The notes under the pieces were generated by a model. That model saw nothing but the letters and a program-made list of their open reading frames with translations, had not been told where the DNA came from and did no database searches. The translations under genes and the position numbers were made by a program. A DNA stretch of 64,000 nt, from contig CAWKCK010000017.1 in NCBI GenBank assembly GCA_963848135.1, positions 372,001-436,000 on the forward strand, given 5' to 3'. The first letter of the stretch is position 1. Each line of letters opens with the position of its first letter. Shown piece by piece: positions 1 through 64,000 of this stretch. Source of the stretch: an uncultured delta proteobacterium. GTDB taxonomy: Bacteria; Desulfobacterota; Desulfobacteria; Desulfobacterales; SG8-13.

Positions 1-192
1 CTCGCGGGACTTTTTGTCGATGTGAGGCGATCTCAAAACGCAAAACTTGTTAATTTGTGTCGGCAATGGAATTGGGCCGACAACTTTGGCCCCAGTTTTA
101 TTGGCCGTGTCGACAATATCCGTGACGGATTGATCCAAAAGTTTGTGGTCGTACGCTTTCAATCTGATTCTTATTTTTGTGTTTGCTATCAT
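1..192 (-). CDS. rpsJ: 30S ribosomal protein S10 (5' part, truncated by window edge)
   Basis: Manual translation from ATG at 192: [22 protein letters not shown]...GPIPLPT...[13 protein letters not shown]; follows tuf. Confidence 0.97.
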
Positions 193-219
193 ATAGGTAA
201 TCTTCCACCGCTAAGTCCG

Positions 220-1413
<1,194 letters not shown>

Positions 1414-1507
1414 CTTTTCGTCCTCCCCTTAATGAATCGTAAAAAGCACAGTGCAAAGTGTTCGGTATAACAGGCAAAATTCACATTGCCGCCTTGCTCT
1501 CTGCCAT

Positions 1508-1981
<474 letters not shown>

Positions 1982-2089
1982 CTACACCATTGATTCGTCT
2001 TATGATCGTTTTTTATCTAAACGCGCGCCGTCTTGCACCTGGCGGCTGACCTATCGGTTTCTAAGGCTAAAGGCGTTTTGCCGCCCGCA

Positions 2090-2461
2090 TTATTTCGGCT
2101 TCTTGGCCCCGTATTTGGAACGTCCCTGTCGCCGATCAGCAACTCCGAGAGTGTCCAAGGTACCCCTGACGATGTGGTATCTGACACCAGGAAGGTCTTT
2201 AACGCGACCACCACGTACCAGGACCACCGAATGCTCCTGAAGGTTATGACCGATACCTGGAATGTAAGCGGTCACCTCGATACCTGTCGTCAGCCGCACA
2301 CGCGCGACCTTCCGCAGCGCTGAATTCGGTTTCTTTGGTGTCGAGGTGTACACGCGTGTGCAGACCCCTCTTTTCTGGGGCGCACCTTTAAGTGCCGGGG
2401 TGTTGGTCTTCTTCTTGGCCCGTTTTCTTCCCTTACGTACTAATTGGTTGATGGTCGGCAT
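2090..2461 (-). CDS. rpsL: 30S ribosomal protein S12
   Basis: [30 protein letters not shown]. Confidence 0.99.
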
Positions 2462-2520
2462 ATCTACCTCTTGTTTATTGTCTGGAATCCGCTACTTTTC
2501 GAGGGATGGTAAAAGCGCAA

Positions 2521-2549
2521 TTTGTATACAGTCGCCTATCCGATGTCAA
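2521..2549 (-). promoter_or_regulatory. Putative sigma70 promoter of rpsL operon
   Basis: Minus strand TTGACA-N17-TACAAA about 60 bp upstream of rpsL. Confidence 0.6.
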
Positions 2550-2661
2550 GTTTTTTCTTTAATGATATGGCGGTTTTTGATGTGGACGGCTACGCTCTAT
2601 CTCGATCTTCAAAAAAGCAGCGCTCCTTGTTTGCCAATTCGTCAAAACTTACGCCAGTCGA

Positions 2662-5600
2662 TTAGATTTCATCGACAACTTCAACCCCCACATCATGATA
2701 TGTGGCGACACCGGTCCCAGCGGGGATTAGGCGCCCCATAATGACGTTCTCCTTCAAACCCTTCAAGAAATCTACCGCGCCGGAAATGGATGCGTCGGTA
2801 AGCACCTTGGTGGTTTCCTGAAAGGAAGCCGCGGAGATGAAGCTGTCGGTACTGAGCGATGCTTTGGTAATGCCAAGGATGAGCGGTTCGGCAACCGCCG
2901 GTTTTCCGCCTTGCATGATAACAGCCCGGTTCTCCTCGTCAAATCGTACCCGGTCCACCTGTTCTTCCGTGATAAATTCCGTATCGCCGACCTCAACGAC
3001 TTTGACCCGTCGCATCATTTGGCGCACAATGACCTCGATATGTTTGTCGTTAATACGTACTCCCTGCAGGCGGTAAACCTCCTGGACTTCGTCCACCAGG
3101 TACCGCGCGAGGTCGACCTCGCCTTTTATATTGAGAATATCCTGGGGTACGGCCGAACCGCCGATCAGCGGTTCACCAGCGCGCACGTAATCGCCTTCGA
3201 TGACGTTGATGTGTTTTCCCCTGGGAATTAGGTAGTCTTTCGTCTCACCAACACCGTCAACAGGGCTGATGGTAACCTTCTGTTTGCCTTTCTTTGTGCC
3301 CTTGGCGATCGAAACATAACCGTCTATTGCACTCAGAATAGCCACTTCCTTCGGTTTCCTTACTTCAAACAGCTCGGCCACCCGCGGCAAACCACCTGTG
3401 ATATCCTTAGTTTTGGTGGTTGCTCGCGGCAACTTGGCCACAATGTCACCGGCCTTTACGGCGTCGCCTTCTTCAACCAGCATAATGGCATCAATCGGCA
3501 GCATGTAACGGGCCATGGCGTTCGACGCCGGCAGTTTAACTGTTTTTCCGTCCTCACCCTTAATAGAGATCCGCGGCCGTTCCTCGGTCGTCTTAGATTC
3601 GATAACTGTTTGGCTTGACTTACCCGTCACGGGATCGACCTTTTCCTGCATGGTCTTTCCGCGGATGATGTCGCCAAACTTCACGTTACCGTTGACTTCA
3701 GTAAGGATTGGTGTTGTGAAAGGATCCCAGGTCGCCAGAAGATCGCCCGCTTTCACCAGCCCGCCATCCTGGACGAGAATGTGAGCGCCGTAAATAACCG
3801 GAAAGCTTTCCAGTTCACGGCCCTTCTCGTTGACGATCGTAAACTTACCCCCCCGGCGATTCATGACCACTTCCTGCCCATCGGAATTTTTGGCAATACG
3901 CAGATCGACGAATTTTATCTTGCCATCGACCCGGGAACGGATATCAGCCTGTTCAACGCGCCGACTGGCTGTACCGCCGATGTGAAAGGTCCGCATCGTC
4001 AGCTGGGTTCCGGGTTCACCGATTGACTGCGCAGCCAGGATACCGACAGCCTGGCCATGTTCCACAGTCTGACCGTGGGCCAGATCGCGTCCGTAACAGT
4101 GAGCACATACGCCGGTCTTCGTCCTGCAGGTCAAAACGGAGCGGATTTTGATGTTTGTCAGGCCGGCATCTTCAATCCGTTGAACGGTGGGTTCATCGAT
4201 TAGGTGATTGGCCGGTACAATGACCTCCTCGGTGAAAGGATCAATGACATCTTCTGCAGTCACCCGCCCCAACACACGTTCCCCGATACGCTGAATCACT
4301 TCACCACCTTCCATCAACGGCCCGACCTCAACGCCCATGCGGGTTCCGCAGTCATCCTCCATGACAATGCAGTCCTGTGCGACGTCTGCGAGACGACGGG
4401 TGAGATAACCCGAGTTGGCTGTTTTCAGCGCCGTATCTGCCAAACCTTTGCGGGCACCGTGGGTCGAAATAAAATACTGCAACACGGACAGCCCTTCCCT
4501 GAAGTTGGAGGTAATCGGCGTCTCGATGATCTCTCCTGAAGGTTTGGCCATCAGACCCCGCATGCCGGCAAGCTGACGCATCTGGTCTTTGCTGCCCCGG
4601 GCACCGGAATCGGCCATCATGAATATAGGATTAAAGCTTTCGGAAATGATGGGATCCCCGTTCTTGTCCATAATCGGGTTGCCCGCAGAATCGTTCACCG
4701 GCGCCATCCGCATAGCCTCCATCATTGCGTTGGCCACATCATCAGTGGCTTTGGCCCAGATATCAACGACTTTGTTGTATTTTTCGCCCTGGGTAATCAG
4801 GCCCTCGGTATACTGCCGGCCGATTTCCTCCACCTGCTTCTCGGCCTCATTCAAAAGCTTCCACTTTGAATCGGGTGTGATCATGGCATCGATTGAAATC
4901 GACAAGCCACCTTCCGTCGAATAGCGATAACCGGTATTTTTGAGACGGTCGGACAGAATGACCGTCGCTTTTGGACCGAGATTGCGGTAAACATAATCCA
5001 CAAGATTCCGCAGCGTTTTCTTATCCATCACACGGTTGATCACGTCAAAGGGTATCGGCGGTTGTCTCTTCAAAACTTTAAAAATGTGATGCTTCCCATC
5101 AGCCGTGAGAACATTGCTAACGTCACCGATATTCAGGTAGTAAACCTTGTCAGCGGTATCTTCGTCGATATTGAACGTGTTGACAAACTCATCCTTCCTC
5201 ACGAGGCCGATATTGCCGTCGTTAACCTTGTCGGGACTCTGGGAGTGGGTCGAGACCATTTCAGTGAAGTCCGCCCCCTCTTTGATCTTGCGATGGATGC
5301 TTCTTGCTTCCTGCAAGTCTTTCACCATGATGTGGCAGAGGTCAAAGATATCCTCCTCCGGAATGATTTCCCACAACAGAATTCGCCCGACGGTGGTGTC
5401 GACGCGTTTGCCGTCCATGCGCACGGAAATCTCGGCATGTAATTCGACATTGCCGTCGTCGTAGGCAACTCTGACCTCTTCGGCATTGGCAAAATACATA
5501 CCGTCACCCTTGCGTCCCGGTATGCCCCTGGTCATGTAGTAAAGCCCCAATACGATGTCCTGACTGGGCACGATGATCGGCGACCCATTGGCTGGCGACA

Positions 5601-7074
5601 GGATGTTGTTGCTGGAGAGCATCAACACCCGCGCTTCGATCTGGGCTTCCACGGAGAGCGGCACGTGCACGGCCATCTGGTCGCCGTCAAAGTCGGCATT
5701 GAATGCGGTACACACCAGTGGATGCAACTGAATCGCCTTGCCTTCAATAAGGATCGGCTCGAAAGCCTGGATGCCGAGCCGATGAAGCGTCGGCGCCCGG
5801 TTCAGCATCACCGGATACTCTTTGACAACTTCATCCAACGTGTCCCAAACCTCCGGAATCTCACGTTCCACCATTTTTTTGGCACTCTTGACGGTGGACA
5901 CCAGCCCTTTCTGCTCAAGCCGGTAGTATACAAAGGGCTTGAAAAGCTCCAGCGCCATGGCCTTGGGTAATCCGCACTGGTGCAACCGCAAGTCCGGTCC
6001 GACTGTAATGACCGTCCGGCCGGAATAGTCGACCCGCTTACCCAGCAGGTTCTGTCTGAAACGCCCCTGTTTGCCCTTCAGCGTGTCACTCAGAGATTTG
6101 AGTGGCCGCTTATTGGTACCGGTTATTACCCGTCCGTGGCGACCGTTATCAAAGAGAACGTCGACAGATTCCTGGAGCATTCTTTTTTCGTTACGGACGA
6201 TAATATCGGGCGCCTTCAAGTCGATCAGCCGCTTCAATCGGTTGTTGCGATTGATGACCCGCCGGTAGAGATCGTTAAGATCGGATGTGGCGAAACGACC
6301 GCCTTCCAGCGGCACCAATGGCCTGAGATCCGGGGGTAGCACCGGTATGACATCCATAATCATCCAAATCGGGTTGACACCGGATTTACGAAACGCATCA
6401 ACGATTTTCAGGCGTTTGGCAAGTTTTTGGCGTTTGGCCACAGAACCGGTTTCCCTGATATCACGACGCAACTCTTTATAAATCTCATCCAGGTCCAGAT
6501 CGGCCAGCATTTCTTTAACGGCTTCGGCGCCGATACCGGCTTTGAATTTGTCACCGTATTTGTCGAGAGCATCGTGGTAATTTTCATCCGTCAGCAACTG
6601 GCCTCGCGTGAGATCGGTTTCCTTCGGATCGATAACGATATAACTGTCAAAATAAAGGACCTTTTCCATATTTTTAAGGGTCAGATCCAGCAGGTTCCCG
6701 ATTTTACTGGGAAGGCTTTTAAGGAACCAAATATGTGAAACCGGAGTTGCCAACTCGATGTGGGCCATGCGTTCACGACGAACTTTGGACTGAATGACTT
6801 CAACACCGCATTTTTCGCAAATTACACCGCGGTGTTTCATGCGTTTGTATTTACCGCAATTACACTCATAATCCTTGGTTGGACCAAATATTTTAGCACA
6901 GAAAAGCCCGTCGCGTTCAGGCTTGAATGTCCGATAGTTGATGGTTTCAGGCTTTTTTATTTCTCCGAAAGACCACTTTCGGATTTGCTCCGGAGACGCC
7001 AGGGAAATCTTAATTCCAGTGTATTTCCTAGGGTCTGTCGGTTTAGCGAAAAAATCGTATAATGTATCCATCAT
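2662..7074 (-). CDS. rpoC: RNA polymerase beta' subunit, with in-frame parvulin-like insertion
   Basis: N-terminal Zn finger (CNCGKYK...CEKCG), NADFDGD active site, TQLTMRTFH trigger loop; 1470 aa. Confidence 0.99.
5059..5352 (-). other. PpiC/parvulin-like (rotamase) domain inserted in RpoC (~aa 575-672)
   Basis: HIMVKD...[18 protein letters not shown]...GNIG...HIFKVLKR resembles the parvulin pattern HILVK...IKNGADF..LAKKHS.CP...GDLG...HIIKVL; both flanks are canonical RpoC. Confidence 0.85.
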
Positions 7075-7140
7075 GGTTTAATTCCCTTTCACCTGTGATA
7101 TGGGATTCTTGCGGCCACTTCCTGGAATTGAAGGTGACGA

Positions 7141-10100
7141 TCAACTCTTTCCTTCGATAAGGTCGATATCGAGTCCCAAAGCCTGGAGTTCTTTGGTCAT
7201 CACTCTGAAGGACTCTGGAATACCTGGTTCCAGAACATTCTGGCCTTTAACGATCTTTTCGTACATTCGCGTTCTGCCGGCCATGTCATCCGATTTGACG
7301 GTCAGAAACTCCTGCAGCGCAAAGGCCGCTCCATAAGCTTCCATCGCCCAGACTTCCATCTCGCCGAGCCGCTGACCGCCGAACTGTGCCTTGCCACCGA
7401 GCGGTTGTTGCGTCACCAGTGAGTATGGGCCAATGGACCGGGCATGAATCTTGTCATCCACCAAATGGTGCAGTTTCAAGACGTACATGGTGCCGACGGT
7501 AATTCTTTCCTTAAATGCCTCCCCGGTACGACCATCGTAGAGGGTTGTCTGCCCGGTCGTGCTTACCTCTGCTTCTTGCAGCAGGTTTTTGATTTCATCC
7601 TCTTTGGCGCCGTCAAATACCGGCGTCGCCATATGCACGCCGTCTTTGTACTGAATGGCAAAGGTCATCAACTCATCGTCACTGAAATCTTTAATCGATG
7701 CCTGAGCCTCGACGTCTTCGAAGATTTTTTTCAGTTTGCCTCTCAACGCTTTGAATTTTTGTTCTTCAATTAACACACTCAATTGATCACCGAGAGTTTT
7801 GGCGGCCCGCCCAAGGTGAATTTCGAGAATCTGACCGACGTTCATCCGCGAAGGGACGCCCAAGGGGTTCAGAACCATGTCGACCGGCTTGCCATCCTTG
7901 AAATAGGGAAGATCTTCAATGGGTAGAATCCTGGAGACAACACCTTTATTTCCGTGGCGCCCGGCCATTTTGTCGCCAACAGAAAGCTTGCGTTTCATGG
8001 CAACGTAGACCTTGACGAGTTTGATGACACCGGGTGGCAAATCGTCCCCTTTTTCGTAACGGGTGACTTGCTGCTCGAACACCATCCGCGTCAGTTCGCT
8101 CTGATCCCGGTAACGTTCCAGCAGTTCGTGAACCTTTTCAGTCGTTTTCGGGTCTTCCAGGACGATGCCTTCCACTACAGCCAATGGAATTTGCTCGAAG
8201 GTGTCAGTATCAATTTTGGCACCCTTGGCCACCAGGGATTTCTTCCCTTTTTTCAGGGCCGCTTGCACTTGTTGCCCCACCAGTAGCTGTTTGAGTTCAC
8301 CGCGCACGACATCTTCGATGACACCCAATTCATCATCCCGATCCTTTTCGAAACTGGCAATCTCTTCATCTTCGATCAAACGGGCGCGATCGTCCTTCTG
8401 GACTCCGCGACGCGAAAACACCTTGGCATCGATAACTGTGCCCTGGATCCCCGGAGGAACCCGCAAAGACGTATCTTTTACATCGCCGGCTTTTTCTCCG
8501 AAGATGGCCCGCAACAGCTTTTCCTCCGGTGAAAGTTGCGTTTCACCTTTCGGAGTGATCTTGCCGACCAGGATATCACCCGGCACAACCTCGGCTCCCA
8601 ATCGAATGATTCCGCTGTCATCTAAATTCTTCAGCGCTTCCTCTCCAACGTTGGGAATGTCGCGGGTGATGTCCTCCTTGCCAAGCTTGGTGTCTCTGGC
8701 AACGACCTCGAACTCTTCGATATGAACGGAGGTGTAGACCCCGTCCCTGACCAGCCTTTCGCTGACCAGGATGGAATCCTCGAAATTGTATCCGCCCCAG
8801 GGCATGAAAGCCACGGTGACGTTCTTACCCAATGCCAACTCACCCTTTTCCGTTGCCGGACCGTCGGCGATGATTTCCCCCGCCTTAACTTTTTGCCCGT
8901 TACGGACAATGGGGCGGTGGTTGAAACAGGTGTTCTGGTTACTACGAATGAATTTCGACAGGTTGTAGATCGTGACGTCTTTTGCCATTGGATTTTCCGA
9001 CGGATCGTGTTTGAGAACGATCCGAGAGGCATCCACGTCAACAACGGTAGCATCGCGCTGGGCAACTATGGTCACTCCGCTGTCTTTGGCGACGACCCCC
9101 TCGATTCCGGTTCCGACAAGAGGCGCCTCATTAACCAACAGGGGTACAGCCTGGCGTTGCATGTTTGAGCCCATTAGCGCCCGGTTGGCATCGTCGTTTT
9201 CCAAAAACGGAATCAAAGATGCCGAAACGCTCACCAGCTGATTGGGGGAGATGTCCATCAGTTCAATCTCTTCGCGCGGCACCATCATAAACTCCCCAGC
9301 CACGCGAGAGGTTACCATAGGATTTATATAGCGGTCTTTTTCGTCAACCTGTGCATTGGCTTGCGCAATGGGGTGTTCTTTTTCTTCGAATGCGTCCAGA
9401 AACTTTACCTCTTTTGTAACCTTGGCATCCTTGACGACCCTGTAAGGTGTTTCTATGAATCCGAAATTATTCACCCGGGCATAGGTGCTCAACGACACGA
9501 TCAAACCGATGTTGGGCCCCTCGGGCGTTTCGATAGGACAGATACGACCGTAATGGGACGGATGAACGTCACGCACTTCGAAACCGGCGCGCTCACGTGT
9601 CAACCCGCCCGGCCCCAGGGCGCTGAGCCTTCGTTTATGTGTCGTTTCCGAAAGTGGATTGGTCTGGTCCATAAATTGAGACAGCTGGCTGGTGCCAAAA
9701 AATTCTTTTACCACCGCCGAAACCGGCTTTGGATTGATCAAATCGTGGGGCATCAGTGCATCAACTTCCTGCAGACTCATGCGTTCCTTGATGGCTCGCT
9801 CCATGCGGACCAGGCCGATCCGATATTGGTTTTCGAGCAATTCGCCCACTGCGCGGACCCTGCGATTTCCGAGGTGGTCGATGTCATCGACAACCCCCTG
9901 GGTGTCCCTGAGCTCAATCAGGGCCCTGGTCGTCAGCAGAATATCTTCTTTGCGCAGAATGCGGAGGTTCATCATGGTTTTGATGTCGAGTCTCTGGTTG
10001 ATTTTCAGTCGACCGACACCCGAAAGATCGTAATAGTTGGGTTTGAAAAACAGGTTGTCGATGAAATCCTGGGCCACTTCAGGCGTGGCAGGGTTGCCCG

Positions 10101-11238
10101 GCCTGAGTCGCCGGTAGATTTCGATCAGGGCTTCCTCTTTGCTTTCAACCTTGTCGACCAGAAGGGTTTTGCGAATCGAGTCGCTGCTGGAGCTGCCATC
10201 GACATAGAGCACGTCGAATTCATTGATTCCAGCTTTGCTGAGCTTGGCCAGGTTTTCTTCATCTGCCGTATCGTTGGCCTTTACAACCGGCAAATCGGAA
10301 TCAGGATAGTAAATGGTGTTGGCGAAAACCCTGCCGCTTAACTCGTCCGGTCCAATGGGTATCAAACCGGCATCGGCTGTTTTCAACCGTTTGACCGCAC
10401 GGGCGGTAAATATCCGTCCCTTTTTAATCAACACATTCCCGGTCTCCGGATCTTTTATGTCCCGGCTGGCGCGTTGACCCTTCAAAAATTCGGGGTTGAA
10501 CCGTTTTGAAATCCGTTTGCCCTCAATGACGATTCTCTCGCATTTATAGAAATAGGTCAGCAGGTCTTCGACACTGTAACCGAAAGCTTTAAAAAGAATC
10601 GTGATCGGAAATTTCCGCCGCCTGTCAATCCGGATATAAACGATATCTTTGGGATCGATTTCCATATCGATCCAGGAGCCTCTAACGGGAATAATTCTGG
10701 AGCTGTAAATAATTTTACCGCTCGAGTGGGACTTGCCTTTGTCGTGATCGAAGAACACACCCGAAGAACGATGCAACTGGCTGACCACGACCCGTTCCGT
10801 CCCATTGATGATGAACGTCCCCTTTTCGGTCATCATCGGTATGGTACCAAAATAAATCTCCTGCTCTTTTATATCGCGAATGTTTGAAATACCGGTATCC
10901 GCGTCAGTATCATACACCACAAGGCGAACGGTGATGCGCAACGGTATCTCGTATGTCATTCCCCGGTGTATGCACTCTTCCACGCTGTGCTTTACCTCCG
11001 CAAAGCGGTACGACACAAACTCCAGGGAAGCACTTCCGGTGAAATCTTTGATGGGAAATACAGATCGGAATACCGCCTGCAGACCGATATCCTCCCGCTT
11101 TTCCGGAGGAACATCCATTTGCAGCAACCTTCTGTATGACTCTCTCTGCACTGCGATAAGATCTGGAATGTCGACAATCTTGCGGATTTTACCAAAGTTT
11201 TTTCTTATCCGTTTGCTTGCCAGGGATCTTTCCGACAT
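7141..11238 (-). CDS. rpoB: RNA polymerase beta subunit
   Basis: [34 protein letters not shown]; likely start [16 protein letters not shown] at 11238. Confidence 0.99.
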
Positions 11239-11405
11239 TTTTGCTCCAGTATTTTTGGGGTTACATAACTCAAGGGGTCCTTGCCGACATTTCGGGCTGA
11301 ACCACCTGGGAGAGTGTCTGTCAATTTGCAACCGGCGGAATGATGGTACGGTTCTTCATTCCGCCGGAGATTCGCTTCCCTCCACGGCAACGCATGACAA
11401 GGAGA

Positions 11406-11792
11406 TTACTTGACCTCGACCTGTGCGCCGGCTTCTTCCAGTTGAGCCTTGATCTTTTCGGCCTCATCCTTCGGCACGCCCTCCTTAACCGGCTTGGGAA
11501 CGCTGTCAACGAGCTCTTTGGCATCTTTCAACCCAAGGCCGGTTATGGCCCTGACTTCCTTGATAACCTGGATCTTCTTGTCGCCGTGAGCCACCAAGAC
11601 GACATCGAACTCGGTTTGTTCTTCCGCTTGCGCTGCTCCGCCTTCACCGGCCGGTCCGGCAGCCATCATTGCAACGGGTGCCGCAGCGGACACACCAAAT
11701 TTTTCTTCAAGTTCTTTGATAAGTTCGGAAAGTTCCAGAACCGTCATATTCGAAATAAATTCAATCACGTCTTCTTTGGTAACATTCGCCAT
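11406..11792 (-). CDS. rplL: 50S ribosomal protein L7/L12
   Basis: [32 protein letters not shown]. Confidence 0.99.
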
Positions 11793-11872
11793 TTTAAATC
11801 TCCTCAGACTTTTTATCAGTGTTCATTCTTATCGATCTTATCGATGTTAGAAGTTGCGGATGCGTCCACAAG

Positions 11873-12394
11873 CTAGGCGGCTTCCTTCTGATCTTTTATC
11901 GCCGACAGCACATTCATGAATTGCTGCGGGACGCCGTTTAGGACCCTGACAAAACCGGTTGGAACACCGACCATCACTGAAAGCAGTTGACTCAGCAACA
12001 CCTCGCGCGACGGCAGGGCCGCCAACGCTTTAATGCTCGCCAGATCGAGAACTTTGTCTTCCATGATGCCGGCTTTGATCTCCAGCTTTTCGTTCTTCTT
12101 GGAAAATTCAGTCAGAATCTTAGCGGGCGCAACCGGATCATCAAAGCTCAGCGCTATAGCACTGGGTCCTTTGAACTGGTCCTTGATCGCTTCGACATTG
12201 GTCTCCTCAGCCGCTCTGATCAGCATGGTGTTTTTAACGACCTGATAATCGATCTGGGACTCCCGCAGTATCCTGCGCAGTTCCGTCATCGTCTCCACAT
12301 CCAAACCCTTGTAGTCGGTAACGATTAGGACTTTGGACTTTGAAAATTTCTCGCGCAGGTCCGCGACGATTTTTTTCTTTTCATCCAGTTTCAA
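11873..12394 (-). CDS. rplJ: 50S ribosomal protein L10
   Basis: DYKGL, VVKNT, LPSREVLL; TTG start after GGAGG. Confidence 0.97.
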   Translation of the reverse strand: MKLDEKKKIVADLREKFSKSKVLIVTDYKGLDVETMTELRRILRESQIDYQVVKNTMLIRAAEETNVEAIKDQFKGPSAIALSFDDPVAPAKILTEFSKKNEKLEIKAGIMEDKVLDLASIKALAALPSREVLLSQLLSVMVGVPTGFVRVLNGVPQQFMNVLSAIKDQKEAA

Positions 12395-12547
12395 AACGAA
12401 TACACCTCCTCTCCTTATCCGACGTCAACCGGAGGTAAGGACTGGTGTTAGTGGCGAATGGCGATTGTATTTCCGGCGGTGTGAGAAACGGTCTGCACAG
12501 AATATCCGTTAGGAACTTTTGTTCGGATCCGGACGCAACGTGTCAAA

Positions 12548-12624
12548 CCTGTCTCGGTAGGCCGGCAAGCGCCGATTAAACACATCCTGTTCGCCATACA
12601 CTGTGTGCCTACGGTCTTTGACAG
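12548..12624 (-). promoter_or_regulatory. L10 leader (rplJ-rplL autoregulatory RNA) core
   Basis: Minus strand CTGTCAAAGACCGTAGG...TTTAA...CCTACCGAGACAGG pairing in the rplA-rplJ spacer. Confidence 0.75.
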
Positions 12625-12757
12625 ATAGTCGTTCGTAATACTTAAAAACAAATAGGTTATCTATTAAGGACTTGAGAACCAAGGCGTGAAAATGCCCTTC
12701 AGCCCCGCCAGAAAATGCGGGATGTCATCCCGCCCGGCGGACCATACTTCCGTCACC

Positions 12758-13462
12758 CTATTTGACCAATTCCTTTACTAAAGCCGTATCGATTTTAACC
12801 CCTGGACCCATGGTTGTAGAAATCGCAATGCCTTTAAGATAAGTCCCTTTACTTGAGGCCGGTTTCAGGCGGACAATGGTTTCCAGGAAAGCGGTAAGAT
12901 TCTGAACGATTTTATCGACGCCAAAAGAGACTTTTCCCATGGGGGCATGCACGATACCGGCCTTCTCAACCCTAAATTCTATCTTGCCGGCTTTCAGTTC
13001 CTCTACCGCGCGCGCCACATCGAAGGTGACCGTTCCTGTTTTGGCATTGGGCATGAGGCCTCTGGGGCCGAGGATTTTGCCTATTTTGCCGACGGATCCC
13101 ATCATGTCAGGGGTCGCCACAGCCTTATCGAATTCCAACCAACCCTGTTTTATTTTTTCGACCAGGTCGTCTCCTCCGGTAAAATCAGCGCCGGCATCCA
13201 GCGCTTCTTTCTCCTTTTCCCCTTTGGCAAACACAACAATTTTTACTTCTTTACCAGTTCCATTCGGTAACACGACCGATCCGCGCACCATTTGATCCGC
13301 ATGGCGTGGGTCGACGCCGAGTTTGACACTCACATCGATGGTTTCATCAAATTTGGCAAAGGACGAATCGATGGAAACCTGAACGGCTTCATTGAAGTCG
13401 GATTTGTTTATAGCTGTGATTTTCTTTTTGGCTTCCTGGTATTTTTTACCACGCTTCGGCAT
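12758..13462 (-). CDS. rplA: 50S ribosomal protein L1
   Basis: [35 protein letters not shown]. Confidence 0.98.
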
Positions 13463-13556
13463 TTTCTTTACCCACCTTGTCCGTGATTTTATAATGGACC
13501 GCAATCGCAACGCACCGCGTCATCGGTCGTTAAAACCTTAAGTGATCATTCTTCCG

Positions 13557-13979
13557 TCAAGCGACTTCGATACCCATACTCCGCGCCGTGCCCTCAATAA
13601 TTTTGCAGGCGGCGGCCAGATCGTTCGCATTCAGATCAACCATTTTCTGCTTGGCAATTTCTTCCACCTGCGCCCGCGTCACTTTTCCAACCCGATCGCG
13701 TTTGGGATCTCCGGCGCCCTTGGCTATCTGGGCGGCTTTCTTCAGCAAGACTGCCGCCGGTGGCGTCTTGGTGATGAACGTAAACGACCGATCCTGATAA
13801 ACTGTGATGACAACGGGTATAATTGTACCGGTATCATCTGCCGTTCGGGCATTAAACGCCTTGCAAAAATCCATGATATTGACGCCGTGTTGTCCCAAAG
13901 CCGGGCCAATCGGCGGCGACGGGTTGGCTTTACCACCCTCAACCTGCAACTTGATCATTGCCATAACTTTTTTTGCCAT
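13557..13979 (-). CDS. rplK: 50S ribosomal protein L11
   Basis: [26 protein letters not shown]. Confidence 0.99.
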
Positions 13980-14093
13980 GCTGAATACTCGCTCCTCGTA
14001 CTCAATGTATTTGCTTCGTCAACCGGAATGAATCCAAGGCGGATAGAACCACACCGTGGCGGTTTCAATCAGCATTCCGGTGCAGTGTCCGAT

Positions 14094-14630
14094 TCAGAGC
14101 TTGCTCACTTGGACAAAATCCAATTCCACCGGTGTTGCCCTCCCGAAGATGCTCACCAACACCTTAATTTTACCCTTCTCGGGATTGACTTCTTCAACAG
14201 TTCCGTTAAAATTCGTAAATGGGCCGTCGATAACCCGAACCTCGTCACCTGATTCGAAGAAATATTTCGGCTGCGGCGCAAGTTTTCCGGCTTCCATCCG
14301 ATTGAGGATCTTTTCGGCTTCCTGATCCGATATCGGCGTCGGTTGCGATCTGCCACCAAGGAATCCGGTAACTTTTGCCGTACTATTGACGATGTGCCAG
14401 GTTTCATCATTCAGCTCCATCCGCACCAGAATATAACCGGGATAAAACTTGCGCGAGGAGGTTTTACGCTTGCCCTTTACGAGCTCGACGACCTCCTCGG
14501 TTGGCACCAGAACCTCGTCAAACCTATCCGCATGGGGCGAAGCGGCAACTTTTTCTTCCAGGGCGATTTTTACTTTGTTTTCAAACCCCGAATAGACATG
14601 AACGATGTACCATTTCTTCGTATCGGTCAC
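14094..14630 (-). CDS. nusG: Transcription termination/antitermination factor NusG
   Basis: [22 protein letters not shown] domain, [13 protein letters not shown] start at 14630. Confidence 0.97.
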
Positions 14631-14646
14631 TTTCTTACTCCCGATT

Positions 14647-15030
14647 TCATTGCAGGACAACCTTAACCAGACTCGACAATCCGATATCGACCGCACCGAG
14701 GAAAAAGGCAATAATTGTTACCAGCACCAGAACAACTACCGTCGAGCCGATCGTTTGTTTTCGCGAAGGCCAGGTGACCTTCCGCAACTCCATTCTGACC
14801 TCTCTTAAAAACTGCAGAGATTTGGTGATAAAGTTGTCCCTGATTTTTGCCGGAGCCGGTCGGGAGAGAGCGGAAGGCTTTCGAACCTCAATGCTTTTCA
14901 GTTTTTTTTCAGCCCTGGGTGCTTCCGTGGCGGCGCTTGATGCCTCACCGGTGTTAACGGCGACCTGGGTTCCCGGAGCACTGTCCCGTTTTTTCTTTTT
15001 AACAGATTTTTTTCGCTGTAAACGTCCCAA
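14647..15030 (-). CDS. secE: Preprotein translocase SecE (long basic N-terminus)
   Basis: [17 protein letters not shown] plus one TM helix; between tRNA-Trp and nusG. Confidence 0.95.
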
Positions 15031-15121
15031 TGTTGCTCCTGAAATTATGAAAGCTCAAAGCCTCAAGCCCGGGGGTGAGAGCACTCCTTGACTCTCCAGC
15101 TTCAAGCTCAATGCAAAAGTT

Positions 15122-15197
15122 TGGCAGGCCAGGAGGGATTCGAACCCCCAACACCCGGATTTGGAGTCCGACGCTCTGCCATTAGAGCTACTGGCCT
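15122..15197 (-). tRNA. tRNA-Trp (CCA)
   Basis: Cloverleaf, CCA anticodon, GGTTCGAATCC T-arm, encoded 3' CCA. Confidence 0.97.
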
Positions 15198-15252
15198 GCG
15201 CGAGGACCCTGCTATCTGGGATGGTATCACCCCTGCAGCGCCCGCAACCGTA

Positions 15253-15402
15253 TTATTTGGTTTCCCTGTGAGGTGTATGTTTTCTACAAAAACGGCAGTA
15301 CTTGCTGAACTCCAATTTATCCGGAGTTGTCCGTTTATTTTTCGTCGTCGTGTAGTTTCTGCGTTTACACTCGCCGCAAGCAAGGGTTACTATTATTCTC
15401 AC
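15253..15402 (-). CDS. rpmG: 50S ribosomal protein L33 (Zn-ribbon type)
   Basis: Manual translation [49 protein letters not shown]; too short for the ORF track. Confidence 0.97.
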
Positions 15403-15419
15403 CGGTATACTCCTTGACG

Positions 15420-16613
<1,194 letters not shown>

Positions 16614-16724
16614 CTTTTCGTCCTCCCCTTAATGAAATTCAAAACATTTTGGATTGGCAAATTCGTTTATCCCGGCAACCGAAAGTCGACGCTGTCGGCC
16701 GATTGTTCATTACGGATAATGCGG

Positions 16725-16801
16725 TGGAGCCCACGACCGGAATCGAACCGGTGAACCTCTTCCTTACCAAGGAAGCGCTCTACCTACTGAGCTACGTGGG
16801 C
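16725..16801 (-). tRNA. tRNA-Thr (GGT)
   Basis: CTTCC-TTGGTAA-GGAAG anticodon arm, 3' CCA. Confidence 0.96.
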
Positions 16802-16870
16802 TCGATGTGTACGCTTGACGCATACGTCAGTTTAAGGAGCCCCCTACGTCTGCTGCTTAGCCTGGGGGTA

Positions 16871-16946
<76 letters not shown>

Positions 16947-17120
16947 TCAGTTGTTCACTCATCATGAGATCTAAAACGCCCCAGCATCAAGCACACAAGA
17001 GGATTCACTTCGTTCCAAAAGCTATCGCAGAGAACCTGATGCAGGAAGCCGTGTAGTTCAATAACGATTTCGACCGTAATATCCGAATCGAAATCTCCTA
17101 CAGCTAACTTTCATTCGGGT

Positions 17121-17205
17121 TGGTGGTGGGGGGAGGATTCGAACCTCCGAAGGCTTCGCCGACAGATTTACAGTCTGTTCCCTTTGACCGCTCGGGAACC
17201 CCACC
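17121..17205 (-). tRNA. tRNA-Tyr (GTA)
   Basis: ACAGACTGTAAATCTGT anticodon arm, long variable arm, 3' CCA. Confidence 0.96.
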
Positions 17206-17216
17206 TCAATGATGAC

Positions 17217-17292
17217 TGGAGCCAGAGACAGGAGTCGAACCCGCGACCCGCTGATTACAAATCAGCTGCTCTACCAACTGAGCTACTCTGGC
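17217..17292 (-). tRNA. tRNA-Thr (TGT)
   Basis: GCTGATTTGTAATCAGC anticodon arm, 3' CCA. Confidence 0.96.
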
Positions 17293-17373
17293 TCGGCAAC
17301 CAACAATTTGCGATACGGTTATAATAATTGGTATTAAAAAGACTGAAAGACCCCAAAATTTAAAGAACTTCCC

Positions 17374-17402
17374 CTTTTAAACGTATCGACTGTATATTTC
17401 AA
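17374..17402 (-). promoter_or_regulatory. Putative promoter of tRNA-tuf operon
   Basis: TTGAAA-N17-TAAAAG with AT-rich upstream tract. Confidence 0.5.
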
Positions 17403-18184
17403 CCACAATTTTAATGACTTATACCTTATTAAACCATAATAAATGCAATAATGACTATTTTATCTCAAATTATCAACGTATTTCTCCTAATTTATCCTAA
17501 ATTCGTTATCGACACTAACTATTAACGGCGTCCGGAACGCCACACACTTACTCATAGCGGCGGTATGCGACCATCCGTGAGGGATACCCGAAGCCGCAAA
17601 TGGCCAGCCTGGACGCGGCCATTTGCGGTGATTGGTCCGACTGCTCTTTGCAACCAAGTTTGAATCGGAGTTGTTTACCCAATAAAACTTTGATATTTAA
17701 AGCAAATACATTTTATGGTCAATATAAAACTGACTATTTGACAGAAGTCAAGGGCGACCCGCCATATCTCTCATCAGGCAGTTAAAAACAATGACGTTCG
17801 CAAAACGGTATTCGTGGCTGAACCGGGGTGCACCCTACGCTGCAGCAAAAGTGGTCATTCACTTTAAGTAAACTGCTTGTGCAAACAGTGCTTTTTCGTC
17901 GAATTTTTTCTCGACATGTCAGCGCTTAAAAAGTTTTTCAACTACCTGTTAAATAGAGAAATGTTAGTGATGAACCCGCCAGCTAAACCGGGGGTTGGGA
18001 AACAGTATTCGGATAAAAATGTATTTCATCCGATGTAATACTATGATATACTTTTCTGTATTATCAATTCGTATTAATTCAGCCTATCGGGCGATATTAT
18101 ACGAATTTTATGTTTTCCCATGAGCGGGAAAGCACTTAACCGTCCCCAGGGACATATTAATAACAACTATCAAGAAATCGGGCT

Positions 18185-20071
18185 ATGAAATCAAACTTAA
18201 AAAAGTTGGACCTCGTTTCAGCCATCGCACTTGTTGCTTTCCTTACCCTGCTTATCAGTGGATGCGCTTCTTCACTTACCGATGCGCGCAAGGATCATCC
18301 CGACCGAACGAATGGGGAGACCCATTCTAAAACGGTCAAAGACCCCACCGATCAAAATTCAGACCAGATAGAAGATACGGATGTCTCTCAAACGCCTTCA
18401 TCTGAAGTTACAAGCGAAACCGGCAGTGAAACAGCATTCGTCGTCCGCGCAGATGGGGACGTCGCTATAGAAGACCCGCTAAACCGGGAAATCGTTTCAC
18501 CCGAAAAAACGGTGCAGAAAATCCTGGATGAAGCCCTAAACTATTGCGAGGTATCCCAGGAGTTCTGGCAAAAAGGGGAGCTTGACAATGCGCTTGAAGC
18601 GCTGGACCAGGCTTACGCGCTCATCCTCGATGTGGATACCTCCGATCAACCCAAACTCATCCAGCAGAAAGAGGATCTAAGATTCCTGATATCAAAGCGG
18701 ATCCTTGAAATATATGCATCGCGCAATATTGTCGTTAATGGCAACTACAATGCCATTCCCATTGTGATCAATCAGCACGTTCAAAAAGAGATCGACCGAT
18801 TTACCACCGGTGTCGAAAGAAACTTTTTCATAGAATCCTACCGGCGCTCCGGCCGGTATCGGCCATACATTGTAGGGGCTCTGAAAGAGGCCGGACTTCC
18901 CTTAGAACTTTCCTGGCTGCCCCTTATCGAAAGCGGATTCAAGGTCAATGCGCTTTCAAAGGCCAGAGCCCTCGGGCTGTGGCAATTCATTCCGTCTACC
19001 GGTTACAAATTCGGTCTCTCACGCGATAAGTTCATTGACAAACGGCTCGATCCGATCAATTCCACTGAAGCCGCGATTGCCTACCTCAAAGAATTGCATC
19101 AAATGTTCGGAGACTGGACAACCGTCCTGGCGGCCTACAATTGCGGCGAAGGTCGTGTGCTACGGGTCATCAGGCAACAGAACGTCAATTATCTCGACAA
19201 CTTCTGGGACCTTTACGAACGACTGCCCTACGAAACAGCTCGCTATGTTCCGCGTTTCCTGGCAACACTGCATATCATCGAAAATCTTGACCGGTACGGA
19301 TTCGATACCATCCAGGTTGACGCCCCGATGGAATACGAAGAGATTGAAATCGAAAAGCAGATCCACTTGAAACACGTGGCTATGGCTATCGGTACAAGTG
19401 AACGGCAATTGACGGAAATCAATCCCGAACTCAGGTACAAGATACTTCCACCCGACAAATACCTTCTCAAAGTCCCTGAGGGCACGAGTCTTGTCTTGAC
19501 TGCCAAACTGAGCGAAATACCTGAATCGAAACCGCCGACACGCACCGTCGTCTACCACCGTGTCCGTCGCGGCGAGACCCTTTCCATTATTGCCAAAAAA
19601 TACCGCACTCGAGTCAGCAGCATTATGCGAGCCAACAATCTCCGACGCTCGCATTACATCGTGGCCGGGCGGTTGTTGAAAATTCCCACGCCCGGTTACC
19701 GGTATCGCGCTTCCAAACCGGCGACTGTCTCCCCCGGAGCATCGTCCCACAGGGTGAGAAGGGGTGACAATCTCTGGAACATCGCCAAACGTTACGGCAC
19801 CACCACTGACAAAATCAAGAAGGTCAATAATCTCAGCAGCAACGACCTGCATATCGGCCAGGTCCTCAATCTTCCAGCGACCGGCAACATCCGGGAAAAG
19901 ACTACCGTGGCCGATGCCGGCAACTTCAAGGTTTATCAGGTCAGACCGGGTGATAGCCCATTTGCCATCGCACAGCAACACAATATGAATTTGAATCGTC
20001 TCCTCAGCATCAATCAACTGTCCAACCGCAGTAAGATCTATCCCGGGCAGCGGCTATACATCGAACAATAA
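18185..20071 (+). CDS. mltD: Membrane-bound lytic murein transglycosylase D-like lipoprotein (SLT + 3 LysM)
   Basis: Lipobox LISGC; IESGF, GLWQF, AAYNCGEG, ETARYVP; three LysM repeats. Confidence 0.88.
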   Translation: MKSNLKKLDLVSAIALVAFLTLLISGCASSLTDARKDHPDRTNGETHSKTVKDPTDQNSDQIEDTDVSQTPSSEVTSETGSETAFVVRADGDVAIEDPLNREIVSPEKTVQKILDEALNYCEVSQEFWQKGELDNALEALDQAYALILDVDTSDQPKLIQQKEDLRFLISKRILEIYASRNIVVNGNYNAIPIVINQHVQKEIDRFTTGVERNFFIESYRRSGRYRPYIVGALKEAGLPLELSWLPLIESGFKVNALSKARALGLWQFIPSTGYKFGLSRDKFIDKRLDPINSTEAAIAYLKELHQMFGDWTTVLAAYNCGEGRVLRVIRQQNVNYLDNFWDLYERLPYETARYVPRFLATLHIIENLDRYGFDTIQVDAPMEYEEIEIEKQIHLKHVAMAIGTSERQLTEINPELRYKILPPDKYLLKVPEGTSLVLTAKLSEIPESKPPTRTVVYHRVRRGETLSIIAKKYRTRVSSIMRANNLRRSHYIVAGRLLKIPTPGYRYRASKPATVSPGASSHRVRRGDNLWNIAKRYGTTTDKIKKVNNLSSNDLHIGQVLNLPATGNIREKTTVADAGNFKVYQVRPGDSPFAIAQQHNMNLNRLLSINQLSNRSKIYPGQRLYIEQ

Positions 20072-20113
20072 TCCAGCACGAAAAGGCAGGGAAATAAGCC
20101 GGTGTTTCGTTGG

Positions 20114-20155
20114 ACAAGGCCCTGAAGCGATATTCTTCAGGGCCTTGTTGCTTTT
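20114..20155 (+). terminator. Hairpin terminator after mltD
   Basis: 14-bp perfect stem ACAAGGCCCTGAAG/CTTCAGGGCCTTGT followed by TGCTTTT. Confidence 0.6.
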
Positions 20156-20178
20156 GAAGCCTGGAGGAAAGGAAGCAG

Positions 20179-20517
20179 ATGGAAACCCTGACGATCGGAA
20201 AATTGCAGGAAACGGTTGACGCGTGGGTAAAAACCTATGGCGTGCGGTATTTTTCAGAATTAACCAATTTGGCGGTGCTTATGGAAGAAGTCGGCGAACT
20301 TTCCCGTATTATGTCTCGGATTTACGGCGAACAAAGCTTCAAGCGTGACGACATCCCCGGCAGTTTGGCCGACGAACTGGCCGATGTCCTGTTCGTTGTC
20401 ATCTGTATTGCCAATCAAACCGGGGTCGATTTGACGGCGGCGATCGGGGATAATCTGGCCAAAAAGACGGACAGGGATAAAAATCGCCACATCGGTAATC
20501 CCAAATTGACGTCATAG
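20179..20517 (+). CDS. MazG-like single-domain nucleotide pyrophosphohydrolase (YpjD-like)
   Basis: LMEEVGEL, DELADVLFV, ANQTGVDL. Confidence 0.88.
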   Translation: METLTIGKLQETVDAWVKTYGVRYFSELTNLAVLMEEVGELSRIMSRIYGEQSFKRDDIPGSLADELADVLFVVICIANQTGVDLTAAIGDNLAKKTDRDKNRHIGNPKLTS

Positions 20518-21822
20518 CCGCCAATAAGTAATCTTATCGCGCTGGGTGGTTTGCGGGCTGAAAACACCTTTAACATCCAAAATCAACGGCGCGGCCCCCC
20601 GACACATCGCCACGATCTTCGAAAGCCCCAATTCCAGGTATTTCTGGTGCGCCACGGCAATTATTACGCCGTCGACGTCCTTAATCTGCGCCAATTCCTG
20701 CAACTCGATTCCATAATAACTGCCGGCTTCCTCCGAATCAGCCAGAGGATCGTTTACCAAGACACGGACCCCATAATCATCAAGCTCTTCGATAATATCC
20801 ACGACCTTGGTATTTCTGAGGTCGGGAACATTTTCTTTGAAAGTGACGCCGAGAACCGCAATTGTGGCACCGTGGACCTGTTTGCCGGCGGCAATGAGCA
20901 TTTTTACAGCCCTTTCTGCCACATATTTACCCATACTGTCGTTTATACGCCGACCGGCAAGGATCATCTCCGGGTGATACCCCACGGATTCAGCCTTTAC
21001 CGTTAGGTAGTAGGGATCGACGCCGATACAGTGCCCTCCGACCAATCCCGGGCGAAACGGCAAAAAATTCCATTTCGTTCCAGCCGCTTCCAGCACTTCG
21101 ATGGTGTCAATACCTATTTTTTCAAATATCATCGACAGTTCGTTCATCAATGCGATGTTCAAATCCCGTTGCGTATTTTCAATAACTTTGGCCGCCTCGG
21201 CAACCTTGATAGAGGAGGCCCGATGGATGCCTGCTGTAATGATATTACCGTATAACCGGTAAAGAATTTCTGTCGTCGCCGCATCAGAACCAGAAACGAT
21301 CTTTATTATTTTTTCGATCGAATGGATATTGTCGCCGGGATTGATTCGTTCCGGAGAATAGCCGACCGAAAAATCTTGGCCCAGTTTCAGTCCCGAACGT
21401 TCTTCAAGAATAGGCACACACACTTCTTCCGTAGCCCCGGGGTAGACGGTCGACTCATAAACGACGACAGAGCCGGGTGAAAGATTTTTGCCCACTGTGG
21501 TGGAAGCCCCGCAAAGGGGCCCGAGATCGGGAATCCTGTATTTGTCGATTGGGGTTGGAACGGCCACGATGAGGACTTTGCATTGTGACAGGACGGAGGC
21601 ATCATCGGTAAAATCGATGCGGGCTTGTTTCAAATCTTCCGGCGCTACCTCAAGTGTACGGTCCCGCCCCGTTATAAGTTCTTTAATTCGTGCCGTCTTC
21701 AGATCGTAGCCGACAACGTCGAAGTATTTTGCCAGCTTTACAGCCAACGGCAGTCCAACGTAACCAAGCCCGACCACTGCCACTTTCTCTTGTCGGGAGG
21801 CCAAATCTTCAATCGTCACCAT
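20512..21822 (-). CDS. Nucleotide-sugar dehydrogenase (TviB/WbpO-like)
   Basis: GLGYVG, YESTVYPG, YSPERINPG, GGHCIGVDPYYL. Confidence 0.92.
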   Translation of the reverse strand: MVTIEDLASRQEKVAVVGLGYVGLPLAVKLAKYFDVVGYDLKTARIKELITGRDRTLEVAPEDLKQARIDFTDDASVLSQCKVLIVAVPTPIDKYRIPDLGPLCGASTTVGKNLSPGSVVVYESTVYPGATEEVCVPILEERSGLKLGQDFSVGYSPERINPGDNIHSIEKIIKIVSGSDAATTEILYRLYGNIITAGIHRASSIKVAEAAKVIENTQRDLNIALMNELSMIFEKIGIDTIEVLEAAGTKWNFLPFRPGLVGGHCIGVDPYYLTVKAESVGYHPEMILAGRRINDSMGKYVAERAVKMLIAAGKQVHGATIAVLGVTFKENVPDLRNTKVVDIIEELDDYGVRVLVNDPLADSEEAGSYYGIELQELAQIKDVDGVIIAVAHQKYLELGLSKIVAMCRGAAPLILDVKGVFSPQTTQRDKITYWRL

Positions 21823-22065
21823 ACGTCAAGGCTCCTGTCATTCATTGATAGTTAAATATAGCCATGCCACCAAGGCCATCAACAGGCATCACGCCGCAAC
21901 TTTGATCTCTCACTCAGCCGCGATCTCCAGCTGGGCCCCAAAGAATCGAATGACCATATCATTGAACAGACCGATGTGAGTATCTGAACGTTGCGGAATT
22001 AAAGATTATATCATAAACTGGCTGAGTATACAGCAGGATTTGGCAGATAAATACCTGGAGGCAAT

Positions 22066-22590
22066 ATGGCGCAAACCGGCTGGTGTGTAATAACCGGAGC
22101 ACCGTGTTCGGGCAAGACTTCTGTCGTCCGAGAACTTCAACAGCGCGGCTATCGGATTGTCGATGAAGTGGCCCGGTCAATTATTGACGATGAAATGGAG
22201 AAGGGCCGTTCGCTGAGAGAGATTAAAACCGATGTGCTGTCTTTCGAGCGGCGCATCCTCAAGCGTAAGCTCGACCTTGAAACGACCCTGCCTGCCGATG
22301 AACTGGTATTCCTTGATCGCGCAATTCCGGACAGCATCGCATACTTTTTGTTTGAAGGTCTGGATCCGGCGGAACCATTGCTAAAGAGCCGTATGTTCAG
22401 GTATCGAAGAATTTTTCTTTTTGACAGGCTGCTACTTGAATACGATCGCGTACGATCGGAAGATAATGAGATGGCCGCCAGAATAGACTCTCTTCTGGAA
22501 AGTGCGTACCGCCGTCTCGACTATGATATCCTGCGTATTCCGGTATTACCTGTCGCACAGCGAACCGACTATATTCTGCGGCATCTCTGA
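22066..22590 (+). CDS. P-loop ATPase/kinase (AAA_28, NadR-like)
   Basis: ITGAPCSGKT, EVAR, FLDRAIPD. Confidence 0.8.
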   Translation: MAQTGWCVITGAPCSGKTSVVRELQQRGYRIVDEVARSIIDDEMEKGRSLREIKTDVLSFERRILKRKLDLETTLPADELVFLDRAIPDSIAYFLFEGLDPAEPLLKSRMFRYRRIFLFDRLLLEYDRVRSEDNEMAARIDSLLESAYRRLDYDILRIPVLPVAQRTDYILRHL

Positions 22591-22678
22591 GGTAATGAAA
22601 TGACACTGAGGGTCACGCTGCGCAAGGCATCGAACCGAGGTATCCGCAGGGCGGATCCGGGTGATGGTCTGGGGAAAC

Positions 22679-23395
22679 CTAATCATTGAAAAGGCCCTGC
22701 AGATGCTCTATTTCCGCTGCACTGAGATATCGCCACCGGCCTTTCTGCAATTTGCCCAGCCGGATGGTGTCCACCCGGATCCTTTTCAAGTGCACCACCC
22801 GGTTACCGACTTTCCTGACCATGCGGCGAATCTGACGGTTTCTGCCTTCCTTGAGTGTAATACGAAACCGCCGGGCAGAAAGTTTGCAGACGACTGCCTG
22901 TCGGGTACGGGTCCCCAATATCGGAAGTCCGTCCGCCATTTTACGCAGAGCGCTGTCAGGGATCGGCTCGGCAACTGTTACCTCATATTCCTTCTCGTGG
23001 TCAAAAGATGGGTGTGACAGGCGATGATGAACTCGACCGTCATTGGTCAGCAAAAGGAGACCGGACGAATCCTTGTCCAATCGCCCCACGGGATAGATCC
23101 GCTGGTCGATGTCAACCAGGTCGACAACGGTTCTTTCTCCCGGATGACTGCAACTGGTCACAAAGCCCTCGGGCTTATTCAGTGCTATATAGACGGGCAG
23201 GTTCTTCCATTCGATTTCAATGCCGTCGACCGCAATCCGATCGATTGACGGATCGACTTTGCTACCCAGCAGCCTGACCGTCTCTCCATTGACCACGACT
23301 CGGCCCTGGCGAATGTATTCCTCTCCCCGACGGCGGGAGCAAACGCCAGCAGCAGACAGAAATTTCTGCAAACGCATCTGAGGCATATCCGACAC
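22679..23395 (-). CDS. rRNA pseudouridine synthase (RsuA/RluB family, S4 domain)
   Basis: RLQKFL..AGVCSRR, GRLDKDSSGLLLLTNDG, EGRNRQIRRM. Confidence 0.93.
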   Translation of the reverse strand: MSDMPQMRLQKFLSAAGVCSRRRGEEYIRQGRVVVNGETVRLLGSKVDPSIDRIAVDGIEIEWKNLPVYIALNKPEGFVTSCSHPGERTVVDLVDIDQRIYPVGRLDKDSSGLLLLTNDGRVHHRLSHPSFDHEKEYEVTVAEPIPDSALRKMADGLPILGTRTRQAVVCKLSARRFRITLKEGRNRQIRRMVRKVGNRVVHLKRIRVDTIRLGKLQKGRWRYLSAAEIEHLQGLFND

Positions 23396-23509
23396 CTGGG
23401 GCGTTTCTGTGAATTCAGAACGGGAAAGACGATCAGTCGATCGTCTAACGGTTAAGGGGGGTAAATTCGCATTCTCCTAAAATCCGGCCCATTACAAAAT
23501 AAGTTTGGC

Positions 23510-24697
23510 CTATGACCGGTAATCCGCATTGATGCGCACATAATCGAACGAGAAATCGCAGGTGAGAACGGAGGCGACTCCCGGCCCGATATTCAAATCG
23601 AGTCTCAACGTCAGCTCGGGTTTCCTGAGCACAGCACTCGCCTCAGTCTCAACCGCTTTACCACACCCAACACCGTTTTTCACCATTTGGACGGAATCGA
23701 AAAAGATATCGACCCGGTTAGGGTCCAAGTGTGCGTCCGCTCTTCCTGCCGCGGCCAGAATACGGCCCCAATTGGCATCCTCACCGAATAGGGCGGTTTT
23801 TACGAGATTGGAATTGGCCACGGTATCGGCCACTCGTCTGGCATCCTGATTTGTCGCCGCCCCTGCCACCTGTATTTCAACCAGCTTGGTGGCCCCCTCA
23901 CCGTCCTTTACGCAAAGCCTGGCCAGTTGAATCAACACGTCGTCGAGCACTGCCTCCACGGCCTGTATCTGCTCGGGCGCCGTCGCCAAGACACCGGAAG
24001 CGCCATTGGCCATGAAAAGCAGTGTATCGTTGGTGCTCATGTCACCATCCACCGTGATACGGTTGAAAGACTTATCGGTGGCGGACTGCAGGAGTTGCTG
24101 CATCACTTCCGGATTCATCCCGATGTCACTGATGACAAAACACAACATGGTTGCCATGTCGGGTCGTATCATACCCGCACCCTTGGCGACCGCCGCCACA
24201 TGGAAAATCCTTCCGTTGATGCGGCCCTGAGCGGCGACAACCTTTGATACCGTATCGGTGGTCATAATCGCCCGGGCCAAATCAGGCAATCCGTCAGTTC
24301 TCAAAGCTGTGACCAGATCCGGGACAGCAGCCTCGACTTTGTGAATCGGCAAGGGCTCGCCGATCACACCGGTTGAAGCCACCAGCACGTCAACTTCGGG
24401 CAGGCCGAGTCGATCGGACACCGACTTTGCCATGGCAAGAGCATCCTCCATACCCCGTTTTCCGGTGCAACAGTTGGCGTTGCCACTGTTGACTACAATC
24501 GCCCGGCAATGGCCTGATTTGATGCGTTCACGGTCCAAGATGACCGGCGCGGCCTGAACCAAATTGCGTGTAAATACACCAGCGACAGCTGATGGAACCA
24601 TCGAATAAAGTAGCCCCAGATCTTTCTTACCGTTTTTTTTCAATCCGGCAGCCACACCGGACGCCTGAAACCCGCTGACAGCGAACAATTCTTCCAT
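23510..24697 (-). CDS. argJ: Glutamate N-acetyltransferase / ornithine acetyltransferase
   Basis: NSGNAN, STGVIG, MTTDT, KGAGMI.PDMATML, STND, DGEGATK, NADYRS. Confidence 0.96.
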
Positions 24698-24795
24698 AAA
24701 AGCCACCCTCCTTGGCGAATCACACCCAAGAAATTTCGCTGGTTGATGTCAAATGCATCGGTTCTAAAGGTCTCACCGACCATCGTCGAATGCAA

Positions 24796-24977
24796 TTCAA
24801 TGACCTCCGGCAAAACCGGAGGAATGGTTTATGAAACGCTCAAAGCGGTCTTTTAAAACCATTATTCCGCGCAACCCACCGTTCGTTGAATGATATAATA
24901 ATCATCGTCTCCGGTGGCTGTGAACTCCCGGAACTGTCAAACTTTGGAAGTCTCCCCAATAAAGCGGGAGGTTTACC
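24796..24977 (-). mobile_element. Non-autonomous IS200/IS605-like element (both terminal hairpins, no transposase)
   Basis: One end GTAAACCTCCCGCTTTATTGGGGAGACTTCCAAAGTTTGACAGTTCCGGGAG, other end GACCGCTTTGAGCG...CCTCCGGTTTTGCCGGAGGTCATTGAA; partial copies elsewhere in window. Confidence 0.7.
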
Positions 24978-25450
24978 GATGATCTTATGGCGATACCGAC
25001 CGGTTGCGAAAGTCGAACGGGGACCCAAGCTAAATGATTTTCGAAGCCGGCGCAACGAAAATCAGGATCTGGCTCGATGCCCATTTATCCGGTCACTCAC
25101 TCTGCGGGGCAAAAGGGCTTTTTAAGTCGACCATTCTGTGTTAAAACCCCACCGCAATATTGCCAACCTCTCGGCAGGAGACGATTTCGTCGTCGTCCAA
25201 ATATCATGGACCTCAGCGACCAAGCAACATGTTAACCACCCGGTCATCGTCTTAAAGGATAAAAATGAAAACGGTATCTGTTCCCTGTAACAAGTGCGGA
25301 CGAAGGCTCGTTCTTCAAAAAACCTGAAAGAAGGTATTCTTGTATTGCAGGTCTTGCAATACGGCCTATCCGATTGGAATCTATTCAGACGCAATGGACG
25401 AAACCTTTGAGGACGCCCTGGCAAACGAACGTTGTGACAGGCTGTAACCA

Positions 25451-26368
25451 TTGATCGTTCTCGATAGCATATTCCCGGTGTTCGGGCTCATATTTCTCGG
25501 CACCATCCTCAAACGCTTCCGGTTCACCACCGATGACTTCCTAAACATATCCGATCGCTTGGTCTATTTCGTATTCTTCCCGGCATTGCTGTTCTGGAAA
25601 ATCGGTAGCGCGTCGGCGATCTCCATCGACTGGTCCTTATATGCGGCATCTTTGTGCGCCCTTTTGGTTGTATTCGTAATCAGTTGCCTGTGCATTTGGA
25701 TCTTCAAAGTGACCGATTTTCAAGCCGGTACCTTCTCTCAGAGTTGTTACAGATTCAACACCTATATCGGCATGGCCGTCATTATCAATGCCCTCGGTGA
25801 AGAAGCTGTCGGTATCTTCGGCATCCTGATCGGCGTCATGATCCCGGTCATCAACCTTCTGGCCGTCTCGACCCTAATATGGTATTCCGGGAAAAATTAT
25901 AATGCGCAAGAAAGAAATCGTCTACTGGCCCGTTCCCTGATCTCGAACCCGCTGATTATCGGTTGTGCCACCGGTATTCTCTATGCAAATTTTTTTGATC
26001 ATTTCCCTGACTTCATAGACAATACTTTTCGGCTCACAAGCTTTGTCACCCTACCATTGGCGCTTTTGTCCATCGGCGGCAACCTGACATTTTCGAAATT
26101 TCAACGATATTTCAATACCGCCCTCCTGGCAGCGGCTGTCAAACTGATCGCTTTGCCAGTCGCCGGTTATTTCTTTCTGCAGGTATTCAGAATAGACGGG
26201 ATACCCTTAAAGGTCGCCATGATTTATTTTGCACTACCGGCATCAACGGCCATTTTCGTTTTATCTTCCCAGCTTAACAGTGACACCAGCCTGGCATCAG
26301 CATCCATCGTCATCTCCACTATTTTCTCGTTAATTTCCCTCACCGTGGTGTTAACCATCATCGGTTAG
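25451..26368 (+). CDS. AEC family (auxin efflux carrier-like) transporter
   Basis: Multi-TM; PALLF, RFNTYIG, NPLI, PLALLSIG. Confidence 0.85.
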   Translation: MIVLDSIFPVFGLIFLGTILKRFRFTTDDFLNISDRLVYFVFFPALLFWKIGSASAISIDWSLYAASLCALLVVFVISCLCIWIFKVTDFQAGTFSQSCYRFNTYIGMAVIINALGEEAVGIFGILIGVMIPVINLLAVSTLIWYSGKNYNAQERNRLLARSLISNPLIIGCATGILYANFFDHFPDFIDNTFRLTSFVTLPLALLSIGGNLTFSKFQRYFNTALLAAAVKLIALPVAGYFFLQVFRIDGIPLKVAMIYFALPASTAIFVLSSQLNSDTSLASASIVISTIFSLISLTVVLTIIG

Positions 26369-26428
26369 GCAATCCAGACAACCGCGGTCCTGGGTACCAC
26401 TCCGGATCACGGAAAGTCGGCGGCAGAT

Positions 26429-27226
26429 ATGACGTTAACCAATTTTAAGATCACCGTTGAATACGACGGCAGCGACTTTCATGGCTGGCAACGCCAGAAA
26501 CACGATCGGACCATTCAGGCTGAAATCGAGGAAGCCTTGGCCAGGATTGTTGGCCAAAGAGTAGCGGTTATCGGTTCTGGCAGGACGGACGCCGGCGTTC
26601 ATGCTCTCGGTCAGGTCGCCAATTTTCAATGTGCTACTCGGTTGAATGCAACTGTCATTCAGAAAGCGCTCAACAGTCTCCTGCCGAACACCATTGTCGT
26701 CAAAATGTGCCAGCAGGTCCATCCGGGCTTTCACGCCCGCTACGATGCCAAGAGTAAAACCTATCGGTATCGAATTTATAACCATCCCATACCGGTTGCC
26801 ATCGACCGGCAGTATGCCTGGCACGTTCGACACCCTCTTGACCTGAAGTCAATGCATGCCGCTGCTGAAGTGTTGATCGGCCCTCATGATTTCACGGCAT
26901 TCGAAGGTGCCGGCAGCCCGCGTTCCCATACCATTCGTCATGTCTTCAGGGCGCAATTGAAAGAGGAAAACATGACCGGCAGCCTGGCTTTTGACATCGA
27001 AGCCAACGGTTTTCTGAGGTTCATGGTTCGCAACATTGTCGGAACGCTGGTTCAGGTCGGCTGTGGTAAGATCAGCATGAAAAGATTCACCACCATTTTA
27101 CATTCAAAGGATCGCCAACAGGCGGGAGCGACGGCACCGCCGCATGGTCTGTTTCTGGTGAAGGTATCTTACGATGGGAAACCTGCAGCAGTAAAGGCCG
27201 CCGGCGCAAAGGGGGAAAAGGGGTGA
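26429..27226 (+). CDS. truA: tRNA pseudouridine(38-40) synthase
   Basis: YDGSDFHGWQ, SGRTDAGVHA, FLRFMVR, APPHGL. Confidence 0.97.
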   Translation: MTLTNFKITVEYDGSDFHGWQRQKHDRTIQAEIEEALARIVGQRVAVIGSGRTDAGVHALGQVANFQCATRLNATVIQKALNSLLPNTIVVKMCQQVHPGFHARYDAKSKTYRYRIYNHPIPVAIDRQYAWHVRHPLDLKSMHAAAEVLIGPHDFTAFEGAGSPRSHTIRHVFRAQLKEENMTGSLAFDIEANGFLRFMVRNIVGTLVQVGCGKISMKRFTTILHSKDRQQAGATAPPHGLFLVKVSYDGKPAAVKAAGAKGEKG

Positions 27227-27232
27227 GGCCGT

Positions 27233-29083
27233 CTATTCTTTCGTATCACCGGCATCTTCGGTAGCCTGGTGACTGGCTTTTAGATCCTGGACCATCTGGT
27301 TGTAAAAGGAAATCACTTCCCGCCGGCCGATCATTCCGATCAGTTTTCCGGGATCGTCGTCCGCGACAACCGGTAGACTATCAATGTTTTTGATCGTGAA
27401 TTTATGCAGAACCATGTTGAGATCCTCAGACGGAGTCGTAGTAATAATGCTCGTTGTTCCGATATCTTTCATTACGACAAGCTCTTCGATCTCCTGTGAG
27501 AAGAGGACCCCTCTGACATCATTGATTGAAAATATACTGACCAGCCGTTGATCCTGGTCCATTACCGGGAAATAATGCTGTTTAGTTCGCGAAAAATAGT
27601 GCTTGAAATCTAAAAAGGTCATGTCCTGCGGGATGAGTTGAACCTTTTTTATTTTATCCGTCAATTCCTTCACCTGAATGGCCTGGAGGAGGTCGACAAA
27701 GAATTCCCCGGCATGGGCAGGAGAGTCTATCTTGCTTTTTACCTGACGATGGAAAATGGTCCACCGCCGCGCCGCAAGGTAGGAAATGGAACAGACCGCC
27801 AGGCTGGGCAGCAGCAGATGGTACGAATTGGTCATTTCACTGACGAATATAATTGTCGAGATGGGCGTATTCGAAACCGCCGTGAAAAAGCCGGCCATCC
27901 CCACGACGACGAAGGCGCCGGGTTCAGTAACGATACCTGGCATAAGTTGATGGAATACTTTCCCGACGACTCCCCCCATCGCACCACCAATGACTACTGA
28001 AGGACCGAAAACACCACCGCTTCCGCCTGAGCCAATAGAAAAGGACGTCGTCAATACCTTACCGATGGCCAAGGTCAGTAACAATGAAATGCTCAGCTGA
28101 TTTTCCAGAGCCATCTGGGCAAAACCGTACCCGAAAGCCAGCGTGTGCGGTAGAAAAAAACCAATGATACCGGTGCAAAGTCCCCCTATGGCCGGTTTGA
28201 TGTGGTTGGGGATGTTGATACTTTTGAAGAGCCGTATGGTGCCGTAAAAAGTCTTGACGTAAAAAATGCCCAATCCCACCAGCACGATGGCCAGCACCAA
28301 GTAAGGCCCCAACTCGAGCGGGTTACGGAAGGTAAAATCCGGCGATTGAAACAGTGATCCCCACCCGAAAGTCAGGCAAAATAGGCAGTAAGCGACAACC
28401 GAAGAGATCCCCGCCGGTATGATCACCTCCGACTCGAATTCCGGATCGCGGTAGAGCACCTCGGAAGCGAACAGCGCCCCGGCCAGCGGCGCTCTGAATA
28501 TGCTCCCAACCCCCGCACCGATGCCCGCTGCCATCATAATCCGCCGATCCCGTTGCGACAATTTCAGTTTCGTCGCCAGAAACGAACCGAAACCGGCACC
28601 GATCTGCGCTATCGGCCCTTCCCTACCGCCGGATCCGCCCGTGGTCAGGGTAATGGCCGACGCAATGGTCTTGACAATAGGAACCCGGCCCCGAATGTAT
28701 CCGCCTTTGTTATGGTAAGCATCAATGGCGGCGTCTGTCCCATGGCCCTCGGCCTCCGGAGCGAACGTATAGACCAGCCAGCCGCTGACAACACCGCCGA
28801 GTGCCGGCAGGAACAAAAGGGCCCAACGTCTGAAAGGTGTGGTGGTCGGTGTCAGCAGGTGGTGTTCTCCTGCAGGTGACGGTGGCCGGTAACCGGCCAT
28901 CGCATCGAGAAAGTAGTGCATGCCGATCTGGGTTAAATAGTGAAACACAATAGAACCCAAACCGGCGATAATGCCAATAGCAACAAAGTAGAGGGTCCAC
29001 TTGCCGGCATGGGCAAAATCGAAAGATCGGCCTTCATCGATCAACTGCCTGAAGCGGCTGATCTTTTCCTTTGGCTGCGTCAT
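27233..29083 (-). CDS. CLC chloride channel/transporter with C-terminal CBS pair
   Basis: GGSGGREGP, FRAPLAG, GGSGGVFGP, CBS domains. Confidence 0.92.
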   Translation of the reverse strand: MTQPKEKISRFRQLIDEGRSFDFAHAGKWTLYFVAIGIIAGLGSIVFHYLTQIGMHYFLDAMAGYRPPSPAGEHHLLTPTTTPFRRWALLFLPALGGVVSGWLVYTFAPEAEGHGTDAAIDAYHNKGGYIRGRVPIVKTIASAITLTTGGSGGREGPIAQIGAGFGSFLATKLKLSQRDRRIMMAAGIGAGVGSIFRAPLAGALFASEVLYRDPEFESEVIIPAGISSVVAYCLFCLTFGWGSLFQSPDFTFRNPLELGPYLVLAIVLVGLGIFYVKTFYGTIRLFKSINIPNHIKPAIGGLCTGIIGFFLPHTLAFGYGFAQMALENQLSISLLLTLAIGKVLTTSFSIGSGGSGGVFGPSVVIGGAMGGVVGKVFHQLMPGIVTEPGAFVVVGMAGFFTAVSNTPISTIIFVSEMTNSYHLLLPSLAVCSISYLAARRWTIFHRQVKSKIDSPAHAGEFFVDLLQAIQVKELTDKIKKVQLIPQDMTFLDFKHYFSRTKQHYFPVMDQDQRLVSIFSINDVRGVLFSQEIEELVVMKDIGTTSIITTTPSEDLNMVLHKFTIKNIDSLPVVADDDPGKLIGMIGRREVISFYNQMVQDLKASHQATEDAGDTKE

Positions 29084-29106
29084 CTACTAAAGTCCCGGCG
29101 TATGCT

Positions 29107-30417
29107 TCATTCACTCAAATCTTTGATACCCTGCAAAATGGTATCGAACAGCTCTGTGAGATCTTCCTCTTCAGTACAGGAAAAAGCAACCCGCAGGTTC
29201 TGTTCACCAATGGCGATCAAACCGACACCGTAATGATCCAATAGATGCCGACGCAGCGATTCCGCAGCGACGGTTTTCAGCTTGAGGCACATGAAATACC
29301 CCGAGTTGAATGGATAGACGTCCCAGGCGTCGCTGTATTTCGGATCCGCCAATACGGCTTTGACCCGTAGGGCCCGGCTTTGAAGGATGGCAACTTTTTC
29401 CGCTTTCTGGGTCGCAAAAGCTTCATCCTGCATCGATTTCAATACGATGGACTGACTGAGGTGAGATGCATTGGATATCGTTCCCCGAACGCACCCGGCC
29501 GTTTTGCGTTCCATCGCATCGTAAACCAGCGCAGCATCGCCGTCAATTTTGACCCCGTAAGTAATGAATCCGACCCGCAGTCCCCAAACAAAATTCTCCT
29601 TCGTACACCCATCCAGCTTGACGGCCAACAAGCGCGGATGTCGGCCACATAGCTTGGCAAACACGGATTCTTTGAGGACGTCTTCTTCATAAAACAGTCC
29701 GAAGTAAGAATCGTCGGTTACGGCAATGACGTTGCTGCCGGCTTCAGCCGTCTCAATTAAAATCCGTGTTAATGCCTCTCCCTCCCGTTGGGTAATGGTA
29801 TATCCTGAAGGATTGTGAGGAAAATTCAGCATGACGATAATTTTTCCCCGGCGCCCCGCTTCGGTTTTGACCAGGTTTTCAAATGCAGGAAGGTTGAAAG
29901 CGCCCTTTTCATCAAAAATAGGATAATTGGCGATCACAGCGCCTTTCCGGACCTGGAAAATCATATTGTAGTTGCCCCACATCGGTTCCGGAAGCACGAT
30001 CATGTCTCCCGGTTCAACCCATATGTCGGCAAAGGCGCTGATTCCATGGGTGATGCCACAGGATACGACGGGAAGGCTGATCGGAATATCCTTAATAGAA
30101 GGATTCTGGTCGTGAATTTTTTTCTTCCACAACCGCCGCAATTCAGGCAGACCATACGAAGGAGCATAAGTGAGTGATTCGCTGGGGGCGAGTCCGTTAA
30201 TCATTTGCATGACGGCTTCCAGCCGCATGATGTCATTCTTTTCCGTTGCGATTCCGGCGGTGGCATTGAACCGATAGGCCTTTTCCTTTGCTTCCGCACT
30301 CTGGGTCAGAATTCCTTTGGGGAAAAAGAGCTGCCGGCCGATGCTTGACATCATCTCTAACAGGTGAGCATTTCCGGTTTCGATTATCCGGTTAAGTTCC
30401 GATGCAATAGGGTTCAT
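29107..30417 (-). CDS. PLP-dependent aminotransferase class I/II
   Basis: NFPHNPSG, DDSY, DGCTKENFVWGLRVG. Confidence 0.9.
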   Translation of the reverse strand: MNPIASELNRIIETGNAHLLEMMSSIGRQLFFPKGILTQSAEAKEKAYRFNATAGIATEKNDIMRLEAVMQMINGLAPSESLTYAPSYGLPELRRLWKKKIHDQNPSIKDIPISLPVVSCGITHGISAFADIWVEPGDMIVLPEPMWGNYNMIFQVRKGAVIANYPIFDEKGAFNLPAFENLVKTEAGRRGKIIVMLNFPHNPSGYTITQREGEALTRILIETAEAGSNVIAVTDDSYFGLFYEEDVLKESVFAKLCGRHPRLLAVKLDGCTKENFVWGLRVGFITYGVKIDGDAALVYDAMERKTAGCVRGTISNASHLSQSIVLKSMQDEAFATQKAEKVAILQSRALRVKAVLADPKYSDAWDVYPFNSGYFMCLKLKTVAAESLRRHLLDHYGVGLIAIGEQNLRVAFSCTEEEDLTELFDTILQGIKDLSE

Positions 30418-30945
30418 GACCTCAGCGTCTCCATATCCATGGGTTGGAAGTTACAATGTACTTTATCGTTAACAATCGTCTGATGATTCATATCCCGCTT
30501 TTACGCCAAGCCCGAAGGGCATGAGTGCGTCTATGTTTTTCGGCATTTTAGTATACAATAACCGGTTTGAGCCAAAATTTTAAGGTTATACGCATGACAC
30601 CGTGCTGATAGCAGAGCTTCCTCCGGTACTGCTGAAGTTCGCTGAAGAAAAACACGGGAGAATCGCCGGGCTTTGGGCAAGGCCGCCTGTCGGTTCCCCG
30701 TAAATGGATCGGATGCCGCTATATCCGGTAACCGCTCTCCACTGGGGAACAAAGCAATATGGCCACGTACTTACTTGCTGGGCAAGAACGATGTCAAGGG
30801 AAAAGGATTTGTATATAGGCAGGTTTTCAATCCAGGCAGAGATCCCGCAACAAATGCAGACACATCATTTCGGGACCGGGCTTCGATCGGGTTGATTCCA
30901 TGGATGTTATTGCTGCAGCGTCAGGCGATGAGCCGTCGTGTAATG

Positions 30946-30975
30946 AAAAACCCCGCTCATCCGTTGAGCGGGGTT
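30946..30975 (-). terminator. Intrinsic terminator of PxxKW gene
   Basis: CCCCGCTCA/TGAGCGGGG stem followed by T5 on minus strand. Confidence 0.7.
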
Positions 30976-30993
30976 CGCCTCGAAATCGCCGAA

Positions 30994-31278
30994 CTATTTC
31001 TTTTTGTTCTGCCGTTTGGAAGCCTTGAGCGGATTGATCTTCGCAGATTTCTGAGCGGTCATTGCGGCCACATGAGTCGCCATATTACAGTTGCCGACCG
31101 TCCATTTTCGAGCCGGTTCGGGACAGGCCGTGCAGTACCAGGCAGATTGCATTTCGACCTTGCGGTCGCAACCGTCACACTGCTCCACGATCTCGTGGCA
31201 TATCCCGCCATTGTAGGAACAGCCCTTTGAGGTCATAAAAGGACACTCCATACCTTCACGAATGGTTGTACAAATCAT
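30994..31278 (-). CDS. PxxKW family cysteine-rich protein
   Basis: CEIVEQCDGC-like Cys cluster, PARKW, CNMATH, KINPLKASKR. Confidence 0.85.
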   Translation of the reverse strand: MICTTIREGMECPFMTSKGCSYNGGICHEIVEQCDGCDRKVEMQSAWYCTACPEPARKWTVGNCNMATHVAAMTAQKSAKINPLKASKRQNKKK

Positions 31279-31392
31279 CGGAACCACCCCCTTCAAAAGA
31301 TGTGTTAGAAAGCTTTTTTCGTCAGTTGCGGTAAAACAGATCAATATGCACTGACCGAAAAGTTTATTGATACAGCGTTAACGAAATTGGGG

Positions 31393-31428
31393 ATAATAGA
31401 TACCAATATTTGAATTGTCAATGACAAT
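31393..31428 (-). promoter_or_regulatory. Sigma70 promoter with overlapping palindrome
   Basis: TTGACA-N17-TATTAT; ATTGTCA-A-TGACAAT overlaps the -35. Confidence 0.55.
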
Positions 31429-31606
31429 ATTATAGAATAGTTAAATATGGAGGATGCAGGCCGTGGTGGAATTAATACAGATCGATGCCACCTTGTTGAC
31501 AACCGCTCCGGTGTAGTTTATATGAGCCTGCTTGCACCCTGTAGTCAGGGTGCAGAATGTTGTGCGGGTGGCCACTTTGTCACCTGAACGCCCAAGACAG
31601 AAAGGC

Positions 31607-32944
31607 ATGAGCATGGAGGAATTCGACCCCATCGACACGGCCATTAAAGTTCTCGGACCGGCAAAGATCACTTCACCGATAAAACCACCGCTCGATAATT
31701 CCCGTTGTAACAGTTTCGTGACGAACGATGACCGGATAGCGGTGCATGTCGATATCGACAAGATCAAACAGATGCTCGAAGCGGGGATAGAGCCGCCGTC
31801 TTTTGAATTGGCAGGCCCCAGAGAGAAGATCTACTTCGATCCCAGCAAACTTAAATGTGCGCTGGTTACTTGCGGCGGTCTCTGTCCGGGCCTCAACGAT
31901 ATCATTCGGTCCATCGTGCTGCAGCTCTATTACGGCTACGGTGTCCGCAACATTTTTGGCATACGGTACGGGCTGCAGGGCTTTATCCCGGAATATGGCC
32001 ACGATGTGCTGACATTGGATCCCGAGGTTGTCGGCAATATCCTGGATACGGGCGGATCGATCCTCGGTTCATCCCGGGGTCCGCAGCCGATAGAGGAGAT
32101 CATCGACAGCATCGAACGAATGAACGTCGGGATCCTGTTCATGATCGGCGGTGACGGTACCTTGAGAGCCGCATCCGCCATTGCAGATGCCATTCAGCAA
32201 AGAAATCTGAAAACCAGTGTGATCGGCATCCCAAAAACCATAGACAATGACATTGTCATGGTATCGCGATCGTTCGGGTTCGACACGGCAGTCGATGTGG
32301 CAACCAGGGCGATTCAGGGTGCCCACAACGAAGCCAAGAGTTATCCGAACGGCATCGGGCTGATCAAATTGATGGGGCGATATTCCGGTTTCATTGCAGC
32401 CACCGCGACCCTGGCCCAGCAGGATGTCAATTTTGTGCTGATCCCCGAGATCGACGTCGACCTTGATGGTGAGGACGGATTTTTGCAAAAACTGGAAAAC
32501 CGACTGCGGCTCAGAGGGCACGCCGTTGTGGTGGTGGCAGAAGGATTCGGTCAGAAACTCTTCGGAAATACCGAAGAGGAACGGGACGCATCGGGCAATG
32601 TCAAACTGAAAGACATCGGTATTTTTCTGCGGAAGAGGATCAAAGCATACTTTGACGCCATAGGGCTTGAGGTTACGCTAAAATACATTGATCCCAGTTA
32701 TATGATCAGAAGCCTGCCGGCAAACGCCAACGACAGCGTTTTCTGCGGCTTTCTCGGGCGTGATGCCGTGCATGCCGGCATGGCAGGTAAAACACGGATG
32801 CTGATAAGCCATTGGAACAACTTCTTTGTCCATGTGCCCATGAGCCTTTCGTCTGGCAAGCGGAAGCATGTCACGGCATGCGGGAAGCTGTGGAGCACTG
32901 TCCTCGAAGCCACCGGTCAGGGGACATTGCGAAACGGCGAATAG
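31607..32944 (+). CDS. pfkA: ATP-dependent 6-phosphofructokinase (long, group X type)
   Basis: TCGGLCPGLN, GGDGT, PKTIDND, LMGR, YIDPSY. Confidence 0.9.
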   Translation: MSMEEFDPIDTAIKVLGPAKITSPIKPPLDNSRCNSFVTNDDRIAVHVDIDKIKQMLEAGIEPPSFELAGPREKIYFDPSKLKCALVTCGGLCPGLNDIIRSIVLQLYYGYGVRNIFGIRYGLQGFIPEYGHDVLTLDPEVVGNILDTGGSILGSSRGPQPIEEIIDSIERMNVGILFMIGGDGTLRAASAIADAIQQRNLKTSVIGIPKTIDNDIVMVSRSFGFDTAVDVATRAIQGAHNEAKSYPNGIGLIKLMGRYSGFIAATATLAQQDVNFVLIPEIDVDLDGEDGFLQKLENRLRLRGHAVVVVAEGFGQKLFGNTEEERDASGNVKLKDIGIFLRKRIKAYFDAIGLEVTLKYIDPSYMIRSLPANANDSVFCGFLGRDAVHAGMAGKTRMLISHWNNFFVHVPMSLSSGKRKHVTACGKLWSTVLEATGQGTLRNGE

Positions 32945-33022
32945 CGGCGCCACCACCGGATTTAGACCTCGGTAGAGTGTCGGCACCCGCTGAAATACCC
33001 GTGGCGATACCGAAAGGTTCCT

Positions 33023-34996
33023 TTATTCCAATTCGATGAATCCGTTGCCTTCTATTCGGAGCAGACTCAGCACTTTTTGTGCTTCCCGGTTGCCGTCAAA
33101 GGATGTTAATCCGGTTACGCCCGGGTAGTCGCGAAGGTTCAGCAGTTCTTCGCGGATCGCCGTTCTGGAAACGATATCGGGACGAGTCACGATCTGAAAC
33201 AGCATCATAGCCGTATCGAAAGTGGTGGCCTCGATAACACCCGGTGTCGTTCCGTATGTATCCTCAAAGAGCGCAACAAATTCCCTGACACGGCCATTGC
33301 GGCTGTCCACAAAAAAACCATCCGGCATGATCGCCCCCTGAACGTAATCTTTCGCCATCTCTATCAGTTTGGCGGAATGCCACAGATTGGTCCCTAACAA
33401 GTAGACGTTCTCGATATCATAATAGGCAAGTTGGGGAACGATCAACCCGGCCTTGGTCGGGGCATCGGGGATGAAAATTGCATCGAAATCGATTATGGGT
33501 TCGGGCCCCTCCTCCTCCCTCTGGCCCCTGTCGCGCCACTTTTTCTCTTGCGGATCGTTGGTCTTGGCATCTTCTTCTTTTGGCTGTCTGACAATCTCAC
33601 GCAAATCATCGGGCGTGTCGTAATGCAAACCGATCAGTTTTTTGATCGGTTCCGCAAAATCCGTATGGGTCGGATTGTACGCTTCAGCACCGACCACCCG
33701 GCCCCCATGGTTGATTACCTCATCCCAGAAGATGTTCATGAAGGCATCACCGTATCTTTCTGCGGGATACAAGATGACGAAATTCCTGGCCCCAAGCACG
33801 TCGATCGCATAGGACGCTATTCGTTTCGCCTGCATCTCCGGCGTCAGAAAATTCCTGAAGACCCTGTCACCGATGTCGGTAATATTCTCTTTCTGGGTGA
33901 AGGTAATTATCGGTATGCCGTTATTCTGGGCGATTTGAGCAGCGACCTCGGCGTTGACCAAGGGTCCGATAATAGCCGCCACTTTGGCTTCAATCAGCGC
34001 TTCGACAGCCGCCGCGACTGTATCAGGCTCGGAGCCCGTGTCTTTGACGATCAGCTTGATGTCAGAAACGCCATTCTGGCGGTTGAACTTGGCCAGAGCG
34101 ATTTCGATACCCTTTAGCGCGAGTTCACCGTATGTCTGATAGCGGCCGCTCAGGGGAAGCAGACATCCAATAGCCGTGCGGTTGTATACGGTTTTGCCAG
34201 TTAGCTCGTCGATCATTAGACGGGCCTGGGGGCCATTCTCATGTGTCGGATAAGTGGCGATGAATTCGGTAAATTCTCGCACGGCATCATCGTATCTGTT
34301 TTCTTCAACCAGATTTACCCCCAGCTGGTACATCAGGTAACCTCTGGTCAAGTCATCTTGTACATGGGCGAGCAATTCTAAGATGTCGGCGGTGCTCAGA
34401 AGATTGATGGCTGTCTTCAATTTTTCAACAATCCACTCGGTCTGTGTTTCCGCCGCAGTCCCGCGGGCCATCGTATAGAGATTTACAGCATCCATTGGAG
34501 ACTGTAATGCCAGATAAGTATCTCCCAGAATCTCGTAAACCCGCGCACGCTGTCCGTTAGATAACGGTTCTTCCAGTATCACAGACGCCAGCTGAATGGC
34601 CTGATCATACTTTCCTTCGTAGTAATACGTTTCGAGAATGCCCATCTTTGCATCTGTCGCATACGGGGTCTGCTGATACTCAGCGAGGACGCTACTAAAG
34701 GCCTCATGGGCTTCCAGGTAATTGCCGAAAATGATCTGGATTGCGCCGATTCGCAGCAGGACCCTGGGGACGGCCAGGCCTTTGGGAAAAAGCTCCAGAT
34801 ATTGCTCATAATAATTGAGGGCTTGATCATAATTGTGGCTCTCGAAAAGTCTGTCTGCTTCCACTACCGTTTGGTGCCCCGGATAAACAGCCTCCGGTGG
34901 CGGTTGTTTTATTATTACCGGTTTAGGGGCACAGGACCACAGGAACAATATCCCCCCGATGACAATGAGGATATTTCGCGATTTTATATTAATCAT
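33023..34996 (-). CDS. Penicillin-binding protein activator-like lipoprotein (TPR + periplasmic-binding domain, LpoA/LppC-like)
   Basis: Lipobox LWSC, TPR repeats, LLPLSG, IIGPL, GVTG. Confidence 0.8.
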   Translation of the reverse strand: MINIKSRNILIVIGGILFLWSCAPKPVIIKQPPPEAVYPGHQTVVEADRLFESHNYDQALNYYEQYLELFPKGLAVPRVLLRIGAIQIIFGNYLEAHEAFSSVLAEYQQTPYATDAKMGILETYYYEGKYDQAIQLASVILEEPLSNGQRARVYEILGDTYLALQSPMDAVNLYTMARGTAAETQTEWIVEKLKTAINLLSTADILELLAHVQDDLTRGYLMYQLGVNLVEENRYDDAVREFTEFIATYPTHENGPQARLMIDELTGKTVYNRTAIGCLLPLSGRYQTYGELALKGIEIALAKFNRQNGVSDIKLIVKDTGSEPDTVAAAVEALIEAKVAAIIGPLVNAEVAAQIAQNNGIPIITFTQKENITDIGDRVFRNFLTPEMQAKRIASYAIDVLGARNFVILYPAERYGDAFMNIFWDEVINHGGRVVGAEAYNPTHTDFAEPIKKLIGLHYDTPDDLREIVRQPKEEDAKTNDPQEKKWRDRGQREEEGPEPIIDFDAIFIPDAPTKAGLIVPQLAYYDIENVYLLGTNLWHSAKLIEMAKDYVQGAIMPDGFFVDSRNGRVREFVALFEDTYGTTPGVIEATTFDTAMMLFQIVTRPDIVSRTAIREELLNLRDYPGVTGLTSFDGNREAQKVLSLLRIEGNGFIELE

Positions 34997-35157
34997 CCTT
35001 ACCAACCTCCGCGTTTCGATGCCGTGCGACGCGTCGAAGTGACGTTTCCTTATGTCGAGGCGTCATTTAAATAAAAAGAATTTCCCCCAGAAGCATGCTT
35101 CCCGGCCGACTCTTTTATTCGAGTGGTGTTCAACCAAAAAACTTCACCGGTGCATGT

Positions 35158-36393
35158 TTATTCATCGTCCAGGTACCGGTTGCCGATAGAACGGACGATG
35201 TCGGTGATCGAAAAGAAAATATCGACAAGCTCGGGATCGAAGTGGTAGCCAGATTCCTTTTCGAGAGTCATCAAGACATCCGACTCATTCCAGGCTTTCT
35301 TGTAAACACGGGCTGACGATAGCGCATCATAAACATCCGCCAATGCAACGATCCTTCCAAAGAGGGGAATTTCCGTCCCCTTTTTACCAAGGGGTCGACC
35401 ATTGGGGTCGATATGACCCGGCAGGGGTGAGCCGGTCTTAATATCGACATATCCGGGATATCCTTTACCGTCCCAGCGCTCGTGATGGGTTAAGGCCACC
35501 TGTGAAGCGGCGTCGTCGAAATCAGATTGTTGGCCCAGAAACAGCTGTGCGCCCAGTATCGTATGTTGTTTTATCGTCTCGAACTCATCAGTATTGAATC
35601 GGCCGGGTTTCTTCAATATCAAATCAGAGATGGCGACCTTGCCAACGTCATGCAACATGGCCGCCATTCGAAGAATATCCCTGCTTTTGTCGATTTCACT
35701 TTGAGGCAGGTTGCGCCGCGATGCCCATCTTTCATAAATTTCAACAGCAAAACCGCCGACACGATTAACGTGGGCACCCGTCTCCTTCGGATCCCGCAGT
35801 TCGGCCATTCGTATCATTCGAAGAATTATCGCCCGGGTCATCTGAGCGCGCTCGAGTGCGACAGCGGCAATACTGGCGAATTGCAGCATCATTTTTTCGT
35901 CTCGATCGGAAAAGGCGATAACCCGGTATTTCTCATCCTGGGCATTGATGATTTGCAGAATGCCCAACAACGAGCCGCCGGCTGACTTCAAGGGGATCGT
36001 TAACGCAGATCGGGTTTTGTAACGGGAAGCTTCATCAAACTCTTTGCTGAAACTGTATGGTGCCGTTGATTCAATCCGGTAAACATCGGCGATATTCAAG
36101 GGTCGGCCGGTGGCGGCGACATACCCGGCGATGCTCTGCTTGTTGATCGGCAAAGAAAACGTCGCGAAGATCAGCTTTTCACCCGGTGACAGGCGCTTTC
36201 GAAGCGTATCATTCTGGGTGTAAGTGAATTGCAGTGTTTGAGTGTCGGAAATGTAAATGGATCCGGCGTCGGCGTTCACGAAACGGCGGGCTTGTGTGAG
36301 TATGTGCTCCATAAGGATATCAAGGTCGCTCACTTGGTTGAGCTCGATGACCAAGCGACTCATCGTATCCATCTTTTCCTTTTCGGTCAGCAT
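35158..36393 (-). CDS. GAF + HD-GYP c-di-GMP phosphodiesterase
   Basis: GAF; ETGAHVNRV, LHDVGK, HHERWDGKGYP, ADVYDAL. Confidence 0.9.
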   Translation of the reverse strand: MLTEKEKMDTMSRLVIELNQVSDLDILMEHILTQARRFVNADAGSIYISDTQTLQFTYTQNDTLRKRLSPGEKLIFATFSLPINKQSIAGYVAATGRPLNIADVYRIESTAPYSFSKEFDEASRYKTRSALTIPLKSAGGSLLGILQIINAQDEKYRVIAFSDRDEKMMLQFASIAAVALERAQMTRAIILRMIRMAELRDPKETGAHVNRVGGFAVEIYERWASRRNLPQSEIDKSRDILRMAAMLHDVGKVAISDLILKKPGRFNTDEFETIKQHTILGAQLFLGQQSDFDDAASQVALTHHERWDGKGYPGYVDIKTGSPLPGHIDPNGRPLGKKGTEIPLFGRIVALADVYDALSSARVYKKAWNESDVLMTLEKESGYHFDPELVDIFFSITDIVRSIGNRYLDDE

Positions 36394-36853
36394 ACACTTT
36401 TCCCCCCAACGCTCCCATTGCACTATGGCGTGCTGCATCCCGCTATCCCGCTGGCCTCGGTCATAATCCCTTTCAGCCGGTTTGACCGTCTATCGCCAGG
36501 CCACCAAACAGCAGTTTACTCATATCACAGACCTTATAAAATGAGAATAGTCACCCATCATGGCATAACGGCATACCGCCGCGCCGCAGGTATGTTTGTT
36601 ATCAAACAAAATCGCACTGACGGTTGATCCAGGTGAGTGCTCAAATGATGCGTAAAGAGTAAATTTGTAATACAGAACAATAGTGCGTAAACTCCGAGAA
36701 TATTTGCAAAAGGGGCGTCGATATGTTAAATTATTCTGTATTCTCTGTTACCTCAGCGGCCTTAAAGGCCTTCTTCAACAGATGGCTGCAGAACATCCGA
36801 AGGAACCGCGTGAGAACCGGCATCACATAAACTCCTGAAAGGAGGTTATATTA

Positions 36854-37408
36854 ATGAATTGGCTTAAAATCATCATCCCGTTGGTTTCGTTGGTATTCTC
36901 CAGCGCGGCATCGGCGGAATTTTATAAGTATTACGACGATAAAGGAAATGTCCACTTCACGGACGATTTCAATAAGGTTCCCGAAGGGCAACGCGAGAAG
37001 GTTGAAGGCTACGATGAGTATCGCCGCGATACGGAGGAATCTACCGCGCCCGCGCAAGATCCGGACAACCAAAAGATAAGCGCCGGCCAATCCGCCGGAA
37101 GTAAGTATGGTGGTGGCAAAGAAGTTGACATTGATGGCGATCTAAAGATATTAGATCAGAGGAAAGCCGATTTGGCCAGGGAATATGAAAGCCTTATGCA
37201 GCAAAATGCGGAACTGGCCGCAGTTAAAAAAACCGTAAAAAACAAGTCCGATGCCGACAGTTATAATGAGAGGGTTCGGAAACTAAACGAAAGTTTAAAA
37301 GAGCACGACCGCAAGCGAAAAGAATTCTTCAGTGATGTGGAAGAATACAACACCAGGGTTGCCGAGGAAAATAAGGCGCGCTCAAAAGAAAAACCGGATT
37401 CCCAGTAA
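36854..37408 (+). CDS. Exported DUF4124-type protein with coiled coil
   Basis: Signal peptide then FYKYYDDKGNVHFTD. Confidence 0.75.
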   Translation: MNWLKIIIPLVSLVFSSAASAEFYKYYDDKGNVHFTDDFNKVPEGQREKVEGYDEYRRDTEESTAPAQDPDNQKISAGQSAGSKYGGGKEVDIDGDLKILDQRKADLAREYESLMQQNAELAAVKKTVKNKSDADSYNERVRKLNESLKEHDRKRKEFFSDVEEYNTRVAEENKARSKEKPDSQ

Positions 37409-37504
37409 GTGAAGTCGCCTCTAATGACCTGAAACAGCTGATCTGATCTCCTTTTCTACTTATAGATAGTACCAGAAGTAAACTTATAACAGGGAGGAGG
37501 GCAC

Positions 37505-37795
37505 ATGGCTGTAAAAATACTCATCAAGCGGAACATACCCGAAAACAGGGCCAAAGATCTCATGCCATTTTTCAGGCAATTGCGTGCAGTTGCCGGCAAC
37601 CAACCCGGCTATATTTCCGGTGAAACGCTAAAACGTATCGACCGACCGGGCCAGTATCTCGTAATCAGCACCTGGCGTTCGAATGATGACTGGCGGCGGT
37701 GGGTGCTCTCCAAGGAACGCACGGAAATACAGAACATGATCGATGCGATGCTCGGAGAAAAAACGGAATATGAAATTTACGAATTCAACCGGTAG
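37505..37795 (+). CDS. Antibiotic biosynthesis monooxygenase (ABM) family protein
   Basis: QPGYISGETL, LVISTW. Confidence 0.8.
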   Translation: MAVKILIKRNIPENRAKDLMPFFRQLRAVAGNQPGYISGETLKRIDRPGQYLVISTWRSNDDWRRWVLSKERTEIQNMIDAMLGEKTEYEIYEFNR

Positions 37796-37900
37796 CGGCC
37801 GGCGAACCAATGGGGGATGCCCCCTGTACCGAGATTGACGAACAAAAATTGTTGCTGATTATAACGCATGCCATTTCGTTGAAAAATAGGAGATGCCTCG

Positions 37901-39187
37901 ATGACCGGACAGTACACCGAAGGTTTTGAAAAAGCGCTTGAAATAGGGCGTCCCCCGAACATAAAAAAACTTTTCCCGCATTCGAAAGCCTTGATTGTCA
38001 GTGGTAAATTCATCGATCGGGCGATGCTGGCAAAAGGTAAAGCGATAGCGCTGGCTGCCAATGGACGGAGCCACTTTGTTATTCGGGGTGCCTTGCGCGC
38101 CGCTCAACGCGCGAAGGCAGCCCTCATCATCGAAATCGCCAAGTCGGAAGGCGGTGCCAGCGCCTATTGTGCCGTAAATTACTGGAATATCGCCCGGCAA
38201 GTGGATGCCGCCTGCAACGAAATGGGAATTACCGTACCGGTGGCAATCCATGCTGACCACTATGGAATTAAAAGCGATGCCGACATCGCCGCCGCAAAAA
38301 CAGAAATACCGACCCTCTTCGAAGCCGGAATCACCTCGATTGCCATAGACGCATCGCACATGACCGATGACCGCAACCTGATCGCCAGCATTGCGCTTAA
38401 CCCCTGCGTGCCGAAATGGGCAGGACTCGAAACTGAAGTCGGCGAAATAAAAGGGAAAGCCGGTCTTTCAACCGTTGAGGAAGCGCTGTTTTTGATCCAG
38501 GGCCTGAACGCCCATGAAATTTTTCCGGATTGGATCGCTCTGAACAACGGAACGACCCATGGTATCGAAGCCAGTTCCCAAGGCATTCAGATTGACCTGA
38601 CCCGTCAGATTCACGAAGCTCTTGCAAAGTACAAAGTGTCCGGCGCCCAACACGGCACGTCCGGTAACAGCTCGGACCGTTTGGTTGACATTGCCACCAC
38701 AACCCGTACGACAAAAGCCAATGTGGCCACCGCCCTGCAAATGGTCTCCTGGGGGCTCGAAGTCAACGATTACGGAAATGCCATACTGGATGAATCCGGC
38801 GGTTTTATTAAAGTGAAAGGCCAAGGCGTTACCGAGGAGATGTGGCTGGCGATGACCGCCCATGCCGCGGCCAGTGGTTTGAAAAGCGGCGATTTCAAGA
38901 AACTCAACCTCCCCTTTGAAAACAAACTCCTCGGTCAACCGGCTGAAATTCGTGAACGGATGATTCAGAGAGTTGAAAACTTTGCCCACGATATGATCAC
39001 AAACGTATTCAATGCCTCCGATACGGCACCGATGGTCATCGATGCGATCCTGGCGGCGAATGCCTATGATCCCGGTGCCAAGATCGGAAAAATTGAAAAC
39101 GCATCGGATTGGACACCGAAAAGAATCACCGCAAAAGCGTCAACTCTTGCCTCAAAGGAAACTCTTGAGGGAGACTTCGATGATTAA
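37901..39187 (+). CDS. Class II fructose-bisphosphate aldolase
   Basis: HADH, DASH, ETEVGEI, GTTHG, AQHGTSG, KANVAT. Confidence 0.88.
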   Translation: MTGQYTEGFEKALEIGRPPNIKKLFPHSKALIVSGKFIDRAMLAKGKAIALAANGRSHFVIRGALRAAQRAKAALIIEIAKSEGGASAYCAVNYWNIARQVDAACNEMGITVPVAIHADHYGIKSDADIAAAKTEIPTLFEAGITSIAIDASHMTDDRNLIASIALNPCVPKWAGLETEVGEIKGKAGLSTVEEALFLIQGLNAHEIFPDWIALNNGTTHGIEASSQGIQIDLTRQIHEALAKYKVSGAQHGTSGNSSDRLVDIATTTRTTKANVATALQMVSWGLEVNDYGNAILDESGGFIKVKGQGVTEEMWLAMTAHAAASGLKSGDFKKLNLPFENKLLGQPAEIRERMIQRVENFAHDMITNVFNASDTAPMVIDAILAANAYDPGAKIGKIENASDWTPKRITAKASTLASKETLEGDFDD

Positions 39188-39527
39188 CCTGCAGACGGGC
39201 TCGATCTGCCCGCCTGCAGCGGTGGTTTTCCCTGTCCAGCCGCCCTTTATCCTGCATCCCGCTCATCCTAACCCCTCGGATCGAATCAAACCACAGAACC
39301 TCCCGATAATTATACACTTTCCCGCCTGACACGCGGGGCGCACGCCGGAGCCTGTACCATTGGAGATCAACTCAGAAGCTGAAATCTCTGGGATAGAGTT
39401 CACCACAGTCAATCCCTGGAAAGATCAAAAGGGCAAAAAATCCTTGCCAAAAACACTTTCAGGACAAAACATTATACTATATTTTCAGTTACTTAATAGA
39501 TTTTAAACATTCCTGGCTATTTTTTTC

Positions 39528-39554
39528 TTAAGTTTTCCTCCGGGTTGCCGATAA
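39528..39554 (+). promoter_or_regulatory. Sigma28 (FliA)-type promoter
   Basis: TTAA(GTTT)-15 nt spacer-GCCGATAA; perfect -10 element. Confidence 0.75.
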
Positions 39555-39619
39555 CAGAGCCAGGTAATAATATCCGCCATCCGGTTTCAACACCTTATGG
39601 GTATCAACGGTGAGATGCG

Positions 39620-40075
39620 ATGCACATTTCGAATTATCAGATGCATAATGTCCTAAAGGTTTACACGAACCATCTCAGTAAAGACAGAACCGAAAAAACC
39701 GACCGACCGACAATACGTAAACCGAATTCGGATAGGGTTCAAATTTCGGCCGAGGGGAAACGGCAGAATCTTATCGATAGTGTCGCCGCGGACATTGTGG
39801 CCCGCATTACCAAAGAGGGAATCGGAGCTAGTGCGGCCTCTGCGAACCAAACCATAAGTAAACATTCGACGTTACAGAATAAAAACACCCAATTTGAGTA
39901 TAATGTTATGCAAGGAGGCGCAGAAAAAGAGACCAACAGGCTTTCGGTTGAAAATGCCAGTTTCGTCATCCGGCGTATCGAAGAATTGACAGGCGGACCG
40001 GATGCTGGTGCAACAGAGGTGAACCTAAACACGTCGGAGAAAATGAGACCGGCGGCCGTTTCTGACGAAAATTAA
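39620..40075 (+). CDS. DVU0524-like (FlgM-associated) protein
   Basis: YQMHNVLKVY, DRVQISAEGKRQ..ID.VAADIV.RI. Confidence 0.7.
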   Translation: MHISNYQMHNVLKVYTNHLSKDRTEKTDRPTIRKPNSDRVQISAEGKRQNLIDSVAADIVARITKEGIGASAASANQTISKHSTLQNKNTQFEYNVMQGGAEKETNRLSVENASFVIRRIEELTGGPDAGATEVNLNTSEKMRPAAVSDEN

Positions 40076-40204
40076 ATGCCCTCAGCCCCGTGCCAGTATT
40101 GCAGGAACCAGGCTATGAACACGATTGAAATAACCCGCCAGCAGTATAACTGCAATTGATGTATCCGTTGACCCGACATCACTTGCGGATGAGAGGGGGT
40201 AACC

Positions 40205-40504
40205 ATGATCAATACTATAGGAGAATATACTCTTCAGCAGGCTGTACGCGTAAATCATGGCACAACAGTCGGCGACAAGGAGGCGCTGGTTCAAAAATCA
40301 ATGCAAACCAGCGTGCCTCGCCCGGTAGAAAAATCCAATGACAGCCGGCGTTCAGATATGAAACAGAACGACGAGGAAAAGGCCGAGACGACAACCCGCC
40401 ATCGAATCGAAGATGGTCAGGTCATACTTGAAAGATATGATCAGCATGGCAAACTGGTCGAAAAGGTTCCACCGGGATACGTTCCATTTGGTGAAATCGC
40501 CTGA
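40205..40504 (+). CDS. Small protein, FlaG-like C-terminus
   Basis: GAGGGGG RBS; VILERYDQHGKLVEKVPP resembles FlaG V.V.D..GEVIRQIPP. Confidence 0.5.
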   Translation: MINTIGEYTLQQAVRVNHGTTVGDKEALVQKSMQTSVPRPVEKSNDSRRSDMKQNDEEKAETTTRHRIEDGQVILERYDQHGKLVEKVPPGYVPFGEIA

Positions 40505-40574
40505 TCGAGCAGTTATCAGATATTAGAAAAGTTCATGTTGCAGACCGTCCGAAAAGTCTGTACAAAGTTAAGGT

Positions 40575-40620
40575 GGTGCTTTCCGGATCCGGTTTAAGTA
40601 TTTACAACCCGGTAAGCACC
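40575..40620. terminator. Imperfect hairpin between convergent genes
   Basis: GGTGCTT-TCCGG...CCGG-TAAGCACC. Confidence 0.35.
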
Positions 40621-40649
40621 GCCCGGATCCTTGTAGTGAAGTCAAAAAA

Positions 40650-41468
40650 TTAACGATCGGTTTGCGCTTCTTCCTCGGCCTTGATCGCCTCCCAGATCGC
40701 ATCAAGATCGGCCGGAGATAGCTCATCGATGGATCCGCCCCGCGCAAGGACCTTCTGCTCGAGTGATTTAAATCGTTTCACGAACTTATTGATAGCCCCA
40801 CCCAGGGCTGTTTCCGGATGAATCCGGGCAAAACGGGCGACATTGGTCAAAGTGAACAGAATGTCGCCGAACTCGATGATCGCTTGCTCAGGCTGTTTCC
40901 TCATAAGGGCCTGCTTGAACTCGTCCCATTCCTCTTCCACCTTTTCCATGACTCCCCTAAGGTCAGGCCAGTCGAACCCGGCACGTGCGGCGCGCTCTGA
41001 GATACGATACGCCCGCATCAAGGCCGGCAATTGAACCGGAACTGCATCCAGCGCCGATTCATTCCCTGCGGATCCTTTTTCGCCCTTTTTTATTTGATGC
41101 CATTGCTTCCGAACCGCCTCGGCACTGTCGATGCGTGCGGTACCGAAGACGTGGGGATGTCGCCGTGTCATCTTCTCTGTATTTTGACGTGCAACGGTAC
41201 CGATGTCAAAGAGCCCCTGCTCCCGATACAATTCAGCCATAAAAAACACGTGAAACAGAACATCCCCGAGTTCTTCGCAGGTTTTATCGGGATTCCCGGT
41301 CGCGATGGCATCGACCAACTCGTAGATCTCTTCGGTCAAATATCGTGCTATGGATTGGGAGGTCTGCTGTTTGTCCCATGGGCATCCTTGTTCCCCTCTG
41401 AGCGTCTGAATCAAACGCATTAGGTTTTCAAGCGAGCCGGCAGGGAGACGGGGGGAAATCGAGGTCAT
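40650..41468 (-). CDS. mazG: Nucleoside triphosphate pyrophosphohydrolase MazG
   Basis: GCPWDKQQT, EELGD, RRHPHVFG, GFDW, EFGD. Confidence 0.95.
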   Translation of the reverse strand: MTSISPRLPAGSLENLMRLIQTLRGEQGCPWDKQQTSQSIARYLTEEIYELVDAIATGNPDKTCEELGDVLFHVFFMAELYREQGLFDIGTVARQNTEKMTRRHPHVFGTARIDSAEAVRKQWHQIKKGEKGSAGNESALDAVPVQLPALMRAYRISERAARAGFDWPDLRGVMEKVEEEWDEFKQALMRKQPEQAIIEFGDILFTLTNVARFARIHPETALGGAINKFVKRFKSLEQKVLARGGSIDELSPADLDAIWEAIKAEEEAQTDR

Positions 41469-41992
41469 GGATTGATATTCCAAGATTTTTTAAAATGCTC
41501 GATCTTGGAAGAAAACTGCTGTTTGAGGTCTCTGGAAACAAACTTGACCAATTTTTCAGATATCATGACCACGTGGGGGGCAAGCAGAGAATCCTTGATG
41601 ACAGGGGACCCTTGTGGAAGAAAAGCGGTGAAGATAACAACCAGAACCGCCACGATCAGAATTCCTTTGATTGAGCCAAACAGGGACCCGCAAATGCGGT
41701 CGAACCACCCCAAAAAGGCAATGTTCAGCGCATACTTTATAATCACACCCAGCGCACTGACAATGAGGAATACGGCACAAAAGAGAATCAGGAAACTTAA
41801 GATATTGATATAGACCGAATTGGTCATCCAACGTGCAAGCAGTCGGGCAATTTCTGGATAATAAGAGTAGGCGGCATAGTAGCCGGCCAGCACGCCGACA
41901 ATCGATGACATCTCTTTGATCAGGCCTCTGAATATGCCCCTGATGACACAGAAGGCAAGAATAACGATGGCCATCATATCAAACGGATTCAT
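41465..41992 (-). CDS. cvpA: CvpA family membrane protein
   Basis: GIFRGLIKE, DRICG..FG; ATGA overlap with mazG. Confidence 0.88.
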   Translation of the reverse strand: MNPFDMMAIVILAFCVIRGIFRGLIKEMSSIVGVLAGYYAAYSYYPEIARLLARWMTNSVYINILSFLILFCAVFLIVSALGVIIKYALNIAFLGWFDRICGSLFGSIKGILIVAVLVVIFTAFLPQGSPVIKDSLLAPHVVMISEKLVKFVSRDLKQQFSSKIEHFKKSWNINP

Positions 41993-42472
41993 ATGATCCT
42001 TTACTCTTGTCACGCAAAACCGGCGTTACAACCGGTGGCCGATGCAGAGAAACCATTTGCTGAACCGGCAGTATAAAGGCAGGTATCAATAAATCTTAGG
42101 GATATAAACAATAAGGCCACGCTGCCGGTCGCCGACAGCCTTAATTTTTTATCGCGCAAAACCGGCCTTCAGTTTATGGTTCTTGGGCAACCAAATGTGG
42201 CCGCTCTCAGTGCCATCCACTCATCAGCGACGTTGCTCAGTAAACAATAAACGCTGAAATTATCACCGGGTACCATTGAGAGTCAAGGTGTTTTTGAGCT
42301 CAGCATTATGACCGCACAGATTATTTGCATTTGGCCGAGAAGGTATGCTAAAAAATTGGGTTGATTCGTTCGGCATGAACAAACTGGGTGTGAAACAGTG
42401 CTTGTTCACCGTCGAGAATGGAATTTGACTTATAACAATAACCGGTATGAACCGAATACGTGAGATCGTCCG

Positions 42473-43474
42473 ATGAATACGAAACCTTTAAAGCCTATTG
42501 GTAATAATTCTATCGCCAGCCCCGCGACTCTAACCTTTGAAGATATCGGCCTGACACGGCAATTGTTCGGCGAACACAACGGCAACTTAAAGAAAATATC
42601 TGCTGCCCTGGATGTACGTATTAACGTCCGGGGCAATATGGTATTTATAGAGGGGGAAGATATCGCCTCCCGTCTGGCCGAAAACGTCCTGCTTCAGCTC
42701 TATGGACTTTTGAAATCCAAATACCCTGTCCACCCCAACGATGTCGATTACGCCATCAACGTTCTGAGCAGCAACGATAAGGTCAGCCTAAAAGATATAT
42801 TCTTGGATACGGTTTCGGTAAAGTCCAGAAAAGGCTTTATCGCTCCCAAGAGTCCCGCACAGAAGGAATACATCGATGCGATTCGTACTCTTGACATCGT
42901 GTTTGGCGTCGGCCCCGCAGGTACAGGCAAGACATATCTCGCCATGGCCATGGCCGTTGAATCCTTGAACAAGGGACGCGTCAGCCGCATCATACTAACG
43001 CGGCCAGCTGTTGAAGCCGGCGAGGCTCTCGGTTTTCTTCCCGGCGATCTGTCCGAAAAAGTCGACCCTTATCTGCGGCCACTCTATGATGCCCTTCATG
43101 ATATGATGAGATTCGAAAAGGTAGCGACCCTGATGCACCAAGGTGTCATCGAGGTTGCGCCGATTGCCTTCATGCGTGGCAGAACATTAAACGACTCATT
43201 CATCATCCTGGATGAAGCTCAAAATACGACCTCCGAACAGATGAAAATGTTCCTGACCCGAATCGGTTATAATTCGAAAGCCGTTATCACCGGAGACATT
43301 ACGCAGATCGATTTGCCGGTTGAGAAACAATCCGGGCTGGTTGAAGCAAAAAACATACTTCAAGGGATTACAGGCATAGGGTTTGTTTTTTTTTCCAAGA
43401 TCGATGTCGTCCGGCACCGCCTTGTACAGGACATCATCGAGGCTTACGAAGATTTAGAAAAAAAGAAAATCTGA
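42473..43474 (+). CDS. phoH: PhoH-family ATPase (KH-PhoH, YbeZ-like)
   Basis: GPAGTGKT, RPAVEAGE, FMRGRTL, DEAQN, GDITQIDLP. Confidence 0.95.
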   Translation: MNTKPLKPIGNNSIASPATLTFEDIGLTRQLFGEHNGNLKKISAALDVRINVRGNMVFIEGEDIASRLAENVLLQLYGLLKSKYPVHPNDVDYAINVLSSNDKVSLKDIFLDTVSVKSRKGFIAPKSPAQKEYIDAIRTLDIVFGVGPAGTGKTYLAMAMAVESLNKGRVSRIILTRPAVEAGEALGFLPGDLSEKVDPYLRPLYDALHDMMRFEKVATLMHQGVIEVAPIAFMRGRTLNDSFIILDEAQNTTSEQMKMFLTRIGYNSKAVITGDITQIDLPVEKQSGLVEAKNILQGITGIGFVFFSKIDVVRHRLVQDIIEAYEDLEKKKI

Positions 43475-43520
43475 ACTCGAGCAATCCACAGCGTCAACCA
43501 ATTAATGGAGCATTGATGTC

Positions 43521-45980
43521 TTGAATTCGTCACCTTCCCCCAAAACTGCAGGCAGAGACTGGCCATCCGGAATCGAGCGGCGAAAAGAATCCGTTCGGAA
43601 AATATTTTTAGAAAGCCGCCATTTTCGATGGATTCTGCTCTTGGCCGTAACGGCGGTTTTCACGATCTTGCTCCATCCCAAAATGGTGACGACCGGCCCA
43701 TCTTACAAACCTGGAGACATCGCCGAAAGGGACATCAAGGCCCCCCAAGACTTCTTCATTCAGGATAGCGATGCCACCGAGAATAACCGGCAGAGGGCCG
43801 TCCAGGAAGTCCAGACTGTTTACGACCACGATACAGGATTGTTATTGGCCCTGACGACACGGGTCGAGGATGCCTTTGCCGAATTACGATCTGTAATGGA
43901 AGCGGAGGCTGCCCCCGAGTTGCTGCGATCAGTGGCAATTTACGGCCGTGCGGTATCGCCACGTCCGGACATTAGACTACCGCAGACCGACGGCCAAGTC
44001 CGGGAACACAAGGACGATTTTGCTCAACAGATCGGTATAGACATCAAGGAAGATGCGTTCAACCTCCTTGTCAAAGAGGGATTTTCCGAAGACATCGTCG
44101 CCGCGATCAATAATATGCTGACAGACGTGCTGGAAAAAGGCATTGTCACAAACAGATCAATGTTTTTGAAGGACGGAGACAAGGGAATCGTACTGAGAGA
44201 TCTCGGTACAAAAAATGAGCAAGTTATTTCGGACCTCAAACAATTTTACGACCTTGACCAAGCAAAATCGATGATACGCCTTGCAGGCGAAACGCGCCTG
44301 AAGGGACACAGTTACACCAGCCGATCTTTAATGATTGACCTGGCCCAGCAACTATTGCAGCCGAATATCACCCTCAATAAAAGTGAAACCGAGGAACGCA
44401 AGAAGGAAGGGGCCGAGGCTGTAAAACCGGTTCTTTACAAAATAAAAGCCGGAGAAATGCTGCTGCGTGAAGGCGAACGGGTAACCGATGTTCAATTGTT
44501 GAAGCTCGCAGCGCTCCAGGAACAAATGCAAAACGACAATCTGGTGACGCGCAGTATCGGAATCGCGCTTTTGGTCATACTCCTGCTGATTGCCACCGTT
44601 GTTCTATATCGACCGAAATTCGGACGCAAAATTGCAGAACAGAACAAAAACCTTCTGTTTATCGCCGTTGTTTTGATGGGCGTCTTTGTTACCGCCCACC
44701 TTACCGTGTACCTGTCGGATTCGCTTGCCGGCCGAGGGTCTTCCGAATTGGCGGCTACCGCCATCGTTTACGGTGCGCCAATTGCTGCGGGAGCGATGAT
44801 CATCTGTCTGTTTCTCGGATTCGAACTCGCCGTTCCCTGCGCCGCGATTATTGCTATTCTTACCGCAATGATTTTTCAAACTGATTTTACCCTCTTTCTA
44901 TACTTTTTGATTAACGGTACGATGGCCGCTTACTGGATTCGAAACTGCCGTGAGCGTAAAGTGTTTATCAAAGCCGGTTGTAAGCTCGGCCTCCTTAATA
45001 TACTCCTTGTGACAGCTGTTGCCGTTTACCTCACCCGACTCACGGTGAATAATTTACTCTGGGACGGCGCGTTCGGGTTTCTGGGCGGCATCGGCTCTGG
45101 TATCGTCGCCGCGGGAATTGTTCCCATGGCAGAAATTGCATTTGACTATACCACCGACATCAAGCTGCTTGAATTGGCAAACCTGGACCGGCCGATTCTC
45201 CGGAAATTGCTCATAGAAGCCCCCGGTACTTACCATCATTCGGTGATTGTCGGGTCGATGGTGGAGGCAGCGGCTTCTGAAATCGGCGTCAATTCACTAT
45301 TGGCCAAGGTCTGCGGCTATTATCACGATATCGGAAAAACTAAAAAACCCTTGTATTTTATCGAGAACCAGAGGGACGGCAAAAACAAACACGACAAGCT
45401 GGCACCGTCAATGTCGAGCTTGATTCTGGTGGCCCATGTCAAAGACGGTACCGAAATCGCCAAGAAAAACCGCTTGGGAGCAGCCATATTCGATACCATA
45501 CAACAGCATCACGGCACCAGCCTGATCACCTATTTTTACGAAAAAGCCAAACAGCAAAGAGGCGAAGACGGCGTAAAGATTGACGACTTCAGATACCCTG
45601 GACCCAAACCGCAAACCCGGGAAGTCGCACTGGTGATGCTGGCCGATGTGGTCGAAGCGGCATCGAGAACCCTGGCCAATCCTACCCCCGCGAGAATTCA
45701 AGGACTGGTGCAGAACCTGATCAACAAGGTGTTCTCCGATGGCCAACTCGACAATTGTGACCTGACGCTGCGGGATCTCCACAAAATTGCCAAAAATTTT
45801 AATAAAATACTCAATGCCATCCACCACCACCGGATTGAATATCCCGAATCTCGGTCGACAGCCAGTGAGAAAGTGAAAAATGGGAATCCTGATAGACAAT
45901 CGGCAAAGCAGCTACCAAATACCAGTAGAGGATATGCGGAAAAAGGCACGCGCCGTATTAGACGCCTTGGGCAGTCCTGA
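43521..45980 (+). CDS. 7TM-HD phosphohydrolase (PgpH/YqfF-like)
   Basis: Extracellular domain, 7 TM, APGTYHHS, HDIGK, HHGT, FRYPGPKP; start uncertain. Confidence 0.9.
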   Translation: MNSSPSPKTAGRDWPSGIERRKESVRKIFLESRHFRWILLLAVTAVFTILLHPKMVTTGPSYKPGDIAERDIKAPQDFFIQDSDATENNRQRAVQEVQTVYDHDTGLLLALTTRVEDAFAELRSVMEAEAAPELLRSVAIYGRAVSPRPDIRLPQTDGQVREHKDDFAQQIGIDIKEDAFNLLVKEGFSEDIVAAINNMLTDVLEKGIVTNRSMFLKDGDKGIVLRDLGTKNEQVISDLKQFYDLDQAKSMIRLAGETRLKGHSYTSRSLMIDLAQQLLQPNITLNKSETEERKKEGAEAVKPVLYKIKAGEMLLREGERVTDVQLLKLAALQEQMQNDNLVTRSIGIALLVILLLIATVVLYRPKFGRKIAEQNKNLLFIAVVLMGVFVTAHLTVYLSDSLAGRGSSELAATAIVYGAPIAAGAMIICLFLGFELAVPCAAIIAILTAMIFQTDFTLFLYFLINGTMAAYWIRNCRERKVFIKAGCKLGLLNILLVTAVAVYLTRLTVNNLLWDGAFGFLGGIGSGIVAAGIVPMAEIAFDYTTDIKLLELANLDRPILRKLLIEAPGTYHHSVIVGSMVEAAASEIGVNSLLAKVCGYYHDIGKTKKPLYFIENQRDGKNKHDKLAPSMSSLILVAHVKDGTEIAKKNRLGAAIFDTIQQHHGTSLITYFYEKAKQQRGEDGVKIDDFRYPGPKPQTREVALVMLADVVEAASRTLANPTPARIQGLVQNLINKVFSDGQLDNCDLTLRDLHKIAKNFNKILNAIHHHRIEYPESRSTASEKVKNGNPDRQSAKQLPNTSRGYAEKGTRRIRRLGQS

Positions 45981-46326
45981 AGCAGAGCTTTCCATTGTAT
46001 TCGTTAATGATGAAGGTATTGCCCTTTTGAACCGGCAATACCTGAACCGGGAAGGCGCCACGAATGTTATCGCCTTCCCCATGAGAGAGGGCGCATATAC
46101 AGAGATCACCCCTCAGCTGCTCGGCGACATCGTTATTTCGGTAGATACGGCCGCGCGCGAGGGGAAACAGGCAGGATTGGCAATGGATACCCGCCTTGAA
46201 GAACTTCTGATACACGGCATATTGCACCTTTTCGGGTACGATCACGAAACCAATATGGATGATGCCGGACGAATGGAAGAAAAACATCTGGAACTGATGA
46301 ACCTGATTCGCGCGCTACAAAAGTGA
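45880..46326 (+). CDS. ybeY: rRNA maturation endoribonuclease YbeY
   Basis: LNRQY, LGDIVIS, HGILHLFGYDH. Confidence 0.95.
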   Translation: MGILIDNRQSSYQIPVEDMRKKARAVLDALGSPEAELSIVFVNDEGIALLNRQYLNREGATNVIAFPMREGAYTEITPQLLGDIVISVDTAAREGKQAGLAMDTRLEELLIHGILHLFGYDHETNMDDAGRMEEKHLELMNLIRALQK

Positions 46327-46578
46327 CGTGAAACCGTTTCCGAGCCTCAGAACGGGATGCTGATGAATTCACAAAAAATGGATTCGGCGGTCCTGACCGA
46401 TAGGGTCCGCAACGCATGAACTCGATTATAAAGCAAGGATTGCCCGCCATCGGACGCCTGAAATTCATGGGGTGTTCATCGTGATCAAACCGCGCGTTCG
46501 GAAATATCGGCGATGGTCTACCTCGGTATGTTAGGAACAACGATTAAATTACATTTCTCGTGGTCATAAGGAGGATCA

Positions 46579-47298
46579 ATGGCAAAACTGACGGTACAAA
46601 TCGACCACGTAGCGACGCTCAGGGAGGCCGGCAGAGCAGCATCGCCGGAGCCGTCTGCCGTTGCTGTTTTAGCAGAAATGGGAGGCGCCGACGGTCTATC
46701 GGTGCATCTGCATGAAGACCGGCGACACATCCAGGATCGTGACCTGAGAATCCTGCGCAGAATCGTGCACACCCATTTCGAGTTGAAAATGGCGGCGACT
46801 TCGGAAATGCTCGGTGTGGCGCTGAACATCAAACCGGATACGGTCATTCTCGTTCCGGAAACACGGGAGGAATCGTCAACCGAAAACGGTCTCGATCTGA
46901 TGGTCCACAAATCCAATGTGGCAGAAATAATCAACAATCTGGAGAACAGCGGTATTCCGGTAGGTATTTTTATCGATCCCGATCCCGAGCAGCTAAAACT
47001 GGCCCATCAGTGCAATGCCAATACGGTGGAAATCAATACGGGCTCCTTTTGTGAGGCCGCCACAAGCGCCAAACGAGCCCAGATCTTTACGCGTATCGTA
47101 GATGCCGTAAAACTGGCCTATCGATTAAAGATCAGGGTCCACGCCGGATATGGAATCGGGTATCATACGATTGCCGCCTTTGGAGGACTGAAAGAAATCG
47201 ACACATTTACCATCGGTCACAGCATCGTATCCCGCGCTGTTCTGACCGGAATGGAAAAGGCCGTCAGGGATATGCGGCGTCTCATAAAAGAACTGTAA
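46579..47298 (+). CDS. pdxJ: Pyridoxine 5'-phosphate synthase homolog (divergent active site)
   Basis: IDHVATLR, EDRRHIQDRD, FIDPD, IGHSIVSRA. Confidence 0.85.
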   Translation: MAKLTVQIDHVATLREAGRAASPEPSAVAVLAEMGGADGLSVHLHEDRRHIQDRDLRILRRIVHTHFELKMAATSEMLGVALNIKPDTVILVPETREESSTENGLDLMVHKSNVAEIINNLENSGIPVGIFIDPDPEQLKLAHQCNANTVEINTGSFCEAATSAKRAQIFTRIVDAVKLAYRLKIRVHAGYGIGYHTIAAFGGLKEIDTFTIGHSIVSRAVLTGMEKAVRDMRRLIKEL

Positions 47299-47483
47299 GG
47301 TCGCCGCATTAACGCTGAAAGAGCCGGTTGGTAGGAATGGGAATCCGCCGTTCCCAAGTAATTAATATGCGCTTCGACGAGGCCAGTCGGTTCTTTCCGT
47401 TCCTTTTTGTAACGATGAAATATTCGGGTGAACAGTAGACCACTTACATCCAGCAGGGCCGATAACTGATACCTTTAAGTTAA

Positions 47484-47583
47484 TAACATTCAATGACCGT
47501 TTAGTTGCCCGAAATAATGGTTTTAAAAGACTGCTTTGAGCGGTACACAAGCCATTCATCCGGCTTTGACGGAAGTCATTGAA
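47484..47583 (+). mobile_element. Degenerate IS200-like end remnant (copy 2)
   Basis: Reverse complement aligns over ~100 nt with 24796-24895. Confidence 0.7.
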
Positions 47584-47604
47584 TTATCGCAAGGAGACGG
47601 GGGA

Positions 47605-49176
47605 ATGTACCTTGTAACCGCAAAGGAAATGCAGGAGATGGACCACCGAACGATTGAATCATTCGGATTACCCGGGAGAATCCTCATGGAAAATGCCGGA
47701 CGCGGTGCTGCCGATTTTTTCCTCGAAACGTTCCCGGATATGATCAAGCGCAAGGTTGGTATCATCGCAGGCCGGGGAAACAATGGCGGAGACGGATTCG
47801 TGATCGCCCGTTACCTGGCCGGCAAGGATATCAATGTCACCGTTTATCTGCTGACAGACACCTCACGCCTGGCAGGAGATGCCGCCGCCAATTTTGAACT
47901 GCTGGCACCACTGGGTATTGCAATGATGGTCATACCGGATCCGGATGCATTCGATCACGCCAAAGATTCCATGCGCCGCAAAGATATATGGGTCGATGCT
48001 ATATTGGGCACCGGATTAAAATCGGATGTCCGCGGTTATTATCGCGAGGCCATCGACTTCATAAACAGCCTCGACAAACCGGTTCTTTCGGTCGATATCC
48101 CCTCAGGTTTAAATGCCGATACCGGCCAGCCATGTGGAACCAGCATACGTGCCTGTACCACCGCAACCTTCGCCTTTGCCAAAACTGGCCATTATCAATA
48201 TCCCGGTGCTGCGTTGACTGGCAAACTGAGAGTTATCGATATCGGCATACCACCTCACATCGCCGAAGAGGTCGACCCCAAGCAATACCTCCTTACACTT
48301 GGTGATATTCGCGGCTATTTCCAACCCCGGCCACAAAATACCCACAAAGGCCGAACCGGCCATGCGTTGGTTCTCGCCGGATCACCGGGTAAATCCGGTG
48401 CGGCAACCATGACCGCCGCTGCAGCCATGCGCGCCGGCGCCGGCCTGGTAACATTGGGAGTGCCGCAAAGTCTCGAACCGATTGTAGCTTCTCAAACACT
48501 GGAAGTGATGACTGCCGCATTGCCTGAAACCGACGGTGGATTTCTTGGAGAGGCATCGTTGGAAGTTATCCTTCGGTTGCTCGGAGGCAAACGCTGTCTG
48601 GCTATGGGGCCGGGCATGGGGCAACCTGACGAAACCAGATCCCTTGTGTACCAGCTGTTGGAACAGTGCCGACTACCAATGGTAATCGATGCCGACGGAC
48701 TGAATAATATCGCCGGTGCAACGGATAGACTCCGACGATGTAAGGCACCTGTGGTCATCACACCCCACCCCGGTGAAATGGCCCGCCTGGCTGAAACAAG
48801 CATCAAAACCGTTCAGGAAAATCGCATCGCATGCGCCCGAGACTTTTCGCGGGCCTTCAAGGTCCACGTTGTATTGAAAGGCGCCGGAACGGTCATCGCC
48901 CATCCCGACGGTTTTGTCTTTACCAATTCAACCGGCAATCCCGGAATGGCCGCTGGTGGCATGGGAGATGTTCTGACCGGCCTGATCACCGGTTTCATCG
49001 CCCAAGGGTATCCCATCGAAGCCGCTTGTCATCTCGGTGTTTACCTTCACGGTGCAGCCGCCGATACCCTTGCTGCGAAAAATGGTCCCTGGGGGTATCT
49101 CGCTTCAGATCTTATCGGCAAAATCCCTTCAGAAATATTATCTCGTTCGGCCTATCCGGTAGCCGCAAAACCTTAG
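47605..49176 (+). CDS. nnr: Bifunctional NAD(P)H-hydrate epimerase/dehydratase
   Basis: LMENAG, GNNGGDG, DIPSG, DADGL, TPHPGEM, GGMGDVL. Confidence 0.95.
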   Translation: MYLVTAKEMQEMDHRTIESFGLPGRILMENAGRGAADFFLETFPDMIKRKVGIIAGRGNNGGDGFVIARYLAGKDINVTVYLLTDTSRLAGDAAANFELLAPLGIAMMVIPDPDAFDHAKDSMRRKDIWVDAILGTGLKSDVRGYYREAIDFINSLDKPVLSVDIPSGLNADTGQPCGTSIRACTTATFAFAKTGHYQYPGAALTGKLRVIDIGIPPHIAEEVDPKQYLLTLGDIRGYFQPRPQNTHKGRTGHALVLAGSPGKSGAATMTAAAAMRAGAGLVTLGVPQSLEPIVASQTLEVMTAALPETDGGFLGEASLEVILRLLGGKRCLAMGPGMGQPDETRSLVYQLLEQCRLPMVIDADGLNNIAGATDRLRRCKAPVVITPHPGEMARLAETSIKTVQENRIACARDFSRAFKVHVVLKGAGTVIAHPDGFVFTNSTGNPGMAAGGMGDVLTGLITGFIAQGYPIEAACHLGVYLHGAAADTLAAKNGPWGYLASDLIGKIPSEILSRSAYPVAAKP

Positions 49177-49271
49177 CCGGACCGACCCGCCGAATCGCTC
49201 TCTCCGCATATTTTAAGGACATATTTCAACCTGTTGAAATAAATGGTTAAATAGCGTTGGGAAAAATATCA

Positions 49272-49769
49272 ATGAATCGCCTCCAAATAACACTAAAGAC
49301 ATGTTCATCCAGCCAAACCCAAGCACTCGGTGAAAAAATAGGCACTCTTCTCCGGGATGGGCTGGTAATGGCATTGACCGGAGATCTTGGAAGCGGAAAA
49401 ACAACCTTTGTTCAAGGGCTTGCAAAGGGCTTGCAAGTGCCGGCTGAATATTATATCACCAGCCCCACATTTACCCTGATCAACGAATATCCGGGACGAT
49501 TGCGCCTTCATCACGTCGACCTCTACCGTATCGGCGCCCCTGAGGAGGCAGATGACATCGGGTTGCCTGATATCATGGGTGGAGATGGCGTTACAGTCAT
49601 CGAATGGGCTGAACGGATTCAATCCGAACTGCCGGAGGACAAGTTGCAGATCCATTTCGAAATATCGGACCGCCAATCCCGAAACATGACGGTAATCGCC
49701 ACTGGATCTGTGGCCACCACTATGCTAAAACGCATCGCTAAAACAGTTGAGGAGAAAAAATGGGGTTGA
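49272..49769 (+). CDS. tsaE: tRNA t6A biosynthesis ATPase TsaE
   Basis: GDLGSGKT, SPTFTL, HVDLYR, IEWA. Confidence 0.95.
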   Translation: MNRLQITLKTCSSSQTQALGEKIGTLLRDGLVMALTGDLGSGKTTFVQGLAKGLQVPAEYYITSPTFTLINEYPGRLRLHHVDLYRIGAPEEADDIGLPDIMGGDGVTVIEWAERIQSELPEDKLQIHFEISDRQSRNMTVIATGSVATTMLKRIAKTVEEKKWG

Positions 49770-50980
49770 TTGTGCAGAAGTACGGCGGAACTTCGGTTGC
49801 GGACCTGGAACGGATCCGCAACGTTGCCAAACGGGTGGCGTTCGCCTATGACGGCGGCAACGATGTTGTGGTCGTCATTTCAGCAATGGCTGGTACCACC
49901 GATAGCCTGGTCAAAATGGCGGCTCAGATCAGTAACAGACCCGAAAAGAGAGAGCTGGACGTTCTATTGGCCACCGGTGAACAAACCACAGCCGCCCTGC
50001 TGGCCATGACGCTGAACTCTATGAATTATCCGGCCCGATCCTTACTGGGATTTCAGGCCGAAGTTCACACCAACTGCGACTATGGCAATGCGCGAATTAT
50101 GGACATCGGCACCGAACGCATCAAACAACTGATGACCGGCCGCAATATCATCGTCGTAGCTGGTTTTCAGGGTTGTGATCCTGAAGGCAACATTACCACG
50201 TTGGGCCGCGGTGGTTCGGACACCTCTGCAGTGGCAATTGCGGCGGCGTTGAAAGCGGACATTTGTGAAATTTTCACCGATGTTGATGGCATTTATACCG
50301 CCGATCCCAACATTTGTCCCAAGGCGCGTAAACTCAAGGTTGTATCTTACGACGAGATGCTGAATATGGCCAGTCTGGGCGCCAAGGTCCTGCAAATACG
50401 ATCGGTGGGATTTGCAAAAAAGTTCAATGTTCCTGTGCACGTCAGATCATCCTTTAATGAAGAGGAAGGGACTATGGTCATTAATGAAGATTCCGGCATG
50501 GAGAAACTGATCGTTACGGCGGTTACACACGATAAAGACCAAGCCCGCATCACACTCAAGAAGGTTCCCGACCAACCGGGTATTGCGGCGAAAATCTTCA
50601 CCCCTATTGCCAATGCGGGAATCGTCGTGGATATGATCATTCAGAACACCCGCGCCAAGGGTAAGACCGATCTAACATTCACGGTACCGATATCAGATTA
50701 TGAAAGAGCCATGGAAATCGAGACCGTTGTCGCCGCGGAGATCGGTGCCGAAAAAGTGTTTGGTGGTAAAAATATCGCCAAGGTCTCGGTAATCGGCGTG
50801 GGGATGAGAAACCACTCCGGTGTGGCCTCCATCATGTTCAATATTCTCGCCCAGGAAAACGTTAACATAATCATGATCAGCACATCTGAAATCCGGATCT
50901 CCTGTGTCATCGAGGAAAAATATACCGAACTGGCCGTACGGGTCCTGCACACGGCTTTCGGGTTGGACCGGGAGGATTAA
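49760..50980 (+). CDS. lysC: Aspartate kinase
   Basis: KYGGTS, TTLGRGGSD, two ACT domains. Confidence 0.96.
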   Translation: MGLIVQKYGGTSVADLERIRNVAKRVAFAYDGGNDVVVVISAMAGTTDSLVKMAAQISNRPEKRELDVLLATGEQTTAALLAMTLNSMNYPARSLLGFQAEVHTNCDYGNARIMDIGTERIKQLMTGRNIIVVAGFQGCDPEGNITTLGRGGSDTSAVAIAAALKADICEIFTDVDGIYTADPNICPKARKLKVVSYDEMLNMASLGAKVLQIRSVGFAKKFNVPVHVRSSFNEEEGTMVINEDSGMEKLIVTAVTHDKDQARITLKKVPDQPGIAAKIFTPIANAGIVVDMIIQNTRAKGKTDLTFTVPISDYERAMEIETVVAAEIGAEKVFGGKNIAKVSVIGVGMRNHSGVASIMFNILAQENVNIIMISTSEIRISCVIEEKYTELAVRVLHTAFGLDRED

Positions 50981-51056
50981 CCGGCACATTCTTGCCACTT
51001 TGAAAAAAAAGAAAGTGTCAAGCGAATCGGCCCTTTCATTCGGTGTTGCAATAAAG

Positions 51057-51152
51057 GTGAAAAAATTCAATCCCGATCAGATGATCGTCGTGGTCCTGTT
51101 GGCTCTACTGATACTCGGTGTGATCCTTTACCGGAGGATGTTTTTTTTCTAA
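51057..51152 (+). CDS. Possible small single-TM protein (31 aa)
   Basis: GTG start; MKKFNPDQMIVVVLLALLILGVILYRRMFFF. Confidence 0.4.
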   Translation: MKKFNPDQMIVVVLLALLILGVILYRRMFFF

Positions 51153-51247
51153 ATTGTACCCATCCACTAGCAGATTAAAAAATCCTAAGACCCACCGCCT
51201 TGTTGGAGAACGTTCTCGATTGAGCCTAAAGGAAAGGAACCCTGAAT

Positions 51248-51802
51248 TTGGAAAATCTTATCCCCAGGAGAATATTTTTCACCAAAGGTGTCGGATATCA
51301 CCGCAACAAGCTGCAGAGCTTTGAACTGGCACTGCGTGACGCTGGTATTGAAAAGTGTAACCTGGTCTATGTCTCCAGTATCTTTCCGCCTGACTGCAAG
51401 ATCGTTTCGCGGGAGGCCGGCATCAATTCTCTCAAACCCGGCCAAGTCACCTTTGCGGTCTTGGCTCGGGAAGGAACGGATGAACCCAATCGTCTGGTCT
51501 CGGCCGCCATCGGGTTGGCTCGCCCTAAAAATCATCAACAATACGGATATATCTCAGAGCACCACGGGTTTGGGGAAACGATGAAGAAGTCGGCTGATTT
51601 TGCCGAAGATCTTGCGGCGACCATGTTGGCATCAACCTTAGGGATAGAATTGGACCCGAATGTAGCCTGGAATGAACGCAAGCAGGTCTACCAAGTCGGC
51701 CAGAGGTTGTTTGTCACCCGCAGCATCGCCCAATCGGCCAAAGGCCACAAGAACGGCCTCTGGACCACGGTCATCGCCAGTGCCGTCATGCTGCTGACCT
51801 GA
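51248..51802 (+). CDS. Pyruvoyl-dependent arginine decarboxylase
   Basis: SFELALRDAGI, NLVYVSSIFP (Ser-Ser autocleavage site), GYISEHH. Confidence 0.92.
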   Translation: MENLIPRRIFFTKGVGYHRNKLQSFELALRDAGIEKCNLVYVSSIFPPDCKIVSREAGINSLKPGQVTFAVLAREGTDEPNRLVSAAIGLARPKNHQQYGYISEHHGFGETMKKSADFAEDLAATMLASTLGIELDPNVAWNERKQVYQVGQRLFVTRSIAQSAKGHKNGLWTTVIASAVMLLT

Positions 51803-51864
51803 GTCAACCAATGCATCCATCTTGTGACTTACGGCCACACATAAACAGATGAGGACATTTCGTC

Positions 51865-52935
51865 ATGCCGTCCCACTCGATGTTCAAAGATCACCCGGAT
51901 ATTGTTCCCCCTTATCTCTCGGGTAAAATGACTGTTTCCGAACTTGTTGACACGATGGGTCAAACATCCTTTGAGGCCAGGAATGTGTACCGTGCGGCCC
52001 AATTATTGAATCGCATGGTGTCAGACGGCGATGTCATCTGGCTCGGCATCGCCGGCGCCGGGGTCGCAGGAGGTATGGGGGGGATGATCATCTCTCTTAT
52101 CGAGGCCGGTGTCATCGATGTGATCTGTTCAACCGGTGCACAAGTTTACCACGACCTGCACTTCGCCTTCGGGCTTCCGGTCAAAGCCATTTCCCCTGCC
52201 TGGGACGACGAAGCCCTGCGTAAACATGGCGACACACGTATCTACGACATCGGTATTCGAGAGAAGGAAACCCTTGAAGCTCAGGATGAGATCATTCGTC
52301 GTTTTGTTCAGGAAAGTTATCCAGGTCACTTTGCCGGACGGACGCTGTCCAGCTGGGAATTCAACCGGGCGTTGGGTCTCTGGGTCACAGAAAAGTGCAC
52401 CTTCCCCCAACGCAGTTTTGTCGCCGCAGCCGCCAAACACGGTGTCCCCATATTCTGGGATTCATTGGCCAATCATTCCATCGCCATGAACCTTGTGCTG
52501 AGTGACCGCTTGGGATACCCGGTCGTGCTGTCCGCCCAGAAGGATATCTTCGACGCAGCGGCCATCGTCTTTTCCTCCGATCAAACCGGATTTATAGAAC
52601 TGGGTGGCGGTGGACCCAAGAACTTCATCCAACAGACCAGCCCGACCATAAGCCAGATACTCGGTATTGATTTTGAGGGTGCCGATCGTGGCCTTCAAAT
52701 TGGAACGGCGGTTGAACGGGAAGGCAGCTTGTCCGGTTGCACCTTCAGCGAATCGGTGACTTGGGGCAAATACCGTGCGGTGGACGACGAAAAACTGATC
52801 CAGATCTGGGGGGAATACAGCATTATTTTTCCCATTCTGGCCGCCTATATATTGGAAAAAAATTCCGCAAGGCCACTGAAAACCATCAATGACCAAATAG
52901 CAACATTTGCGAAAAAATTGGAGCAGGCCCGTTGA
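51865..52935 (+). CDS. Deoxyhypusine synthase-like protein (SpeY-like)
   Basis: STGA..YHD, GGGGPKNF, GSLSG...ESVTWGK with conserved Lys. Confidence 0.88.
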   Translation: MPSHSMFKDHPDIVPPYLSGKMTVSELVDTMGQTSFEARNVYRAAQLLNRMVSDGDVIWLGIAGAGVAGGMGGMIISLIEAGVIDVICSTGAQVYHDLHFAFGLPVKAISPAWDDEALRKHGDTRIYDIGIREKETLEAQDEIIRRFVQESYPGHFAGRTLSSWEFNRALGLWVTEKCTFPQRSFVAAAAKHGVPIFWDSLANHSIAMNLVLSDRLGYPVVLSAQKDIFDAAAIVFSSDQTGFIELGGGGPKNFIQQTSPTISQILGIDFEGADRGLQIGTAVEREGSLSGCTFSESVTWGKYRAVDDEKLIQIWGEYSIIFPILAAYILEKNSARPLKTINDQIATFAKKLEQAR

Positions 52936-53855
52936 AACTCCACCCGCAACCGTTTCTCGACCCCGGTTTCGAGTACACCGCTTTTGAACGTGCCGCCGTG
53001 GTCATCCTGCCGGTCCCTTACGAAGGCGGTATCAGTTACGGTACCGGCACCGCCCGGGCGCCTGAGGCGATAATCGCCGCTTCACACCAGTTGGAACTCT
53101 ATGACGAGGTGCTGAAGCGCGAGTCTTTCCGCATGGGAATCGCTACGGTTATGCCGCCGGAATTGCCCACAGACCCTGCAGACGTGCAGGCGGCAATATT
53201 CCGCAGCGCCGCTGAGCTGATCGATCAAGGTAAATTCGTGGTCCTTATCGGCGGCGATCATTCGATCAGCAATGGCTTTGCCCGTGCCTTGCACGCAAAG
53301 CACGGTCGCTTGTCCGTTATTCAACTCGACGCCCACTCTGATCTGCGGGACACCTATGAAAACAACCGCTTCAGCCATGCCTGTGTGATGTCCCGCATTC
53401 GTGAACTGACCGGCAGCACCCTTCAAATCGGCATAAGAAGCATGTCCGCACAAGAGGCGCAGCGGATTGAGCGCGAAAATCTGGCGGTATGTACCATGTC
53501 GATGTACCGCAAGGGCGACTTCGATATCGATGCAGCCCTCGATGCACTTCCGGATCCGGTTTTACTGACTGTTGATGTCGACGCATTTGACTGGAGCGTC
53601 ATTCGAAGCACCGGCACACCAGAGCCGGGCGGTTTCTACTGGGATGAAGCGCTGGAATTATTGCGAAAAATTTTCGAGCGTAAAAACGTGATTGGATTCG
53701 ATGTCGTCGAGCTCTCCGCTCAGGCGCATGATACCAACTCGGCCTTTGCCGCTGCAAAGTTGATCTACAAGATGTTAGGATTCAAACTGACAGCCGCCGC
53801 CTGCAAGGGGCCTTTCGACTGGCCTGAGCGGCCCCGGGGAAGCATCTTCTGCTAA
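52932..53855 (+). CDS. speB: Agmatinase / ureohydrolase
   Basis: GGDHS, DAHSD, DVDAFD, GTPEPGG, DVVE. Confidence 0.92.
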   Translation: MKLHPQPFLDPGFEYTAFERAAVVILPVPYEGGISYGTGTARAPEAIIAASHQLELYDEVLKRESFRMGIATVMPPELPTDPADVQAAIFRSAAELIDQGKFVVLIGGDHSISNGFARALHAKHGRLSVIQLDAHSDLRDTYENNRFSHACVMSRIRELTGSTLQIGIRSMSAQEAQRIERENLAVCTMSMYRKGDFDIDAALDALPDPVLLTVDVDAFDWSVIRSTGTPEPGGFYWDEALELLRKIFERKNVIGFDVVELSAQAHDTNSAFAAAKLIYKMLGFKLTAAACKGPFDWPERPRGSIFC

Positions 53856-53937
53856 AAGGTCAGCCCCGGGGGATCCTCCGTTCAAGCGCGGCGAGCAACC
53901 CTATTTTCAGGGCCGTCGTATAAGACGGACTCTGGAA

Positions 53938-54609
53938 TCAGCCCGCCGACAACGCTTCAAATATCTCTTCGTTTGTCCGCCGAACCGCTTCGGCAATATC
54001 GGCTGCCCCCAAAATCGGTCGACCGATAACGAGAAGGTCGGCACCATTTATCACTGCCTGCGCGGGAGTCGCCGTCCGTTCTTGGTCGTCGGCTTTCATA
54101 TACCAGAGGGGTCTAATACCCGGACAAATTTTTTTAATGGCCAGACCGCGAATCCGGTGAAGGTCGACCGCCGAACAGACAAGATATTCGTACCGCGATA
54201 CAGAATCCATGGCCATCCGTGCGACCATTTCAACCAAATCACCGCCCTTGTAGTAACGGTTGAATTCCCTTTGTTCCATGGAGGTCAGAATCGTCACACC
54301 GGCCATATGGTCGCGTGGCAAACCATATTTCGTGGGATCGTAACCCGACGTACAGTGGACCGTTGTGATGTCTGCACCGGCAGCAAGGTGCATCGTCAAG
54401 GACTCTGTCATTGCAGTGGGAATATCGTAAAGTTTAAAATCGAGCATGACTCTGCCGTAGGATTTAATATCAGTCAAAGCATTTAAACCATGCTCGAGAA
54501 TGCTGCGACGGATCTTGTAACCCCATACCAAGCCTTTGGTCTTGCTCATGATCTCACAAGCCTGATCCCATGCAACGTGGTCCAGTGGTAGGATGATTCT
54601 ACTGTCCAT
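53938..54609 (-). CDS. pyrF: Orotidine-5'-phosphate decarboxylase
   Basis: LPLD, DFKLYDIP, PGIRP, DDQER, VIGRPI. Confidence 0.88.
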   Translation of the reverse strand: MDSRIILPLDHVAWDQACEIMSKTKGLVWGYKIRRSILEHGLNALTDIKSYGRVMLDFKLYDIPTAMTESLTMHLAAGADITTVHCTSGYDPTKYGLPRDHMAGVTILTSMEQREFNRYYKGGDLVEMVARMAMDSVSRYEYLVCSAVDLHRIRGLAIKKICPGIRPLWYMKADDQERTATPAQAVINGADLLVIGRPILGAADIAEAVRRTNEEIFEALSAG

Positions 54610-54620
54610 CTGCCCCCCCA

Positions 54621-54658
54621 TTCAATGACCTCCGGCAAAGCCGAAGGAATGGCTTATT
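54621..54658 (-). repeat. IS200-like terminal hairpin (copy 3)
   Basis: TTCAATGACCTCCGGCAAAGCCGAAGGAATGG nearly identical to 24796-24828. Confidence 0.7.
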
Positions 54659-54819
54659 GAGAATAGACCATAAACGAAAACGATGCCGACATAAAGATCT
54701 TTGTGTTCCTTCTCCTCTTTCAAAATAATCGATTGAAATAATGGACTTTTGAATGATATAAGGTATATTTTATCAGGCATATCCGACAAATAGCGTTCGC
54801 TTCCTGACAATGGGGCCTT

Positions 54820-56178
54820 ATGAATATTGGATTGCAACAACAGACGATACCCTCTGGAAAATATTGGATTGGAGCGACCGGCCCGATTAGGCTCCAGTCT
54901 TTTCTGGGAACCTGCGTGGGGGTCGCCGCGTATGATCCTCAAGCGGCTATCGGTGGGATGATTCATCTGCTACTGCCCGAACCGGTTGGGTCTGGATCAG
55001 AGCAGCCCGACGCCCGTTATGCCCTTACCGGTATACCTCTGTTCCTCAATGAGCTTTATCAAGCCGGAGCGACCCGGGACAACTTGACGGCCGTTATTGC
55101 CGGTGGCGCACTGGTGGGTCCACTGAACACCACCGATCTGGACTTGAATATCGGCGGCAGAACGGCAGAAGTGGTCAACACGCTTCTGGCCGAAGAGGGC
55201 ATCACCATCGCTCACTGGGAAACCGGTGGTTTTTTCACTTGCAGCTTGAGCCTCGACATGTCGAGGTTGTCTTACCACATCGAACCCCTCGGCCGAGAAG
55301 AAACCGGCGACGTTGGAACGGACCAGCCCTCCTCCCTGGAAGATATACTGCTGGACATGGAAAAGATTCAACCGATTCCGCAGGTGGCCCTGAAAATTTT
55401 GCGCATGATCGACGCCGGATCTTACGACATCAAAGCCATTTCCGAAGAAATAAAAAAAGACCAGGTCATTAGTGCCCGGACAATCCAACTTTGCAACTCG
55501 GCCCTTTTTGCAAAGAAAAACAAGATTGAATCCTTGGACCATGCACTCGTCTTTCTTGGAGAAAATCTGTTCGTTAGGATGATCATATCGGCAGCGGTGG
55601 AGAATTTCTTCGATACGTCGATGCGGGGCTATTCACTCTGCATGGGCGGCCTCTTTCATCATGCCGTCGGCACGGCGGTAATTGCCGAAAAAATCGCAGA
55701 TTACACCGGAGCTGCCGAACTTTCCACAGCCTACACAGCTGGATTGCTGCATGATATCGGTAAGGTGGTTCTCGATCAGCACATTGCTTCGGCCTATCCG
55801 CTGTTCTATCGTAAAATCAATCGAGAAGACGAGCTTTCGACCCGGGTCGAAAGAGATCTATTCGGCATTGACCACACGACTATCGGCAGCACGCTTGCCG
55901 ATTTGTGGTCTTTCCCCGAGTCGCTGAAAAGCATCATCGCCTACCACCACGAACCTGAAAAGGCACCGCAACATACCAAGCTGGTGCATATCGTCTACCT
56001 GGCCGATCTTCTCATGGCCCGATTCAATACCGGCATAGAGCTTGAGGGAATGGGCGGCGGCTCCATTGAAGATCGGCTGCGCCGGGTCGATCTTGCCCCC
56101 GGAGACCTGACAGCCATCGTCGATCTCATCCCCCAGGCACTTTTCAGCACCGATACGGAAGCGGAAGCATCAGGGTAA
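54820..56178 (+). CDS. CheD deamidase-HDOD fusion protein
   Basis: LGTCVGV...GGMIHLLLP...NIGGR (CheD); PIPQVALK, NSA, GLLHDIGK, WSFPE, YHHEP (HDOD). Confidence 0.85.
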   Translation: MNIGLQQQTIPSGKYWIGATGPIRLQSFLGTCVGVAAYDPQAAIGGMIHLLLPEPVGSGSEQPDARYALTGIPLFLNELYQAGATRDNLTAVIAGGALVGPLNTTDLDLNIGGRTAEVVNTLLAEEGITIAHWETGGFFTCSLSLDMSRLSYHIEPLGREETGDVGTDQPSSLEDILLDMEKIQPIPQVALKILRMIDAGSYDIKAISEEIKKDQVISARTIQLCNSALFAKKNKIESLDHALVFLGENLFVRMIISAAVENFFDTSMRGYSLCMGGLFHHAVGTAVIAEKIADYTGAAELSTAYTAGLLHDIGKVVLDQHIASAYPLFYRKINREDELSTRVERDLFGIDHTTIGSTLADLWSFPESLKSIIAYHHEPEKAPQHTKLVHIVYLADLLMARFNTGIELEGMGGGSIEDRLRRVDLAPGDLTAIVDLIPQALFSTDTEAEASG

Positions 56179-56183
56179 GAGTT

Positions 56184-57605
56184 ATGCATCTGAGTAATCT
56201 CCAAAAAGAAAACCTGCGCCAACTCCCAGGAGTCGACGCCATTCTTGAGATCTTAAAAGGCGCACCCTTCTTCGATGACATACCGCACACCGTCTTGATC
56301 CGCGCCATCCGGTCAGCCATCGAGGAACGACGGCAATCTATCATCCAAGATGATGGCAAACCGTTAAGCGACAGCCTTTCCGACCAGTCAATCACGACAA
56401 GTGTCAAGCGGTTCGTCGAGCGCGCATCGACCCTGAATCTGCGTCGCACAATCAATGCTACCGGAATCGTGGTTCATACAAACCTGGGCCGGTCACTTCT
56501 GGCCGAAACCGCTATTGAGAACATTATCGAAGTAAGCGGCAGGTATTCGAATCTGGAATTCGACTTAGAAAAAGGAAAACGCGGGTCTCGTTACGCCGCC
56601 GTCGAAGATATCATTTGCGAAATCAGTGGCGCCGAATCCAGCATGGTTGTCAACAACAACGCCGGCGCCGTATTGTTGGCGTTAGAGACTCTCTCCAGGA
56701 ATAAAAAGGTCATCGTATCCAGAGGCGAGTTGGTGGAAATCGGCGGATCTTTCCGTATACCGGACGTTATGGCCAAGAGCGGTGGGATTTTGTGTGAAGT
56801 CGGTACCACAAATCGCACACATCCCAGGGATTATGAAAACGCCATCGACGAGCAAACGGCCCTACTATTAAAAGTACATAAAAGCAATTACAGTGTTGTT
56901 GGATTCTCCGCAGAAGTGCCCCTGAACGAACTCGTCGAGCTGGGCCATAAACATAATCTTCCGGTCATGGAAGACCTTGGCAGTGGAACCTTTGTCGACT
57001 TTTCACGCTACGGTTTGATGAAAGAGCCGACTGTCCAGGATTCCGTCGCTGCCGGTGCCGATATCATCACATTCAGCGGTGACAAGCTTCTCGGCGGTCC
57101 CCAGGCCGGTTTGATCATCGGCAAGCGTGATTATATCGACCGCATAAAAAGAAACCCGATCAATCGCGCGCTGCGAATCGACAAGATGACGCTGGCGGCC
57201 CTCGAAGTCACGCTCCGGCTCTATCGGGATCCGCAAAAAGTGGTCCAGACGATTCCCACTCTGCGCATGCTGCTGCAACCGATCGCTGTTCTTGAAGAAA
57301 AAGCCGCCCGGTTGAAAAAGCAGCTTGAAAAAAGCGGGCAAGAGCGCGTGACAATCCGTTCACTCGATCTGGCTTCCAGACCCGGTGGCGGTTCCATGCC
57401 GATGCTGGAGCTGCCCAGCAAAGGCCTCGGCATAAAAGTGCGCGGAATGTCGGTCAACACGATTGAGAAGGCCATGCGCCGGTATTGCCCCCCCATAATT
57501 GGCAGAATCGAAGAGGACATGTTCATCATGGATATGCGCACCATCCAAGATGACGAACTGGCGCTCATTCAACACGCATTTGATAACCTATTGCAGAAGG
57601 ATTGA
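56184..57605 (+). CDS. selA: L-seryl-tRNA(Sec) selenium transferase
   Basis: INATG.VVHTNLGRS, VEIGGSFRIP, DLGSG, FSGDKLLGGPQ. Confidence 0.97.
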   Translation: MHLSNLQKENLRQLPGVDAILEILKGAPFFDDIPHTVLIRAIRSAIEERRQSIIQDDGKPLSDSLSDQSITTSVKRFVERASTLNLRRTINATGIVVHTNLGRSLLAETAIENIIEVSGRYSNLEFDLEKGKRGSRYAAVEDIICEISGAESSMVVNNNAGAVLLALETLSRNKKVIVSRGELVEIGGSFRIPDVMAKSGGILCEVGTTNRTHPRDYENAIDEQTALLLKVHKSNYSVVGFSAEVPLNELVELGHKHNLPVMEDLGSGTFVDFSRYGLMKEPTVQDSVAAGADIITFSGDKLLGGPQAGLIIGKRDYIDRIKRNPINRALRIDKMTLAALEVTLRLYRDPQKVVQTIPTLRMLLQPIAVLEEKAARLKKQLEKSGQERVTIRSLDLASRPGGGSMPMLELPSKGLGIKVRGMSVNTIEKAMRRYCPPIIGRIEEDMFIMDMRTIQDDELALIQHAFDNLLQKD

Positions 57606-57607
57606 AA

Positions 57608-58957
57608 ATGACCCAGGATCTGAAAGAATTGAGACCCGGCATGCCAGAGGCCCGCGATTTCATCCTCTCCAAAGCGCACGCCGAAGCCAAACCGACATGC
57701 AGCCCTACAGTCGAACCGGATGAAAATGATGGACTTGTATCGACCTATCCCCATCTGCTCAGGGGCAAGTCACTCATGATTCGTGCCATGAGCCTCATGG
57801 AGGAGGTTTCAGTTTTCGGCGCTGTCATCGTCGAAATCGATGGGAATCAATCTGAGACAAACGCCGTGTGTGAAACCGTCTCCCAGGACATTCAACTCAA
57901 GGTCGCCCAAGCCGTAGAAACCACTTGCCAGTCTGTTAACGGTTTATGGGGACTTGTCGACAACACCGCATTTGGATGTTTTTTCCCCGGCTGTAACCAG
58001 GCGGAGAGCATCGAGGTGGCCAGAAAGATAAAAAATATTTTGGCTGCAGCCCGCCATCATACCGTAACGATCGGTATCGCCGTATACCCCACGCTCGAAT
58101 ACCACAAAGACCAGATCTTCGACAATGCCGGAAAAGCATTGGAACACGCCAAGTTTTTCGGGGCCGACAGCCTGGTTTGTTTTGATGCCATCAGCCTCAA
58201 CATCAGCGGTGACAAGCTCTATGACAGCGGTAATTACCAAGGCGCCATCGACGAATTCAATACCGCTCTTTTGATCGATGCCAAGGATGCCAATCTGCAT
58301 AACAGCCTGGGGGTATGTTACGGGGTCACCGGAGAATTCAGAAAGGCGCTCGATCACTTTAGCGTCGCAATCACGCTCGATTCCAACGAAGCCCTATCGC
58401 ACTATAACGCCGCCCTTGTTCATCTCCTTCAGGGAGAACGGGACGAAGCCACCACTCACCTCATCGAAGCGGACAAAAGCCCCCATAGATTGCATGAGGT
58501 GGCCCTTCAGTTGGCTAAGCTGTACCTCGAAGACGGCGATTTGGATAAATGCCGGGCATATTTAGAAAAGGCCGCCGCCTGGCAGCCGCAATCAGGCGCT
58601 GTTTACTCTTTGCTTGGGGATTGCTTTGCGGCACTTGGACAGTCCGAAGATGCCGTCGCTGCCTACAAAAAAGCGTTACGGTTGAATGCCAATGATGCGG
58701 CATCGCTCTCTGGCCTGGGCTGGCTTTACACCACTATGGACAAGAATGCGGACATTGCACAGTCGTTTTGCCGACATAGCACCGACATCTCCCCACAGAA
58801 CGGCCTCTACCGATATCGGCTGGGAAGGATTTATTACAAGGACGGTCGATTAGAAGACGCCAAACAAGAGTTTCAGACGGCTGTCGACCTAAACTATGAG
58901 CCAGCGTCGATCTATCTCGAAAAAGTCGAAAACCGCCTTTTAGACAAGGCTTCCTGA
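57608..58957 (+). CDS. Degenerate GGDEF-like domain + TPR repeat protein
   Basis: VTIGIAVYP...AGKALEHAK..G GGDEF C-terminal pattern; multiple TPRs. Confidence 0.75.
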   Translation: MTQDLKELRPGMPEARDFILSKAHAEAKPTCSPTVEPDENDGLVSTYPHLLRGKSLMIRAMSLMEEVSVFGAVIVEIDGNQSETNAVCETVSQDIQLKVAQAVETTCQSVNGLWGLVDNTAFGCFFPGCNQAESIEVARKIKNILAAARHHTVTIGIAVYPTLEYHKDQIFDNAGKALEHAKFFGADSLVCFDAISLNISGDKLYDSGNYQGAIDEFNTALLIDAKDANLHNSLGVCYGVTGEFRKALDHFSVAITLDSNEALSHYNAALVHLLQGERDEATTHLIEADKSPHRLHEVALQLAKLYLEDGDLDKCRAYLEKAAAWQPQSGAVYSLLGDCFAALGQSEDAVAAYKKALRLNANDAASLSGLGWLYTTMDKNADIAQSFCRHSTDISPQNGLYRYRLGRIYYKDGRLEDAKQEFQTAVDLNYEPASIYLEKVENRLLDKAS

Positions 58958-58960
58958 TCA

Positions 58961-59539
58961 ATGGACAATCTCATTCTCAACATTCTGTCCGAGAGTCTGT
59001 CGGTCAAAGAGCACGCTGTTAGGAACAACCTCGACAATATCGAAGCAGTTGCTCAGCGTCTGGCCGACTGCCTCGCTGCTGGACACAAGGTTCTCATCTT
59101 CGGTAACGGCGGAAGTGCGGCTGATGCCCAACATATTGCCGCCGAGTTCGTCAATCGATTTATGATCGAACGCCCGCCGCTGGCTGCGATTGCCTTGACA
59201 ACCGATTCCTCGATATTGACAAGCATTAGCAACGATTATCATTTCGATGACATATTTTCCAAACAAATTCAGGCCTTGGGGAAAAAAGGTGACATTGCCT
59301 GGGGCATCAGCACCAGCGGTAATTCACCCAACGTGCTTAAAGGGCTTCAAGCGGCCAGGGAAAAGGATTTGTATACTATCGGGCTCGGTGGACGGGGCGG
59401 GGAAATGGTTTCACTGGTCGATGTCGCCCTAACGGTGCCGTCCGATACGACCGCCAGAATACAGGAAAGTCACCTGACCATGGCGCATATTTTGTGCGAG
59501 CTTGTCGAAAGGATGCTGTATCCGCAACAATTCAAATAA
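58961..59539 (+). CDS. gmhA: Phosphoheptose isomerase
   Basis: GNGGSAADAQH, NDY, STSGNS, RIQE. Confidence 0.96.
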   Translation: MDNLILNILSESLSVKEHAVRNNLDNIEAVAQRLADCLAAGHKVLIFGNGGSAADAQHIAAEFVNRFMIERPPLAAIALTTDSSILTSISNDYHFDDIFSKQIQALGKKGDIAWGISTSGNSPNVLKGLQAAREKDLYTIGLGGRGGEMVSLVDVALTVPSDTTARIQESHLTMAHILCELVERMLYPQQFK

Positions 59540-59704
59540 AAACAAACTCTGCTTAAATAGCTTGATTTTTCCTCCCGGTTGATTAAGATTATCTCTTTTG
59601 CCTCCCCTTTGGTTGTTGATGAAAAAATATAGAGTACCACCCGCACGAGTGCCCGCGGTGCATTCGAAGAAACGTGCCGATATTAAGGATGCAAGGAGAC
59701 CATC

Positions 59705-59932
59705 ATGCCGATATATGAATATCATTGTGAAGATTGTAACAAGGACTTCGAACGCCTGGTATTCGGTAAAGAAGCGCCGGATTGCCCGACCTGCAGCAGC
59801 ACCCGTGTCTGCAGAATGATGTCGACTTGCGGCTTTGTCAGCAAGGGCAGCGGCGGCCAAACAGTGACCCAATCCGCTGGCTCTTCATGCAGCGGTTGTG
59901 CAGCGAAAAGCTGTTCGGGGTGCGGTCACTGA
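59705..59932 (+). CDS. FmdB-family zinc-ribbon protein
   Basis: MPIYEYHCEDC...CPTC; C-terminal CSGC..SCSGC. Confidence 0.88.
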   Translation: MPIYEYHCEDCNKDFERLVFGKEAPDCPTCSSTRVCRMMSTCGFVSKGSGGQTVTQSAGSSCSGCAAKSCSGCGH

Positions 59933-59934
59933 TC

Positions 59935-60870
59935 ATGAAAAACTCATTGCGCATCGGCACCCGAAGGAGCCAGCTCGCTCTGTGGCAGGCCAACTGGGTC
60001 AAATCGGAACTGCTTAAGCGCCACCCCTCCCTTTCAATCCAGCTCGTCACCATCAAAACCAAAGGTGATAAAATTCTGGATGTTCCGCTGGCAAAAGTTG
60101 GCGGAAAGGGCCTTTTTGTGAAAGAAATCGAAGACGCACTGCTGCAAAACCAGGTCGACTTAGCGGTTCACAGCATGAAGGACATGCCGGCCGATTTGCC
60201 GCCAGGTCTGTGCATCGGCCCGATTCCCCTGCGCGAGAATCCAGCCGATGTACTGATTGCCAAAAATAACCTTGCTTTCACCCAACTCCCCGCTAACGCC
60301 CGAATCGGCACCAGCAGCCTGCGCCGGGCCGCTCAACTTCTGCACGCCCGCCCAGATTTAGATATCGTTCCGTTGAGAGGTAATCTGGATACCCGCCTAA
60401 GAAAACTGGGTGATCCGGCAGAGGGACTTGACGCTATCATTCTTGCAGCTGCGGGCGTACTTCGTCTTGGATGGGAAAGCCGGATTACAGAGTATCTCGA
60501 TGGCCGTATGATGTTGCCTGCAGCCGGACAAGGCGCCCTTTGCATCGAAATCCGACAGGACGACCGGCCGGTTGCTGAAAAGGTAAGCGGCCTGAACCAT
60601 CCGCCGACCCGACAGATTGTGTTTGGCGAACGCTCTTTTCTGCATCGATTAGAGGGCAGTTGCCAGGTCCCCATCGCGGCTCATGGCGAGATTAAAGGAA
60701 ATCAAATACAACTTGACGGGCTCGTCGCCGATGTCGATGGCCTAAAGATCATTCGGGACCGCGTTCTCGGACCGGCGGATAACGCTGAGTCGATCGGTCG
60801 TGAGCTTGCTGAGCAGCTCCTTATCAGGGGAGCGGACAAAATACTGGAAAAACTGGCCGCAGATGAATAA
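59935..60870 (+). CDS. hemC: Hydroxymethylbilane synthase
   Basis: IGTRRSQLALWQ, GKGLFVKE, HSMKD, GTSSLRR, LEGSCQVP. Confidence 0.97.
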   Translation: MKNSLRIGTRRSQLALWQANWVKSELLKRHPSLSIQLVTIKTKGDKILDVPLAKVGGKGLFVKEIEDALLQNQVDLAVHSMKDMPADLPPGLCIGPIPLRENPADVLIAKNNLAFTQLPANARIGTSSLRRAAQLLHARPDLDIVPLRGNLDTRLRKLGDPAEGLDAIILAAAGVLRLGWESRITEYLDGRMMLPAAGQGALCIEIRQDDRPVAEKVSGLNHPPTRQIVFGERSFLHRLEGSCQVPIAAHGEIKGNQIQLDGLVADVDGLKIIRDRVLGPADNAESIGRELAEQLLIRGADKILEKLAADE

Positions 60871-62452
60871 TACCTCGAAAAATGGTTTGGTGTATCTGGT
60901 GGGGGCCGGCCCGGGCGATCCGGGTCTAATAACCGTCAAAGGGCTGGAATGCATCCGCAAGGCCTCCGTAATCATTTACGATTACCTGGCAGCCCCATCC
61001 CTGCTTAAATATGCCGACCCAACTGCCGAGCTGATTTATGTGGGCAAAAAAGGCGGCGATCATACGCTATCACAGGAGGGAATCAATGCCCTCATCGTAA
61101 AGAAAGCCCGTGAAGGCGCAACAGTTGTTCGGATGAAAGGCGGTGATCCGTTTATTTTCGGCCGGGGCGGCGAGGAAGCTGAAGTCCTTATCGACGCGAG
61201 TATCCCGTTTGAAATCGTACCAGGCGTAACTTCAGCTATTGCCGCACCAGCGTATGCTGGAATACCACTGACCCATCGAAAATATACCACCACCGTTGCG
61301 TTTGTCACTGGGCATGAAGATCCATCTAAAGAGGCCTCGACTATCGACTGGGAGTCGTTAGCTCGGGGAATCGGCACCCTTGTTTTTTTAATGGGCGTGA
61401 AAAACCTGCCCCAGATCACTCGCAGACTGATTCAACATGGCAAGCCGGCCGGCACTCCCGTCGCTCTCGTCCGCTGGGGAACGACCGCGCGCCAGCAAAC
61501 AGTTTCAGGCACACTTGGAAATATCGTTCAACGCGCAAATGAAGCCGGGCTCAAAGCCCCGGCGATCATCGTCGTGGGTGAGGTGGTGAAATTACGGCAG
61601 AGCATGAAGTGGTTTGACAAGCGCCCTTTGCTTGGCAAAAGGATCGTTGTTACCCGGGCACGAGCCCAGGCCAGCGATTTGATCCAGAGCTTGTCCGAAC
61701 TTGGTGCTGAATGTCTCGAGTTTCCGACGATCAAGGTCGAACCACCGACAGACTGGTCTCCTTTGGACAAGGCTATCGAAAATATAACCGATTACAGTTG
61801 GTTGATTTTCACAAGTGTCAATGGCGTGACGTTTTTCTTTGAGCGCTTATTCGCGCGGGGCAAGGATGTCCGCAACTTGGGACACTTGCATACCGCCGCT
61901 ATAGGCCCGGCAACCGCTGATAAACTCATGCATTTCGGCCTATCGAGCGACATCATTCCGGACAGCTACCGGGCGGAATCGGTTGTGGCGGCCTTCAAGC
62001 AAGTGGATGTTACCGGAAAAAGGATACTGTTGCCGCGAGCAGCCGAAGCACGCCCGATCCTGCCCAAGGAACTTAAAACGATGGGAGCGATGGTCGATGA
62101 AATTACTGTATATCATACCCGGCCAGTAATCGATCATGCCGAACGGCTGATCGAAGAATTAGAAACCAATGCCATAGATATGATTACTTTCACGAGTTCA
62201 TCCACCGTTTCCAACTTCAAATCCCTGCTGCCCGAAGACCGATTCGCAGAGTTGGTCAAGTCAGCAACCATCGCCAGTATTGGCCCGATAACCACGGAGA
62301 CTGCCGAAAAATTGGGGTTCAAAGTGCACGTCACGGCTGAAAGGTTCACAATTCCCGGCCTGGTAGAAGCAATCCTGAACCATGCATACCAATCAACCAA
62401 GCAAATCCAGATGACAAGGCAGGCAATACCCCGCGGGGCCACCACGCTGTGA
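60863..62452 (+). CDS. cobA: Uroporphyrinogen-III C-methyltransferase / synthase fusion (CobA-HemD)
   Basis: GAGPGDPGL, KGGDPFIFGRGGEE; HemD half with FTSVNGV, FTSSST, IGPIT. Confidence 0.95.
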   Translation: MNNTSKNGLVYLVGAGPGDPGLITVKGLECIRKASVIIYDYLAAPSLLKYADPTAELIYVGKKGGDHTLSQEGINALIVKKAREGATVVRMKGGDPFIFGRGGEEAEVLIDASIPFEIVPGVTSAIAAPAYAGIPLTHRKYTTTVAFVTGHEDPSKEASTIDWESLARGIGTLVFLMGVKNLPQITRRLIQHGKPAGTPVALVRWGTTARQQTVSGTLGNIVQRANEAGLKAPAIIVVGEVVKLRQSMKWFDKRPLLGKRIVVTRARAQASDLIQSLSELGAECLEFPTIKVEPPTDWSPLDKAIENITDYSWLIFTSVNGVTFFFERLFARGKDVRNLGHLHTAAIGPATADKLMHFGLSSDIIPDSYRAESVVAAFKQVDVTGKRILLPRAAEARPILPKELKTMGAMVDEITVYHTRPVIDHAERLIEELETNAIDMITFTSSSTVSNFKSLLPEDRFAELVKSATIASIGPITTETAEKLGFKVHVTAERFTIPGLVEAILNHAYQSTKQIQMTRQAIPRGATTL

Positions 62453-62839
62453 TTTCCCGAAAGGCACGACGTCCCCTTTTTGGCCAAAACGGGGGTAATG
62501 AACGGGAAGCCATCTGACGTCTTTCATGGTCAATGGTCTTCGCAGCGACGCTGTCGCCCCACTGCCATGAGCCTCGAATAACGCCAATTCGGTTCCATCT
62601 CGGATCATTTAAACACACCTGGGGCGACAATGCCCTTATAGCCAGACTGAATCAGTGGACGATTTCATCGAACGATTCTTTTTTTAGAAACTGCAAACCG
62701 GATCTTGCAAAGTTGCGGGTTAAAACACCTCTTTGTAATGATCTCGGAACGTGTTTGCGTCGCGCACAAAGGTCCTGTTTGACACTTTTGACAATCGGCG
62801 ATAGATTCAGGTCCGATATTGAGTATAGGATTTCATACA

Positions 62840-63832
62840 ATGCCTGACCATCAGATGATCGATCGCTACAACCGCCACCTGAACTACCTGCGGATATCTA
62901 TTACCGACAGATGCAACTTGCGCTGCATCTACTGTGTCCCGGCAGACCGTTTGCGTCGTTTGTCGCATGCGGATATCCTGCGGTATGAAGAAATCCTGCG
63001 TTTGGTCGAGGTTGGGGTGGGCCTTGGGATCTCCAAGGTCAGGGTTACTGGCGGTGAACCCCTGGTGCGAAAAGGTGCCGGCAACTTTCTGGCGGACCTG
63101 TCTCAAATACCCGGGATTGCAGAGGTCACTCTGACAACCAACGGTATTTTACTCAAGGAAAATATTACTCGCATCAAGGCTGCCGGAATACGGCGGCTAA
63201 ATATCAGCCTGGACACCCTTCAGAAGGCAAAGTTCCGAAGAATCACTGGTAATGACCTCTTCGACCAGGTATGGAAGGGCATCACGACAGCCAGTGATGC
63301 CGGGTTCGACCCCATCAAGCTCAATGTCGTTGCCTTAAGGGGGATCAACGATGATGAGTTCCTCGCTTTTGCCGGTCTCACCCGAGATTATCCATTTCAC
63401 ATCAGATTTATTGAATACATGCCGATCGGCAAGGCACGCTTGAAATTTGGCCCGCCCTTATTGGTTGCCGAAATAAAGGAAAAACTGCGCCGTTTGGGTG
63501 CGCTGGTTCCAATCGAAAAAGATCCTGGCGATGGTCCGGCCGAACGATTCAGAATAGAAAATGCCGTTGGAGAAATTGGCTTTATCAGCGCACTAAGCCA
63601 CCACTTCTGTAACAGCTGCAACCGTCTGAGACTTACCGCCAGCGGTCAGCTGCGTCCCTGCCTGCTGTCGGATCGCCAGCTTGATCTCAGGGGACCGTTG
63701 CGAAACGGTGCATCCAATGGGAAGCTGGCCGAAATTTTCTGCCGGGCAGTCTTAAACAAACCTTCAGACCACAGTCTCACCATTAACGAACCCTCCGGCG
63801 TTACTTGTCAAATGTCATCCATCGGTGGTTGA
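62840..63832 (+). CDS. moaA: GTP 3',8-cyclase (Moco biosynthesis radical SAM)
   Basis: CNLRCIYC, TGGEP, FCNSCNRLRLT..G.LRPCL, C-terminal IGG. Confidence 0.97.
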   Translation: MPDHQMIDRYNRHLNYLRISITDRCNLRCIYCVPADRLRRLSHADILRYEEILRLVEVGVGLGISKVRVTGGEPLVRKGAGNFLADLSQIPGIAEVTLTTNGILLKENITRIKAAGIRRLNISLDTLQKAKFRRITGNDLFDQVWKGITTASDAGFDPIKLNVVALRGINDDEFLAFAGLTRDYPFHIRFIEYMPIGKARLKFGPPLLVAEIKEKLRRLGALVPIEKDPGDGPAERFRIENAVGEIGFISALSHHFCNSCNRLRLTASGQLRPCLLSDRQLDLRGPLRNGASNGKLAEIFCRAVLNKPSDHSLTINEPSGVTCQMSSIGG

Positions 63833-64000
63833 TCTGGCGATGTGCCCGGGACAATGACCGGAACCAGATGCGTTTTCGGGGCGTTCTCCTGATATGAACC
63901 ACAAGGTGATATGTAACAAAGCCGGTAGCTGTGAATTATTTTTGTACTGGTGCCTCCTGACAGGTTCGGATGGTCGAAACGTGGTTTTTCAAGCAATGAT

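Follow-up and report, generated by a model that had tools for sequence, protein, structure and literature searches.

What is a domain that resembles a prolyl isomerase doing within the β′ subunit of RNA polymerase (RNAP)? The question is raised by rpoC in the stretch of DNA analysed here, 64,000 nucleotides from an uncultured bacterium of the order Desulfobacterales (the window). An earlier note, made from the sequence alone, had claimed that RpoC contains 98 extra residues and that these form a PpiC-type parvulin domain built into β′. Translation of the minus strand gives exactly the residues that the note quoted, and both the sequence profile and the predicted fold agree with its identification. 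The parvulin-fold insertion in β′ is thus confirmed as real.

A parvulin domain within β′

The gene order around rpoC is canonical (rplJ-rplL-rpoB-rpoC-rpsL-rpsG, with the neighbours assigned by Pfam matches to L10, L7/L12, S12 and S7). RNA_pol_Rpb1 domains 1 to 5 are all found in RpoC (E values from 1.7e-81 to 2.4e-20), and the flanks of the insert match one place only within the same genome, which makes this the sole rpoC match. Coordinates of the features discussed are collected in Table 1.

Table 1. Features of the rpoC locus, with positions in the window
Feature	Position	Strand	Basis or correspondence
rpoC, RNAP β′ subunit, 1470 aa	2662..7074	-	ORF and translation, Pfam
rpoB, RNAP β subunit	7141..11331	-	Directly upstream of rpoC; Pfam RNA_pol_Rpb2 domains
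Parvulin-fold insertion, RpoC aa 575-672, 98 aa, in-frame	5059..5352	-	Pfam, phmmer, AF2, Foldseek
N-terminal junction IIPEE, aa 570-574	5353..5367	-	End at E. coli β′ ~581-585; alignment to solved β′ chains
C-terminal junction PIPFDVIN, aa 673-680	5035..5058	-	RpoC core resumes, E. coli β′ ~586-593
K685-K686	5017..5022	-	E. coli β′ K598/K599 equivalents, by offset from mapped junction
H581, first His of dual-His motif, strand β1	5332..5334	-	Aligned to Par10 His
S613, position of catalytic Cys (Pin1, Par10) or Asp (Par14, PrsA)	5236..5238	-	Par10 alignment
Proline pocket I622, F630, F634 and adjacent acidic E629	5173..5211	-	F630 = Par10 M57; F634 = Par10 Phe
A658-D659-G660	5095..5103	-	A658 = Thr of parvulin H-bond tetrad, G660 = PpiC F81; Par10 alignment by column
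H663, second His of dual-His motif, strand β4	5086..5088	-	Aligned to Par10 H84

Profile searches and structure prediction, the checks that the earlier note had proposed, both point to a parvulin. Searched alone, the insert scored 34.3 bits against Pfam Rotamase PF00639 (E value, 4.9e-8; curated cut-off, 21.7) and 34.0 bits against Rotamase_3 PF13616 (curated cut-off, 22.5). Within the whole RpoC sequence the two scores were 28.2 and 27.4 bits, and in a genome-wide scan with PF00639 the insert scored 32.9 bits. A phmmer search of PDB sequences returned PrsA (5.4e-5) and E. coli Par10/PpiC (1jns; 6.2e-5); the Par10 alignment pairs query residues 6-94 with Par10 7-89, nearly the full length, in keeping with the end-to-end alignment claimed in the note. 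PF00639 is also precomputed on most database homologues, one partial record being titled “peptidylprolyl isomerase” by public automatic annotation.

A 102-residue piece comprising the insert, folded by itself with AF2, gave a model with a pLDDT of 94.2 and a pTM of 0.85. Its elements (E5-13, H16-27, H32-39, H43-47, E50-54, H56-63 with an additional H67-74, E85-87 and E90-100) follow the order β-α3-β-α-β2, with one extra helix after the fourth, and the model has the four-stranded antiparallel sheet of the parvulin fold. Foldseek with this model returned 79 PDB matches at an E value of ≤0.001; all among the matches listed were parvulins or parvulin-containing proteins, with TMq values of 0.66 to 0.83 to the parvulin domains of PrsA, SurA (P1/P2), PpiD, Par14, Pin1 and Par10. 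The model of a larger, 297-residue fragment had a pTM of 0.58 and retrieved only β′ chains (TMq, 0.42 to 0.44; rmsd, ~15 Å); that search was uninformative for the insert, which is why the insert was folded separately. A HABAS/SBHM or BEAN/BBM2 fold is ruled out for the insert, given its parvulin fold, and the HABAS-type signals that Pfam detects in RpoC (Peptidase_M23, Biotin_lipoyl, Apocytochr_F_C and RPOC_hybrid) lie at residues ~1097-1307, outside the insert. These results show that the insert is a parvulin domain in both identity and fold.

Solved β′ chains align to query residues 1-99, up to E. coli residue 585, and β′ chains of the Xanthomonas/Pseudomonas type restart at residue 587/588 with nothing between. 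Relative to solved RNAPs, the ~98 residues are therefore additional. Two relatives that lack the insert (G026 and G039) fix its boundaries within 1-2 residues of those drawn in the note. The insertion point corresponds to E. coli β′ 585/586 and splits the Pfam “pore 1” domain, RNA_pol_Rpb1_3, such that RpoC 490-575 matches profile positions 1-82 of 162. Linkers of no more than 5 residues join the parvulin domain to β′ on each side, and the flanking prolines, P572 and P675, are invariant (P572 in 114/114 RpoC homologues). By comparison with Table 2 of the available part of a 2024 survey of RNAP insertions, the insertion site is the bD4/uD3 boundary. The available parts of PMC6970531 and PMC7749167 hold no residue-level account of E. 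coli β′ around 585. The insert ends 12 residues upstream of K685/K686, the first of which is likewise invariant (114/114 homologues). In E. coli, according to the portion of PMC7676912 at hand, the equivalent lysines K598/K599 face DksA in the secondary channel, 6-10 Å from the tip of its coiled coil, at the start of a helix that runs towards ppGpp site 1. Judged by its distance along the chain from these lysines, the insert probably lies close to where the secondary channel opens.

Both junctions of the insert are supported by independent contigs. An 807-nt contig of run X1, possibly the source sample, covers positions 4900-5497 without gaps. Contigs of X1, X2, X3 and X20 cross the N-terminal junction without gaps, and contigs of X1 (record 1) and X2 (record 6) cross the C-terminal one. 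The bridging DNA contigs come from three runs of three different studies, with no joints or skipped parts reported. The X20 contig (record 11), from an RNA library, differs at 10/189 positions and so derives from a relative; X20 is a single RNA-library run with 0.04 of sampled words, in which DNA carry-over is possible, and its contig is no proof of transcription. With these three DNA runs and one RNA-library contig bridging one or both junctions, a frame uninterrupted over 1470 aa, the same in-frame insert in dozens of independent assemblies and no match of RpoC to intein or mobile-element families in Pfam, it is extremely improbable that the insert stems from chimeric assembly or from read-through of a frameshift, or that it is an intein-like element removed from the mature protein.

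Distribution, origin and selection

We surveyed the distribution of the insert and the selection acting on it, as the note had suggested. Among 41 relatives, an RpoC match was found in 36; the insert is present in 33 of the 36, across ~20 families, absent from 2 and unclear in 1. When 201 genomes from across the phylum were sampled, only the window's own genome and 5/5 genomes of the same order gave matches that span the insert; the matches from other orders, among those listed, were all confined to the flanks. Within this sample, the insert is thus restricted to the Desulfobacterales. A search of contigs with a 10-sequence alignment (A3) and two patterns gave at least 49 confirmed loci, 49/49 from MAGs or SAGs titled Desulfobacterales, Desulfobacteraceae, Desulfonema, Deltaproteobacteria, Thermodesulfobacteriota, Proteobacteria or Pseudomonadota; since the two patterns favour close relatives, these 49 loci set no limit to the distribution. 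Searching representative proteins with the insert alone gave 286 matches at an E value of ≤1e-3. The best 150 of the 286 were all ≤1100 aa, and the best single-stretch matches inspected (P0125, P0126, P0128, P0129, P0130, P0138 and P0141) were RpoC fragments. Full RpoC sequences probably fall in 50%-identity clusters with representatives that lack the insert, so this search is silent on other phyla. The best look-alike in the ESM Atlas (0.83, against a guide value of 0.9) was a cluster of RNAP fragments, 68% of whose members carry PF00639; that cluster was commonest in Thermodesulfobacteriota, and the Atlas gave no lead to further phyla.

A tree of RpoC (32 taxa, 1355 columns, insert columns left out) recovered the order as a clade with a support of 1.0. 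One of the two genomes without the insert, G026, is sister to all remaining members of the order (0.969). The other, G039, is nested, as sister to G028 and G032 (1.0), the two genomes with the most decayed inserts, which also have extra loops. This topology indicates one gain of the insert and one nested loss, in G039. That loss also shows that at least one lineage can do without the domain. Even the nearest free-standing parvulins share only ~30% identity with the insert, too little for a donor clade to be named.

For the pairs with computable dS, dN/dS was 0.04 to 0.27 in the insert, compared with 0.02 to 0.14 in the flanks, and the insert is therefore shown to be under purifying selection. 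Mean column entropy was 1.70 bits in the insert and 0.68 bits in the flanks, making the insert ~2.5-fold less constrained. In one relative (G020), two frame changes fall inside the insert; they look like assembly indels.

The window's genome encodes three other parvulin proteins. Each has a signal or anchor segment at its N terminus, which leaves the insert as the sole cytoplasmic parvulin domain that PF00639 detected there. We considered the insert as a replacement for a free PpiC and rejected this, there being no complementary pattern: short parvulin frames occur in addition to the insert in G036 (120 aa) and G022 (111 aa), and the same query found no free parvulin in G026 or G039, which lack the insert. 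Nor did the presence of the insert bear any relation to the number of DksA/TraR-type factors. Matches to PF01258 numbered 10 in the window's genome, 3 and 2 in insert-bearing G024 and G028, 1 and 2 in insert-less G026 and G039, and 1 in an outgroup. GreA is present as a single copy in the window's genome.

Active-site residues and proposed function

In known parvulins, the catalytic Cys/Asp lies two residues past a conserved Ser and belongs to a tetrad completed by Thr/Ser. For the dual His of Pin1, a structural and not a catalytic role has been reported. We examined the equivalent positions in the 114 closest database homologues and in 22 family-level lineages. As the note had stated, the insert keeps both conserved histidines and has Ser in place of Cys/Asp and Phe in place of Met. 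The position of H581 is His in 110/114 homologues and 17/22 lineages and that of H663 in 114/114 and 15/22, both being present in only 14/22 lineages. Among the homologues, position 613 is Ser in 65, Gly in 33, Ala in 7, Thr in 6 and Asp in 2 (113 shown); Cys is absent from all 114 and from the 22 lineages, which have Ser or Gly, Ala, Thr or Leu. With S613 and A658, the insert of the window thus has neither the catalytic Cys/Asp nor the Thr/Ser. The missing Cys/Asp is a weak argument against catalysis, since two of the genome's periplasmic parvulins, both canonical and high-scoring, have Gly there by a reading of their motifs. The genome's SurA-like protein (L082) also has replacements of His by Asn, Gln or Tyr, like several lineages of the RpoC insert.

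The hydrophobic proline-binding pocket is present in the insert. Its residues I622, F630 and F634 are the equivalents of Pin1 L122, M130 and F134. Conservation is high for F630 (113/114 homologues; 20/22 lineages), F634 (108/114; 21/22) and E629 (110/114 homologues). F665 (F191 of the fragment and F94 of the 102-residue piece) is found in 22/22 lineages and is the sole invariant residue within the insert among 24 insert-bearing fragments. The best-kept residues (H581, I622, E629, F630, F634 and H663) gather in the canonical substrate groove and not only in the hydrophobic core. The position of PpiC F81 is Gly, Glu or Asp among the homologues and lineages of the insert, and the Thr position is Ala. 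In E. coli PpiC, the F81A substitution abolished PPIase activity, according to the part of PMC7353009 that was available.

The reading that we consider most likely, with moderate confidence, is that the insert serves on the surface of the polymerase as a docking or proline/peptide-binding module that is weakly catalytic or noncatalytic. A “pore 1” surface loop holds a complete parvulin-fold domain that was gained once, early in the Desulfobacterales, and has been passed down vertically under purifying selection. The parvulin core is preserved, and most lineages preserve the hydrophobic pocket and the two histidines as well; the tetrad Cys/Asp and Thr and an equivalent of PpiC F81 are missing. 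The outcome would be a proline/peptide-recognition surface fixed close to the secondary-channel mouth, where it may bring in or place a protein partner or may buttress the helix between the channel and the omega/ppGpp-site-1 region; it would not be an efficient prolyl isomerase. The residues S613, A658 and G660, the losses of His, the ~2.5-fold weaker constraint and the nested deletion make the evidence, drawn from sequence comparison, lean away from an efficient, conserved catalyst. SurA P1 and PpiD provide precedents for catalytically inactive, peptide-binding parvulin domains.

An active prolyl isomerase tethered to RNAP, the function that the note had put forward alongside a chaperone role and likened loosely to Pin1/Ess1, is less likely, at perhaps a modest minority chance. 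Its candidate targets would be NusG, Rho, Gre/DksA-type factors or sigma, the flanking β′ prolines in cis, or nascent proteins. The near-invariance of both histidines in the 114 closest homologues, together with retention of the I622/F630/F634 pocket, means that activity may persist in those proteins; the window's insert also scores above the curated Pfam thresholds, dN/dS is well below 1, and no other cytoplasmic PF00639 domain was found in the genome. Free E. coli PpiC pulls down NusG, Rho, SuhB and RpoA, as reported in the accessible portion of PMC7353009, which lends plausibility to a “Rosetta-stone” connection of parvulins with transcription. Against an active isomerase, position 613 is never Cys in the 22 lineages, Thr is replaced by Ala and F81 by Gly, Glu or Asp, and the insert has neither the Pin1-type phosphate loop nor a WW domain. 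One or both histidines are lost in 8/22 lineages and the whole domain in one nested lineage, from which we conclude that catalysis is not the function conserved across the order.

A bolder variant, and a rather improbable one, is a proline-directed switch in which the tethered domain is a working, perhaps slow, isomerase or a proline reader. Its targets may be factors that dock in the secondary channel, or elongation and termination factors of the NusG/Rho type. Alternatively, the domain may act in cis on P572/P675 and so re-set the helix equivalent to K598-K615, which couples the omega/ppGpp-site-1 region with the secondary channel. If true, the switch would be a built-in bacterial counterpart of the control of Pol II by Pin1/Ess1, and would confirm, in “Rosetta-stone” fashion, that the transcription machinery is a target of free parvulins such as E. 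coli PpiC.

We regard it as similarly doubtful that the insert is a largely neutral passenger, a parvulin fragment in a permissive loop that is kept because clean removal is rare and misfolding is costly. The much faster evolution of the insert than of its flanks (1.70 versus 0.68 bits), its single invariant residue (F665) across 24 fragments, its deletion in G039 and its heavy decay in G028 and G032 all fit such a passenger. In the model, moreover, the N and C termini of the parvulin domain are predicted to lie on adjacent strands, an arrangement by which the fold would tolerate insertion into a loop. However, retention in 33/36 relatives from ~20 families, a dN/dS of 0.04 to 0.27 and the clustering of conserved positions in the substrate groove argue against neutrality.

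Lineage-specific insertions are a route to clade-specific regulation of bacterial RNAPs, and here a PPIase fold entered the enzyme once and persisted while an ecologically important order of sulfate reducers diversified, which widens the repertoire of such insertions. Its potential proline-binding groove would adjoin the route by which Gre/DksA-type regulators enter. Should the domain bind or isomerise a transcription factor, it would offer a testable handle on the role of cytoplasmic parvulins in bacteria. Even as a mere docking or structural module, it is a clean phylogenetic marker of the Desulfobacterales, and its intact, decaying and deleted versions are a natural experiment on the gain and loss of insertions in an essential enzyme.

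Comparison with known parvulins and RNAP insertions

The earlier note knew of no description of this fusion, which agrees with our literature search and with the available part of the 2024 catalogue. No description of a parvulin-β′ fusion was found in the literature searched, a scope that did not extend to the Lane & Darst 2010 catalogues or Iyer et al. 2004. As far as that literature reaches, this is a PPIase-fold polymerase insertion of an undescribed type; the domain tag itself is already in databases.

Among known parvulins, PpiC/Par10 (1jns) has the same fold and size (89/98 residues aligned; TMq, 0.66; 28% identity) and shares both histidines, the proline-pocket Phe and a short β1-α1 loop. 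PpiC is a free-standing enzyme of 93 aa, whereas the insert is covalently part of β′. The insert further differs in its changes of Cys to Ser, Met57 to Phe, Thr to Ala and F81 to Gly, and in an extra helical segment of ~6 residues after α4. Pin1/Ess1 is a parvulin that acts on or with a multisubunit RNAP, and Pin1 has TMq values of 0.73 to 0.78 to the insert, in Foldseek alignments that take 115-120 columns for the 102-residue query. Pin1/Ess1 acts in trans on phospho-Ser-Pro repeats, using a basic loop that binds phosphate together with a WW domain. In contrast, the insert has a β1-α1 loop of 2 residues in the AF2 model and no WW match in Pfam; with neither an extended basic loop nor a WW domain, it is not a phospho-specific parvulin of the Pin1/Ess1 type. 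Bacterial β′ has no CTD repeat, and the likeness to Pin1/Ess1 is a functional analogy only. In SurA P1 and PpiD, a parvulin fold with a degenerate active site works as a module for chaperoning or for binding peptides. The insert resembles them in fold (TMq, 0.70 to 0.83 for SurA chains and 0.72 for PpiD 2kgj), and its own site is partly degenerate. Those domains belong to dedicated periplasmic or membrane-anchored chaperones, whereas the insert is cytoplasmic and lies inside an essential enzyme.

A lineage-specific insertion in the sense of Lane & Darst is an in-frame segment between conserved blocks that is restricted to a clade and absent from most bacteria. The insert is one of this kind, being absent from the aligned solved β′ chains and from two members of its order and, in the phylum sample, present only in genomes of that order. 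It resembles β SI1/SI2, β′ SI3, the Thermus β′ NCD, BEAN and HABAS in being in-frame, clade-restricted, vertically inherited and located at the surface between universally conserved blocks. Regulators bind to some insertions of this kind; contacts of TraR with the β lobe-SI1 are described in the part of PMC6970531 that was available. The 2024 survey, in its available part, describes β′ lineage-specific insertions at seven locations that are mostly HABAS, with BEAN and sLC in rarer variants, and the words parvulin, rotamase, PPIase and prolyl do not occur in that part. In contrast to those surveyed β′ insertions, the insert in the Desulfobacterales has a PPIase fold.

The parvulin domain and its place in RNA polymerase

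The rpoC gene lies in the canonical order rplJ-rplL-rpoB-rpoC-rpsL-rpsG, and translation of the insert reproduced exactly the 98 extra residues quoted in the earlier note. Alignment with solved β′ chains (query residues 1 to 99) ended at E. coli residue 585, and Xanthomonas/Pseudomonas-type β′ chains restarted at 587/588 with no residues between. Two insert-less relatives set the boundaries to within 1 to 2 residues. The insert splits the Pfam RNA_pol_Rpb1_3 ("pore 1") model, with RpoC residues 490 to 575 matching profile positions 1 to 82 of 162. At the end of this gene cluster, the EF-Tu gene directly follows rpsG, with no fusA (EF-G) between them; the classical str operon order has fusA at that place.

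Features and their locations (window coordinates unless genome and contig are given)
Feature	Location	Strand	Description
rpoC	2662-7074	(-)	ORF, 1470-aa RpoC
Insert	5059-5352	(-)	RpoC aa 575-672, 98 residues by translation
EF-Tu gene	220-1413	(-)	
rpsG	1508-1978	(-)	
L082	G000:C18:137500-139500		SurA-like 345-aa periplasmic protein, same genome
L030	G020:C12:26400-27800		rpoC of a same-order relative
L094	G025:C66:8006-13496		1632-aa stop-free frame antisense to rpoC

The insert alone matched PF00639 (Rotamase) with 34.3 bits (E, 4.9e-8; curated Pfam cutoff, 21.7) and PF13616 (Rotamase_3) with 34.0 bits (cutoff, 22.5), and phmmer against PDB sequences aligned it nearly end to end with PrsA (5.4e-5) and E. 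coli Par10/PpiC (6.2e-5). AlphaFold2 modeled it from a 24-sequence alignment with a pLDDT of 94.2 and a pTM of 0.85, in the predicted order β-α-α-α-β-α(plus one extra helix)-β-β. Foldseek against the PDB gave 79 matches at an E value of ≤0.001; those listed were parvulin domains or parvulin-containing proteins (YacD, PrsA, SurA P1 and P2, PpiD, Par14, Pin1, Par10, and archaeal Pins; TMq, 0.66 to 0.83). Since Pfam, phmmer, AlphaFold2, and Foldseek agreed, we concluded that the earlier assignment of a PpiC-type parvulin domain inside β′ was correct, by sequence and by predicted structure. A Pin1-type parvulin was ruled out by a predicted β1-α1 loop of 2 residues and by the absence of a WW domain in Pfam.

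Linkers of at most 5 residues join the insert to the RpoC core on each side, and its termini lie on adjacent strands in the AlphaFold2 model, which would suit insertion into a loop. K685/K686, which correspond to E. coli β′ K598/K599, lie 12 residues beyond the end of the insert. According to passages of PMC7676912, K598/K599 lie 6 to 10 Å from the DksA coiled-coil tip in RNAP-DksA structures and start a helix running to K615 at ppGpp site 1 and ω. We infer that the insert may be placed on the outside of the pore-1 domain, close to where the secondary channel opens; a model of a 297-residue fragment had a pTM of 0.58. The same genome has 10 above-cutoff matches to the DksA/TraR zinc-finger family PF01258 (contigs C3, C10, C12, C13, C14, C17, and C18), at least 6 of them in open frames of 124 to 150 aa; four order relatives have 1 to 3 each (one of the two in G039 is below the cutoff). 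The expansion of these putative secondary-channel factors is specific to this genome and shows no relation to the presence of the insert.

Besides the parvulin, this β′ has the usual insertions: sub-threshold Pfam matches (Peptidase_M23, Biotin_lipoyl, Apocytochr_F_C, RPOC_hybrid, and RnfC_N) at RpoC residues ~1097 to 1307, in its C-terminal part, mark sandwich-barrel-hybrid/HABAS-type domains of the ordinary kind. Full-text literature searches found no description of a parvulin-β′ fusion; older RNAP-insertion catalogues may already list it. In a 2024 survey of RNAP insertions (PMC11515920), β′ insertions occupy seven locations and are for the most part HABAS, with BEAN and sLC as variants. 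The terms parvulin, rotamase, PPIase, prolyl, and isomerase do not occur in its main text, and neither "Desulfo" nor a parvulin term appears in one supplementary file. We rate the insert as a lineage-specific RNAP insertion of a fold type without precedent among the insertions found described.

Authenticity, distribution, and history

A gap-free contig from DNA run X1, which may be the source sample, spans positions 4900 to 5497, and contigs from DNA runs X2 and X3 bridge the junctions. An RNA-library contig (X20) bridges the N-terminal junction; it comes from a relative and is no proof of transcription. Neither joints nor skipped segments were reported for these contigs. The in-frame insert recurs in many independent assemblies, and its authenticity rests more on these assemblies than on the contigs. 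We concluded that both junctions have sequence support and that the insert is real, not an assembly artefact. In L030, the rpoC frame shifts from 1 to 2 to 3 inside the insert and is then normal; these changes are most likely assembly indels (the genome is in 20 contigs), or alternatively may mark a decaying insert. The antisense frame L094, in the relative G025, probably reflects base composition and not a gene.

The closest proteins come from sources named as Desulfobacterales, Desulfobacteraceae, Deltaproteobacteria, and Thermodesulfobacteriota MAGs. In public databases, most of these proteins already carry a precomputed PF00639 annotation, and one partial record is named "peptidylprolyl isomerase." RpoC was matched in 36 of 41 relatives (5 had no match); the insert was present in 33 of the 36 (31 contiguous, G004 split by contig ends, and G020 with two frame changes), absent with abutting flanks in 2 (G026 and G039), and not clear in 1 (G008). 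Among 201 genomes drawn across the phylum, insert-spanning matches occurred only in the window's own genome and in 5/5 same-order genomes, and every match listed from other orders covered only the flanks; a match spanning the insert would rank top, ahead of 72 weaker matches below those listed. Among the matches listed, the insert was confined to its own order. When one genome per species was scanned, with patterns biased to close relatives, 49 loci carrying the insert were confirmed, all from MAGs or SAGs titled Desulfobacterales-type or with the unspecific "Proteobacteria" or "Pseudomonadota."

A maximum likelihood tree of full-length RpoC (FastTree, LG+gamma) was computed for 32 taxa from the 1355 columns left after the insert was taken out of the alignment, with 8 genomes from other orders as the root. 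The order was recovered at support 1.0. Insert-less G026 was sister to all remaining members (0.969), and insert-less G039 was nested, as sister to G028 plus G032 (1.0). The most decayed inserts are those of G028 (locus L099) and G032 (L097), which have lost both histidines and gained loops of 8 and 11 residues, respectively; G039 (L104) has only a short linker, …IIPKDEV-GPPVQF…, in place of the insert. In these three lineages, decay and deletion of the insert can be seen side by side, as a natural series. On the simplest reading, the insert would have been gained once, after the first split of the order, and deleted once later, in a subclade whose inserts were already degenerating.

Selection, conserved residues, and possible function

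For pairs of genus-level relatives with computable dS, Nei-Gojobori dN/dS, a measure suggested earlier, was 0.04 to 0.27 for the insert, well below 1, and 0.02 to 0.14 for the flanks. The insert is under purifying selection, looser than that on the RpoC core. Mean column entropy among the 114 closest homologues was 1.70 bits for the insert versus 0.68 for the flanks. Alignment with Par10 placed the dual histidines and proline pocket at H581, H663, I622, F630, and F634. H663, F603, G620, and G623 are each kept in 114/114 homologues, F630 in 113, S611 in 112, H581, E629, and F665 in 110 each, and F634 in 108.

Three catalysis-linked positions depart from the canonical residues. Position 613, canonically Cys (Pin1 and Par10) or Asp (Par14 and PrsA), is Ser in the window and never Cys among the homologues (S65, G33, A7, T6, D2). 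Position 658, the canonical Thr of the H-bond tetrad, is Ala (A72, S12, V9, I6, T5), and position 660 is Gly (E38, G34, D17) at the equivalent of PpiC F81; activity of PpiC is abolished by F81A, according to part of PMC7353009. Of 22 family-level lineages of the order, 17 keep H581, 15 keep H663, and 14 keep both; all 22 keep F665, 21 keep F634, and 20 keep F630. From these counts, we concluded that order-wide conservation is that of the fold and hydrophobic groove, not of the catalytic apparatus. Two points caution against reading these departures as loss of catalysis: Gly likewise occupies the Cys/Asp position in two canonical periplasmic parvulins encoded by this genome, and the dual histidines of Pin1 have been argued to be structural. 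Separately, L082 has a degenerate parvulin domain in which, as read, the first His is replaced by Asn and the second by Gln, the kinds of replacement found in divergent RpoC inserts.

The best-supported reading, to which we give an even chance, is a weakly catalytic or noncatalytic module for proline/peptide recognition or docking. An active prolyl isomerase, the idea of the earlier note, is less likely but stays a candidate reading for the window's own clade, where the groove is intact. Besides this insert, no cytoplasmic parvulin domain was found in the genome with PF00639 (the three other such proteins have signal or anchor sequences), and PMC7353009 reports that E. coli PpiC pulls down NusG, Rho, SuhB, and RpoA, which lends plausibility to a connection with transcription. 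A near-neutral passenger, as fast evolution and nested loss in G039 might suggest, is improbable; neither the low dN/dS (well below 1) nor the conservation centred on the groove agrees well with it. A recognition or docking module would add a lineage-specific interaction surface to RNAP, as other RNAP insertions do, and would be comparable in principle to the parvulin domains of SurA (P1) and PpiD.
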